Assembly (NCBI GenBank): GCA_951406725.2
Contig: OX597831.1
Location: forward strand, 33,604,001-33,668,000
DNA length: 64,000 bases
Source of the DNA: Octopus vulgaris
Lineage: Eukaryota
Reading direction: 5' to 3'
Positions 1 to 64,000 of the stretch are shown piece after piece. Under the pieces are notes generated by a model. It worked only from the letters and a program-made list of their open reading frames with translations, was not told where the DNA came from and ran no database searches. The translations under genes and the position numbers were made by a program. Position 1 is the first letter of the stretch. Each line of letters opens with the position of its first letter.

Positions 1-35
1 GTTATTTTTATAATCGCTAAGTGGAGGAAGACAGA

Positions 36-240
36 AAGCTGGCAGAATCGTTAGCACACCGGATAAAAATGCTTAGCTGCATTTCGTCCGGCTGTTTGCA
101 TTCTGAGTTCAAATCATAACGAGATAAACTATACTTTTAATCCTTTCGGAGTCGATAAAATATTAATCAGATGAGCACTGGTGTTGGCGTAGTTGACTAG
201 CTCCCTTCCACCAAAATTGCAGGTCTTTTGCTTAAAACAC
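36..240 (+). mobile_element. tRNA-derived SINE family A, diverged copy
   Basis: AGCTGGCAGAATCG A-box-like head, GAGTTCAAAT B-box-like motif and CCTTTCGGAGTCGATAAA core, all shared with many copies in the window. Confidence 0.8.
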
Positions 241-276
241 GAATGCCCTACCAAAAATACAAACTATTGCTAAGTG

Positions 277-520
277 AAGGCGCGTGGCCTTATGGTTAGG
301 GTAGTGTACGCAAAATCGCAAGATTGTGGTTTCGATTCCCGGACCGTCGTGTCCTTGATAAAACCCTTCAGTTCACGTAGTTTGTGACCGTTTGGGTGTA
401 AATGAGTAATCCTTCTACGGACTAGCGTCCCGTCCAGGGAGAGTGTTTTGATCTCGGTCACTTTTATGCCATGGAAACGAGTAACTGGCCCTATGAGTCT
501 TAAGACTCAAGACAGTGATT
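277..520 (+). mobile_element. tRNA-derived SINE, family C-like, diverged
   Basis: GGCGCGTGGCCTTATGGTTAGGG head, GGTTTCGATTCC B box, and GGACTAGCGTCCCGTCCAGG body motif also seen at 22818-23112 and 57320-57815. Confidence 0.7.
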
Positions 521-1676
521 TACTAACTACTGAGTCAGAGAGCAGCGCTGTGGACACTTTTAAGGACCACTGTGATTGGTAGGCGGAGACCTAGTCCGAA
601 TGCTTGCAACGGAAAGAGCTCCTTTAAAGGCGCCCAAGGACCGACATTAGGTTTACTAAAGAAAATCGAGGGCGATCTTCGATGCTCATCAACTGAGTTT
701 CTCTTCACCAAATTACTTTGGTGAAGAGAAGTGACTTTGATGGACCCGAGTCTATCCATCGGAGAAGACACTTGCTTAAATTGTCACACTGTGGGGTTGA
801 TCACGAAACTATATTGTAGCTAGAAATAGCAATCAAATCTCACTAAAGTCAATAATACCATCTTTAAAGAGAAAGGTCATATCGGTTAATTTAGCCTTGG
901 ATATAATTCTGCAAGAAAAAAGAAAAAAAAAAAAAAAGAAAAGAAGAGAGAAAACATAAAAGAGATAGAAATGTAATGAAAGACCGGATGATCACAGCTC
1001 GAATGGCTACTCCCTCTGACAGACTCAGGGCTAAACAACACAACAACAACAACAACATCCAAAACGAATCCAATACGAAAACAACTTTATCCAGACAGTC
1101 TCCATATAAAAGAAGAGACAATTTGGCACACGAATACATGAAATGCTAATATCATACTGTGTTCTGTGCTGTATAAAGGACGGCAAATATGAGATAAGAA
1201 AAGAGTGACTTGTTACTAGGGAAAAGTAATTGTCTTGTGGATGAGTTAGCATCGGATAAAACGACATTTATTCAATTACCGTCTTTTACTTTTCTTGGTA
1301 GTTCAAATTCTAGCAAGGTCAGTTTAACATTTCGTTCAGATGCCGATAAAAATAAAGTACAAAATAAACTATAATGGAGTCGATTAAAACCGTCTTAACC
1401 CATATCTTCAAAATTTGCGGGCCTGTTGCCTAAATTTGTGACAGAATCATTAGTATGTTTGGTAAAATGCTTAGCGGCCTTACTGCTTGTTTTCTTTTCT
1501 GTTTACGTTCTGAGTTCAAATTCCGTCAAGGTAAACTTTGCCTTTTATCCTTTCAGAGTCAATAAAATAAAGTACATATCTAGTACTATGGTTGAGGTAA
1601 TCGACTTGTGCCCCCACCCTCAAAATTTCTTCTGCCTGTTGTAGAAAGGTTTATTATTATTTAATAAAAGAAAACT

Positions 1677-2195
1677 GTGAGGATTTCCCCGCCGCTCTCT
1701 TTTGACCAGGAGGGGCAGGCAATTTTTATTTGTCTGGTGGCTGTAGCGAAAAAGGTAGTATGGTGGACCCGTTTGAAAGGGCTAAAGCACAGATACTTTC
1801 CTCTTTGGCCAAGCCCTCATCAACTTTTTCAAGTTTCACTTGAAAAGAACGTTGAGGGTGGAGAGAAAAGTGTTGCCTTGTAGCAAGTTTGTTGAAAGGT
1901 GGGTGAATGCTGGAAGAATGGCCAGTGTGAAAGGAACAATTCTGAGCATGTACCTGTGAAAAAAAAAAAAAAAAAAGAGAAGGGCTCTTGCTCTGTTGTT
2001 CAGGCACCCATGACTTTTGTGCGTTTTTCTACGAGGACCTTAAAGCGCCTCCCCTATTGGGAGTTTATTTTGTTTAATTTTTTAACTGTTATATTGTGTA
2101 CATGCGAAAACCCATTGTATAGACCTGTTTTTGTCTTTTATGTTGCCGAATGTTAATTAATGTTTTGTATGTAAGCCCTTGTGGCTAATAAAAGA
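1677..2195 (+). mobile_element. Tx1/L1-like LINE 3' fragment (ORF2 C-terminus plus 3' UTR)
   Basis: Frameshifted translation AVAKKVVWWTRLKG / LINFFKFHLKRTLRVERKVLPCSKFVERWVNAGRMASVKGTILSMYL* (stop 1957-1959). Ends GTGGCTAATAAAAGAA at (TTA)n. Homologous to 46009-46368. Confidence 0.7.
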
Positions 2196-2220
2196 ATTGT
2201 TATTATTATTATTATTATTA

Positions 2221-2510
2221 CTTTTTTTTTTCTTCTTTCAAATTTGCTTCCATTTCTTGCCAAGTGTCTTCCCGACTCCTAGGGCAAAGAAACTCATAGT
2301 ATACATTGGTAGGCCATTAAACCAAACTCAATAGTTCGTTCATTAAAAATTATTATTTTTTTTTAAGTTAAATTAAAATACATGAGCAGCAACAGTTCTC
2401 ACATCGACAATGCTCTTCTCAATACGTGTGATGTACCAGTTAAGACAATCTTTTGCACTTCTAGCAGGGATGGTAAGCCAGGGATCATTCTCATATAATT
2501 TTCGGTTCCC
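2221..2510 (-). mobile_element. R4/Dong-type RLE LINE, short 5'-truncated 3' end
   Basis: Near-identical to 2535-2810 and bounded by (TTA)n on both sides. Confidence 0.85.
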
Positions 2511-2534
2511 TTATTATTATTATTATTATTATTA

Positions 2535-3758
2535 CTTTTTTTTTCTTCTTTCAAATTTGCTTCCATTTCTTGCCGAGTGTCTTCCCGACTCCTAGGGCAA
2601 TGAAACTCATAGTATACATTGGTAGGCCATTAAACCAAACTCAATAGTTCGTTCATTTTTTTTTTTTTAAGTTAAATTAAAATACATGAGCAGCAACAGT
2701 TCTCACATCGACAATGCTCTTCTCAATACGTGTGATGTACCAGTTAAGACAATCTTTTGCACTTCTTGCAGGGATGGTAAGCCAGGGATCATTCTCATAT
2801 AATTTTCGGTTCCCTTCTTGATCATTCCTAGTGCTCCTACGATCACTGGTATTGTGACCGCCTTGAGATGCCACATTTTCTCAATTTCAATGAGTAGGTC
2901 TTTATATTTTCTGAGCTTGTCAAACTCTTTCGCTGAGATATTATGATCACAGGGGATGCTCATGTCGATCAATAAGCAAACTTTATTGTTTTGGTCTTTC
3001 ACAACAATATCTGGTTTATTGGCCTTGATGGTTCGGTCTGTATGTACTGGAAAGTCTCACAGAATGGTTACATTTTCTCCTTCAGTTACAGCCTCAGGGT
3101 GGTGATTATACCACTTGTCGGCAGTTTTGATATTGTAATGCCGACTTATTAGCCAGTGTAGATATTGGCCAACTCTGTCATGTCTTAATTTATACTCCAC
3201 TGGTGCTAAGACTTTACATCCAGAGATTAGGTGGTCCACTGTTTCAATCATGTCGTTGCAGAATCGGCATTTTGGGTCTGCTCCATTTTTCATCACATTG
3301 GCCTGGTAGTTCCGGGTTAATAGGCTTTGATCTTGAGCAGCCAGGATGAAACCTTCGCTCTCTGCTTTTAGCCCTGAGCTCCGTAGCCACTGATGGGTTT
3401 GCTTCTGGTCAACATCAGCTTGTTTGCTGCGGGTCACATATTTGCCGTGCAGAGGTTTCTCCTCCCACCTATCAGCCAATTGCTCGTGCGCTTTTTTCGT
3501 TGCCATCATTTTCACCTTCATTGCAACAATAGTTGCCGTACTTCCCTCGGGTTGTTCAGTTTGGGTATCCTGCACGAGATCAATAGCAAATTTTTTGCTT
3601 TCCTTTATGATAGAATGAAGCTTCTTTCGTCTCTCGTGATTTTCCACGAGCTTTAGCATCCAGTCATTCGATATTTCGAGATATTTGGCCAGTCCAATTG
3701 TGGTTGTTTTGTAAGCTAGTTCAAATTGGATCAGGCCTCGACCTCCTTGGGCTCTGGG
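2535..3758 (-). mobile_element. R4/Dong-clade non-LTR retrotransposon, 5'-truncated (CCHC zinc knuckle plus restriction-like endonuclease)
   Basis: PRAQGGRGL...CRFCNDMIETVDHLISGC...RHDRV...KPDIVVKD...LLIDMSIP...KLRKY. One in-frame TGA at 3057-3059 (IL*DFP, probably W) splits ORFs 3057..3971 and 2703..3002. Flanked by (TTA)n. Confidence 0.9.
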
Positions 3759-3841
<83 letters not shown>

Positions 3842-3855
3842 CTTCATCATCATCA

Positions 3856-3929
<74 letters not shown>

Positions 3930-3941
3930 ATCATCATTATT
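3759..3941. repeat. (ATT)n/(ATC)n microsatellite
   Basis: Direct reading; source of the poly-N/I/Y ORFs. Confidence 0.98.
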
Positions 3942-3944
3942 AAA

Positions 3945-4382
3945 GCAGTGAGCTGGCAGAAACGTTAGCACGCTGGGCGAAATGCTTAGCGGTATTCCGT
4001 CTGTCTTTATGTTTTGAGTTCAAATTTTGCTGAGGTCGACTTTGCCTTTCATCCTTTCGCGATCGATAAATTAAGTACCAATGAAACACTCGGGTCGATG
4101 TGATCGATTAGTCCCCTCCCCCCAAATTTCAAGCCTTGTGCCTTTAGTACAAAGGATCTTCATTATTATTGGCGAGCTGGCAGAATCGTTAACACGCCGA
4201 GCAAGCTGCTTAGCGGCATTTCGTTCGTTTTCACTTTCTGAGTTCAAATTCCAGCGAGGTCGACTTTTGCCTTTCATCCTTTCGGGGCGGATAAAATAAG
4301 TACCAGTTATGTACTGGGGTCGATGTAATCGACACACCTACTCTCGCGATATTGCTGGCCTTGTGCCAAAAGTTGAAGCCAT
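3945..4382 (+). mobile_element. Two tandem SINE A copies with different 3' tails
   Basis: Heads at about 3945 and 4171. Tails CCTTGTGCCTTTAGTACAAAGG and GCTGGCCTTGTGCCAAAAGTTGAA. Confidence 0.85.
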
Positions 4383-4447
4383 CATCATTATTATTAAGGA
4401 GGTGAGCTGGCAGAATCGCTAATACTCTCTCTGCATATGTATGTATG

Positions 4448-4481
<34 letters not shown>

Positions 4482-4621
4482 TGTATGTATGTACGTTTGT
4501 ACGTACGTACATATGTATGTATGTATGTATGACAAAATTCTTAGCAGTTGAGCATTGGGGCCGCTGTAACCAACTCACCCCCTCCCCACAAATTTCAGGC
4601 TTTGTGCCTATAGTAGAAAAC

Positions 4622-4801
4622 CTTCTTCTTCTTCTTCTTCTTCTTCTTCTTCTTCTTCTTCTTCTTCTTCTTCTCCTTTTTCATTCTTCTTCTTCTTCTT
4701 CTTCTTCTTCATTCTTCTTCTTCTTCTTCTTCTTCTTCTTCTTCTTCTTCATTCTTCTTCTTCTTCTTCTTCTTCTTCTTCTTCTTCTTCTTCTTCTTCT
4801 T
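4622..4801. repeat. (CTT)n microsatellite
   Basis: Direct reading. Confidence 0.97.
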
Positions 4802-5517
4802 TTCTGTTTACGTTCTGAGTTCAAAGACACATGCAAACTAACTCACACAGGCTTCCACACAGTTTCCACCTACTAAACTCAATAGATCGGGGGGTATAGT
4901 AAAACCCGCTTGGCAATGATGGGACTGAACCTGCAACGGCTTGGCTGCAAATCCAATTTCTCAACAAACAAAGCCATACCTACGCCATAGCCGGAGATAA
5001 ACTCTAAACATTTACGTAATTCTGGTATTGAGACAAATCTATTTCCTTTATAACTTATAGCTGGACACTGTCCAAACAATTTCAACGTTGAAGCCAAATA
5101 ACAGCGGAAAGTTATTCAATTTTATCGGGTTTTAACGTAAAAGAAATTATGCAATTTGTCTGGACAGAATATGTCTGAAATAAGTTAATTTCTTAATTAG
5201 TTCAGAAACATCGACTGCATAATGAGCGAAAGTTCTGCATAGAGGGAGACTCTTCTAAAATTGGAGGTAAAAAAAAGAAAAGCGAAAAGGGAGCAATAAA
5301 CGCACATACGCACCCACACATAAACAGACGCTGAATTCTTTTCTTTGTATTGGTTTGTGGATTCTTATGGGCATGGTGGGATGGTGGTATGGTGGTATGG
5401 TTGAGAAGTTGACTTTGTAACCGCGTGATTCCAAGTTCCATCCTTGTGAATAGAATTTCGTAGACAGAAACTGTTCAAAAGTTCGTCACATACACACATA
5501 CACACACACACACACAC

Positions 5518-5585
<68 letters not shown>

Positions 5586-5620
5586 GTCTGTCTGTCTGTG
5601 TGGTAACATGTAACAATATT

Positions 5621-5906
5621 GACCGAGGTTACCGTGGTCTTTTCCGTAGGCTTTTCGTTCCACGGATAAACCTTATCTGCTTCCCCCTTTACACTTTACA
5701 TCATGACATTTCTGTGATACACGATCCCTATTGATCGATTTTTTCTTTTTCTTTCTGTTTTTCTTTCTCTCCTTTTTCTTTTTCTTTTCTTTCGATCCCT
5801 TTTGATCGTAAACCTACCCCACTGTTTTTCTTTTTTTTTCTTTTCTCCCCCAAAAGAAAAGCTGTACTTTGTAATCTGTCCCGTCTGCGTGGCTAATAAA
5901 GAAACA
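5621..5906 (+). mobile_element. Tx1/L1-like LINE 3' UTR fragment inside (TATC)n
   Basis: Aligns with 46165-46368 (TTACCGT..TCTTTTCCGTAGGCTTTTC, TGTGATACACGATCC, GTGGCTAATAAA). (TATC)n lies on both sides. Confidence 0.75.
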
Positions 5907-5972
<66 letters not shown>

Positions 5973-6521
5973 CTTATACATATGTATTTATATCGATATT
6001 TCTGTATCTATCCCTACTCTTTCTGCTTATGTATGTATGTATGTATGTATGTATGTATGTATGTATGTATGTATGTATGTACGTACATATGTGTGTGTGC
6101 GCATACATTTGTGAGTGTGTGTGAGTTGTAATGTCAGAAATGAATGCGACCAGACAGGTAGAGAATGGCATAAAACTCTGCTGCTATAAGTACGAGCCAA
6201 TTGTAGGATGTCTATTCTGAACGTCGTGGAACTTACTATACGTCCTCGAATAAAAAATTGATCAAAGTGTGAGACGATGAGTATTTCATTGACCAAAGCA
6301 AGGAAGAGGTCATCGGATAACAATCTCAAGCGCACCACCAGTTGCAGTTCTGTGACGAACTAGTAATATGATTTGAAAAATCCCACGACAAATTCTTCAA
6401 CAGTGCAACGAATCGAAAAGTATATATGGAATTTCTTGAGTTATGGAGGGTTTTTATTACTTTTAATCTGTTATTGGTTTCTAAAAAAGATTTGCTCTAT
6501 AAACAGAATGTGATTCTGATT

Positions 6522-6596
<75 letters not shown>

Positions 6597-6597
<1 letters not shown>

Positions 6598-6730
6598 GGG
6601 AGAGTTTACGAAAAAAACAAAAGACGAAGACAGGTGGTGTACAAAACAAACAGATATATTAGTATAACGCTCAGGAATAGAAAAAGTATTTTACATTTCG
6701 AGCCTACGCTCTTCTACAGAAAGGGACACA
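6597..6730 (-). mobile_element. PLE-type terminal repeat family P1 with hammerhead-like motif
   Basis: Copies at 15585-15752(+), 19361-19525(-) and 56812-57010(-). All carry CTGTNGAAGAGCGTAGGCTC(G)AAA and abut dinucleotide repeats. Confidence 0.65.
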
Positions 6731-7074
6731 TATATATACACACACATAGATGTGTGTATGTGTGTGCGTGCGTAAGTGCGCGTGATGTCACGTAGTCTTG
6801 TCCAAAATGGAGACGGATTAGTAGCATTTTTAAGTGGTGCGCTTGATAATTCTGATGTTTCCACTTGAAACCAATATATGAATAAAAGAATATATATATA
6901 TTCTATTATTCTTTCACTCACACCTTTATATACATATACACATATATATCTATACACACATATTTGTACACATACACACACACATATATATATATATATA
7001 CATACATAAAACATGCTCTCACATACAAATATATAATTATATAATATATACATATAAGTATGTTTGTATGTCTA

Positions 7075-7170
<96 letters not shown>

Positions 7171-7538
7171 GCTAGCTAGCTAGCTATACGTGCACACGCA
7201 CACTAATTACTGCCCGCAAAGCTTTAATAAAGGCCGAGTATATTGTAGAAATCACGTGCTGCAATGACACGCAGCTGAAGTCAAACACGAAACTACGTCG
7301 CTATTAAGACGGCCTCTGAACCAAACAGCCATGCTGTGCGGTTCTCTGACAAAATTTGAAAAATATTTATATATAAAAAACTGTTAATAGGAACTATTTT
7401 TTAAATTAACGAAAATAGGGTGGGGGAAGAAAGTGAAGAATATTATCAATTCTGGAATGTTTCAATTCCATATGCGATTGGTATCCGTGTAGAAGATGTG
7501 TACGCGCGTTTGTTTGTTTGGGTGTGTGTCAGTGTAAG

Positions 7539-7584
<46 letters not shown>

Positions 7585-7787
7585 TGTGTGTACGCTTGCG
7601 AGTGTTTGTGTGCATACATATACATATATACATGTATACATAATTGAATTTTTGCATAGAAATGAATATATACAAATAAATACATAGACACACACATAAT
7701 ATTTATAAGCGTGGGTATATAAATTGCTATATATGCTTATATATATATATATATATATATATATGCGAGTGTGTGTATGTATGCATA

Positions 7788-7852
<65 letters not shown>

Positions 7853-8164
7853 TATATATGCATAAATATATGTATATACATATGTGTATGTATGCATGTG
7901 TGAGAGTATATGGTTATTAATAGTTTAATGGTATACATTATATGTATTTGTCTAATAATGTATTAAAATCAGACATTTTGATGAAAAAAAATTATCTCTA
8001 CAATCCGTATTAAATATTTTTCTCAAGTTTGAATGCTTAAATGCATGATATGGATATAAGCATCTATGTGACTTTGTTTCATTTTCATTCTTGTATGTAT
8101 TTAAACATGCAGATGTATACTTTCACATGCACACAAACACACACAAACTCACACTTCGATACAA

Positions 8165-8200
<36 letters not shown>

Positions 8201-8278
8201 ACAATATAATAAATAAATAAAATATATGCATATATACATACATATATGTACATACTTACATCTATATGTATATATACA

Positions 8279-8319
<41 letters not shown>

Positions 8320-8477
8320 TACAGGACACCACAAATAAACGTAGAACACAACGAGAAACGAAAACATAAAATCAAACAAGGAAACGGACATTTTTTTAAC
8401 AACAAAAAAACAGAGTACAGGACAAACAATACAAGGAAAATTCCCCTTCATCAGCTGCCCCTGGTTCGACTCAGTGC

Positions 8478-8513
<36 letters not shown>

Positions 8514-8624
8514 ACATACGCTTATAAATAAATATATATATACATATATATACACATAGATATATATATATACATTCTTACGTATAAAAATGAATGCTTA
8601 TATGTATATGTAAATGTATGTAAA

Positions 8625-8672
<48 letters not shown>

Positions 8673-8757
8673 TATGTTTGTATCTAGGTGTAAGTTTCTG
8701 TGAGTATACATGTACATGCATAAATTCATACAAGAATGAAATAGTCATATAGCCAGA

Positions 8758-8796
<39 letters not shown>

Positions 8797-9111
8797 GACG
8801 TGTTTCTTTCAGTTTCCGTCTACCAAATCCACTTACAAGGCTTTGGTCGACCGGAGAATATAGTAGAAGTCACTTGTCCAAAGTATCAAACAGTGAGACT
8901 GAATCCGGAACCATGTGGTTGGGAAGCCAAACCACACACATACATATATTTATACATTCATACATACATACACACACACACACACACATATGTATATATG
9001 TATGTATACATATAGAAACATATACATATATATACATATAAAGGCAATATAGTTTTATGTTTGCAGATAAATACGCACGTGTAGACATACGCATATGTGT
9101 ATATATATATA

Positions 9112-9273
9112 GACATCTAGTGGGGACTTTTGGAATAATCGTTACTCAATACCACGGTAGAGATGAATATTTATATTTTGATCGAGCCAGTCTCTTGTTG
9201 CTATGGAGCGTCTCCTATGTGTTCACAGGAGATCCCCGCCCCATAGAGAGAAACATATATGTATGTAAACATG

Positions 9274-9328
<55 letters not shown>

Positions 9329-9471
9329 GTTTGTGTTTGTGTATGTGTTGTTCCTGTGAACACACAGGTGCCTCTCCAGAGGGACAAGTGTTTGGCTCGA
9401 CCAAAATAAAAAAATATTATCTCTACCGTGGTACTGAGTAACGATTATTCCAACAGTCCCCACGAGATGTC
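9112..9471. repeat. Diverged inverted pair of a ~120-bp repeat around a (TA)n tract
   Basis: 9112-9231 is the reverse complement, with substitutions, of 9352-9471. Confidence 0.8.
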
Positions 9472-9488
9472 CATATATACATATATGC

Positions 9489-9556
<68 letters not shown>

Positions 9557-9727
9557 ACGTGCGTGCCTGTGTGCGTATGTGTGTGCGTTTTTATACATAC
9601 ACACATACACACACACACAAACACAAAGATATATAAGCGTCTGAATATGTGAGTGGAGTTTGTGTTTCAATCGTGTATACATTTATATATGTACATCTAT
9701 ATATACATATATATATATATATATGTA

Positions 9728-9778
<51 letters not shown>

Positions 9779-10029
9779 ATGCATATACGTATATTTATTC
9801 ATACACACGCACATAAACACATAGACACAGACATATGTATACATACATTAATACGACGGGCTTCTTTCAGTTTCCGTCAACCAAATCCACTCATCGACCC
9901 GAGGCTATAGTAGAAGACACTTACCCAATGTGTCACGCAATGCCACTGAACCCAGAACCATGTGTTTGGGAAGCGAGCCTCTTGCCGCCTTCGCGTATGT
10001 ATGTATCAGGTCACCACATACATATATAC

Positions 10030-10104
<75 letters not shown>

Positions 10105-10923
10105 TTAGAGAGATTTTTTGATTGCCCATCTTCAATTCATTGCAGGACGAAGGCCTCAGTAGATTCCCTCACCCAATCACTGTACAATGTGGAGGCCGGG
10201 AATTCTAGGTTGAGATCATACTGGTTTGATGAGCCAGCTCCGTCACGCTGGCTCGGCATCACTTGGCAGAGGCGTGCAGTTTTTATACACAAACTCAGGA
10301 ATGGTTCAGTCGGTTACATTTATCCCGGTGCTCAACTGGTACTTATTTTATCGACCTCAAAAGGAGGAAAGGCGAAGCTGACCTCGGTGGAATTTGAACT
10401 CAGAACGTAAAGGCAGGCGAAATGCCGCTAAATATTTTACCCTGCGTGCTAACGATTCTACCAGCTCGCCCCGCTCCCACTCACAGATATAATGATATAG
10501 AATTGTAGATCCAAAAGATCTAGGTGTAAGAATTTAGTAAGCTTCGAGAAGTCTTTCAGGAACTATAACAGTGTATTGACGGAGATGACCACAGGTTTTT
10601 ACCATATCAAAGTTCGATAAGCTTAAAAAAGATTTTTATAGTTCACGGCTACCAACTAGAGTTGCTATGAATGCGAATAAAACTCCAAATTGAGGGAATG
10701 GAACTGGTAAAATCCAGGTTACATATGTTTTCTTGTTAACAGAACCCCTGAATTAATAATACCTCAACGAGGAGTACCCCACTACCTGCTCATCAACCCG
10801 TAGTTAAATGAAAGTCACATTGTCGTCAAGGAAATCCATATTAACTCGCCGGAGATGTAATTAAAAATTAGTGAAGTTAACATGGGATCCCAGATGACAA
10901 TATAACCTTCATTTAACTAAGGT

Positions 10924-11012
10924 GTCTTCGCCTGATGAATAGCTAGTAAAGTACCGCTCCTTGAGTAATTATTACTTCCGAGGTCTTGGTAGTTTGGAAA
11001 CATATGTAGCCT
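10924..11012 (+). ncRNA. Degenerate hammerhead-like motif with long stem II
   Basis: CTGATGA 10932-10938, GAAA 10997-11000, palindromic ACATATGT stem III, then A17. Stems I and II are weak. Confidence 0.4.
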
Positions 11013-11042
11013 GCTTTTTACTTGTTCTATTTCCTCAATTTA

Positions 11043-11140
<98 letters not shown>

Positions 11141-11299
11141 TGTGTGTGTGTGTGTGTGAGTGTGTGTAGTATATACATCCACACCACACCCACGCACATA
11201 TTTATACATATGGGCACTTTGCAACTATGTGTTTTCGAGTTCAGTTCCATTGCGCGTTTCTCTGGACAGGTGTCTTCTATTATAGCCCCGATCCGACAA

Positions 11300-11640
11300 A
11301 GGTTTTCCAAATCTTCCTTAATAAATTTATAAAGTGTAAATTAAGCCTAATTACCATCGTCTCTATATAACCCACCACCGGTGTCGAAAATTCATTGTGT
11401 AACATGTGCACGATGTATATGGCTACTAATCTGTGACTGACGTGGAGTCTGTTGAACCCATTGTGACATCAAAAATTCTCCGGCGTATCCTTTGCAGTCC
11501 AATATTTTTCTTCGAATTCAATGAAAATTTCATCTTCTCTAGGTAATTTAGAATTCTTACTCACAAAGATGACTGCTTATTTAATAAAATTTGGCTAACT
11601 GTTGAAAAATAATTTGATATACCTATTTGGATACATGGCG
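11300..11640 (-). mobile_element. Penelope-like element reverse transcriptase relic
   Basis: Frameshifted minus-strand translation WTAKDTPEN/FDVTMGSTDSTSVTD/LVAIYIVHML...GLYRDDG, matching PLE RT motifs. Confidence 0.8.
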
Positions 11641-11936
11641 TTAGAAAAGAAATGTTACCGAAACAATTGTAACAAAGAAAAAAGATGTGCTGATTCATTC
11701 ACCACCTTCTCCATACGCCAATCTCCATATACACTCATACACAGACATATATATATATACATATATATACGCATATATATATAAGAATATATAATATATG
11801 TAATGTATATATATGTATATACATATACAAATATGTATGTATGTGTATACATAAATATACATATATACATACACATACGTGGACATACATAAAAACACAT
11901 ATATTCATATACACATACACACATACGTCACACTCG

Positions 11937-11971
<35 letters not shown>

Positions 11972-12051
11972 GCACACAAACACAGGCATTCAAACACAAA
12001 CACACACACGCACAAAAACACACAGACATATGTATTTAAGTATCTACATAT

Positions 12052-12283
12052 TATTTCTTTATTACCCAGAAGGGGCTAAACATAGAGGGGACAAACAAGG
12101 ACAGACAAATGTATTAAGTCGATTACATCGACCCCAGTGCGTAACTGGCACTTAATTTATCGACTCCGAAAGGATGAAAAGCAAAGTCGACCTCGGCGGA
12201 ATTTGAACTCAGAACGTAGCGGTAGACGAAATACAGCTACGCATTTCGCCCGGCGTGCTAACGATTCTCCCAGCTCACCGCCT
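12052..12283 (-). mobile_element. SINE A with Tx1-like tail and ~21-bp TSD
   Basis: Complete head to tail. Flanks TGTATTTAAGTATCTACATAT (12031-12051) and TGTATATATGTATCTACATAT (12284-12304). Confidence 0.85.
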
Positions 12284-12471
12284 TGTATATATGTATCTAC
12301 ATATGCATATGTATGTATATGTGCGTGTGTATGTAAATTTGGGGTTATTTAAAAGTAATTTGAGAGACAACAATCGATCCGTAGATGATTGATTGGTAAT
12401 TTAGTATGATTTAGTGTGACATTTTTTATAAACTTATTTTGAGGACCTACAAAGTCAAAACTAATTTTGTA

Positions 12472-12515
<44 letters not shown>

Positions 12516-12653
12516 GCACACACAGAGTAGAGTCAAAATTTTGTTAAATTGTATGTACACACTAACACTTATATATTTATGTTTGTATGTCTATATGAAT
12601 GTATAAGCATTTATTTATGTCTGTTTGTCCCTCTGTCTGTCTGTCTGCCTGCG

Positions 12654-12720
<67 letters not shown>

Positions 12721-13181
12721 ATGTCTGTCTGCCTATCTCGCTATGTCGATCTATCTATCTATACATAGGTACATACATACATAGGTACATACATACATAC
12801 ATACTCTCATCCCTTCCTCTCTCCATCCATCCATCCATCCATCCATCTATGCATGCATACACCACAATAAACCAATCTTAGTTTCTAAAAGGTATTTAAC
12901 AACGAAGTATAAATATTCATAGTTTTGGAAAGTCTTGAATAATTCTGTTCACATCTGGAGACATATTGGCCAATTTTACCAGATTTTAATATATTTATAT
13001 ATTGATACCATGGTGGTTTGAGACAGATTGATTGAAAAATATAACTTTGTGTCCATCTACCTAAGTTTGCTTCACAACCACATGGTTTCAGGTTCAGTCT
13101 CACTGTATCGCACCTTTGGGCTGGTATTTTCCGTTACAGCCTTAGGCCGGCCAAAGCTTTGTGAGTGGATTTGGTAGACGG

Positions 13182-13227
<46 letters not shown>

Positions 13228-13230
<3 letters not shown>

Positions 13231-14437
13231 GGATTGGACAAAATAATGGAAACACCTAGCATCCTAGCATCATAATTTTGAAATATCTATAAAACCGCCA
13301 AAAGCTTGTTTATTTTTTTTAAAGTTTTTTTGATATATTATTAGTGTTGCTTAAGATCTTTTGCTAAAATTTCTGTTTCTTTTCAGATATCGTCTGAAAA
13401 AGCCGGTCAAATTGTTGGTGTTCGTATGGCAGGCGCTAGCGTAACGAAAACAGCCGAAATGCTTGGTGTATGAAGAAGTACTGCCTCGAAAGTAAAGACA
13501 TCCTTTGAGAAAGAGGGAAAAACCTGTTCGTCGAGACAAAATTCTGGAAGAAAGCCGAAACTTTCAGATAGGGGCCGTCGGACTCTTACGCGAATTGTTA
13601 GAAAGGATCACAAAAGTACTGCTTCCAAAATTACTGCAGAGCTTAATGACAACCTCGAGAACCCAGTTTCCACAAAAACTGTTCGCTGGGAGCTGCAGAA
13701 GCCGGATTTTACGTGAGGGCTGCAATCAGAAAACCACTACTTTCAAAATCAAATGCTGCAAAGCGTTTAGAGTGGAGTAAATATCTACAGAATTGCTCCC
13801 TAGAGCAGTGGAAGAATATTATTTTCTCGGACGAGTCATCGACCACCGGCAGAGTATAAGTGTGGAGACAGCCAAAAGAAGAATTTGACCCAAACTGCCT
13901 TCTTCCAACTATTTAACATGAAGGAAGGTCTGTGATGATCTGGGGTGGGGGGGGGGGGGGCAATATCATGGAAATCAGCCGGCCCAATAGTTTCCCTTCA
14001 TGGCAGAATTACTAGTCAAGACTATTTAAGCATTTTATCTGATCAAATTCATGCTATGGCTGCGGAACTGTTTCCTGAGGGAAAAGCAATCTTTCAGGAT
14101 GATAATACACCAATCCACACAGCTAAAGTTGTTACTGAATGGCACGAGGAACATTCTAGTGAAATTCAACATCTTATCTGGCCACCACAGTCCCCAGATC
14201 TCAATATTACTGAACATTTATGGTGCATTTTAGAAAAACAAGTAAGGAGTTGATATCCTCTACCATCATCACTACAGTAACTGGACAAAAATTCCTTTGG
14301 AAACAATTCAAACTTTGTACACATCCATACCTCGTAGAATTCAAGCTGTAATTAAAGCCAAAGGTTGTCCTACCCCATATTAAAAAATAAATTTGTTTGA
14401 AATTATAAGGTGTTTCCATTGGTTTGTCCAACCCCTG
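13228..14437 (+). mobile_element. Tc1-like DNA transposon (DD36E), defective
   Basis: TIRs CAGGGATTGGACAAAATAATGGAAACACCT / AGGTGTTTCCATTGGTTTGTCCAACCCCTG with TA flanks. Motifs IFSDES, FQDDNTPIH, WPPQSPDLNITEHLW. Stops and frameshifts present. Confidence 0.93.
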
Positions 14438-14606
14438 TATGTATATATATATATATATATATATATGTAAAAGTAAAAAAATATACAAACTGGGACAAGA
14501 ACGTGAAACATTTAGAAGACGACACAAAAAACACGGACGGGACATTCGAAGCCCTCAATCATCAGTCAAGAACGGGATCATCTTTGCAATTTCGGCTGAT
14601 TAATCT

Positions 14607-14664
<58 letters not shown>

Positions 14665-15183
14665 GTATATGTATGTATATTTACATACATACATAGATGC
14701 ATATATGATATATATATATATATATATATGGTTATATATATGTGTGTGTATGCGTGTGTATGTGTGTGTTTGCCACCACCACTTGACAACAGGTATTGGC
14801 AGGATGGTCATTCGCCCACTGACATTCGTTGACGCTGTATCGAAGAAACCAAAGACAAACTGAGAAAGAAAAAAACGCATTCAACACCAGAGCGGAAGAC
14901 TATAAAGGAGCTGTTGACGTTTAGTTCACTGGCGATCTAAACGAATAGGTACGCTGAGGAAGTGCTGTAACTCGTCATCCGTAAGGTTCCAAATTCGCAG
15001 CTGAGGCTGGAGCTAGGGATCCCTATTAGTCTTCCGAGTAAGCAGATATATATTGATTAGAAGAAAAAAGACAACAAAAACCAAAGCAGGAAGAATATCT
15101 CAAGTAATTTAGAATACTGAATTTAGTGTCTTACAGCTATTTCTGGTGTATTCCATGTTATAGACTAGTCTGTTCGTACATGC

Positions 15184-15234
<51 letters not shown>

Positions 15235-15584
15235 TATATATCACAACACACCACCCACAGCACACCACCCACACACCCATCCCCACATCTTTACACCTAC
15301 ACATACATACACATATCATATCACAACGCACCACCCACACACACATCCCCATATCTCCACACCCACACATACATACACACGTCCAGACCACCAGCTCTCT
15401 TTCACACGCACATACATACTCTCTTATACACACACGCACCTTCGTGTTGGGGCCACCTTCGTTTTGGTAGTCACTTGACCCTGTTATCTCCCCTACTATC
15501 CCTCTAGCGTCTAACGTCTGACCTCTGACCTCTGACTTCTGCCTGAAGTCAGAACGCCATGATAGACCGTTAGCACCTACACGC

Positions 15585-15908
<324 letters not shown>

Positions 15909-16560
15909 GTATATACTAGACTACCTATGACCTTTTGCGTCGCCAATAATTCAAGGTACCGGGAAAGTCTATGTTTCCTAGCAACGGAGTTTTGTTCAGT
16001 GTTTTTTTTCTTTTCCGGGTTATTTCGCTTGATTTCAACAAATGTGACATCGAAATCACACGTAAACGGCTCCTTTCCCAAGAAAATAAAATATTTGGCT
16101 ACTATTTCTTCCACACCCTACTACCACGTAACAGGTATTTCGGGTCTTTTATCGCAAGTAGCTGTTATGTGGTAGCAGGGCTTACTAGAAATAGCAGCCA
16201 AATCTTTGGAGGTGAGATACGTTGAATGCACTCGAAAGAAACCCATGAAAAAACTATTTCTCACCGAGAAATATTCATCGTAGCTTTAAAGTAATTTTCA
16301 CTTAAAGATATTTTGCCCATCATAAGATGTCTAAAGTCTTTGGGCACAGTATCAGAAGGCATCAAAAGGAATATCCAGGAAATTGGAATAGTGCTCAGTA
16401 GAACTGTTACAAAAGGTTTGCCTCCTTGGCACGGCCAGAATAAACAGGAAAGTATTAGATAGCTGAAAAGAACGCATAACATGGTACCTTAGGCTGCAGG
16501 TAGCAAGCCCGCGACGCATGCAAGACTCCAGGAATTCCAACAAAATCTGTGTTGAAAGAA

Positions 16561-16623
<63 letters not shown>

Positions 16624-16649
16624 TTATAATAATTATAATAATAATAATT

Positions 16650-16712
<63 letters not shown>

Positions 16713-16713
<1 letters not shown>

Positions 16714-17245
16714 GGCAAGACGAAGACCGCGTTTCGATTGTAATACATATTTTGTTGGTTGAACGATATTCTGACAGTAAGTCTGTCTTTGTCAAGTTCA
16801 AAATAAGAAGTGATAAAAATTCAAAATTATAGAAATTCAAATTTAAAGTATGAACGAGAGCAACCAGCGTCCACACGCTGATGGAACGGCATTATCAGAT
16901 TTTAAGTTTCAATTTTATAACAGGCGAAAATAAAATGACAGAAAAGAACAGAAAAAAGAAAAGACAGACAAAAAGACAGAAAAAAGAAAAGGAAAAAGAA
17001 GAATAGTTAATCAAACAGTTTTGTATAAATTTGATGATATTCTCCTGTCATTTTATTCACTACTTCAGGGCGTGGTGTTAATAACCCGCAAACATATTTC
17101 TCCTCATACATTCTGAGAAGTGAAAGTGAAGTAGATTCAGAATATTTTTTGAGAATATACACTTTCAAGTCTTTTTCAAAATTGCGCCCGTCTGAATCGA
17201 AATGTTCAGCAAGTTCTGTAGAACTACTGTTATTGTGCCTGACGT
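16713..17245 (-). mobile_element. Penelope-like element 3' part: GIY-YIG C-terminal half, 3' UTR and hammerhead-like motif
   Basis: Translation VRHNNSSSTELAEHFDSDGRNFEKDLKVYILKK...YEEKYVCGLLTPRPEVVNK...LFD*. Ends at (TAA)n. Confidence 0.75.
16759..16801 (-). ncRNA. Minimal hammerhead fold, U3-A8 variant, 3' core damaged
   Basis: TTGAAC|TTGACAA|A|GACAG-ACTTA-CTGTC|AGAA|TA|T|C|GTTCAA. Perfect 6-bp stem I and 5-bp stem II, but AGAA in place of GAAA. Confidence 0.55.
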
Positions 17246-18011
17246 ATTTTCTATGCCTATTAAATTCTCTTACATTCTTATTCCGTGTATAAGACGGAAT
17301 AAGAATATAAGAGAATTATTAACCTCTATTTCTGACTCCAAGAACACGAACATTGGAGTATCTGCATTCTATATGGCTCAGAAACCTGGACGTTATCAAA
17401 GAAGCTTGAGAGGCGGATGGATGGAACCTACACTCGCCTCCTTATGAGAGCTCAAAATCTCTCGTGGAAGCGCCATCCAACCAAAATGCAAATATATGGG
17501 AAACTACCACCTGTGTCATCTCTTGTGAAAGGTAAGAGAGTCCAGTTTGCTGGACATTGTTGTAGAGCTGAAAAAGAGGTAATTTCTACTCTTCTCCTCT
17601 GGAAGCCATCTACTCGGAATACCAGAGGGCGCACACTCTCCTACCCTGATGTAATCTCCAGGGATACAGGCATCCAGCAATAGGACCTCCGTAATGCCAT
17701 GATGGACCGTGAAGTCTGGCGTAGCATGGTAAATTCCATTGTCTCGACCACGGTCGAACAATGATGATGATGATTCTGTACCTTGAAAAAACACCCGCAA
17801 GAGAAGTAAGCCTTGTTCATTATTTAGCAGCGTGAGTCAAGTGAATTCCATAAGGAATCATAAATCTGTTATGATTTATGCAGAATGTGAGACATACAGA
17901 GATTCCCATTTGGTGTACGCAGCAGAATGCACAAAACACAATTTGATTTATGTTGGTTGTACAACAGAACAATTAAACAAAACATTTAATGGACACAGAA
18001 CTGACGTCAGG
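17246..18011 (+). mobile_element. Inverted 5' segment of the same PLE (linker, Zn-finger region, GIY-YIG N-terminal half), interrupted by an RTE
   Basis: IRRNKNIRELL, then KPCSL, then HLVYAAECTKHNLIYVGCTTEQLNKTFNGHRTDVR. Confidence 0.75.
17371..17772 (+). mobile_element. RTE-like LINE, 5'-truncated 3' end
   Basis: YGSETWTLSKKLERRMDGTYTRLL...QFAGHCCR...MDREVWR, (TGA)n tail, candidate TSD ATTCT at 17366-17370 and 17773-17777. Confidence 0.85.
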
Positions 18012-18790
18012 ACGTGAAAGAGAGAAAGAGAAAGAGAGACGGTGAGAGATGTTGGTGGTGCACAACCTTTGTTCACTTTAAACAAGGTTACTGTGTAAGC
18101 CATCATACATTGCTAAGGACCACAAGCGGGTCTTCGGGGCATTGACTGACGAACAGAAAAGTTTAGTTTTATGTACTGGCTAACACTTGGAATTAAGTTA
18201 TATTGAAGATTAGATATATCTGGCAAAATAAGACTGCAAACCTCAGGAGCCAATGACCCCTATTCACTCTGGACAAATATGTTCCAGCAAAATTTACACC
18301 AATATTGTCTTACTTAAGATAATATGTTCCAGTGAATTCTCACCGTTATTGTCTTATTTTCATCAAATATTCTATAGCATTTGATATATTTGTCTGAAGA
18401 AGCCCAATAAATTAAATAAGAAATAATGAAAATAAAAGGAGGAACGTAAATAATGAATAGAATCAAGGTTAGAAGATTAAGTGTCTGTAGGTTCAAGAAG
18501 TTGTACGTGTGAGTTTTTTTTATGTGTGTGTATGTGTAAGTGTGGAAGTGCGCGCGCGTGTGTAGTAACGTGAAATTATTCGTTCGAACTCTCCACTTTT
18601 ATATATTTACACACAGATTCATATGCATACACACTCACACACACACGCCCGCCCACACACTCAAGCACTAACACGTTCACGCACTCATATGCATACACAC
18701 ACAGACACACGCACAAACACGTACACATATAGGCAACTGCATAACCACATGAATGCATAAGTACATATGGTCAAATAGTATTTTAATACG

Positions 18791-18831
<41 letters not shown>

Positions 18832-18912
18832 ATACACATATATATACATACACACACAGACGCACAGACACACAGACACATAGACACACACAGACACACA
18901 CAGACACACACA

Positions 18913-18959
<47 letters not shown>

Positions 18960-18962
18960 GCG

Positions 18963-19323
18963 GAGGCGCAATGGCCCAGTGGTTAGGGCAGAAGACTCGC
19001 GGTTTCGATTCCCAGACCGGACGTTGTGTTTATTGAGCGAAAACACCTAAAAGCTCCTCGATGCTCAGGCAGGGGATGGTGGCGAACCCTGCTGTACTCC
19101 TTCACCACAACCTTCTCTCACTCTTTCTTCTTGTTTCTTTTGTACCTGTCTTTCAAAGGGCTAGCCTTGTCACACTCTGTGTCACGCCGAATCTCCCCGA
19201 GGACTACGTTAAGGGTACACGTGTCTATGGAGTGCTCAACCACATGCACGTTAATTTGACAAGCAGGCTGTTCCGTTGATTGGATCAACTGGAATCCTCA
19301 TCGTCATAACCGAAGGATTGCCA

Positions 19324-19325
<2 letters not shown>
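18963..19325 (+). mobile_element. tRNA-derived SINE family C, long tail type
   Basis: TGGCCCAGTGG A box, GGTTTCGATTCC B box, GAGCGAAAACACCTAAAAGCTCC body. Related copy at 61931-62165. Confidence 0.8.
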
Positions 19326-19365
<40 letters not shown>

Positions 19366-19791
19366 AGAGTTTACGAAAAAAACAAAAGTTGAAGACAGGT
19401 GGTGTACAAAACAAACAGATGTATTAGTATAACGCTCAGGAATAGAAAAAGTCTTTTACATTTCGAGCCTACGCTCTTCTACAGAAACAAGGAGAGAAAA
19501 AAATGTGTGTAGTGGCTAACGGCAGCTGCTATGTACGTATTAATTGCTAGTAGGGACACCATCTTTCTCTTCGCAACCGTAATATACATTCAAGTATATT
19601 ACAGGCTTAGAAGTCAATACTGTGTCCTACCTGTGTTAGCAGTGCGATTCAAACACTTTTTAAAGTTAATTCAACAGATTTACTATAGAAACTAGAGCTG
19701 CCACCGAAAGTTACGATTTTTCGTATATGAATACGTCGATTTTAACAATGCAATCGAAGACTGAAATATAGATGACGGGTGTATATTCATA

Positions 19792-19955
19792 TAGGTGCAG
19801 GAGCAGCTGTGTGGTAAGTAGCTTGCTTACCAACCACATGGTTCCGAGTTCAGTCCCACTGTATGACACCTTTGGCAAGTGTCTTCTACTATAGTCTCGA
19901 GCCGATCAAAGACTTGTGAGTGGATTTGGTAGACGGAAACTGAAAGGACCCCGTC

Positions 19956-20015
<60 letters not shown>

Positions 20016-20256
20016 ATGTATGTGTGTGAGTGTATGTATGTGTGTGAGTGTATGTATGTGTCTGTGTTTGTCCCCCACAATCGTTTGACAACCGCTGCTG
20101 GGGTGTTTATGTCCCCGTAACTTAGCGGTTCGGCAAAAGAGACCGATAGAATAAGTACTAGGCTTACAAAGAATAAGTCCTGGGGTAGACTTGTTCGAGT
20201 AAAGGTGGTGCTCCAGCATGGCCGCAGTCAAATGACCGAAACATATAAAAGAAAAA
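19792..20256 (+). mobile_element. tRNA-derived SINE family B with internal microsatellite
   Basis: Head ...GAGTTCAGTCCCACTG, CACCTTTGGCAAGTGTCTT core, internal (TA)/(TG) tract, tail GCTCCAGCATGGCCGCAGTCAAATGAC. Confidence 0.88.
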
Positions 20257-20870
20257 GAATACACACATCTCCTTCTGCAGCTCCGACCCTCCGGCCGATA
20301 ACTGATGAGCACTTGGTGACCTTCTGTGTCTGTTTTCCGTTTGTTTGTGCATTTATGCTTTTTTTTACCTTTATATATATATACATATATATAAGCCAGC
20401 CATTTTCATAGATATGTAAAGATAAACATTCGTACATGCTACGACGAATTCTACGGTTGGCTATCGAGCTTGTAATGTTATGTTTTTCTCTTATATTTCT
20501 TGAGTTTGTTGCACTTATGAACATGAAATGCATATTCTGCATTAAATGCGAAATCACATGTGATATGTAACTGAATTCTTTTTTAAAATGATGTGTTTTG
20601 AAGTTTTGCATTCGGTAAAATTTTGTTTATTTTTAGTAGTTTTGACCGCATTGGTCCCTCTTAGCGTGTTGGTATCTACGAATAGTAGTACCCTCAATAT
20701 AATATAAATGAACATATATATATATATATATATGTATATACTTCTTACCCAAAAATGTTAGTAATATCCTGATAAAAGATTTTATCACAATTTTTTAAAA
20801 AAAGAAAGTTTTTTTAAAAAGTCACCTTTACGCTTCAAAATCTGTATTAAGTAATTCTCATACACTTTCA

Positions 20871-20900
<30 letters not shown>

Positions 20901-20902
<2 letters not shown>

Positions 20903-21227
20903 TAATTGTTATCGCCATATTAATATGGCAGTCTTATAGATATAAGACTAAAAGCTGTCGCTGATTAGCTTCATGAGGCCATCGCCTTAAGATAGCTATT
21001 TGACACACAAACTGTCACAAACAAGAGAGGTCAGCCGCTTCACACTGCTAGTCAGACAGCTACAGAAACGTTTCAGGGTATCTTGAGGCGATGGCCTCAT
21101 GGAGCTAATCAGCGACAGCTTTTAGTCTTATATCTATAAGACTGCCATATTAATATGGCGATAACAATTAATTTCCAGTAACGCTGCCGTAATTTCTTTT
21201 AAAGAGACTTAGTAATTTTAATATTTC

Positions 21228-21230
<3 letters not shown>
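20901..21230. repeat. Asymmetric foldback element (94-bp arms) between (TA)n tracts
   Basis: 20901-20994 is the reverse complement of 21079-21172 with about 2 mismatches. Confidence 0.88.
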
Positions 21231-21273
<43 letters not shown>

Positions 21274-21303
21274 ATACGTACGTCAAGACGTATACATACA
21301 TAC

Positions 21304-21337
<34 letters not shown>

Positions 21338-21367
21338 GTATGTATGTATACATCACTACGTGCGTAT

Positions 21368-21424
<57 letters not shown>

Positions 21425-21767
21425 TTTGAGTGGAGAGAGAGAGCGAGAGAGAGAGAGAGAGAGAGAATGTGTGTGTGTGTATGTGTAGGTGTCTAGATAT
21501 ATGTGTACACATACAAATATGTATGCTTAAACCCACACATATACTTTAGCATTCTTACTAAAATATAATCTAGCTGTCTCTCTATGTACGTATTTATGTA
21601 CGCATGTACGTATGTACGTATGTATGTATGTATGTATGTATGTATGTATGTATGTATGTATGTATGTATGTATGTATGTATGTACGTACGTATGTATGTA
21701 TGTATGTATGTATGTATGGATGGATGGATGGATGTATGCATGTATGTATGTATCTATCTATCCAGTC

Positions 21768-21906
<139 letters not shown>

Positions 21907-21961
21907 AATCTATCTATCTATCTATCTACCTACGTACTTACCGATATGCACATATATTGAT

Positions 21962-22080
21962 GTAACCACATGGTTTCGGGTTCAGTCCCACTGCGTGGCA
22001 CCTTGGGCAAGTGTCTTCTACTTTGGGTCGACCAAAGCCTTGTGAGTGGATTTGGTAGACGGAAACTGAAAGAAGCCCGT

Positions 22081-22131
<51 letters not shown>

Positions 22132-22432
22132 TTGTGTGTGTGTATGTGTGTGTGTATGTTTGTGTGTCTGTTTGTCCCCCAACATCGCTTGACAACCGAT
22201 GCTGGTTTGTTTACGTCCCCGTAAATTAGCGTTTCGGCAAAGGATCCCGATAGAATAAGTACAAGGCTTACAAAGAAAAAGTCCTGGGGTCGATTTGCTC
22301 GACTAAAGGCGGTGCTCCAGCATGGTCACAGTCAAATGATTGAAACAAATAAAAGAGAGTAAAAACGAGAATATGGTGGTGCTCCAGCCTGGCCGCTGTC
22401 AAATGACTGAAACAAGTAAACGAATAAAAGAA
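21962..22432 (+). mobile_element. SINE B, 5'-truncated, with duplicated tail
   Basis: Family B body. The GGTGCTCCAGC...GTCAAATGA tail occurs twice (about 22311 and 22378). Confidence 0.85.
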
Positions 22433-22817
22433 TATAGCTACATACATACTGTGATATATATATGCATTATATGTATACATACATACATACATATACATAC
22501 ACACATACATAGACACACACACACACACATACATGCATATACACGCAGAGGTGTCGATAGAATCCGAATAAAGAATGGATATAATTGTCTGTTTCACCAA
22601 TCCGACGATGTCTCTTATTATTTGTATTGTAATCACTGGAACAATTTTGTCGAGGAAACCTTTCTAATGTCTCATATATTAATGAATTAACAATCGTACT
22701 TACTTTCCGAAATAACTTAAATCATTCACAAGAAATGGACTCTTTCAATATTTTTTCTCTTTAATCATGAAAACGATGGGTGGTAGTCTAACTAGCATGT
22801 TGTTGTTGCTGTTTGCT

Positions 22818-23112
22818 CCTTCTTGTGCCATGCCTGACTCATAAGGGCCGGTTTCCTGGTTTCATTGGCGTATAGTTTCCCCACCTGGACAGGACGCCAG
22901 TCCGTCACAGCTGAGCTGCTTGATGCAGGAGGAAAGAGTGAGAGAAAGTTGTGGTAAAACAGTCAGCAGGAGTTTGCCATTACCTTCTGTCGGAGCCGCG
23001 TGGAGCTTAAGTGTTTCGCTCATAAACACACACATCACCCGGGTCTGAGATTCAAACCCACGATCCCTCGACCACGAGTCCGCTGATTTAACCACTAGGC
23101 CATTTGCCTCCA
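22818..23112 (-). mobile_element. SINE family C, short tail type
   Basis: Minus-strand TGGCCTAGTGGTTAA head and tail GGAAACCGGCCCTTATGAGTCAGGCATGG followed by (CAA)n. Confidence 0.82.
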
Positions 23113-23129
23113 CGACACTAGTAAATGAC

Positions 23130-23765
23130 TGGTTTCCTAAGAAACGGACTGCATACAAATTCCTACAGTAAATGGGTTACACAAAGACCATAAACCCTAC
23201 GTAAACCCTGTTATGGGGTCCCCAACCCGACCAGTTTGCGGAGCGAATATCTCCAGCAATTATAGACTGTCCTACTTCCTCTCACAGGTATTAGGACCTC
23301 TCATAGAAATGTCCCCAGATGTCTGTGTGAGCACGGAAGGTCTCAGTAAAATCAGTACTTGCAACGACTCCAATGACCTAGCATGGATATAATTTCACTC
23401 TACCCATCTATAGACATAGATTTTGCTGTGGAGAAATGCATAGAGATAATCTGTGAGAGTGAAGTAGAGTTCCGTGAAGTCAACACGAGAGAACTGGGCC
23501 TCCTCCTTAGATGAAGCTACGACAGTGGCTATTTAAACGACTATGGCCTCAGTAGATTCTGCCCCACCAGGTCACAGAGGGGAACACCACCCACCATCAC
23601 CTCAGCAGTGAAGAAAAGCACTGCAGAGAGCTGGAGTGGCAGGACCGCACCCACCCAAAACCCTGCGAGCAACAATCAGGTGAAAGGAATGATTGTACAT
23701 GCAATAGGGAGTAGCGTAAGAACCACTTTGAAGAACCATAATAAAGTTTAACAAAAAACTATACA
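23130..23765 (+). mobile_element. Penelope-like RT N-terminal relic with a long insertion after motif A
   Basis: GLHKDHKP...PTRPVCGANISSNYRLSYFLS.../SMDIISLYPSIDIDF...ELGLLL...CPTR..RGTPPTIT...LKNH/IKFNKKLY. Two frameshifts and one stop. Confidence 0.8.
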
Positions 23766-24389
23766 TGCTGGTTCAAGGTGCAGCCATTGTTTTGTATCCT
23801 GGTTTCGAATCCCGTCGTTAGCGATTATGTTTTCTTTTGTTCATCGTCGATGAAATACTGAGCGTTGAAGAATGGGCGCATGCAACGCAGTGTAGTAAAG
23901 CTATCAGTTATGGAACGATATGGTTGCTGGTTCTACGATGATGTACATACGAACGTTTCAAAGGGCAATACAAATATGCAAGAAGTAATAATAATAATTA
24001 TAATTAAAGTTATGTACTGTCATTCTCGTCAGTGTGAAGAATTTAAGGAAAAAAACACCCCCAAAAAGTTATTAAAAATCAAGAAGGCAAAACAAATGGA
24101 GTAATAGGGAAAATTTAACCGTATATTTAGAAATAAGTTGTAAAAGGGAAAAAATTTAAGAGAAACGAAAGTTAGGGACATGTCAATGTGTATGCAAGTC
24201 TATTTATGCCAAAAAATCTATAAATTAAATTGGCTAACGGATATATTTAAAAAGATAAATAATAAAAGAGCGAGACAAAACAGAATGTAAATAGAAAATC
24301 AAACACACGTGTCTAGCATACACAAACATCACGTTCTCTAACAGAAAAAAAAATTATAGGGACCTACACGTATATATAGTCAGTTTGAA

Positions 24390-24451
<62 letters not shown>

Positions 24452-24483
24452 TGTGTGTGTGTGTGTGTATGTGTGTGTGTGTG

Positions 24484-24529
<46 letters not shown>

Positions 24530-24535
<6 letters not shown>

Positions 24536-24731
24536 TATCAATAATATAGGGTGAAATTAATTAATTTAGAAATAATCATCAATTTCACCAAGTAGAGTTC
24601 GGCATGTAAAAGTGCCATTCAAGGAAGGTTTAAGTAATACTAATTAATTAAGGGTTCAGCAACGATTTGCCTCACCACACACCGAATTTAGAAATAGCAG
24701 TCAAGAAGTTGCTGAACCCTTAATTAATTAG

Positions 24732-24733
<2 letters not shown>
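24530..24733. repeat. Asymmetric foldback element in (TA)n; second copy at 42539-43026
   Basis: Perfect 26-bp arms 24638-24663 / 24708-24733. The body recurs in the opposite orientation at about 42.5-43.0 kb. Confidence 0.8.
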
Positions 24734-24763
<30 letters not shown>

Positions 24764-25689
24764 TATATGAAGAATACATATGTATATATGTATATACACA
24801 TATAAATACGTATTTACATACTTACGTGCATATACATACATGCATATATATATATATATATATATAAATATACGTACATATTTGCATATACATATGTATA
24901 ATACAGCTTTATCACAATCATCCTAACAAACATTTACCATGACATTCACCAGAGTTTCGTGTAAACGTGATCTTCTACACTCACTCTATCAAGACGACAT
25001 CGCCTGTACGGGTGCACGGCGTGTCACACTTCAGACGCCAAAGTTTATTGCAGAGCAGCGTGAGATGAAGTTTCTGTTTGCTCAAGAACAAAACGTGACA
25101 TCCGATCCTGGACTCGAAACCACTAACTTGCGATCATGAATGCAACAACCTAACCATAGGCTACTTATTCCACTCTCACCCTCTCTCCCACCCTCTTTCT
25201 CTCTCTCTCTGACTTCATGTCTATTTCTCTCTCTCTCTTTCCACACACACACATAAACATACACACACCAACTCCCATATTCTCTTATTTATGTGTGCGT
25301 TATGTGTGTTATGTATACGTCATCACATGCATGTAATATTGCATAAAAGATTTTCGATGTTAATTGCTATTCTCACACAAAACCCATTCTTTGCTTTTCT
25401 TTTGCTCGTTTCTTCCTCATTTCATATCCATATTTTAAATATCCATACATTAAATATGTACAATACATAAAACAACCGGAGGAGGTCTGAAAAAAGATGC
25501 TTTTCTCGCTAGCGAGCACATGATAATAGCAACTAATTTTGTAATTTGTATGAAGTAAATGGATTCTTTTCTGTCGCTAGCAACGACGAATATTCCAGTT
25601 GCTCGATCAGCCAAACTACAAATTCGAAGAAGAGAAAAGTCAACTGCTTACTAAATCTTTCTTCGGTGTCTTCAAGTCTGATGGTAAAA

Positions 25690-26170
25690 TATGGAGAAAG
25701 CTTTCCTCGGACTAGACTCTTAGTCCAGTTCTGGGCAACGTAATGGTCTGAGCACACAAAAGCTCAAATGAGTCTAATAGTGGAGCAGTGCTCTCATATC
25801 TTGGACGGTGCCGCACTGACATCTCAGGTGACATCCAAAGAAAGGGCACTCGGATGATTCGCACTCTGTCACTAACATACACGTTTTAGCCTCTAGTCCC
25901 CTGGCACGCTGTCTCCTCCATCATTTCTATCCGCTACTATTATGACTTCTGTTTCTCGGCACTGATCGGTTTCGAACCTCCATCACTCACAAGCCTACGT
26001 TCCACTTCTCTCTCTCTCTCCATCACTCGGCACAGTTGGTAGTTCAACCTCCTTTACAGCGCATTCCTTTTCTCCGGAACATCAGTTCCTGCTGGAACCT
26101 CCTTCCTGCTCACGTCTTTTGCAGGTGTTGACTTGCGACATTTTAAATGGAGCATAAATGGCACTTTTAT
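25690..26170 (+). mobile_element. CR1-like LINE 3' relic
   Basis: Degenerate KAQMSLIVEQCSHILDGA...IQRKGTRMI...RYYYDFC...SFSPE/WNLLPAHVF...DLRHFKWSIN, resembling CR1-clade ORF2 C-termini. Confidence 0.65.
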
Positions 26171-26607
26171 TTCTATTGTTCTGGAGAGTGTGAGGTGGGG
26201 ACCCGCAAATGTCATGAAATCTGCCACACCCTACAGACTCAGCAAGTAAAAAAGTAAAAGAAAACAAGCGTTTGCTCGCATGTGTATATGTATGTAATAA
26301 GGACGCATAGCTTAGGGGCTGAGTTGCTGCATTCACAATAGCGAGATCGCAGTTTCAATTCCGGGACCGAGTGGTACGTTGTGTTCTTGAGCAAGACACT
26401 TCATCTCGAGTTTCTCTGCAACCACTTTGACCCATAACGCATGGCACAAGGTGCACCTGTTCAGGTAATTTTGGTTTGATAGGGGAAATGAACTGCGAAA
26501 AGTTGCAGGACCATCTTTTTCAAACTACTAGACACTATCATCATGTATGTATGTATGTATGTATGTATGTATGTATGTATGTGTGGGTCTGTGTATTTAT
26601 GTATATA

Positions 26608-26825
26608 CGAGGGTGGGGGTTAAAGGTTCCTGGGTTTGGGTAAAAGAAAATACAGGTGCATAAGTTAATTATGATTTTATTCAACATATCCCCCTCTCAG
26701 ATTCTCACACTTATTGCAGCAGATCTTTAGGTTTCCTAAGCCTTATAAAAAAACTGGACAGGCTGGTCCTCCAACCAGGCCTTTCGCGACACCCTTAAAG
26801 CCAGGAACTTTTCAACACCCCCTCG
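26608..26825 (-). mobile_element. Mariner-derived MITE or internal deletion derivative
   Basis: TIRs CGAGGGTGGGGGTTAAAGGTTCCTGGGTTT / AAAGCCAGGAACTTTTCAACACCCCCTCG. Keeps the transposase C-terminus CNKCENLRGGYVE* on the minus strand. Confidence 0.8.
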
Positions 26826-27158
26826 TGTGTATGTATGTATGTATGTATGTATGTATGTATGTATGTATGTATGTATGTATGTATGCATACATAAATATGT
26901 GCAAGGAGTGTGAAAAATGAATGTGCATCGAGAAGTTGACTGGAACTTCATACAAAGTTTCACCAAAACAATATTGTAACGCCTACTGCAAGAGGTGGCC
27001 ATCTCTACAAAGCAGTGTAAGTCTGTAGCCGGAATATAATGCCACATCTGTGCTGCTCATGTTTAAGATATCAATCAAGTGATGGTATTACACGGAGTCG
27101 AGTTGCAGCCGTCATGTATACGTACATACATGTATGTATGCATGCATATATTTTATGG

Positions 27159-27191
<33 letters not shown>

Positions 27192-27612
27192 TGTATGTAT
27201 GTATGTATGTATGTATGTATGTATGTATGTATGCATGTATGTATGTATGTATGTATGTATGTATGTATGTATGTATGTATGTATGTATGCATGTATGTAT
27301 GTATGCATGCATGTATATACATACATATATGTACATACTTACATATATATGTATACACATATGCATATATGGCTAGTGGACGTAATATAACGTAAATAAC
27401 ATGAAATACGAAAACATGGAATACAAACATTTATTTGCAAACACCGAAAGAAACAAATGGAAAACAAGACAAGCAACATAAAGCACGGCCCTTCATCAGT
27501 TGTCGGCTGTTTTTCTACTCCGTATCTCGAGCAATTCACGACAAGATACGTCTTCGAAAAAACAGTTGCTCCCGTAAAGCCAATTAAATAAAATTCGGGA
27601 TTCTGTGGAGGG

Positions 27613-27682
<70 letters not shown>

Positions 27683-27715
27683 GTGTGTGTCTGTGTGTCT
27701 GTGCGCGCGTGCGCA

Positions 27716-27760
27716 CTAGCAATGTACCCCGGCGTTGCCTGGGGTGTTATGACTTACAGC
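27716..27760 (-). mobile_element. Helitron-like 3' terminus
   Basis: GC hairpin 27727-27744, then 7 nt, then CTAG followed by T on the minus strand. Confidence 0.55.
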
Positions 27761-28479
27761 CACATTGTATCATTTGTTACTTTCTTATGGGCAGAATCGG
27801 CACACTAGGAGTATGAAGCAAACAACCCTTCTTTATAAACATGTTTTTCATGATTTTCTGATGTTCAACGCTGCAGTTTCCGTCTACCAAATTCAGTGAC
27901 AAGTCTGTGGTTGGCCTAGTGCTATAGTAGGGAACACTTGCCCAAGGCACCATGCAGGGTGGCAGAAGTGGAACCATGTGGTTGGGAAGCAAACGTCTCA
28001 GCCACAATGTCATTCGTGCACCTAATATGTGTGTGTGTGTGTTTACATTTGTTTTTAAATCGAATATTCTCTCCCACTATGTCTCAAAGCTAGCAGTTCA
28101 TCAATCTATAAAATGAATGCCAGATTGAAATACGTACTGAGGTCAGTATGATCAATTAAATTTTTGAAGGTGATACCCCATCATGGCGACAGTTGAAAGA
28201 CTAAACTTAGTAAGATATTGTTTAAAGACTTAATGGCTTCAAATTTAAGGCAATTTAAGGTAATTAATAATCTCAAGATAAATTCAAAACTTCGTATTAA
28301 ACTTCCATTCTATACGATAACAGTATATGTACATCTCATGTATATATTAGCAATTGTAATTTAAAGTTGAATGGTTGGCAGTAAGAAAGATGCCCAGATT
28401 TAAAAAAAAAATCATTGTGCAAAATATTCCGAGAAAAGGTATTTTTCGCCACAACAAAACACACATGCACGCACACACG

Positions 28480-28543
<64 letters not shown>

Positions 28544-30184
28544 CAGACACACACTCGCACAGAGCTATGTCTGTGGTAACCTGAACTACTAAAATAGCAT
28601 CCAAATCTCTCTTAAAACACACCCTTTCATCAAAAGACAGAATTACAATATTTCAAGAAGAAAGAAAAACTATGCGAAGGGTCTGCTACATTAGAGGCAA
28701 CTCTGGGCTAAACAAAACTCAGACAAACATACTTCACATTTAAAGATTATCCACTAAATAATACTAATAAAATTGATGGTATATCTTCGAAGTTCCATTC
28801 CCTGCTTAAACTCTATGTATTTTAAACATTTTCTCATTGTGCTCCATCTAAGAGCATAATGTTCAGGCAGAGTTGCCTCCCTTAGCTACAGACCTCAAAA
28901 TTGTGCGACCCGACCTCGTTTACGAGGTTATTTTTGTAGTAACAAACATACTTTATTTGGTAGCCGAAAGATTACTGGATCTTTTGATACCTCATACGTC
29001 AAAGTCAGCAACTCAGTCTTCGAATCCATAAGGAGCATACGCGCGCGCACACACACATGCGCATACACTCACACACACACTTGCAAACATACACACATAC
29101 ACACAAAAACTATTTTATCCATTAAGATATATGCATGCATGCATGTATGCATGTATGTATGTATGTATGTATGTATGTATGTATGTTTGTATGGATACAT
29201 GCATGCTTGTATGCATATTTCGTTCTTTTTTAGGTATTTGTTTCTTACAAGACATTGAACCAGTTTCCAACTGCAGATTTGGAACTGAATTCTTGCCAAA
29301 AAGAAAACAGAACCAAAACAAGCAAATAAAAAAAAAAAAGAAAGAGCAAAAGACTCCAGCTTCAACGATGGAACTTGGATAACAAAAATTATATGCTACT
29401 TGTTGCACTCTAGAAAATTTTTTGTGTATTTTACTGTTCAGTAAACACTATTTTTATTTCGCAAAGTGTGTGTTAGCTGATCACAATGTTTGCCTGAAAA
29501 TTCTAGATTTTTTTCTTCAATTGTCACTTAAATATATTCTACTGTACCAAAACGCACCGATAATTATTGGCAAAAATGGGAATGAAGGTAGAGAAACTAC
29601 AGGTTTCGAAGCAGTTGTGTACAAATATTCTTCTCAATAGTTCTAGAAACGTTCATATTGGTTGAGTAGCTGGTCAATGCATGCATGTATGTATGTATGT
29701 ATGTATGTATGTATGTATGTATGTATGTATGTATGTATGTATGTATGCGTGTATGCGTGTATGTATGTATGTATGTATGTATGTATGTATGTATGTATAT
29801 GTATGTATGTAAGTGTATGTACGTATGTATGTATGTATGTATGTATACATATGTGTATATGTCTGCCTGTATACAGGTATGCATGCATGTGTGTATGTAT
29901 GTATGTGACGGCGCATAGCTCTGTGGTTAGAGCGTTGAACTCACAAAGATAAGGTGGTGAGTTCAGATATGAATGGATGAATAAATTTCTTCTTCTTCTT
30001 CTTCTTCTTCTTCTTCTTCTTCTTCTTCTTCTTCTTCTTCTTCTTCTTCTTCTTCTTCTTCTTCTTCTTCTTCTTCTCCTTCTTCTTCTTCTTCCACTTC
30101 ACATTTCCCTCTTCCAAAAATCTCTCCCAAGTTAAATGGAAAAATTCTTCAGTGTTTATCGCTGTCTGCTGATGGCGTTTTGCG

Positions 30185-30830
30185 TCTCTCTCTCTCTCTC
30201 TTTCTACCCTCCTCACTCTCTTTCTCCCCTCTCTCTACCCTCCTCACTCTCTTTCTCCCCTCTCTCTTCCTTTCTCCCTATCTCTCTTTACCTTTCTCTC
30301 TCTCTACCGTTGTCTCTCTCTTTCTCCCATCTCTCTACCTTTCTCCCTCTCTCTCTTTACCTTTCTCCCTTTCTCTCTTTACCTTTCTCCCTCTCTCTCT
30401 TTCTCCCCTCTCTCTTCCTTTCTCTCTCTCTTTCTCCCTCTCTCTACCCTTCTCCCTATCTCTCTTTACCTTTCTCTCTCTCTCTACCGTTGTCTCTCTC
30501 TTTCTCCCATCTCTCTACCTTTCTCGCTCTCTCTCTCTCTCTCTTTACCTTTCTCTCTCTCTTCTCCCCTCTCTCTTCCTTTCTCTCACACTCTCTCTTT
30601 CTTTCTCTTTCTCTACCTCTCTCTCTCTCTACCTTTCTCTCTCTCTCTACCTTTCTCTCTCACTCTCTCTTTCTTTTATCTGTCTATATATTTCTTTCTT
30701 TCTCTTTTTCTCCCCCTCACTATCTTTCTCTCTCTTTACCTCCCTCACTCTCTCTACCTTTATCTCTCTCGTTCTCTCACTCTATCTTTCTCCCCCTCTA
30801 CCTTTCTCTCTCTCTTTCTACCCCCTCTCT
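30185..30830. repeat. CT-rich low-complexity tract with internal ~180-bp duplication
   Basis: TCTCTACCGTTGTCTCTCTCTTTCTCCCATC at 30301 and 30481. Confidence 0.9.
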
Positions 30831-31229
30831 CACATACACACACACAACACACGCTCACAATCACCCAATCCTCACAAATATATTTTTCAATAGTTTTAGC
30901 AATTTCCTTTAAGCATTCTCTTTCTATTCTCAATTTCTTTTCCATTTTCTTGTTTCATCGTTTTGTCTTACATATTTTTTAAAAATAAAAATTTCATTTC
31001 ATATTCTCATATATCTTCACAGAACTACTTAAAACAGCGAATAAAGATATTTTGAAATCCTTCAGAATAGAACATATCTATTTATATAGTATCTTTCTGT
31101 TATATCTGTTCACCAGAGAAGTTCTGAATAAATTTAAAATGTTTGGTATCTGGATTACGAATTGGGAATGTTGCGTGTTTCTGCATACGGTCATACAGTT
31201 TGCTAATTTCCAATCTTACGTGTTTGTAC

Positions 31230-31280
<51 letters not shown>

Positions 31281-31345
31281 GTATATATATATATCGGTAT
31301 ATATATGTATCTGCGGAAGGCGTTTGCGTGATGTATTTGCACAGA

Positions 31346-31404
<59 letters not shown>

Positions 31405-31448
31405 CATCATTATCATTATCACCATCACCATCATCATCATCATCATCG

Positions 31449-31495
<47 letters not shown>

Positions 31496-32364
31496 GTCGT
31501 CGTCATCGTCATCGTCGTCATCCCCCCTCCTCCACCTCCTCCTCCTCCTCCTCCTCATCATCATTATCGTCATTGTCATCTTCGTCATCCCCCCTCCTCC
31601 TCCTCCTCCTCATCATCATCCTCATCACAGTCCTGTTGTATGATTATATACACACGCTTAGTACTGTATGATTTTTATACACGCTACATGCTACAGGATT
31701 TATTTCCAGGATTTATGAGATCTTGGAAACAAGTTTTCATATTTTCCTACCTCTATGACGGTATGTGACGGTTTGTGACGGTCTGTATAAGTATATGTAT
31801 ATTGTACGTTGAATATATATATATATATATGCATATATGTATATATGTGTGCATGTATGTATATACATATGCATATACATACATATAAATGTATACACAC
31901 ATACGCATCTATATACAAACATACATACACACAATCACATGCACGCACTCACACAAACACACACGGTTGTAGGCATAAGATGATGGATTTAAGAGATTTT
32001 ACTGCCATACATACATAAATACATACATACACACACTCATATATATATATATACATATATACATATATATATATAAATATGAAAAGTAGTAGAAAAGGGG
32101 TGAAAATGCGCTAAATTTATATGTATGCATACGTATATAAATATATGTATAAAAAATTTTATTTTTTAACATAGGAGATAAATATTTCTTCTATATATCT
32201 GAATATGTGTAAATAAAGATACAAAATTTTGTTTTCGCATAAAAAAGGTGTTTCATTATAAAAGTTTTTGCTGTAGAAATATTGGTGTAAGTTTTGCTGC
32301 AAAAAATGAGAATCATGTTTTACTGTAAATTTTGTATGAAAAAAAGTTTTACTGATTAAATATT

Positions 32365-33030
32365 AATAGCGGAGTTACAGCGTCGAAAATTTTTTGACTG
32401 GAGGACAGTTTCGAAATCCTTTTACTGACATCCTTTACTAGGTTCTTGAACACGATGGATGGGTGGCAGGAGGCTGTGTTAATGTATGGCAGCCTTTCGT
32501 TTGGATAAGGGGTAGGGCCTGTGCGAACAGGTCTCCAGATTCAACATAACGTCTAAAACGTTGACAACAGTTACGTTGGTTACAGTTGTGATCTTGAGTC
32601 AAAGGGTTTTAAGGTTGCAAATCAGCTCCTTCCTAAGCCTATTTAGGATATGTCCGTTCTAGCACCTCTAGAAAAGGCTACAACGTCATCTCTGTATAAA
32701 TTCCGAAAAGGACTGATAGGAAACTCTTCGTTAAGGTATTCAGTATCTACAATTCTATGAGGGTAGCGGACATCTACGCTGCCGAAGGCTCCTATCGCCA
32801 GACCGAAGGAGCCAACTTGGTTAGTTTGTTTGACCCAGGACGAACCTTTATTGAACAGCAGCGTTTTCCTAGCGTGCGTAATTAAGTCAATGTCCCTATG
32901 GCAAATGTCAGTAAGTTAGGAATTTTACTGACATCTTATTCAAGAACCTAATGAAGAACGTCAGTAAGGAGATTGGAACCTGTCCTCCAGTCAAGAAAAT
33001 TTCGACGCCGCGGCTCCCTATTCCAACGAG
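32365..33030 (-). mobile_element. Penelope-like RT relic (core to thumb) with an inverted partial copy
   Basis: DIDLITHARKTLLFNKGSSWVK...LYRDD...VNVLDVMLNL...YINTASCHPSIVFKNL..RISKLSS. Segment 32939-33020(+) repeats the FKNL..LSSSQENFDAAAPY part in inverted orientation. Confidence 0.85.
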
Positions 33031-33193
33031 ACTATAGTAGAAGATGCTTACCCAAGATGTCACGCAGCGGGACTGAATCCTGAACCTGTTGGTTTGGAAA
33101 CAAACTTGTTACCAATACACACACACATATTTACGTATATACATATACATATATATATATACACACATACATGTATATATATGTATATATATG

Positions 33194-33249
<56 letters not shown>

Positions 33250-33250
<1 letters not shown>

Positions 33251-33598
33251 TCTTACTCTTTTACTCTTTTACTTGTTTCAGTCATTTGACTGCGGCCATG
33301 CTGAGCACCACCTTTTAGTACTTATTCTATCGGTCTTTTTGCCGAACCGCTAAGTGACGGGGACATAAACACACCAGCATCGGTTGTCAAGCAATGCTAG
33401 GGGGACAAACACAGACACACAAACACACAAATACATATATACGACAGGCTTCTTTCAGTTTCCGTCTACCAAATCCATCACAAGGCATTGGTCGGCCCGG
33501 GGCTATAGCAGAAGACACTTGCCCAAGATGCCACGCAGTGGGACTGAACCCGCAACCGTGTGATTGGTTAGCAAGCTACTTACCACACAGCCACTCCA
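33250..33598 (-). mobile_element. SINE B
   Basis: Reverse complement of the family B consensus, with an internal deletion. Confidence 0.85.
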
Positions 33599-34025
33599 TA
33601 CATATATATATACACATAAACAAACATATATAGGTATACATACTTACATAAATATATATATATATACATAAAGCGAGAGAGAGAGTGAGTGAGAGAGAGT
33701 GTTGGAATTTTAAAGATGTTGTTCATAAATATATAACGGAAAATTAAGTCCACATTTTTCTTTCATTTTCCGTTGTAGAAAAGAAAATATTAAAAAATGA
33801 AAAAAAACAAAAAACAAGTAAAACGTAAAAAGAAAACCAGAGGAAAGAAAAAAACAAGTCAATCTGGATGGATCCTACTGTGAAATTATGCAATTGTAAA
33901 ATTCCTCAGCATATATTGTTGCATATTGAGCAGAAATATGTCTGTAATAAGCAGAGAAATTCTAACATGAAAATGTTTAAAATAATTTTGGGTTATATAT
34001 TTTTTATGGCAAATAAAGAGAGAGA

Positions 34026-34107
<82 letters not shown>

Positions 34108-34324
34108 CGCTGTTTAAATTCAAAGGCTTTTAGAAATAGTCTAAGAAGTAATATTTGGAATGTAAAAGTGAAATATCTTGAAAAATAAATTTACAGCAAT
34201 CTATATTTTATTGTAATAACAGAGGTATCGTTAACTTAAGAATGTTGACATGTAAGCGGGGTAGCAACATGGAGTAACTTTGTGCTGATGCGTGCATAAG
34301 AAGGCAAATATGTTTGTAAGAATA

Positions 34325-34945
34325 TTGGTTTCAAATTTTGGAACTAGGCCAGTAAGTTCGACAGGAGGGGCGAAGTCGATTACATCGACTTCTGTGCTCA
34401 TCTGGTGCTTATTTGATCGAAATCCGTAAAAATGAAAGGCAAAGGAATTTGAACTCAGATCGTAAAGATCGCGAAGAGTTTTTCCCGGTGCGCGCTAACG
34501 TTTCTACCAATTCGCCTTCTTAAAGGTCTCTAAGAATACTGACTTCAAATTCTGGCCCAACGCCAGCAATTTTAGGGGAGGGGATAAGTTGATTTCATCG
34601 ACTCCAGTACTCAGCTAGTACTTATTTTATCGAACCCGAAAAAAAATATGTAAGGTAAAGCTTACGTCTGCGGAATTTGAACTCGCAACGTATATTTCTT
34701 TATTGCCCACAAGGGGCTAAACATAGAGGGGACAAACAAGGACAGACAAAGGGACTGAGTCGATTAAAGGGACTGAGTCGATTATATCGACTCCAGTGCT
34801 TAACTGGTACTTTATTTATCGACCCCGAAAGGATGAAAGGCAAAGTCGACCTTGACGGAATTTGAACTCACAATGTAAAGACAGACGAAATGCTGCTAAG
34901 CATCTTTGCCAGAGGTGATAATGATTCTGCCAGATCACCGTCTCA
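34325..34945 (-). mobile_element. Cluster of three SINE A copies
   Basis: Repeated GGAATTTGAACTC motifs. The third copy has the Tx1-like tail and a duplicated AAGGGACTGAGTCGATTA. Confidence 0.8.
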
Positions 34946-35671
34946 AATCTCTGAAAGAATATTCTTCAGAAATTAAGGAAGTGATTCGTAAGTGAGGTAC
35001 ACACAAACGGACATACATCCACCCGTACATTCTCATACACATATTTATATAACCCTCCTAGGAAATAACGCACAGCAGCTTAATAAAACTGTTTAAGGAA
35101 TACCAGTTGCGTTAGTGTTTAAATTAAAGGTTAAAAACAATGTTTATATTTGAAGTCTACAATGACTTAATTGTAATTTAATAAGGATAGATTAAAGAAA
35201 AAACAACAACAATCAAAACATTTTATTAAATATAGCGAAGTTATAATTATATTTACTGTAGAAATGTAATTATAATGATTAAAGCAAGAACTAAAAATAT
35301 AATCTGACCTTTTAATTATTCTTGAAAAATGAATTTCAAAATAGAATAAATATGTAATACTATATAACATTATTATTTAAAGCGGAGTCTATGTGAGTCA
35401 CTCTTCGGAGTTTCTCGCTCCCGATTTCCAATAATAGTATTTTATTCTTGTGAAATCCAGACTTTTCCCATAAGGCCATACTTTAACCCTTTAACTACGA
35501 AATTTAATCTCATAGTTATTCCAGGGATGATGTTAAATATTTACCGAAAAGAACTGGTATTTGATGTAAGTTACGTTGCCTCATTAAACTTGATATATCT
35601 CAACGAAAAAAAAAAGTTTCAAACATGACATTTCGCCAAAACATACTGTTCGGGATATTTGAACTGCTTTA

Positions 35672-35887
35672 AGGCGGCGAACTGGCAGAATCGTTTGCAC
35701 ACCAGGAAAAAAATGCTTAGCGGCATTTCGTCCCTCTTTACGTTCTGAGTTCAAATTCCACAGTGGTCGACTTTACCTTTCATCCTTTCGGGGTCGATAA
35801 AATAAGTACCAGTTGAGCACTGGAGTCGATATAATCGACCTACAAACTCCTTCAAAATTGCTGGCCTTGTGCCAACATTTGAAACCG
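35672..35887 (+). mobile_element. SINE A, full length
   Basis: Complete head, core and tail. Flanking direct repeat includes AACTGCTTT (35662-35670, 35896-35904). Confidence 0.9.
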
Positions 35888-35908
35888 ATATATTAAACTG
35901 CTTTCCAC

Positions 35909-36305
35909 AGGCGCAGGAGTGGCTGTGTGGTAAGTAGCTTGTTTACCAACCACATGGTTCCGGGTTCAGTCCCACTGCGTGGCACCTTGGGCAAGTGTCT
36001 TCTACTATAGCCCCGGGCCGACCAAAGCCTTGTAAGGGGATTTGGTAGACGGAAACTGAAAAGAAGCCCGTCGTATATATGTATATATATGCGTGTGTGT
36101 GTTTGTACCCCTAGCATTGCTTGACAACCAATGCTGGTGTGTTTATGTCCCCGTTACTTAGCGGTTCGGCAAAAGAGATCGATAGAATAAGTACTGGGCT
36201 TATAAAAAAAGAATAAGTCCCGGGGTCGAGTTGCTCGATTAAAGGCGGTGCTCCAGCATGGCCGCAGTCAAATGACTGAAACAAGTAAAAGAGAGTAAAG
36301 AGAGT
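35909..36305 (+). mobile_element. SINE B, full length
   Basis: TGGCTGTGTGG A box, GGTTCAGTCCC B box, CORE-like CACCTTGGGCAAGTG, and (TAAAAGAG)-type tail. Confidence 0.92.
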
Positions 36306-36529
36306 TATAGATAATGATTTCTGCAGTAAAATGGTTAATGGAGGAGAGGGTTAAGGACTCAATGGCTACAGTTTTATTATGCTTGGTTAAGGCATTATAA
36401 TGTCCAGTATGAAATAGAAGAGAGAAACATGCGAATCAGTGAGCAACAAACCAGGGATCCACCGTGCTCCCAAGTACACTAAAAAGCGCCTGCAATCTCG
36501 TCATGTTATCTGTATCTATAAAAGGCCTG

Positions 36530-36562
<33 letters not shown>

Positions 36563-37147
36563 TGATTGTAATTTATGCACGTCCACAAATTAGCACGCAT
36601 GTCTCTCCAATTTTAGGAGGACATTCGTCAACATCCTATCTGGTTTTTGTCAACTTATGTATTTCCCGAGGCACACGAGGATAGCGGTAAAAATCTATTT
36701 TCAGCATATATTTTGAAAGCTGCTATCATGAGTTAAATCCCTTTTAGCCATAGCCAAGCGAAAGTATGTGTCAGGGAGAGAGAGAAGTTGCGCGTTGATG
36801 TATGTGTGCGTGTGTGGGAGAGAGAGAAGTTGCATGTTGATGTATATGTGTGTGTGAGGGAGAGAGAGTGTTTCGCAACGTCTAACAAAAATAGTGTGTA
36901 AGAAAGAGTGGGAGATAGTTGGACAAGCGTTATTATCGGTCTAACAAAAAAAAAACAAGATAAAGAAAAGTGGAAGATAGGCAGAGAGTTTCACAGCGTC
37001 TAAACAAAAAAGGGAAAGACAAAGTGCGGGAGAGAGTGACGACGTTCATAAAAAATAATCTGTAAAACGTTTTGTTTTTTCTTAAACACGAGATATTGTG
37101 TCCAATATAACACTTTAGTGGAACAAAGTACATGTATATATGTTTTA

Positions 37148-37217
<70 letters not shown>

Positions 37218-37226
37218 GTATATCTA

Positions 37227-37266
<40 letters not shown>

Positions 37267-37347
37267 TGTATATATATATATATAATATACATAATATATA
37301 TTATATATATATTATATATATAAATATGTATATATATATAATACATA

Positions 37348-37415
<68 letters not shown>

Positions 37416-37427
37416 CATACATACATA

Positions 37428-38372
37428 CTAGCTGACATACACGCTATGTCCCGAGAAAGCGGGGGCTTATCCCTTGGTATCGTTCTCATAATTGTTTTGC
37501 TAATCCATCCAATAACAACAATACCAAGTATGTAGTCCTTAAAACGGTGTTTGTGAATTTACAGAGAATACCGAACTGTCTTACGCAGGATCTTGTTTTT
37601 GGGAATTCCCAATAAGTTATGAATACCCAAAACGTGAAGTCAGTTATATAATAACATGAAATTAGTTACCCGATAGTAAGAATTCAAACAAAGTAACCCC
37701 GAAAAGGGCTTTAATATGTTCCCAGAGTAAATAGAACTTAGGAGGAAATACTAATAAAGTATGTATACTAAAATCGTGAAGCATGTTACGTAATTACAGG
37801 CTAATCAGATATGAGATAATAGCAATTCAAAGTAAATAACTCTGAAAAGGGCTTTTGTGCGTTCCCAGAGAATATTACCCTCAGCGGCGCTAGTGTTGGT
37901 ATATTCGTGAATACGTCACTAACCGAAATACGTGGATCTACTGTTTAGAAAAATACTATTTACTTGTTTAAGCGTTGTACTGGATAAATTGCGAAAATAT
38001 GTCTACCAGTTCAAATACTAAGAAATAAGCATACTCAAACTGATTTATACCAAATAATTTACGAAGATGAATGGGTTATTTTCCTTGGCTATATTACAGA
38101 TCCCTTCCAGGAGCGAATGGGTTTTTTTTCCCTTGGATGTTTAATAAAATATATTTGTTTTATGTAGTAGATATAAGGATCTCTTTCAGGGGCCCTAGTA
38201 TAGATATTTTTCAACAATTTAAGTATATCACAAGGTTTCCAGACACGAGTTCTACTCACGTATCAAGTTTCATAAAAATTGATAAAACGATGTCGGAGGA
38301 GTTAGGTAACAAACCCACAAACAAACACACATACAAATAGAATTTTCCACATATGTAATATATATATATTTA
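37428..38372 (-). mobile_element. Non-autonomous Helitron-like element with internal ~140-bp tandem duplication
   Basis: Minus-strand 3' end is a CCCG..CGGG hairpin, then CTAG followed by T. The 5' region has the (GTTT)n...GTTACC...TTTTATGAAACTT pattern of animal non-autonomous Helitrons. GAAAAGGGCTTT..GTTCCCAGAG occurs twice. Confidence 0.6.
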
Positions 38373-38417
38373 TATTCATATAAATACACACACACACACA
38401 CACACATACACACACAC

Positions 38418-38452
<35 letters not shown>

Positions 38453-38468
38453 CATATGAATATATATG

Positions 38469-38795
38469 AAGGTGCATGGCTCAGTGGTTTGAGAGTCGGG
38501 CTTAGAATCATGAGGTAGTGAGTTGGATTCCTGGACTGGGCCATGTGTTGTGTTCTTGAGCAAGACACTATATTTCACGTTGCTCCATTTTCACTCAGCT
38601 GTAGAATTGAGTTGCGTGCCAAGCTATATTGGGCTTTGCTTTTTCCTTTGATAATATCGGTAGCGTGGTGTGGAGAGGGGAGGCTGGTATGCATGGGCGA
38701 CTGATGGTCTTCTATAAACAACTTTGCCCGGACTTGTGCTTCGGAGGGGTACATTCTAGATGCAATCTCATGGATATTCATGACTGAAGGGGCCA
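38469..38795 (+). mobile_element. tRNA-derived SINE family D
   Basis: TGGCTCAGTGG A box, GAGTTGGATTCC B box, TGTGTTCTTGAGCAAGACAC core. Second copy at 42607-42925. Confidence 0.88.
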
Positions 38796-39410
<615 letters not shown>

Positions 39411-39879
39411 TCATTTATATGTGTATGTATGTGTGTGAGTGTGTGCCATTTATGTGTGCTATTTATATGTGTTTGTGGGTGCCATTTATGTGTGTGTGCG
39501 TGTCATTTATATGTGTATGTATGTATGCGCCATTTATGAGTGTGAGTATGTACCATTTACATATTTACATGCGTGACATTTATATATGTGCTATTTATGT
39601 GTGTGTGTGCCATTTATGTGTGTATGCGTGCTATTTATATGTGTGCGTATGTGTGTGCCATTTATGTGCGTATGTGTGTGCCATTTATATGTGTGTGTAT
39701 TACTTATCTGTCTGTCCCCGTTCATGTTCCCGTCCATAACTCTGTTGTTGTTCTTCCCCGCAAGAGAAATTATATTAATCATAAAACAAAGAAACTAATT
39801 CACTTTGAAAACATTAAGCATTGCAGGGCTTCTTTGTTGATGTTACCTTGTCACTGAATAGGCAAAGTGACGTCATCAG

Positions 39880-40880
39880 TATGGCGGCGGTTGCAATGGT
39901 GGTAGTCGTAGAGGGTGGTCATGTTGGTAGTAGCGTAATAGCAGTAGTAGAGGTGGTGGTAGTAGCACTGGTGTTAGTTGGTTATTGTAGCGGTAATAAA
40001 AGTAGTTTTAGTGGTGTTGGTAGTAGTAGTAGTAGTAATAATAGTGCAGGTGGTGGTAGTATTGATGTTGTGGTAGCAACAGTTATAGTAGTGGTAGAGA
40101 TGTTGGTTGTAGTAGTGGGGATAGTGGCAGTAACAAGAGTGGTGGTAGTGATAGCAACAGTAGTAGTAGTAGTGGTAGTGGTAGTACTGATAGCAACATT
40201 AGTAGTGATAGTGGTGGTTGTAGTTGTGGTGGTAGTGCCAGTAACAGTAAGAGTGGTGCTGGTTGTAGTGGTAGTAGTTGTGGTAGTAGTTGCTTTGGTG
40301 ATAGTAGTGGTGGTACTGATGGCAACATTAGTAGTGGTAGTGATGGTTGTAGTTGTGGTGGTAGTACCAGTGACAGTAATAGTGGTGCTGGTAGTAGTGG
40401 TAGTAGTTGTGGTGGGTAACAGTTGTGGTAGTAGTAGCTTTGGTGGTAGTAGTGGTGGTGGTACTAATAGCAACATTAGTAGTGATAGTGGTGGTTGTAG
40501 TTGTGGTGGTAGTATCAGTAACAGTAATAGTGGTACTGGTAGTAGTGGTAGTAGTTGTGGTGGGTAACAGTTGTGGTGATAGTAGCTTTGGTAGTAGTAG
40601 TGGTGCTAGTAGTAGCAGAACAGTAGTGGTGGTGGTAGCAGCTGTGATGGTAGTTGTGGTGGAGGTTGCGGTGGTGGTAGTGGTAGCAACAGTACTAGTG
40701 GTGTTGGTGGTAGTAGTTCTGTTGGTCGATGGCGTTACCAGTGTCAGTAGTAGTAGTAGTATCAATAATAATAGTAGTGGTAGTAGTTGTAGTATTAGCA
40801 GTGGTCAGTGCTAGTAGTGGCGGTTATAGTTGTAGTGGTTCCTGGTTGTGGTAGTAGTTGCAGTGATAGTAGTCGATGGT
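39880..40880. repeat. Degenerate (GTA/GTG)n tract with three internal ~130-150-bp units
   Basis: GCAACATTAGTAGTG anchor at about 40193, 40322 and 40470. Confidence 0.9.
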
Positions 40881-41566
40881 TATGATTTTTATTGTTGTTG
40901 CTCCTGCTGTAGTTTCATTTGCTTTTGTTACTTTTGTTGTTGCTGTGGTTACTATTATTGTTGTTTGTTTTGTCTTTGTATATTTTTTTTATCTTGTATA
41001 TTTTACTTGTTTCAATCATTGGGCTGCTGCCATGCTGGGGCAACACCTTAAAGAATTAAGTCGAACAAAATCGACTCCAGTAGATATTAAAAAAACAAAA
41101 AAAAATGTGGTACTTATTCTATCAGGGTTCTTTTTGCCGAACTGCTAAGTCACAGGGATGTAAAGAAACCCAACACCGGTTGTAAAGCAGCGCAGGCGAG
41201 ACAAGCACAAACATACACATACATACATAATACATACATACACGCACACACACACGCACACACACGCACACACACGCACACACACACACACGCACATACA
41301 CGCACATACACGCACATACACACATACGCGCACATTCACACGCACACAGATATATAAGATGGGCTTCCGCACAGTTTCCATTTACTATGGCAGTAGCTGC
41401 TGTTATTGTGGATGTGCTGGGCAGTGACCGATCTGGGATTATGCAATCAACTGTATGCTTCTCTGGCATCTATTTATACATTTTCCCATGCTGAACGGTG
41501 AATGGTCTCGCTTGTTAACCTTTTACACATTCGTCCATTTTGTTATTCACATTGTTTAAAGTCGAG

Positions 41567-41606
<40 letters not shown>

Positions 41607-42423
41607 ACACACGCGCATATGCAGTGATAGAGTATTGGGCCATGAACCTAGCGGCCGCGGCCAGCTGCTTGTTTATATGTTAACACGAGTATTGACTCAT
41701 GTTCATGAATCAAGAAACCTACTTAACTCTCAATGACCATATTTGTTTAGTTACGAAACAAGGACATACGCCGCAGTATATTTATATAAACATTAGTTAA
41801 AAGAAAACGTAGGCAGCTCTTACAAGGTCATTCAACCTGCAAGAAATAACGGTAGGCTCTCCCATACTTCACACACTACTGTTTTAATAAAGAAGAAAGG
41901 AGAGATTGGATAATTTTCTACTCATCATTATTTAATAGTGTAAAAGCGGCGTGCTAGCAGAATCTTAGCACGCAAAATGCTTGGCGGCATTTCGCCCGTT
42001 CTTTCTAAATTCCACAGAGGTCAGCTTTGCCTTTTATTCTCTCGAAATCGATTAAATAAGTACCTGCTGATAACTAGAGGTCGGTAAAATCGATTTAACC
42101 CCTCCCCGAGATCTCTGGCCTTGTGGCAAAATTTGAGACCATTATTTAATAGTGTAGTGATCATCGTTGTTATGAAAATATAATGTAATTACAATTCGAA
42201 ATTTAGCCAAATTTAATCACGAAACAAAAACGTACGAAAAATACAGAACAATAAGACGCTTTAAAAAGAGGTCTTAGATTGTATTCGGAACTAAAACTCG
42301 AAAAAATTAAATTTGAGACTTAAAATGAACATTGAAGTTGAAAACAATGAAAAAAAAAAACGTATCTTTATTCGCTCTATATTAACTTCGTGATTTTCTT
42401 TCGGAAAGTAAGGAAAGAGTAGC

Positions 42424-42481
<58 letters not shown>

Positions 42482-42606
42482 TGTTTACTGGGTGCTTTGG
42501 TTTTACTGGGATCTCCTTTTAAGTAGAAAGAATAGCCAAAACTTTTTGACTGATATTTCTAAATTCGGTGTGTGGTGAGGCTAATCGTTGCTAAACCCTT
42601 AATTGA

Positions 42607-42925
42607 GAGCGTCGAGCTTACGATCGTGAGGTTGTGAGCTCGAATCCCGGACCGGGCTGCGTGTTGTGTTCTTGAGCAAAGCACTTTATTTCACGTTGCT
42701 CCAGTTCACTCAGCTGTAGAAATGAGTTGCGACGTCACTGGTGCCAAGCTGTATCGACCTTTGTCTTTCCCTTGGATAACACTGGTGGCGTGGAGAGGGG
42801 AGGCTGGTATGCATGGGCGGCTGCTGGTCTTCCATAAACAACCTTGCCCGGACTTGTGTCTAGGAGGGTAACTTTCTAGGTGCAATCCCATGGTCATTCA
42901 TGACCGAAGGGGGTCTTTACCCTTT
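42607..42925 (+). mobile_element. SINE D nested inside a copy of the 24530 family
   Basis: Flanks 42539-42606 and 42926-43026 rejoin to give the reverse complement of 24535-24710. Confidence 0.85.
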
Positions 42926-43022
42926 ACTTAAACCTTCCTTGAATGGGGCTTTTACATGCCGAACTCTACTTGGTGAAATTAATGATTATTTCTAAATTAA
43001 TTAATTTCACCCTTTATTATTG

Positions 43023-43080
<58 letters not shown>

Positions 43081-43083
<3 letters not shown>

Positions 43084-43361
43084 ATTTAAAATTTAATAAG
43101 GGTAGAAATTGATATTACTCAATTAAAACCAGTGGCCTAGCATATTAAAAAAGATCCGAAGATTAAAATATTTTTACATACAAAATTCAAAGGACTGACC
43201 ACTAAAAGTGGACGGTCACTTTCATTTGTCTTGCTTAGTTTTAACACTTTGGTTTGTGCTGAGTTTTTATTTGAGAACACATTCTTCGTGGAAAATTGCG
43301 ATTTTGACGTCTATATCTAGCATGTTAACCGTCCACTTTTAGTGGTCAGTCCTTTAAATTT

Positions 43362-43366
<5 letters not shown>
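43081..43366. repeat. Asymmetric foldback element in (TA)n
   Basis: About 39-bp arms 43178-43216 / 43328-43366 with 1 mismatch. Confidence 0.82.
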
Positions 43367-43420
<54 letters not shown>

Positions 43421-44588
43421 TCAACGAGGTTGTACCCTTTGTTGGTATATAATGTGTAGCCATGTATGTCAGTCTTTAAAAGTAAACGTGATAAACTGAC
43501 AAAAGACTACAAAATTTAAAATGACTGGATTTTCTCTTAATCTAAATTAAATGTACCTGGTATTTTATAGTACTTTCCAGAAACAACCAAACCAATTTTA
43601 TATTTTAAAGTATTTAATCTCCCACGTTCTTCAGTGGAGACGAACTACTTCAGCACTTCATTGCAAGTTTCTGCTATGTCCGCTATCACGGATCATACCA
43701 CAACTTCTCTCTTCATCCATCAGTGGAAGAATCATAATACAAAGACTGTGCTTCGAAGAAGAATCGCCCCACGACTAAGCTGTTATTTTTACGTTCTAAA
43801 TGGGTTTTTTTATGACTTAACTGCCATCTTGTAATGACCAAACGGTCAGTTTTTTTTTACGACTCGATGCTGCCTTTCTACGAGTTCCAAACGGTCTATT
43901 TCTGTTAACTTTTCTCTATGGCTCGTTTTATGTGATGTAGACCATATCCCGGGATATTTACGAACGAAAGCGTTCTGCCTACGACTTGGTGTACAAATCT
44001 GAGGCCACTTATGCAAAGAAATTATAAATGATAGGAACATTTTCGTACGGTATTCCAATTGAAACTGATAATAGAATTACATTAGTGCACCTTCGGCGGT
44101 GTGAGTGTTTGTTGTTGTTGCTGTCGTAATTGTTGTTTTTGTTGTTGTTTTAGTGGTCAGGGCCCTGAGAAGTGTTTTTGATCTGATCTGTCATTGATTA
44201 TATAACAAATTGTAAATCTCTGGCATGTCCCTTGTACATTTTCCATATTAAGCGGTGTTCTGTCACACGTATACACAGACACACACAGACACACACACAC
44301 ACACACACACAAAATATATACACACACAGACGCACACATATTAAGGTGGTGAGCTGACAAAATCGTTAGGACGCCTGGCAAAATTTTCAGTGACATTTTG
44401 TGTCTTTACGTTCAGGGTTCAAATTCCACCGAGGTCGACTTTGTCTTTCATTCGTTCGTTGCCCCATGGTATGTATGTATTTGTTTGTGTTCTTCCTGTG
44501 TACATATATAGGTAATTGTATGTATCTATTTATGGATAGATGTATGTATATGTACATACTCATATCGATAAAAGTACGTATATGAATA

Positions 44589-45890
44589 TTCGGTTGTTCG
44601 GAAAGTTCGTGCCGATTTTTAAAGGAAAGAAAAAGGTCAATAAATACTTGCCATTACATTTTTAATCAACCAAATATGAGCCATTTTGTTGTACATTGCG
44701 TCTCCATCTTTCCTTTAACTTGAAAATAACCTCTTCCCAGAATTGAGGCGGTTTAATGGCAAAGAATTCATCAAGGTATCTTTTTACGTCATCCAAGGAA
44801 TTGAAGTTTTTACCATTAAGAATATTCTGCAGAGACCTGAATAAGTGGAAATCCGAAGGAGCAATATCTGGTGAATATGGAGGGTGGGGTAAAACATCCC
44901 AGCGGAGCTGCAGCAATTTTCGTTTGGTTCCCAAAGAAACGTGCGGTCTTGCATTATCATGTTGGAAAACAACACCCTTCCTGTTGGCCAATTTTTGACG
45001 TTTCTCTTGAATTGCTGCTTTTAACTCGTCCAGTTGTGTACAGTATTTCTCAATTAATTGTCTGGTTACTTGGGAGAAGCTCATAGTACAGAATCCATTT
45101 CCAGTCCCACCAGACACAAGCAAGACTTTTTAAGGGTGAAGACTCGCTTTTGGGGTGGCTAAGGGTGGCTAAGGGTGGCTAAGGGTGGCTCATGTCGCCT
45201 ACTCCAGGATCGCTTTCTCTGAACATTTCCGTAGATAATCCATTTCTCATCACCTGTCACAATTTGCTTTAAAAAATGCGCGTTTTCATTCCGTTTATAA
45301 AGCGAATCACAGATGAAAATGTAATCCAAAATATTCTTCTCACTCAACTCATGTGGTACCTAAACATCGTAACGATTTGTGTACCCAAGCTTTGCCAGGT
45401 GCTCATGAACAACGGATTTTTGATAGGTTGAGGCTTTCTGCCAAGTATCGGGTGGTGCAATGTGGGTTATTCTCAATTAATGACTTGATTTGGTCATCAT
45501 CTGTTGTGGATGGTTTGCCTGATCGCTCTTTATCAATAAGGTTACAATCTCCAGCTCAGAACCTTGCGAACCACTTCCGTACAGTTCTTTCGGATAAAGA
45601 AGCATCACCGTAAAGTGTTTATATTTCTTTGGTTGCTTGTGAGGCATTTTTCCCTTTACGGAAAAAGAAAAGCATCAAGTGCCGAAAATTAACTTTCTTA
45701 TCTTCTTTTTTAAAGGGTTACAAAATTAACACAGGTTATAGGAACAAAAACCTTCTTCCACGAAAAGATAGCTTAAACTGTGCTCTAAATGGAGGTGTAG
45801 TCAAATCCTATTTTATGAACTCAACCATGTTCTAAAATAAGTCGAAAGGTAAGCTATTATAAATCGGCACGAACTTTCCGGACAACCCAA
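44589..45890 (-). mobile_element. Mariner transposon (DD34D, mellifera-like), defective
   Basis: 30-bp TIRs TT(C/G)GGTTGT(T/C)CGGAAAGTTCGTGCCGATTT with TA flanks. Motifs IVTGDEKW, HDNARPH, HPPYSPDIAPSD. Stops and frameshifts present. Confidence 0.95.
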
Positions 45891-46008
45891 TATATACGTA
45901 CATTTATCTATATGTATATGTATATATACATAGATTTACCGCTCTATTTCTGTCACTTTTCTCTAAACGTTGGGGGTTTCCATTCTCCACAGCAAGCTCA
46001 CTGCACTC

Positions 46009-46903
<895 letters not shown>

Positions 46904-47307
46904 TTATGGTATTATTATTCTACGAAAAAAAACAACATATTAACTGAGGAATCCATCTATGGATTTACAAAGCCAATTGGTGATGGGCTTCAACTTCAGA
47001 TCTTGTCTTAGGATTATCTGGAATTCTTTACTAATCTGAAAACGTTTTGTTATTCTGGTGTATTTCCAGTAACAGAGAGCTTGAGAAATATTATGCCCAG
47101 ATTGATAATCTCTTCTTAATAACTCTCTCTATCTCTCTCTCACACGCACACACACATAATACACACACACACATATTTACATATGTATGTGTGTGTATGT
47201 ATATGCATACTCATTCTCACGCATAGATATGTATCTATATGCAGCTAGCATGATTGTACATTCTGTATGCTGTGGTGTGTATTCATTGTGCATATGACTG
47301 CAGACAT

Positions 47308-47366
<59 letters not shown>

Positions 47367-47504
47367 CGGAGATGTACTCGCATAGCAAGTAATTTGATCT
47401 GAGATCGTGTGCTGAAGCGAAAACAATTGCAGCGTGGAAGGTGTTTATAAGCCATTTAAGAAACATACAAAAGCCGTTCGATTCACTTCAACATTTAAGT
47501 TTAA

Positions 47505-47554
47505 TTTGTCAAAATATTTTCGTCGCTAAAATCCGCGACCTGTTCACTGACAAA
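47505..47554 (-). ncRNA. Minimal type I hammerhead ribozyme candidate, G3-C8 variant (left arm)
   Basis: Exact reverse complement of 47571-47620. Confidence 0.65.
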
Positions 47555-47570
47555 GAGATGCAGCACGGAC

Positions 47571-47620
47571 TTTGTCAGTGAACAGGTCGCGGATTTTAGC
47601 GACGAAAATATTTTGACAAA
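47571..47620 (+). ncRNA. Minimal type I hammerhead ribozyme candidate, G3-C8 variant (right arm)
   Basis: TTTGTCA|GTGAACA|G|GTCGC-GGATTTTA-GCGAC|GAAA|ATAT|T|T|TGACAAA. 7-bp stem I, 5-bp stem II, palindromic AATATT stem III. Confidence 0.65.
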
Positions 47621-48063
47621 TTAAACTTAAATGTTGAAGTGAATCGAACGGCTTTTGTGTGTTTCTTAAATGGCTTATAAACATCTTCCACGCTGCAATT
47701 GTATATATATATATATGTGCAATGAATACGGCAGCATTGTCCATTGATGGCGTTGTTAGTTTTACATCCACGCTTCGCACACATCTCCACCTCTTCTCAA
47801 GGACAACTACGCCATTACCTTTCTTCATTACTCGTTATTAACAAGTATGGCTGTACAACTCTCCATAACTCCTTGCTGTCATTCATTGTTTACAATTTTC
47901 AACCGGTGCCTATTAATTTGAATGCTCGGAAACGTCTTAGCAATTCCCTTACTCGACTTCTTTCTTTCCACCTTGTTTCTGCATACCCATGAAAACATAC
48001 ACAAGCATACTTATGTTATACACACACACATACATACATATATACATACATACATACATTCAC

Positions 48064-48150
<87 letters not shown>

Positions 48151-48375
48151 GATCTATCTATGTGTATATGCACACACACATACACACATGTGTGTATGTG
48201 ACATACACACGCACGTGCATGTAAACAAAAACACATCTCAAATGTAAATATTTATACCCATCTATATCTCTTTAGGATCTCATTTTTCACTTAGTCCCTT
48301 TTATGCGCGTGGGAGTATGTGTACGTATACATATCTGTGTGTATATATATTATATATGTATATATATATGTATAT

Positions 48376-48439
<64 letters not shown>

Positions 48440-48783
48440 GTATATATATATGTATATATATATGTATATATATATATGTATATATATGTATATATATGTA
48501 TATGTACATGCATATATATATATGTATATATACATGTATATATATGTATGTACATATATATGTATGTATATATATGTATGTATGTATATATATATATATA
48601 TATATATACACAAACACACATATATATATACATACACATATATATATACATATATACATATATATATATATACATATATATATATATTATGTATATATAT
48701 ATACATGTATATATGCATACATATATAAATGTGTGTATAGCATATATGAATCCCACTCTCCTCAATCGCAATCGCTCTTTTTT

Positions 48784-48834
<51 letters not shown>

Positions 48835-49085
48835 GCACACGAATGTAAACAAGAACCTGTACACGGTGCACAAATACATTCACAAGCATAAACCTCAGAA
48901 TACGATCGTACATGCATTCATACATATATACGAACACATATATATTTACATACATGCACGCTAATGTATACAACCCAAATTGCCAAGATATATATATATA
49001 GTTACATACAATGATGCATACATACACACACACATGCACATGCACGCCCACTTACAGACACGCACATATATATATATATATACAT

Positions 49086-49145
<60 letters not shown>

Positions 49146-49344
49146 TCACTCATACATACATGTGTATACACGCACTCACACAGTAAATACATACATGCAT
49201 ATACACTAACATAACCATTTAGCCGCTACATCATTATCCATGTTAGAAATCTGTCAACAAGAAAACATCACCACCTCCTCCATCATACACCTACCACACC
49301 CTACAAACCCTCAACCCTCATATTATTGTTGTTGTTGTTGTTGC

Positions 49345-49449
<105 letters not shown>

Positions 49450-49547
49450 CAGTTTCACAAAGCAGTCCATCTTCATACAACAAAACGTTCGCCATTAAAA
49501 CTTGAAAAACAATGAACCGTCGAAGGCAAACAAAATATGTGTGCGGA

Positions 49548-49612
<65 letters not shown>

Positions 49613-49674
49613 TGTGTGTGTGTGCTCCCGCACGTGTGCGTGTGTGTGTGTTTATATAATAATGTGTACATACA

Positions 49675-49713
<39 letters not shown>

Positions 49714-50167
49714 AGGTGTGTGCGCATGTATTACATATATGTACATATCTATATATGGATATACATGTATGTGTGTGTGTGTATACGCTTGTATTGACGC
49801 TGCTAGTGTCACATATACACTTATGCAGCTGTTCGTGTGTCTGTATACATTTGTATATGTATATATATATAGATATGTATGTACGTGTGTATGTATGTAT
49901 GTATGTATATATATGTGTAAGTATCTATCTATCTATCTATCTCTCTATCTATGTAACTGCCTATCTCTGCATGTCTGTCTATCTGCCTATCTCTCTCCCT
50001 CTCCCTCTCTCTCTATCTTTATATCTATCTAACTATCTGTCTATCAATCTCTCTCTCTCTCTCTCTCTCTCTCTTTATCTGTATTTATCTGTGGCCAATA
50101 AAGAAAAATATATATCTATGTAACTGCCTATCACTGCATGTGCACATATGATATAATGTAATATAAT

Positions 50168-50240
<73 letters not shown>

Positions 50241-50454
50241 ACACACACACAAACACTCAGCACACACATATAATTTCATTTCTTCATGTTTGTTGTTGTT
50301 GTGCGTGTTGTGGTGGTGATGGCAGAAGTAGTGGTGAAGGGCGAAAATCACACTTGTGCCTAATTATTCGCCATCACATCGTTGTCATCGTCTTAGTCAT
50401 GGTGTGATGGTAGTGATGGAGGCCACAGCTGCCGTTGTGAAAGTGTTGGTTACA

Positions 50455-50857
50455 TATACTCTTTTACTTGTTTCAGTCATTTGACTGCGGCCATGCTGGA
50501 GCACCGCCTTTAGTCGAGCAAATCGACCCCAGGAGTTATTCTTTGTAAGCCCAGTACTTTTTCTATCGGGATCTTTTGCCGAACCGCTAAGTGACGGGGA
50601 CGTAAACACACCAGCATCGGTTGTCAAGCAATGCTAGGGGGACAAACACAGACACACAAACATATACACACACATATATATATACATATATACGACAGGC
50701 TTCTTTCAGTTTCCGTCTACCTGATCCTCTCACAAGGCATTGGTCGGTCCGGGGCTATAGCAGAAGACACTTGTCCAAGGTGCCACGCAGTGGGACTGAA
50801 CCTGGAACCATGTGGTTGGTTAGCAAGCTACTTACCACACAGCCACTCCTGCGCCTA
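50455..50857 (-). mobile_element. SINE B, full length
   Basis: Reverse complement of 35909-36305 at high identity. Confidence 0.92.
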
Positions 50858-51012
50858 TATATTGTCACAAATATTGTTATTATTGTTGTTGTTAGTATGA
50901 TCCTTATTGTTATTTCCTACAACGATGTTGTTAATCATCATTCTCGTTGTCCTTGCGATCTTTGAAGGTGATGTAGATGTTATTCTCGTTGGTATTGCTT
51001 ATGTTGTTGCTA

Positions 51013-51432
51013 GCAGAAGGCGGCGAGCTGGCAGAAACGTTAGCACGCCGGGCGAAATGCTTAGCGGTATTTCGTCTGCGTTACGTTGTGAGTTCAAATT
51101 CCGCCGAGGTCGACTTTGCCTTTCATCCTTTCGGAGTCGATAAATTAAGTACCAGTTACGCACTGGGGTCGATGTAATCGACTTAATACCTATGTCTGTC
51201 CTTGTTTGTCCCCTCTGTGTTTAGCCCCTTGTGGGTAATAAAGAAATAGGTATTTCGGCTGCCGTTACGTTGTGAGTTCAAATTCCGCCGAGGTCGACTT
51301 TGCCTTTCATCCTTTCGGGGTCGATAAATTAAGTACCAGTTACGCACTGGGGTCGATATAATCGACTTAATACCTATGTCTGTCCATGTTTGTCTCCTCT
51401 ATGTTTAGCCCCTTGTGGGTAATAAAGAAATA
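51013..51432 (+). mobile_element. SINE A partial dimer with 22-bp TSD
   Basis: GGTATTGCTTATGTTGTTGCTA at 50991-51012 and 51433-51454. The second unit starts inside the body at 51249. Confidence 0.92.
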
Positions 51433-51939
51433 GGTATTGCTTATGTTGTTGCTACTGTCAATTGTTTGTTTACTCACTGTTGCTGGAGTTATTATGAAAC
51501 TTCGGATTAGTATGATTGAGCAAATACATAATCAAAGTCATTCCAAATGTGACAACCCTATCTTTTCGTATAGCTAAAACTAAATTGTCCAATGTATCTT
51601 GCCTGCTTTAAACGATATATTGTGAATTGAGGAATATTTGGATTCTATTCCTAGAAAGTGGAAGGATCACATCAAATCAGCCCCGTTCATTTTTGTGATT
51701 GCTGAAGTTACCTGTCTTCTAGTTTTTGTTGTTGTTATTGTTGTTCTTTAGCCCCAACTCAACCCCGTTTGAGATGGTTTATGCTCAGTGGAGTTCTATC
51801 CATTATTATTTCATACTTTCCCCACCAGAAATCAGGTTTTATACCATTTTAGAAGAGAGTAGTGTATGTTATTGTTCTTTCAACTGTTATTACTGTCTTT
51901 GTCGATTCCTAAGCATGATATTAATATTCTTAATTAATT

Positions 51940-53230
51940 CTTCCTTGGCGTATATTTCTAATTAATTCTTCCGTTGGCGCATATCTCTAATCCAATCCTG
52001 ATCAAATTTCTCTGTAATTCAATTTCGAATACTGTCTGTAGTACTGTTTCTAGTTGCTTTTTCATCAGCACCTTATAACTTAAGATATCCATAGTCATGA
52101 AAGAAAAACAAACGATTGAATGTCTTAATATTTGTGAGTTCAGCCCCGCTTTACATCTCGGTTAAAAATATCAGCCACAGACAGAAACGGATTGGAGACA
52201 ATAAATCTCCTCGAAATATTTCTTTTCGAATGGGGATAAGGTTAGTTATAGCTTTCCTTCTTTATATTCGTATCAGTCGAATTGTTTACCATTTAATTAT
52301 AACATATTTCATGTATTTTATTATTGCTGAGGCTACCTTACCAATGTCTAGTGTTTCCGAGGGCCACTTGTGGAGACTACTGTTAAAAAAGCTTCTTAAT
52401 GATCAGACCATGACCTGCTCAGACCCTCTTTTCTTGTTCTGCAGTCTTCATTTAGGGCTTTGCTGATAAATAAACAACTAATCTTTACGGTCGTATGGGG
52501 CTTTCTAGCGCCATGCTCTTCTGGAGTCAAGATTTACAAACACTAGGATGGTGGATGGTAGAATCGAAAGGATGCCGGACAAAATATTTTGGAATTTTAT
52601 TCTTACCATTGTCGAGATGAGTTTTCCAGCTAACTGTTGATTTTTAATATTCGTACAAGTTCTCATATTTTTTGGAAGGAGAAGGGGAGGGACCTTTTGT
52701 TCATTAATCCACTCAGGTGTTTGTTTACTCTTTGTGAGTAAATTATCGCCATTAAGATTTTGTTGGCTGCAAGAAATAAAATCCGTAGTTTTTGATCTTT
52801 GCAATTAGTTTATTCCTGAGGATAAAGATGGTTTTCCTCCTCAATTAGCTAATCAGGAATTGTCTAAAACTCCGTCAGTATCTCATCAAACTTCTTTAAG
52901 TCCCATGTGTCCCTTTGCATATTTTAACTAGAAGTTTGGTATGTTCTGGTGGCTTCCAGATGTTTTTCTGTAACTGAGCCAGTTGTTCTTTTGTTAAGTC
53001 TCAACCAACCTTTTTCAAGGGGAAGCCTTCGCTCTACTTACCCTGATTTTAGTACTGCTCTGGATTCTATTTTATTTTTAACAAGTTCTTGAGAAATAGA
53101 TTGGGATTTGTTACTATTTTTCATACCAATTATTTCTTTGTGATTTAATAAGAATCCCCAGATTCAGGCGTTCTTTGATTTCGATTACTGCTTTTTGTTT
53201 TTGTTACCTTCAAAGGTTGGAAAGGATCCT
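51940..53230 (-). mobile_element. Old R4/Dong-type LINE relic covering the RT domain
   Basis: Degenerate KNIWKPPEH, TPEWINE..LLPKN, ISKALNEDCRTRKEGLSRSWSDH, IPIRKEIFRGDLLSPIRFCL and IGLEICA, in the expected RT motif order. Confidence 0.7.
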
Positions 53231-53924
53231 ATATGGCTTCTAGCTCACATTATGGCTCCACCGGTGCTGCAATGTACGGTAATGGCCATACTCTGGTTAC
53301 TGGTTTCGACTGTCCAACTAAATTAAGTGAGAGACGTCAAGGGATATGCATTAGGGTGGGTATGTTCACTCCTAAGTATACGAAACCTGGAACGGCATAG
53401 AATGTAGAAAAACCCAACAGATCAATGGAACTGAAAGCTTGACTGTGGAGTATGTGACACGCAAAGAGACTGGGTGACGACACAGAAAGCACTATCGGCT
53501 CGTCATCGTGAAAGGGATTGGAAATCATTATGTTTTATTCTAAAGAAATGCCAATGATGATCCAGCCATATAGAAGCAACCGGTAATGGAATTGGAAATT
53601 GTTGGTAAACCGGTCCCGGGATACCAGAAATGGACACTTGGCTGATGACATTTCTGGAGTATTTGTCTCGTTCTGTCTTTTACTTGATTCATGCTTTAGA
53701 CTGTTGCCATTCCGGAGCATTGCTTTCAAGTGTTTAGTCAACCAAATCGATTCCAGTACTTATTTTAAAGTCTAGTACTTTTCCTATCGGCTTCTCTTTG
53801 CTGACCCGCTCACCTACAGGGACATAAACAAACCAATATTAGTTGTCAAGAAGTGCGGGGCAGCTACGAAACGAACAAACACACAGACGTATGCATTCAT
53901 ACACACACGCACACACAACACGCA

Positions 53925-53995
<71 letters not shown>

Positions 53996-55159
53996 GAACG
54001 CTGATTTCAAAATCAGATGAAATACTAAGGTTCCATATAACGAACATAAAAACTCTTAAAAGCGGTGCTGCAGCATGACTGTATTCCAATGACCAATTCT
54101 TAGTCAAAGACCAATAATTCAGGAATAATGTCATTAACGCAATTTACGTAACATTGGCTGAAAAGAATCGGAAAAAGATAACACAGATGGCAGGAAATGT
54201 ATGGTAGACAGGTTAGAGATACCATTCGTTCAGTCAGTCATCGACACTTAGTAGCGCAACAAGACAAATAACTCACGGTTTTTACAGTAGAGACAACGGA
54301 AGTGTTAGTTGCTGATATTATCGAAGCAGAAGAGAACTCATAACGATGTCAAACAATATGAGTTACATGCATTGATGCAATAACAAGGAGAGCAAAGCTC
54401 ATTCGGCCGGAAGAAAACCCAGCTATGGTTATTAAAGATCTTTTATTGAGAATGTATTCTTTGTTCTTCGTTTTGTTGCTTCAATAAACCGAAGCTTCCT
54501 CCTAAACGCCGATCATTCTTTTCCAGTTTTCTGCATCGTTGCCATTAAGAGTAGCGGCAGTAGTAGTAGTAGCCGCAGTAGCAGCAGTAGTCGTAGAGAT
54601 AGTACTATTGCTCGTGTTGACTAAGTTCAAGCGTGCATCGTTGTCGTCGTTTTCATTGCTTTGTCGGTATCGACGTTCTTCTTCTTCTTGTTGTTTTATC
54701 GTACATGTTGCATTTGTTGTTGTTATTATTACCGCCGTTATTTTTTGTTGTAATTATTGTTATTTTTGCTTTAGTTGTTTTTTTTTTCATAGTTGTTATT
54801 TTTGGCGCCATCATCTCGTCGTTGTTATCGTCATCATCATCTCGTCGTTGTTGTTATTGGCAAAGAATGATTGATGAGCATATAATAAGAATGTTTTTTT
54901 TAAGTCCTGATTCCTTTTCCACACATTTGGTTCCATGTCAAAATTTTAACGCGATTCTTCATTTGTATATTAACTTCACACATTCTGTTTGTGTTGTTAA
55001 TCTATCATAAAATAAAATAAAATAAAAAAATTATTTCTTATTTTTAACATCTCTCCTCTCTATTTCTGATAATTCATTTAAACATGCAAAACCTTTTTCC
55101 AAAATTAATTACATTTATTCACTTCAATGACTTCAAATTCTTTTTTATTTTTTTTATTT

Positions 55160-55331
55160 GTTTCGGTCATTTCACTACGGCCATGTTGGAGCACCGCTTT
55201 TAGTCGAAAAGATCGACCCCAGGATTTGTTCTATCGGTCTCTTTTGCCGAACCGCTAAGTTACGGGGACGTAAACACACCAACACCGGTTGTCAAGCGAT
55301 GGTGGAGGGACAAACACAGACACACAAATAC

Positions 55332-55386
<55 letters not shown>

Positions 55387-55507
55387 GACGGGCTTCTTTC
55401 AGTTTCCGTCTACAAAATCTACTCACAAGGCTTTGGTCGGCCCGAGGCTATAATAGAAAACACTTGCCCAAGGTACTACGTAGTGGGACTGAATCTAGAA
55501 CCATGTG
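55160..55507 (-). mobile_element. SINE B, 5'-truncated
   Basis: Family B body and tail in reverse complement. Confidence 0.85.
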
Positions 55508-55845
55508 TAATTCGAACCCAGAACGTAAAGGCGTACGAAATGCGGTTAAGCATTTTATCCGGCGTGCTAAAGATTCTCCCAACTCATTAAAATAATAAAC
55601 ACTTGTATTGTGCTAGTGTTGATTCAATCACTAATCCTTTCTGGCATTTTTTGGAAGCTTCGCGACTAGTACATGGCTCGTACACTATTTTATCGACCTC
55701 GAAAGATTGAAAAGCAAAATCGACCTCGGTGGAATTTGAACTCAGAACAGTACACACAATATCTTCATTCTACACAACATTAACAATATTGGTTACTGTG
55801 CGACGTCTTATAGTAATAATAATGATGATGATGATGATGATGATG

Positions 55846-55939
<94 letters not shown>

Positions 55940-56016
55940 ATTACGCTATGTTCGAACTATCTTCTAATTTGACGAATCAGTATTTTCCTGTATTTTGACG
56001 GTTAAGATATTTTTTT

Positions 56017-56053
<37 letters not shown>

Positions 56054-56329
56054 CTATTTATTTTAAGTATGTCTGAGTAATATTCTTTAAATTATATGTC
56101 ACCTTATTGGCTTCTGATTTGCTCCATATCCTGAAGGAGAGATAGAACTGGTTCAGTTTAATTCTCTAATACATGATGAAGACTTTTAAAAGAGAATGAA
56201 TCTAGCTAAATTTCGTTATTGTGGTAAATGCATTAACATTTCTTAGCGGCAAAAGAAAGAAGTTAAAGAACGACAGTATAATAAATACAAAAGTAAATGC
56301 TTATTAAATAATAATAAGTACAGAAGTAA

Positions 56330-56459
56330 ATTACTTTCGAGGCAGTACTTCTTGATACACCAAGCATTTCGGGTGTATTCGTTACGCTAGCGCCTGCTAT
56401 ACAGGCACCGACAATTTGACCTCTTTGAAAGTCCGATAGATCTGTGATTTTAATGAATT
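56330..56459 (-). mobile_element. Tc1-like 5' fragment (same family as 13228 and 59393)
   Basis: TDLSDFQRGQIVGACIAGASVTNTPEMLGVSRSTASKV; matches 60268-60398. Confidence 0.85.
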
Positions 56460-56668
56460 CCGAAGAAGATACAAAAACAACCTTTCGTGATTTCATCACC
56501 TCTTGCTCTCCGGAATTCTTCGCTGCTGGCATAAAGCAGCTACCGATAAAACGGTAAAATTGTGTTGATAATTTAGGTGTAATCTTTGATTAATTCCATT
56601 GCTTTTTGTTGAGAAAAAGTAAAATAAATTTCCAGTTCAAAATCAGACATTTCATTTTGATGACCTGA
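56453..56668 (+). mobile_element. Mariner 3' fragment (third mariner family) with right TIR
   Basis: SEEDTKTTFRDFITSCSPEFFAAGIKQLPIKR*NCVDNLGVIFD*, then AAATCAGACATTTCATTTTGATGACCTGA. Confidence 0.75.
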
Positions 56669-56748
56669 CATACATACATACATACATACATACATACATA
56701 CATACATACATACATACATACATACATACATACATACACACACGCACG

Positions 56749-56812
<64 letters not shown>

Positions 56813-57319
56813 TGAGAATTAATAAAAAAAAAAACAAAAAGCGAAGACGAGTGTGTAAACAACAAACAGATGTATTAGTTTAACGCTCGGAAAGTGAGAA
56901 AGTCGTTTACGTTTCGAGCCTACGCTCTTCGACAGAAAGGAACACAGAAATAAACAGAGAGAGAAAAATAAAAAAAAGGTTTAGTGGTGGCTAGCGATCT
57001 ATCATGGCGGTCGTCAGTTTGTTTGAAGAAGAAAAATAGAACTAGTAAAATTTTTGGTCATGGTATCAAGTCAAAATGTAGCTAACAAAAGAAAAAAAAA
57101 AAGGTTTAATGAATTTATATTATTAAAGTCATTTATTGTTGTCGGTATAACTGAATAAAGCTTTATAAAGTGTACATATCGCCCGTCACTCTTGTTAAAG
57201 ATAAGATTATTAGCCTCCAACGTGTATTCGGCTGAAAATAAGAACAGGTATAAGCGTTGCAAAGCATTTTGTTCGACGCTCTAACAATTCTGGCAGCTTG
57301 CTATCTCAATATGTTGTTG

Positions 57320-57815
57320 TTGTTTGCGCCTTCTGGAGCCATGCCTGACTCATAAGGGCCCGTTTCCCGGTTTCAATGGCGTATTTCAGAAGGCGGCGAG
57401 CTGGCAGAAACGTTAGCACGCCGGGCGTAATGCGTAGCCGTATTTCGTCTGTTGTTACGCTGTGAGTTCAAATTCCGCCGAGGTCGACTTTGCCTTTCAT
57501 CCTTTCGGGGTCGATAAATTAAGTACCAGTTACGCAATGGGGTCGATGGAATCGACTTAATACCTATGTCTGTCCTTGTTTGTCCCATCTATGTTTAGCC
57601 CCTTGTGGGTAATAAAGAAATAGGTTTCAATGGCGTATAGGTTCCCCCACCTGGACGGGAAGCCGGTCCGTCATTGGTGAGCTGGTAGATGCAGGAGGAA
57701 AGAGTGAGATAAAATTGTGGCGTAAGAGTCAGCAGAAGTTCGCAATTACCTTCTGCCATAGCCGCGTGGAGCTTAGGTGTTTCGCTCGTAAACACACACA
57801 TCGCCCGATCTGAGA
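57320..57815 (-). mobile_element. SINE C interrupted by a SINE A
   Basis: The two halves rejoin to match 22818-23050. Confidence 0.85.
57385..57622 (+). mobile_element. SINE A with Tx1-like tail and perfect 16-bp TSD
   Basis: GGTTTCAATGGCGTAT at 57369-57384 and 57623-57638. Confidence 0.93.
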
Positions 57816-58499
57816 CTCACGTTTATTTTAAATCTACCATGTAATGGCGAAGTATTACTGCAAGAAAGAAATTAGCTTGACATGAAAGGGAAACGTTTTA
57901 TTTTATTAACATGCAACATTAATCACTTTGTGAAAAGGAAAGTAAATGCCTTCTCGACATCTTTTACTTCGCCCTTCACAGAAAAAACTGGTATAGATTT
58001 AACCAGTTTCTATTTTTATTATATCCTTATCACAGAAAGGATATTTTTCGTTTATCCATACAAAGATTAGTAGTTGGTGGGTATTTATACCGTTTGGATT
58101 TATTAAAAAAAATTAAACTATAATCTATTCCAAATCAATTAGCAACAACTTTAGAAAAACCAGTTCCTCTCTTTCTTATAGATTTCAAACAAACGTGAAG
58201 TCAATTAAACACCAATGATGTTATATTGATAAAATATTTTTTGTAAATATTTCTCGTTTATAACAAAGAAAAGAATTTGTTTCTAGACAAAAGAATCGTT
58301 TGTTGCGGTAAAATAATATACTTCCTATGAATTAGTTAGCACAGCATCGTTCGCTTGTTGTGCGTCGTTATTTATATTTTGTATACTGTTTGAAGGTGAT
58401 CGATTGCCATATTTTCCCCTTTCCAGACAACAAACACACTCTAACACTAACACACACATATACACCTAAAAATACGACTTTTCATTATGTATATATATG

Positions 58500-58579
<80 letters not shown>

Positions 58580-58820
58580 TACATATATATATATAATACA
58601 CAAACATATATATATAAATATGTATATATGTATATATATATATATACAAATATAAACATTTACATATATACATATCAATACACGGAAACATATATACGCA
58701 TATCTATATATCTATGTACGTGTGCGTATCTTTATGTATGTATAACTACGCACACATACATCCATATCTATATCTATATATATGTATACGTATATCTCAC
58801 ACACGCACATACACACACAC

Positions 58821-58918
<98 letters not shown>

Positions 58919-59302
58919 ATGTATATATGCATATATATAATATAATATAGTAAAATATAATATAATAAAATATAATGTATATATATTAAATATGATACAA
59001 TCCAGTATGTAGATTTATTCAAATTTCTTGACAGACGAAATTCTGTTTCAAAGATCGATATTTACAAGGAAAGTACATTTGTCTGTTTGATAAAAAGAAT
59101 GCCGAAGACCACCCTAACACCTCAATAAAATCAAGAAGGTATTTATGTGAGTAGATATGTATGTGTTTATATACGTGTGTACATAAATATGAATATATAT
59201 ATAGTGTATTTATATATATGTATATATAAACATGCATATTCATATATATATATATATATATATATATTCATTATATTAAGGGCTATTACTACAAGTAAAC
59301 GC

Positions 59303-59354
<52 letters not shown>

Positions 59355-59392
59355 CATGCATACATACATACATATATGCATGCATACTTATA

Positions 59393-60569
59393 CAGGAGTT
59401 GGACGAAATAATGGATAACTGACAGCATGAATTCTATGAGGTATGGACTCGTACAAAGTTTGAATTGTTTCCAAAGGAATTTTTGGCCATTCTTCAGCTA
59501 AAACAGCCTCCAGTTCTTGTAGTGATGATGGTGGAGGATATCGACTCCTTACTTGTTTTTCTAAAATGCACCATAAATGTTCAATAATATTATGATTTGG
59601 GGAATGATCAACTTCAACTTCAAAGATGTTCAACTTCACTAGAATGTTCCTCGTGCCATAAAGTAGCAACTTTAGCTGTGTGAATTGGTACATTATCATC
59701 CTGAAAGATTGCGCTTCTCTCCGGAAACAGTTCCGCAACGATAGGATGAATTTAATCAGATAAAATGCTTAAATAACCATTGGGCCGGTGGTTTTCCAAG
59801 ATATAGCTCCCCAGATCATCACAGGTCTTTCTCCATGTTTAACAGTTGGAAGAAGGCAGTCTGGTTCAAATGCTTCTTTTGACTGTCTCCATACGTATAC
59901 TCGGCCGCTGGTCGGAAATAAGGTAAACGATGACTCGTCCGATAAAATAACATTCTTCCACTAGGGACCAATTCTGTAGGTTTTTACTCCAATTTGAATG
60001 CTTTGCAACGTTTGTTTTTGAAAGTAATAGTTTTCTGATTACAGCCCTCCCATGAAATCCGGCTCGTGTAGCTCCCGGCGAACAGTTTTTGTGGAAATTG
60101 GGTTCTCGAGGTGGTCATTAAGCTCTGTAGTAATTTTGGGTGCTGTCCTTTTGTGATCCTTTCTAACAATTCGTGTAAGAGTCCGATGGTCCCTATCTGA
60201 AAGTTTTGGTTTTCTTCCAGAGTTTTATTTCGACGAGGAAGTTTTTCTCTCTTTCTCAAAGGCTGTCATTACTTTCGAGATAGTACTTCTTGATACACCA
60301 AATATTTCGGTTGTTTTTGTTACACTAGCGCCTGCTATACAAGTACCAACAATTTGACCTCTTTGAAAGTCCGATAGATCTGTGACTTTAATGAATTTTA
60401 ATTAGCTTTTTCTGATGATATCTGAAAAGAAAGAGTAATTTTAGCAAAACATATGAAGCAACACTAATAATAAATCATAAAACATAAAAATAAACAAGCT
60501 TTTGGCGGTTTTATTTCAAAAATATGATTCTATGATGCTAGGTGTTTCCATTATTTTGTCCAACCCCAA
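59393..60569 (-). mobile_element. Tc1-like transposon, second copy, defective
   Basis: TIRs CAGGAGTTGGACGAAATAATGGA / TCCATTATTTTGTCCAACCCC. Colinear with 13228-14437. Confidence 0.92.
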
Positions 60570-60581
60570 TATATATATATA

Positions 60582-61902
60582 CGATGGTGAGTCAAAAAGT
60601 AATGCCAGTTTTTTTTTAGGACAGGTATAATTACCTACACAGGAACATGTATCATACATCAAAATGAAGCTGGTCCTCTGTGGATCATATCCCTACTTCT
60701 CAATATAGCTTCTCAGTAGCAATGTTCTACCTTCGAATGAGAGCATGTATCCCTGCCACGTAAAATTTTGTTGACTGTTTTTTGAGCAACATCTTCACTA
60801 CAGTTTTCACTTCCTCGTCACTGAAATGTTTGCCTCTCAAAAGATCTTTCATGGGACCGAAGAGATGATAGTCTAAAGGCGCTAAATCTGGTGAGTATGG
60901 AAGATGCGGTAAAGTTGTCCACCCGAATGAGGCGATTGTCTCCCTTGTCATGATGCTTGTGTGTGGTCGAACATTGTCATGCAGAAAGAGGACATTGTCG
61001 AATGGCAAGTTGGGTCTTACTCGTCGGATTCTTGCTCTGAGCCTCGTCAGGGTCTCAATGTAGGCCCCAGAGTTTATTGTTTTTCCTTTCGGCAAGAAAT
61101 CGACCAGAATGACACCTTGAGCCTCCCAAAAGACGATCGCCATGATTTTTCCAGCTGACTTTGCGTCTTGAACTTTTTCGATGTTGATGACGTAGACTGG
61201 CGCCATTCCACTGACTGCTTCTTTGATTCTGGTTCATAATGATGAACCCATGTTTCATCACCTGTTACGAACCTTCGAAAAGTTTTGTCTCTTTGACTTT
61301 GTTCGAGAAGTTCAGTGCAGGCATTGACTCTGTCAGTCTTGCGTTCGGTAGTCAATTCTCTCAGTACCCAACGGGCACACAATTTTGAAAAGCCAAGTGA
61401 TTCGACAATGTTCTAAGCACTTCCATGGCTCACTTCAAGGTTTTCTGCTAACCCATCAAGACTTATGCGCCTGTCTTCTCTGATCAGAGCATCTGCTTTT
61501 GTTTTATTGGTAGGATTCACAGAAGCGGAAGGACGGCTAGAACGGGGTTGATCGGCTACACTCACAATTCCCACCTTTTCATCTTCCAGACGACGGACCC
61601 ACCTGCATACATTGCTATAATCTAAAGTATTGTCCTCAAAGACATTTTGTAATCGTCGGTGAATGTTCACAGGGGTTTCCCCCTCAGCAACAAGAAATTC
61701 AATCACTGCTCTTTGTTTTTGAAGTAACTATAAGGGGGAGCCATTTTGAATTTTCTTTACCAATCTAAAAATCTGAAATGTAAGAAACAAAATATTTCAG
61801 AACGTAAATATGATCATTTATAACTGGGAAAATTTTCAGTTATTTTTATCAAAAACTACACATGCAATAAAGAAAATGGCATTATTTTTTGACTCACCCT
61901 CG
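60582..61902 (-). mobile_element. Mariner transposon (DD34D, irritans-like), defective
   Basis: TIRs CGA(T/G)GGTGAGTCAAAAA(G/A)TAATGCCA with TA flanks. Motifs QRAVIEFL, ARWVLREL, VTGDETW, HDNVRPH, PYSPDLAPLD. Confidence 0.95.
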
Positions 61903-61930
61903 TATATATATATATATATATATATATGTA

Positions 61931-62165
61931 GAGGCGCGCAATGGCCTAGTGGTTAGGGCAGCGGACTCACGGTCGTGGGATCGCGGTTTCGATTCCTAGA
62001 CCGAGCGTTGCGAGTGTTTATTGAGCGAAAACACCTAAAGCTCCACGTGGCTACGGCAAGGGGCCGTGGCGAACCCTGCTGTACTCTTTCTCAACAACTT
62101 TCTCTCACTCTTTCTTCCTGTTTCTCTTGTGCCTGCATTTCAAAGAGCCAGCCTTGTCACACACT
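61931..62165 (+). mobile_element. SINE C, 3'-truncated
   Basis: TGGCCTAGTGG and GGTTTCGATTCC boxes. Colinear with 18963-19160. Confidence 0.85.
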
Positions 62166-62610
62166 GCATTTCTTCAAACGTTTGTTAAACTATAACATGT
62201 GGGTGTTTTATTTGCGCAGTCTTTATTTTTCGTAAATTTCCACCAGATTTCCATATTTTTCTGTTGCATATACTACATGGTGTTTGAAATTATTAACAAC
62301 ACTGTAAGTTTAAATATAATTTTGTATGGAATTCTTTCCTTTTTCCTTGAAATATTTTCTTGCTTCATTCCATTTTTTTTTATCTTATAGCCTCGGTCGT
62401 CTGCAACTTTTGCCCCACCAGCTAAACTCTAAGAAATAAACAAATAAATATGAATAAATAAAAATTCCAATCAATTCATTAGAGAATCATCGTATCAAGT
62501 GCAATTTTGCTGAAGTTCTGGTTAATTTCTCAAGAGATTTTCATCTTGTTTAGCCTTGTAAGGATTCTTTGACAAATAAATCTCTGTAAATGTCGGCCAG
62601 TAGAGAATGG

Positions 62611-62664
<54 letters not shown>

Positions 62665-63206
62665 GAACTTAACGAAAACAAAAATAACACATAATTTTTG
62701 TATTTCTATTGACTACACAAGTTATCAAACATAACGTTTAAACGATATCCCATCCTCAAACCCCTCCAAAACAAACAAACAAAGAAACCTCCAAAATGAT
62801 TGATTGGATGGTCCTTCGGAATACATAACTAAAGTGTCGTTGTCACCAATACGGCAATAATATAGAGATAAATTTAAAGCTATATATATTCAAATACGTA
62901 TTAATCATTCAGATGAAAATGACAAAAAAATATAAATAATATATGCATATATATATACATATATATGATATATCTATATATATACATACATTAATATATA
63001 TATATGTATATATATGTATATATATATACGTATATCAAGAATATACAGAAGAAGGAAAAATATTTGAAGAAAAGGAAACTCACGAAAATTTTGATTGGAC
63101 GGAAAGAAATAAGTAATTATAAAACTTCACTAAAATTGTGTATGAATATCTATATGTATGTGTATGTATGTATGTATGTATGTATGTATGTATGTATGTC
63201 TCAATA

Positions 63207-63255
<49 letters not shown>

Positions 63256-63390
63256 GTCAGTCTAAATAAATAAATAATATACAAGCATGAGCACATACAT
63301 ATATTTATATATGTATCGAGATATATATATATGTTTATATATATTCATAAAAAGAGATATATATATAATACATATATACACATATATTTG

Positions 63391-63438
<48 letters not shown>

Positions 63439-63612
63439 TATGTATATATAAATGTGTGTATGTATGTGTATATATGTGTATATATGTGTTTGTATATATG
63501 TATATGTGTATATGTGTATGTATGTGTATGTATATCTATATACACACACACAAATATACATGTATGTATGTATATATATATGTATATATATATATATACA
63601 TATGTATGCACA

Positions 63613-63692
<80 letters not shown>

Positions 63693-63769
63693 CATCTGTC
63701 TGTCTCTCCCTCCTCTCTCTATCTTAATTCAGGCACACATATACGTACATATATGACGTAATGTAATGT

Positions 63770-63939
63770 AATCCAGTATGTAGATTTATTCAAAATTCCT
63801 TACAAAGGCAACTCTCTTTCAAAGGTGTGATCTTGCTTCTTGAAAGAAAGTAAATTTATGGGTTGTTTGATATAAAGAACAGCGAAAAAAGTCTCTTGTC
63901 TTTGTAAGAAATATTGAATAAATCTGCATATTGGATTAT
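63770..63939. repeat. ~170-bp MITE-like inverted-repeat element; partial copy at 58999-59120
   Basis: TAATCCAGTATGTAGATTTATTCAAAATTCCTTACAAAG versus CTTTGTAAGAAATATTGAATAAATCTGCATATTGGATTA. Confidence 0.7.
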
Positions 63940-64000
63940 ACTCCACTTGATATATTTTGTACTGAGCACTTAGATTGTATGTTATGAATCATTGTCTCTC

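Follow-up and report, generated by a model that had tools for sequence, protein, structure and literature searches.

We found that an inverted repeat in a 64,000-nucleotide stretch of the Octopus vulgaris genome (the window; contig OX597831.1, positions 33,604,001 to 33,668,000) consists of two head-to-head pLTR copies of an abundant octopus Penelope-like retrotransposon (PLE). Each copy carries a minimal type I hammerhead fold with a flipped tertiary pair, G3-C8, in its core, and by comparison with related elements the swap is a natural covariation. The reading that we hold to be likely as a whole is that of a terminal-repeat foldback with a family-wide G3-C8 hammerhead, which would cleave slowly after U17 with the assistance of a dimer or a protein and whose arms would stem from two reverse transcription events on uncleaved RNA.

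Hammerhead folds in an inverted pLTR insertion

The fold of the right arm lies on the forward strand at 47571..47620, with a predicted cut at 47613/47614. Stem I (47571-47577/47614-47620) leads into the core GTGAACA (47578-47584, with G3 at 47578 and C8 at 47583), which is followed by an extra G (47585), stem II (47586-47590/47599-47603), the GAA of GAAA (47604-47606), a palindromic stem III, AATATT (47607-47612), and U17 (47613). The left arm carries the same minimal type I fold on the reverse strand (47505..47554), with the G3-C8 core at 47547-47541 and U17 at 47512. In motif-relative numbering G3 is 0 and the predicted cut falls just before +36. An earlier note on this DNA had described the stems, core, extra G, GAAA, AATATT and U17, and all of them were found where it had placed them on both strands. 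Its claim that the core leaves the consensus only at positions 3 and 8 also held, with U4, G5, A6, A9, G12, A13, A14, the A15.1-U16.1 pair and H17 all present. The Watson-Crick pair between positions 3 and 8 is present as G3-C8 and the literal C3/G8 consensus is absent, and stems I and II, the extra nucleotide before G10.1 and the palindromic stem III are those of the minimal type I hammerheads of PLEs. A 7-codon upstream ORF (window 47558-47581) opens at the 5′ boundary and ends on the TGA of the hammerhead core.

Stems I and II both form in the computed fold of an arm, which has an energy of −15.4 kcal/mol (z −3.7). A descriptor left free at positions 3 and 8 returned only two palindromic matches in the 64 kb window, namely the two arms, with a score of 15, and in 40 dinucleotide shuffles of the window the same descriptor gave 12 matches with a top score of 12. 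Rfam at the gathering threshold matched nothing in the window, in agreement with the proposal that standard searches overlook this motif.

The whole insertion occupies 47363-47702 between (TA)n runs, which flank it on the left (47311..47362, start approximate) and on the right (47703..47717) and within which no target-site duplication is distinguishable. Two inverted arms had been recognized before, and this part of the description stands; the extent had been given as 47505-47620 and falls short of the actual insertion, which includes about 60 extra nucleotides on the left arm. The foldback arms proper (47423-47555 and 47570-47702) are 133 nt long and 98% complementary. The left arm (47363..47555, reverse strand) is a pLTR copy that is 5′-truncated at stem I and has the long 3′ end with a tail; it is 97% identical over 193 nt by blastn to the pLTR-ORF junction of locus L103. 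The PLE tail of about 60 nt (47363..47422, reverse strand) is found on the left arm only and codes for N-terminal residues of the ORF. The right arm (47556..47702, forward strand), 97% identical to the same junction over 147 nt by blastn, runs from the common 5′ start of the family to the short, tail-less 3′ end. It includes the start of the RT-endonuclease ORF (47670..47702, forward strand), with an ATG at 47670 and an in-frame stop just upstream, until the 3′ end of the arm cuts the frame off; the equivalent ATG in L103 opens an RT-bearing frame. At the arm junction (47555..47559, forward strand) a G precedes AGAT, which is the common 5′ end of the copies. We infer that this junction marks a transcription start with a cap-derived G, and the G at this locus could belong to the left arm instead. 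The foldback is an ordinary, known type of PLE insertion, since inverted pLTR insertions with a tail on one end are described for PLEs in the available text of PMC8557442 and PMC3846280.

The window also holds a local duplication of about 100 nt (46520-46623 and 46763-46862, 93% alike) within 46321-46904, which has internal inverted similarity and lies between microsatellites. Frames that we take to be fragments of mariner-type transposases lie at window 44662-45129 and 60727-61233, and a frame at 3057-4019 presumably covers the C-terminal region of an ORF from a non-LTR retrotransposon, all three on the reverse strand.

The parent element and its 3-8 pair

The repeat unit belongs to a large family in the octopus genome (2.8 Gb). 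Several of the 30 best loci extend upstream through a UTR of about 0.9 kb into the end of a GIY-YIG domain, and in L103 the unit runs downstream into an ORF with its ATG at +92 from G3. Because the ORF continues on both sides, the unit is the pLTR of an endonuclease-bearing PLE. The longest open frame among 150 scored matches (1025 aa, L095) contains the motifs DKS, YVDD, the linker CQSNCAVC and VY..YIGET; Pfam gave GIY-YIG with an E value of 1.6e-5, above the cut-off, and no match to an RT family in this frame. None of the loci examined holds an intact full-length copy. The element nevertheless has the organization of an EN+ PLE, with a single ORF in which RT precedes a C-terminal GIY-YIG endonuclease, a pLTR that overlaps the beginning of the ORF, partial tandems in direct or inverted order and an optional tail. 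The linker that separates RT from EN (CQSNCAVC) is of the CX2-5CxxC form, which in the available part of PMC8557442 defines Neptune/Nematis-type EN+ PLEs. The motif had been taken for a PLE-terminal minimal hammerhead, and it does sit in the pLTR, 92 nt ahead of the ORF start. A non-LTR retrozyme, going by the partial descriptions of these elements, was considered and rejected, as the window copies are head-to-head and come from the pLTR of an ORF-bearing element and are not head-to-tail hammerhead units. Elsewhere in the genome, L118 (G000:C28:4994870-4997926) contains several head-to-tail pLTR copies with short (TA)n between them and resembles a retrozyme-like array derived from the family.

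The pair is nearly fixed in the family, which answers the check on G3 and C8 that had been called for. A 22-mer spanning the G3-C8 core has 5,534 exact copies genome-wide, as compared to 335 copies with another base at position 8 (T at position 3 is not covered) and 166 with another base at position 3, two sets that overlap slightly, so that the pair is kept in about 92% of the 22-mer copies. Matches to a looser pattern numbered 17,974, as opposed to 5,075 for the control pattern, and this excess indicates that the family probably exceeds 10,000 copies. For a sample of arms we used 100 matches listed of the 8,694 to a downstream 24-mer, all from contig C1, together with one extra arm; 111 rows came down to 101 arms once duplicates from overlapping loci had been removed. 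Of the 75 sampled arms that cover the sites, 70 have G3 and 69 have C8. Thirteen common subfamily variants in the sample fall in loop II (4), outside the motif (8) and in stem I (1), which leaves the core and stems II and III without any. The stem I variant turns U-A into U-G and preserves pairing as a wobble, and the conservation of the stems is borderline by Fisher's test (p 0.008 with the wobble counted as conserved, 0.059 otherwise).

A canonical C3-G8 subfamily was absent among the 100 listed of the 166 non-G3 matches, and C3-G8 copies were likewise absent among the 100 listed of the 335 position 8 variants. The latter comprise 42 G, 40 T and 18 A, such that the G3-G8 mismatch is as frequent as G3-U8, which takes a C-to-T transition. 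Examples of the G3-G8 core are L035, L038, L107 and L117, and at some loci it occurs in both copies. This frequency and the presence in both copies suggest that mismatch cores may have been copied, and G3-G8 may represent a minor lineage that has propagated or a step on the way to the swapped pair.

It had been proposed that positions 3 and 8 covary among relatives, and they do: the pair is C3-G8 in a sister octopus family and C3-G8 or U3-A8 in metagenome relatives. The sister family in the same genome (L268 at G000:C19:14369500-14379499, L269 and L213-L232) has a protein 58% identical and a homologous pLTR motif with C3-G8 and C9, a compensatory change of a stem II pair and a stem III that is imperfect. 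It keeps intact frames of 1311-1312 aa with an Asn/Ser-rich stretch in the ORF, forms tandem arrays with a period of about 4.6 kb and is very young, with copies 98-100% identical, for which reason we regard it as a good candidate for an active element. The hammerhead motif was found in 11 of 35 metagenome relatives, as C3-G8 in seven (L233, L235, L236, L237, L250, L252 and L267) and as U3-A8 in four (L234, L239, L248 and L249), with the motifs of L233 and L234 found only by a looser descriptor; G3-C8 occurs in none of the 35. Ten of these motifs lie on the sense strand, 97-457 nt beyond the ORF match, and that of L267 lies on the opposite strand. Two cores vary further: L233:4972 combines U15.1-A16.1 with C3-G8, and L234:2496 combines U3-A8 with C at position 9. 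The motif was absent from the other 24 relatives, most of which end early, although the flank exceeds 800 nt in L244, L247, L251 and L254. Descriptor matches within ORFs (L248 position 842 and L254 position 365) were taken as chance.

A FastTree phylogeny of 18 proteins (692 columns, midpoint root) placed the two octopus families as sisters (1.0), joined by L235 (0.94) and then, with weaker support, by L234 and L233; it holds the octopus families and metagenome relatives, and the likeness to Neptune/Nematis is known from the linker. Most simply, G3-C8 would be a derived double change on the branch of this family.

Copy ends and the template RNA

Head-to-head pairs account for 34 of the 101 sampled arms (17 pairs). 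Counted from G3, the 3′ ends fall into two groups, near +125 (50 arms) and near +185 (51 arms), and every one of the 17 pairs joins one tailed and one untailed arm (p 1.5e-5), as does the pair in the window. At the 5′ side, 67 of the 101 arms reach −7 or farther upstream, 18 end within the motif ahead of the cut, 14 end past it and 2 end within 3 nt of it, with none at the predicted cut itself. Differences between subfamilies distort the alignment and create the cluster of 5′ ends at −7, whose true positions lie farther upstream; in 38 arms the end lies between −26 and −17. Copies linked to the ORF have T or C before AGATG (−22), whereas among 100 listed of the 688 copies with a purine there, the base is G in 87 and A in 13, and the base preceding this extra G varies among copies. 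We infer that the extra G marks the 5′ end of an RNA, with the G templated by the cap or added terminally. Reverse transcriptases can add a G in either way. The distribution of 5′ ends and the extra untemplated G suggest that the inserted copies were likely made from uncleaved sense RNA, and cleavage may still occur with its products left uncopied.

Just upstream of the pLTR start in L103 (1140-1166) lies a branch-point-like CTAAC with a pyrimidine tract and an AG end. An intron acceptor as the origin of the 5′ boundary was rejected, because splicing predicts shared upstream bases and only one G is shared. We favour a start site plus one added G over the intron reading of this boundary. Read-through RNA from tandem copies may use the acceptor, as Drosophila Penelope does. 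Contigs from four presumed RNA sets, aligned to L103:790-1800, showed neither a splice joint nor accumulated ends, and contigs are unable to reveal either.

In five of the 17 pairs the arms disagree at subfamily-diagnostic sites off the junction; among these five, L163 and L166 carry different loop II types on their two arms. Such discordant pairs suggest two RNA templates. Alternatively, a foldback might form when a single cDNA snaps back and primes itself, or it might come from an antisense template, a view that concerns the insertion only and not the ribozyme. Snap-back is put forward in the available text of PMC3846280; small palindromes do occur at the sampled junctions, and snap-back also predicts the agreement at subfamily sites off the junction that is seen in the other 12 pairs, 5 of which agree at every aligned base. 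The discordant pairs speak against it, however, as does the location of the untemplated G, which the sense strand carries at its 5′ end, and we rate snap-back or an antisense template as unlikely, though with appreciable weight. The earlier note had further held that the two motifs matter as a pair, which we could not uphold: they lie on opposite strands in what is the usual inverted-pLTR insertion. It is true that a palindromic stem III implies dimers (PMC4209133, in the available part), and both arms face outward from the putative start site, such that two separate transcripts might meet in trans. Yet a tandem dimer is impossible from a single transcript since the motifs lie on opposite strands; such a transcript would hold one sense and one antisense motif and fold into a hairpin of −241 kcal/mol, and a read-through transcript of the locus would have the motif inside a 133-bp hairpin, inactive. 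Furthermore, 67 of the 101 sampled arms are without a partner arm carrying the anchor, many sampled pairs have one arm that ends within or past the motif, and the left arm at the locus has no start site. Joint action of the two motifs as a dimeric ribozyme at this locus is therefore very improbable.

Under the favoured reading, with two reverse transcription events on uncleaved RNA, the RNA would begin 22 nt ahead of the core, presumably capped, and the element protein would nick both strands of a (TA)n target. Reverse transcription would then begin at two internal sites just within the ORF, at about +125 and about +185, one per strand, and both cDNAs would extend to or near the 5′ end of the RNA and be joined there. 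Use of the first pLTR of the RNA as template would yield the short copies and use of a downstream pLTR the ORF-bearing copies.

Cleavage and relation to known hammerheads

A putative ribozyme is probably the right reading of the fold, and we think it rather probable that the G3-C8 fold cleaves slowly with assistance. That the catalytic geometry is conserved is supported chiefly by the five nearest lineages, which have three Watson-Crick identities at the 3-8 pair. In the parts of PMC11167929 that treat it, an engineered C3G/G8C change partly restores a PLE hammerhead that needs its protein. Four observations argue against a fast ribozyme: in the monomer G3 wobble-pairs with U17 across the cut site (probability 0.67), an analogue of the C3-G17 trap described in the available text of PMC3884650; the all-A-U helix III duplex of a dimer is worth only −0.2 kcal/mol; G3-G8 copies are in excess; and minimal PLE hammerheads cleave poorly even as dimers, according to the accessible portion of PMC4209133. 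Against the favoured reading as a whole stand the sister family, which is very young despite its C9 and imperfect stem III, and the four relatives that showed no motif despite a 3′ flank longer than 800 nt.

These same observations bear on the alternative that the motif is a hammerhead by descent with no useful cleavage, kept because it gives structure to the 5′ UTR or an internal promoter or binds a protein. This would fit with the lack of sampled copies that start at the predicted cut (0/101), the G3-U17 wobble and weak helix III, the excess of G3-G8 copies and the deviant core of the presumably active sister family, and in the anole PAc element mutating the hammerhead left in vitro insertion unaffected and the ends of RNA-seq reads did not coincide with the cut (PMC11167929, as far as its available text goes). 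However, the pair in question is a tertiary one known from the active conformation, and its three Watson-Crick identities, along with the palindrome, GAAA and UH that are kept across proteins 27-58% identical, are hard to explain without catalytic geometry; we judge a purely structural role to be rather unlikely. A likeness to hammerheads arising by chance would accord with the lack of an Rfam match, and short motifs do arise randomly, but the score of the arms exceeds the best in the 40 shuffles, and relatives have canonical hammerheads in the equivalent position, a positional homology that refutes chance, which leaves it a negligible probability.

The largest survey of PLE hammerhead variants is reportedly that of Lunse 2016. 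In the literature listings that our searches covered we found neither a natural G3-C8 hammerhead nor an octopus Penelope hammerhead. PMC3884650 contains a single passage on G3-C8, and the core could already be listed by Lunse 2016, by Przybilski and Hammann 2007 or by Seehafer 2011. Already published are minimal PLE hammerheads, their palindromes and opposite-strand pairs, natural U3-A8 and a partial rescue by engineered G3-C8. The metazoan PLE hammerheads of PMC4209133, in the part of that work at hand, resemble the octopus motif in being type I and located in pLTRs, in the extra nucleotide before stem II, in G10.1-C11.1, in a palindromic 15.2-16.2 region and in occurring mostly as solo copies but also in opposite-strand pairs 100-700 bp apart. 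The octopus motif differs from them in its G3-C8 core and longer stem I (7 bp). From the same portion, the Cercyon elements of Schistosoma are a natural U3-A8 covariant, and none of the 56 representatives in Fig. S3 of Cervera and De la Pena 2014 starts with G3. Natural covariation from C3-G8 to U3-A8 and a U15.1-A16.1 variant, the latter also seen in the octopus relative L233, are reported in the available part of Perreault 2011 (PMC3088659), in which we found no natural G3-C8.

The octopus element is also close to PAc, a Poseidon element of Anolis, as presented in the available sections of Frangieh 2024 (PMC11167929): both have a hammerhead at the pLTR-ORF junction and AT-rich targets, and on the favoured reading of the octopus copies both start reverse transcription at two internal sites that set the tail, nick and extend the two strands, and take uncleaved RNA as template. 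They differ in that G3-C8 is a laboratory rescue in PAc and the natural state of the family in octopus, the tail is about 60 nt in octopus and 30-40 in PAc, the ORF starts after the motif in octopus and inside it in PAc, and the octopus linker is of the Neptune/Nematis type, unlike that of PAc. With the Neptune/Nematis-type EN+ PLEs, as covered in the available parts of Craig 2021 (PMC8557442) and Arkhipova 2013 (PMC3846280), the family shares the RT, the CX2-5CxxC linker, the C-terminal GIY-YIG, inverted 5′-truncated copies with a tail on one end, microsatellite targets and a pLTR that takes in the first ORF codons; it stands apart in its very high share of short, pLTR-only copies. A repeat annotation of O. 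vulgaris lists 31 recently active Penelope-like families, and its available text (PMC13282606) makes no mention of a ribozyme.

The motif is, to our knowledge, a natural example of a core swap previously seen only as an engineered rescue, and searches based on CUGANGA and Rfam miss whole high-copy families. As C3-G8, U3-A8 and G3-C8 occur in one scaffold, whether PLE hammerheads cut, and why, is directly testable. The statistics of copy ends bear on how PLEs produce inverted insertions. Somewhat short of even confidence, we tentatively suggest that a family of more than 6,000 copies runs on the flipped G3-C8 hammerhead and that its thousands of foldbacks, each with one tailed and one untailed arm and some with arms of different subfamilies, result from an integration that uses two RNAs and two primers, the RNA being capped, uncleaved and of sense orientation. 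If this is true, the genomic copies would be evidence that PLEs integrate through a dimeric complex and would count against snap-back or antisense models, and the catalytic tertiary pair 3-8 would have three identities over five neighbouring lineages.
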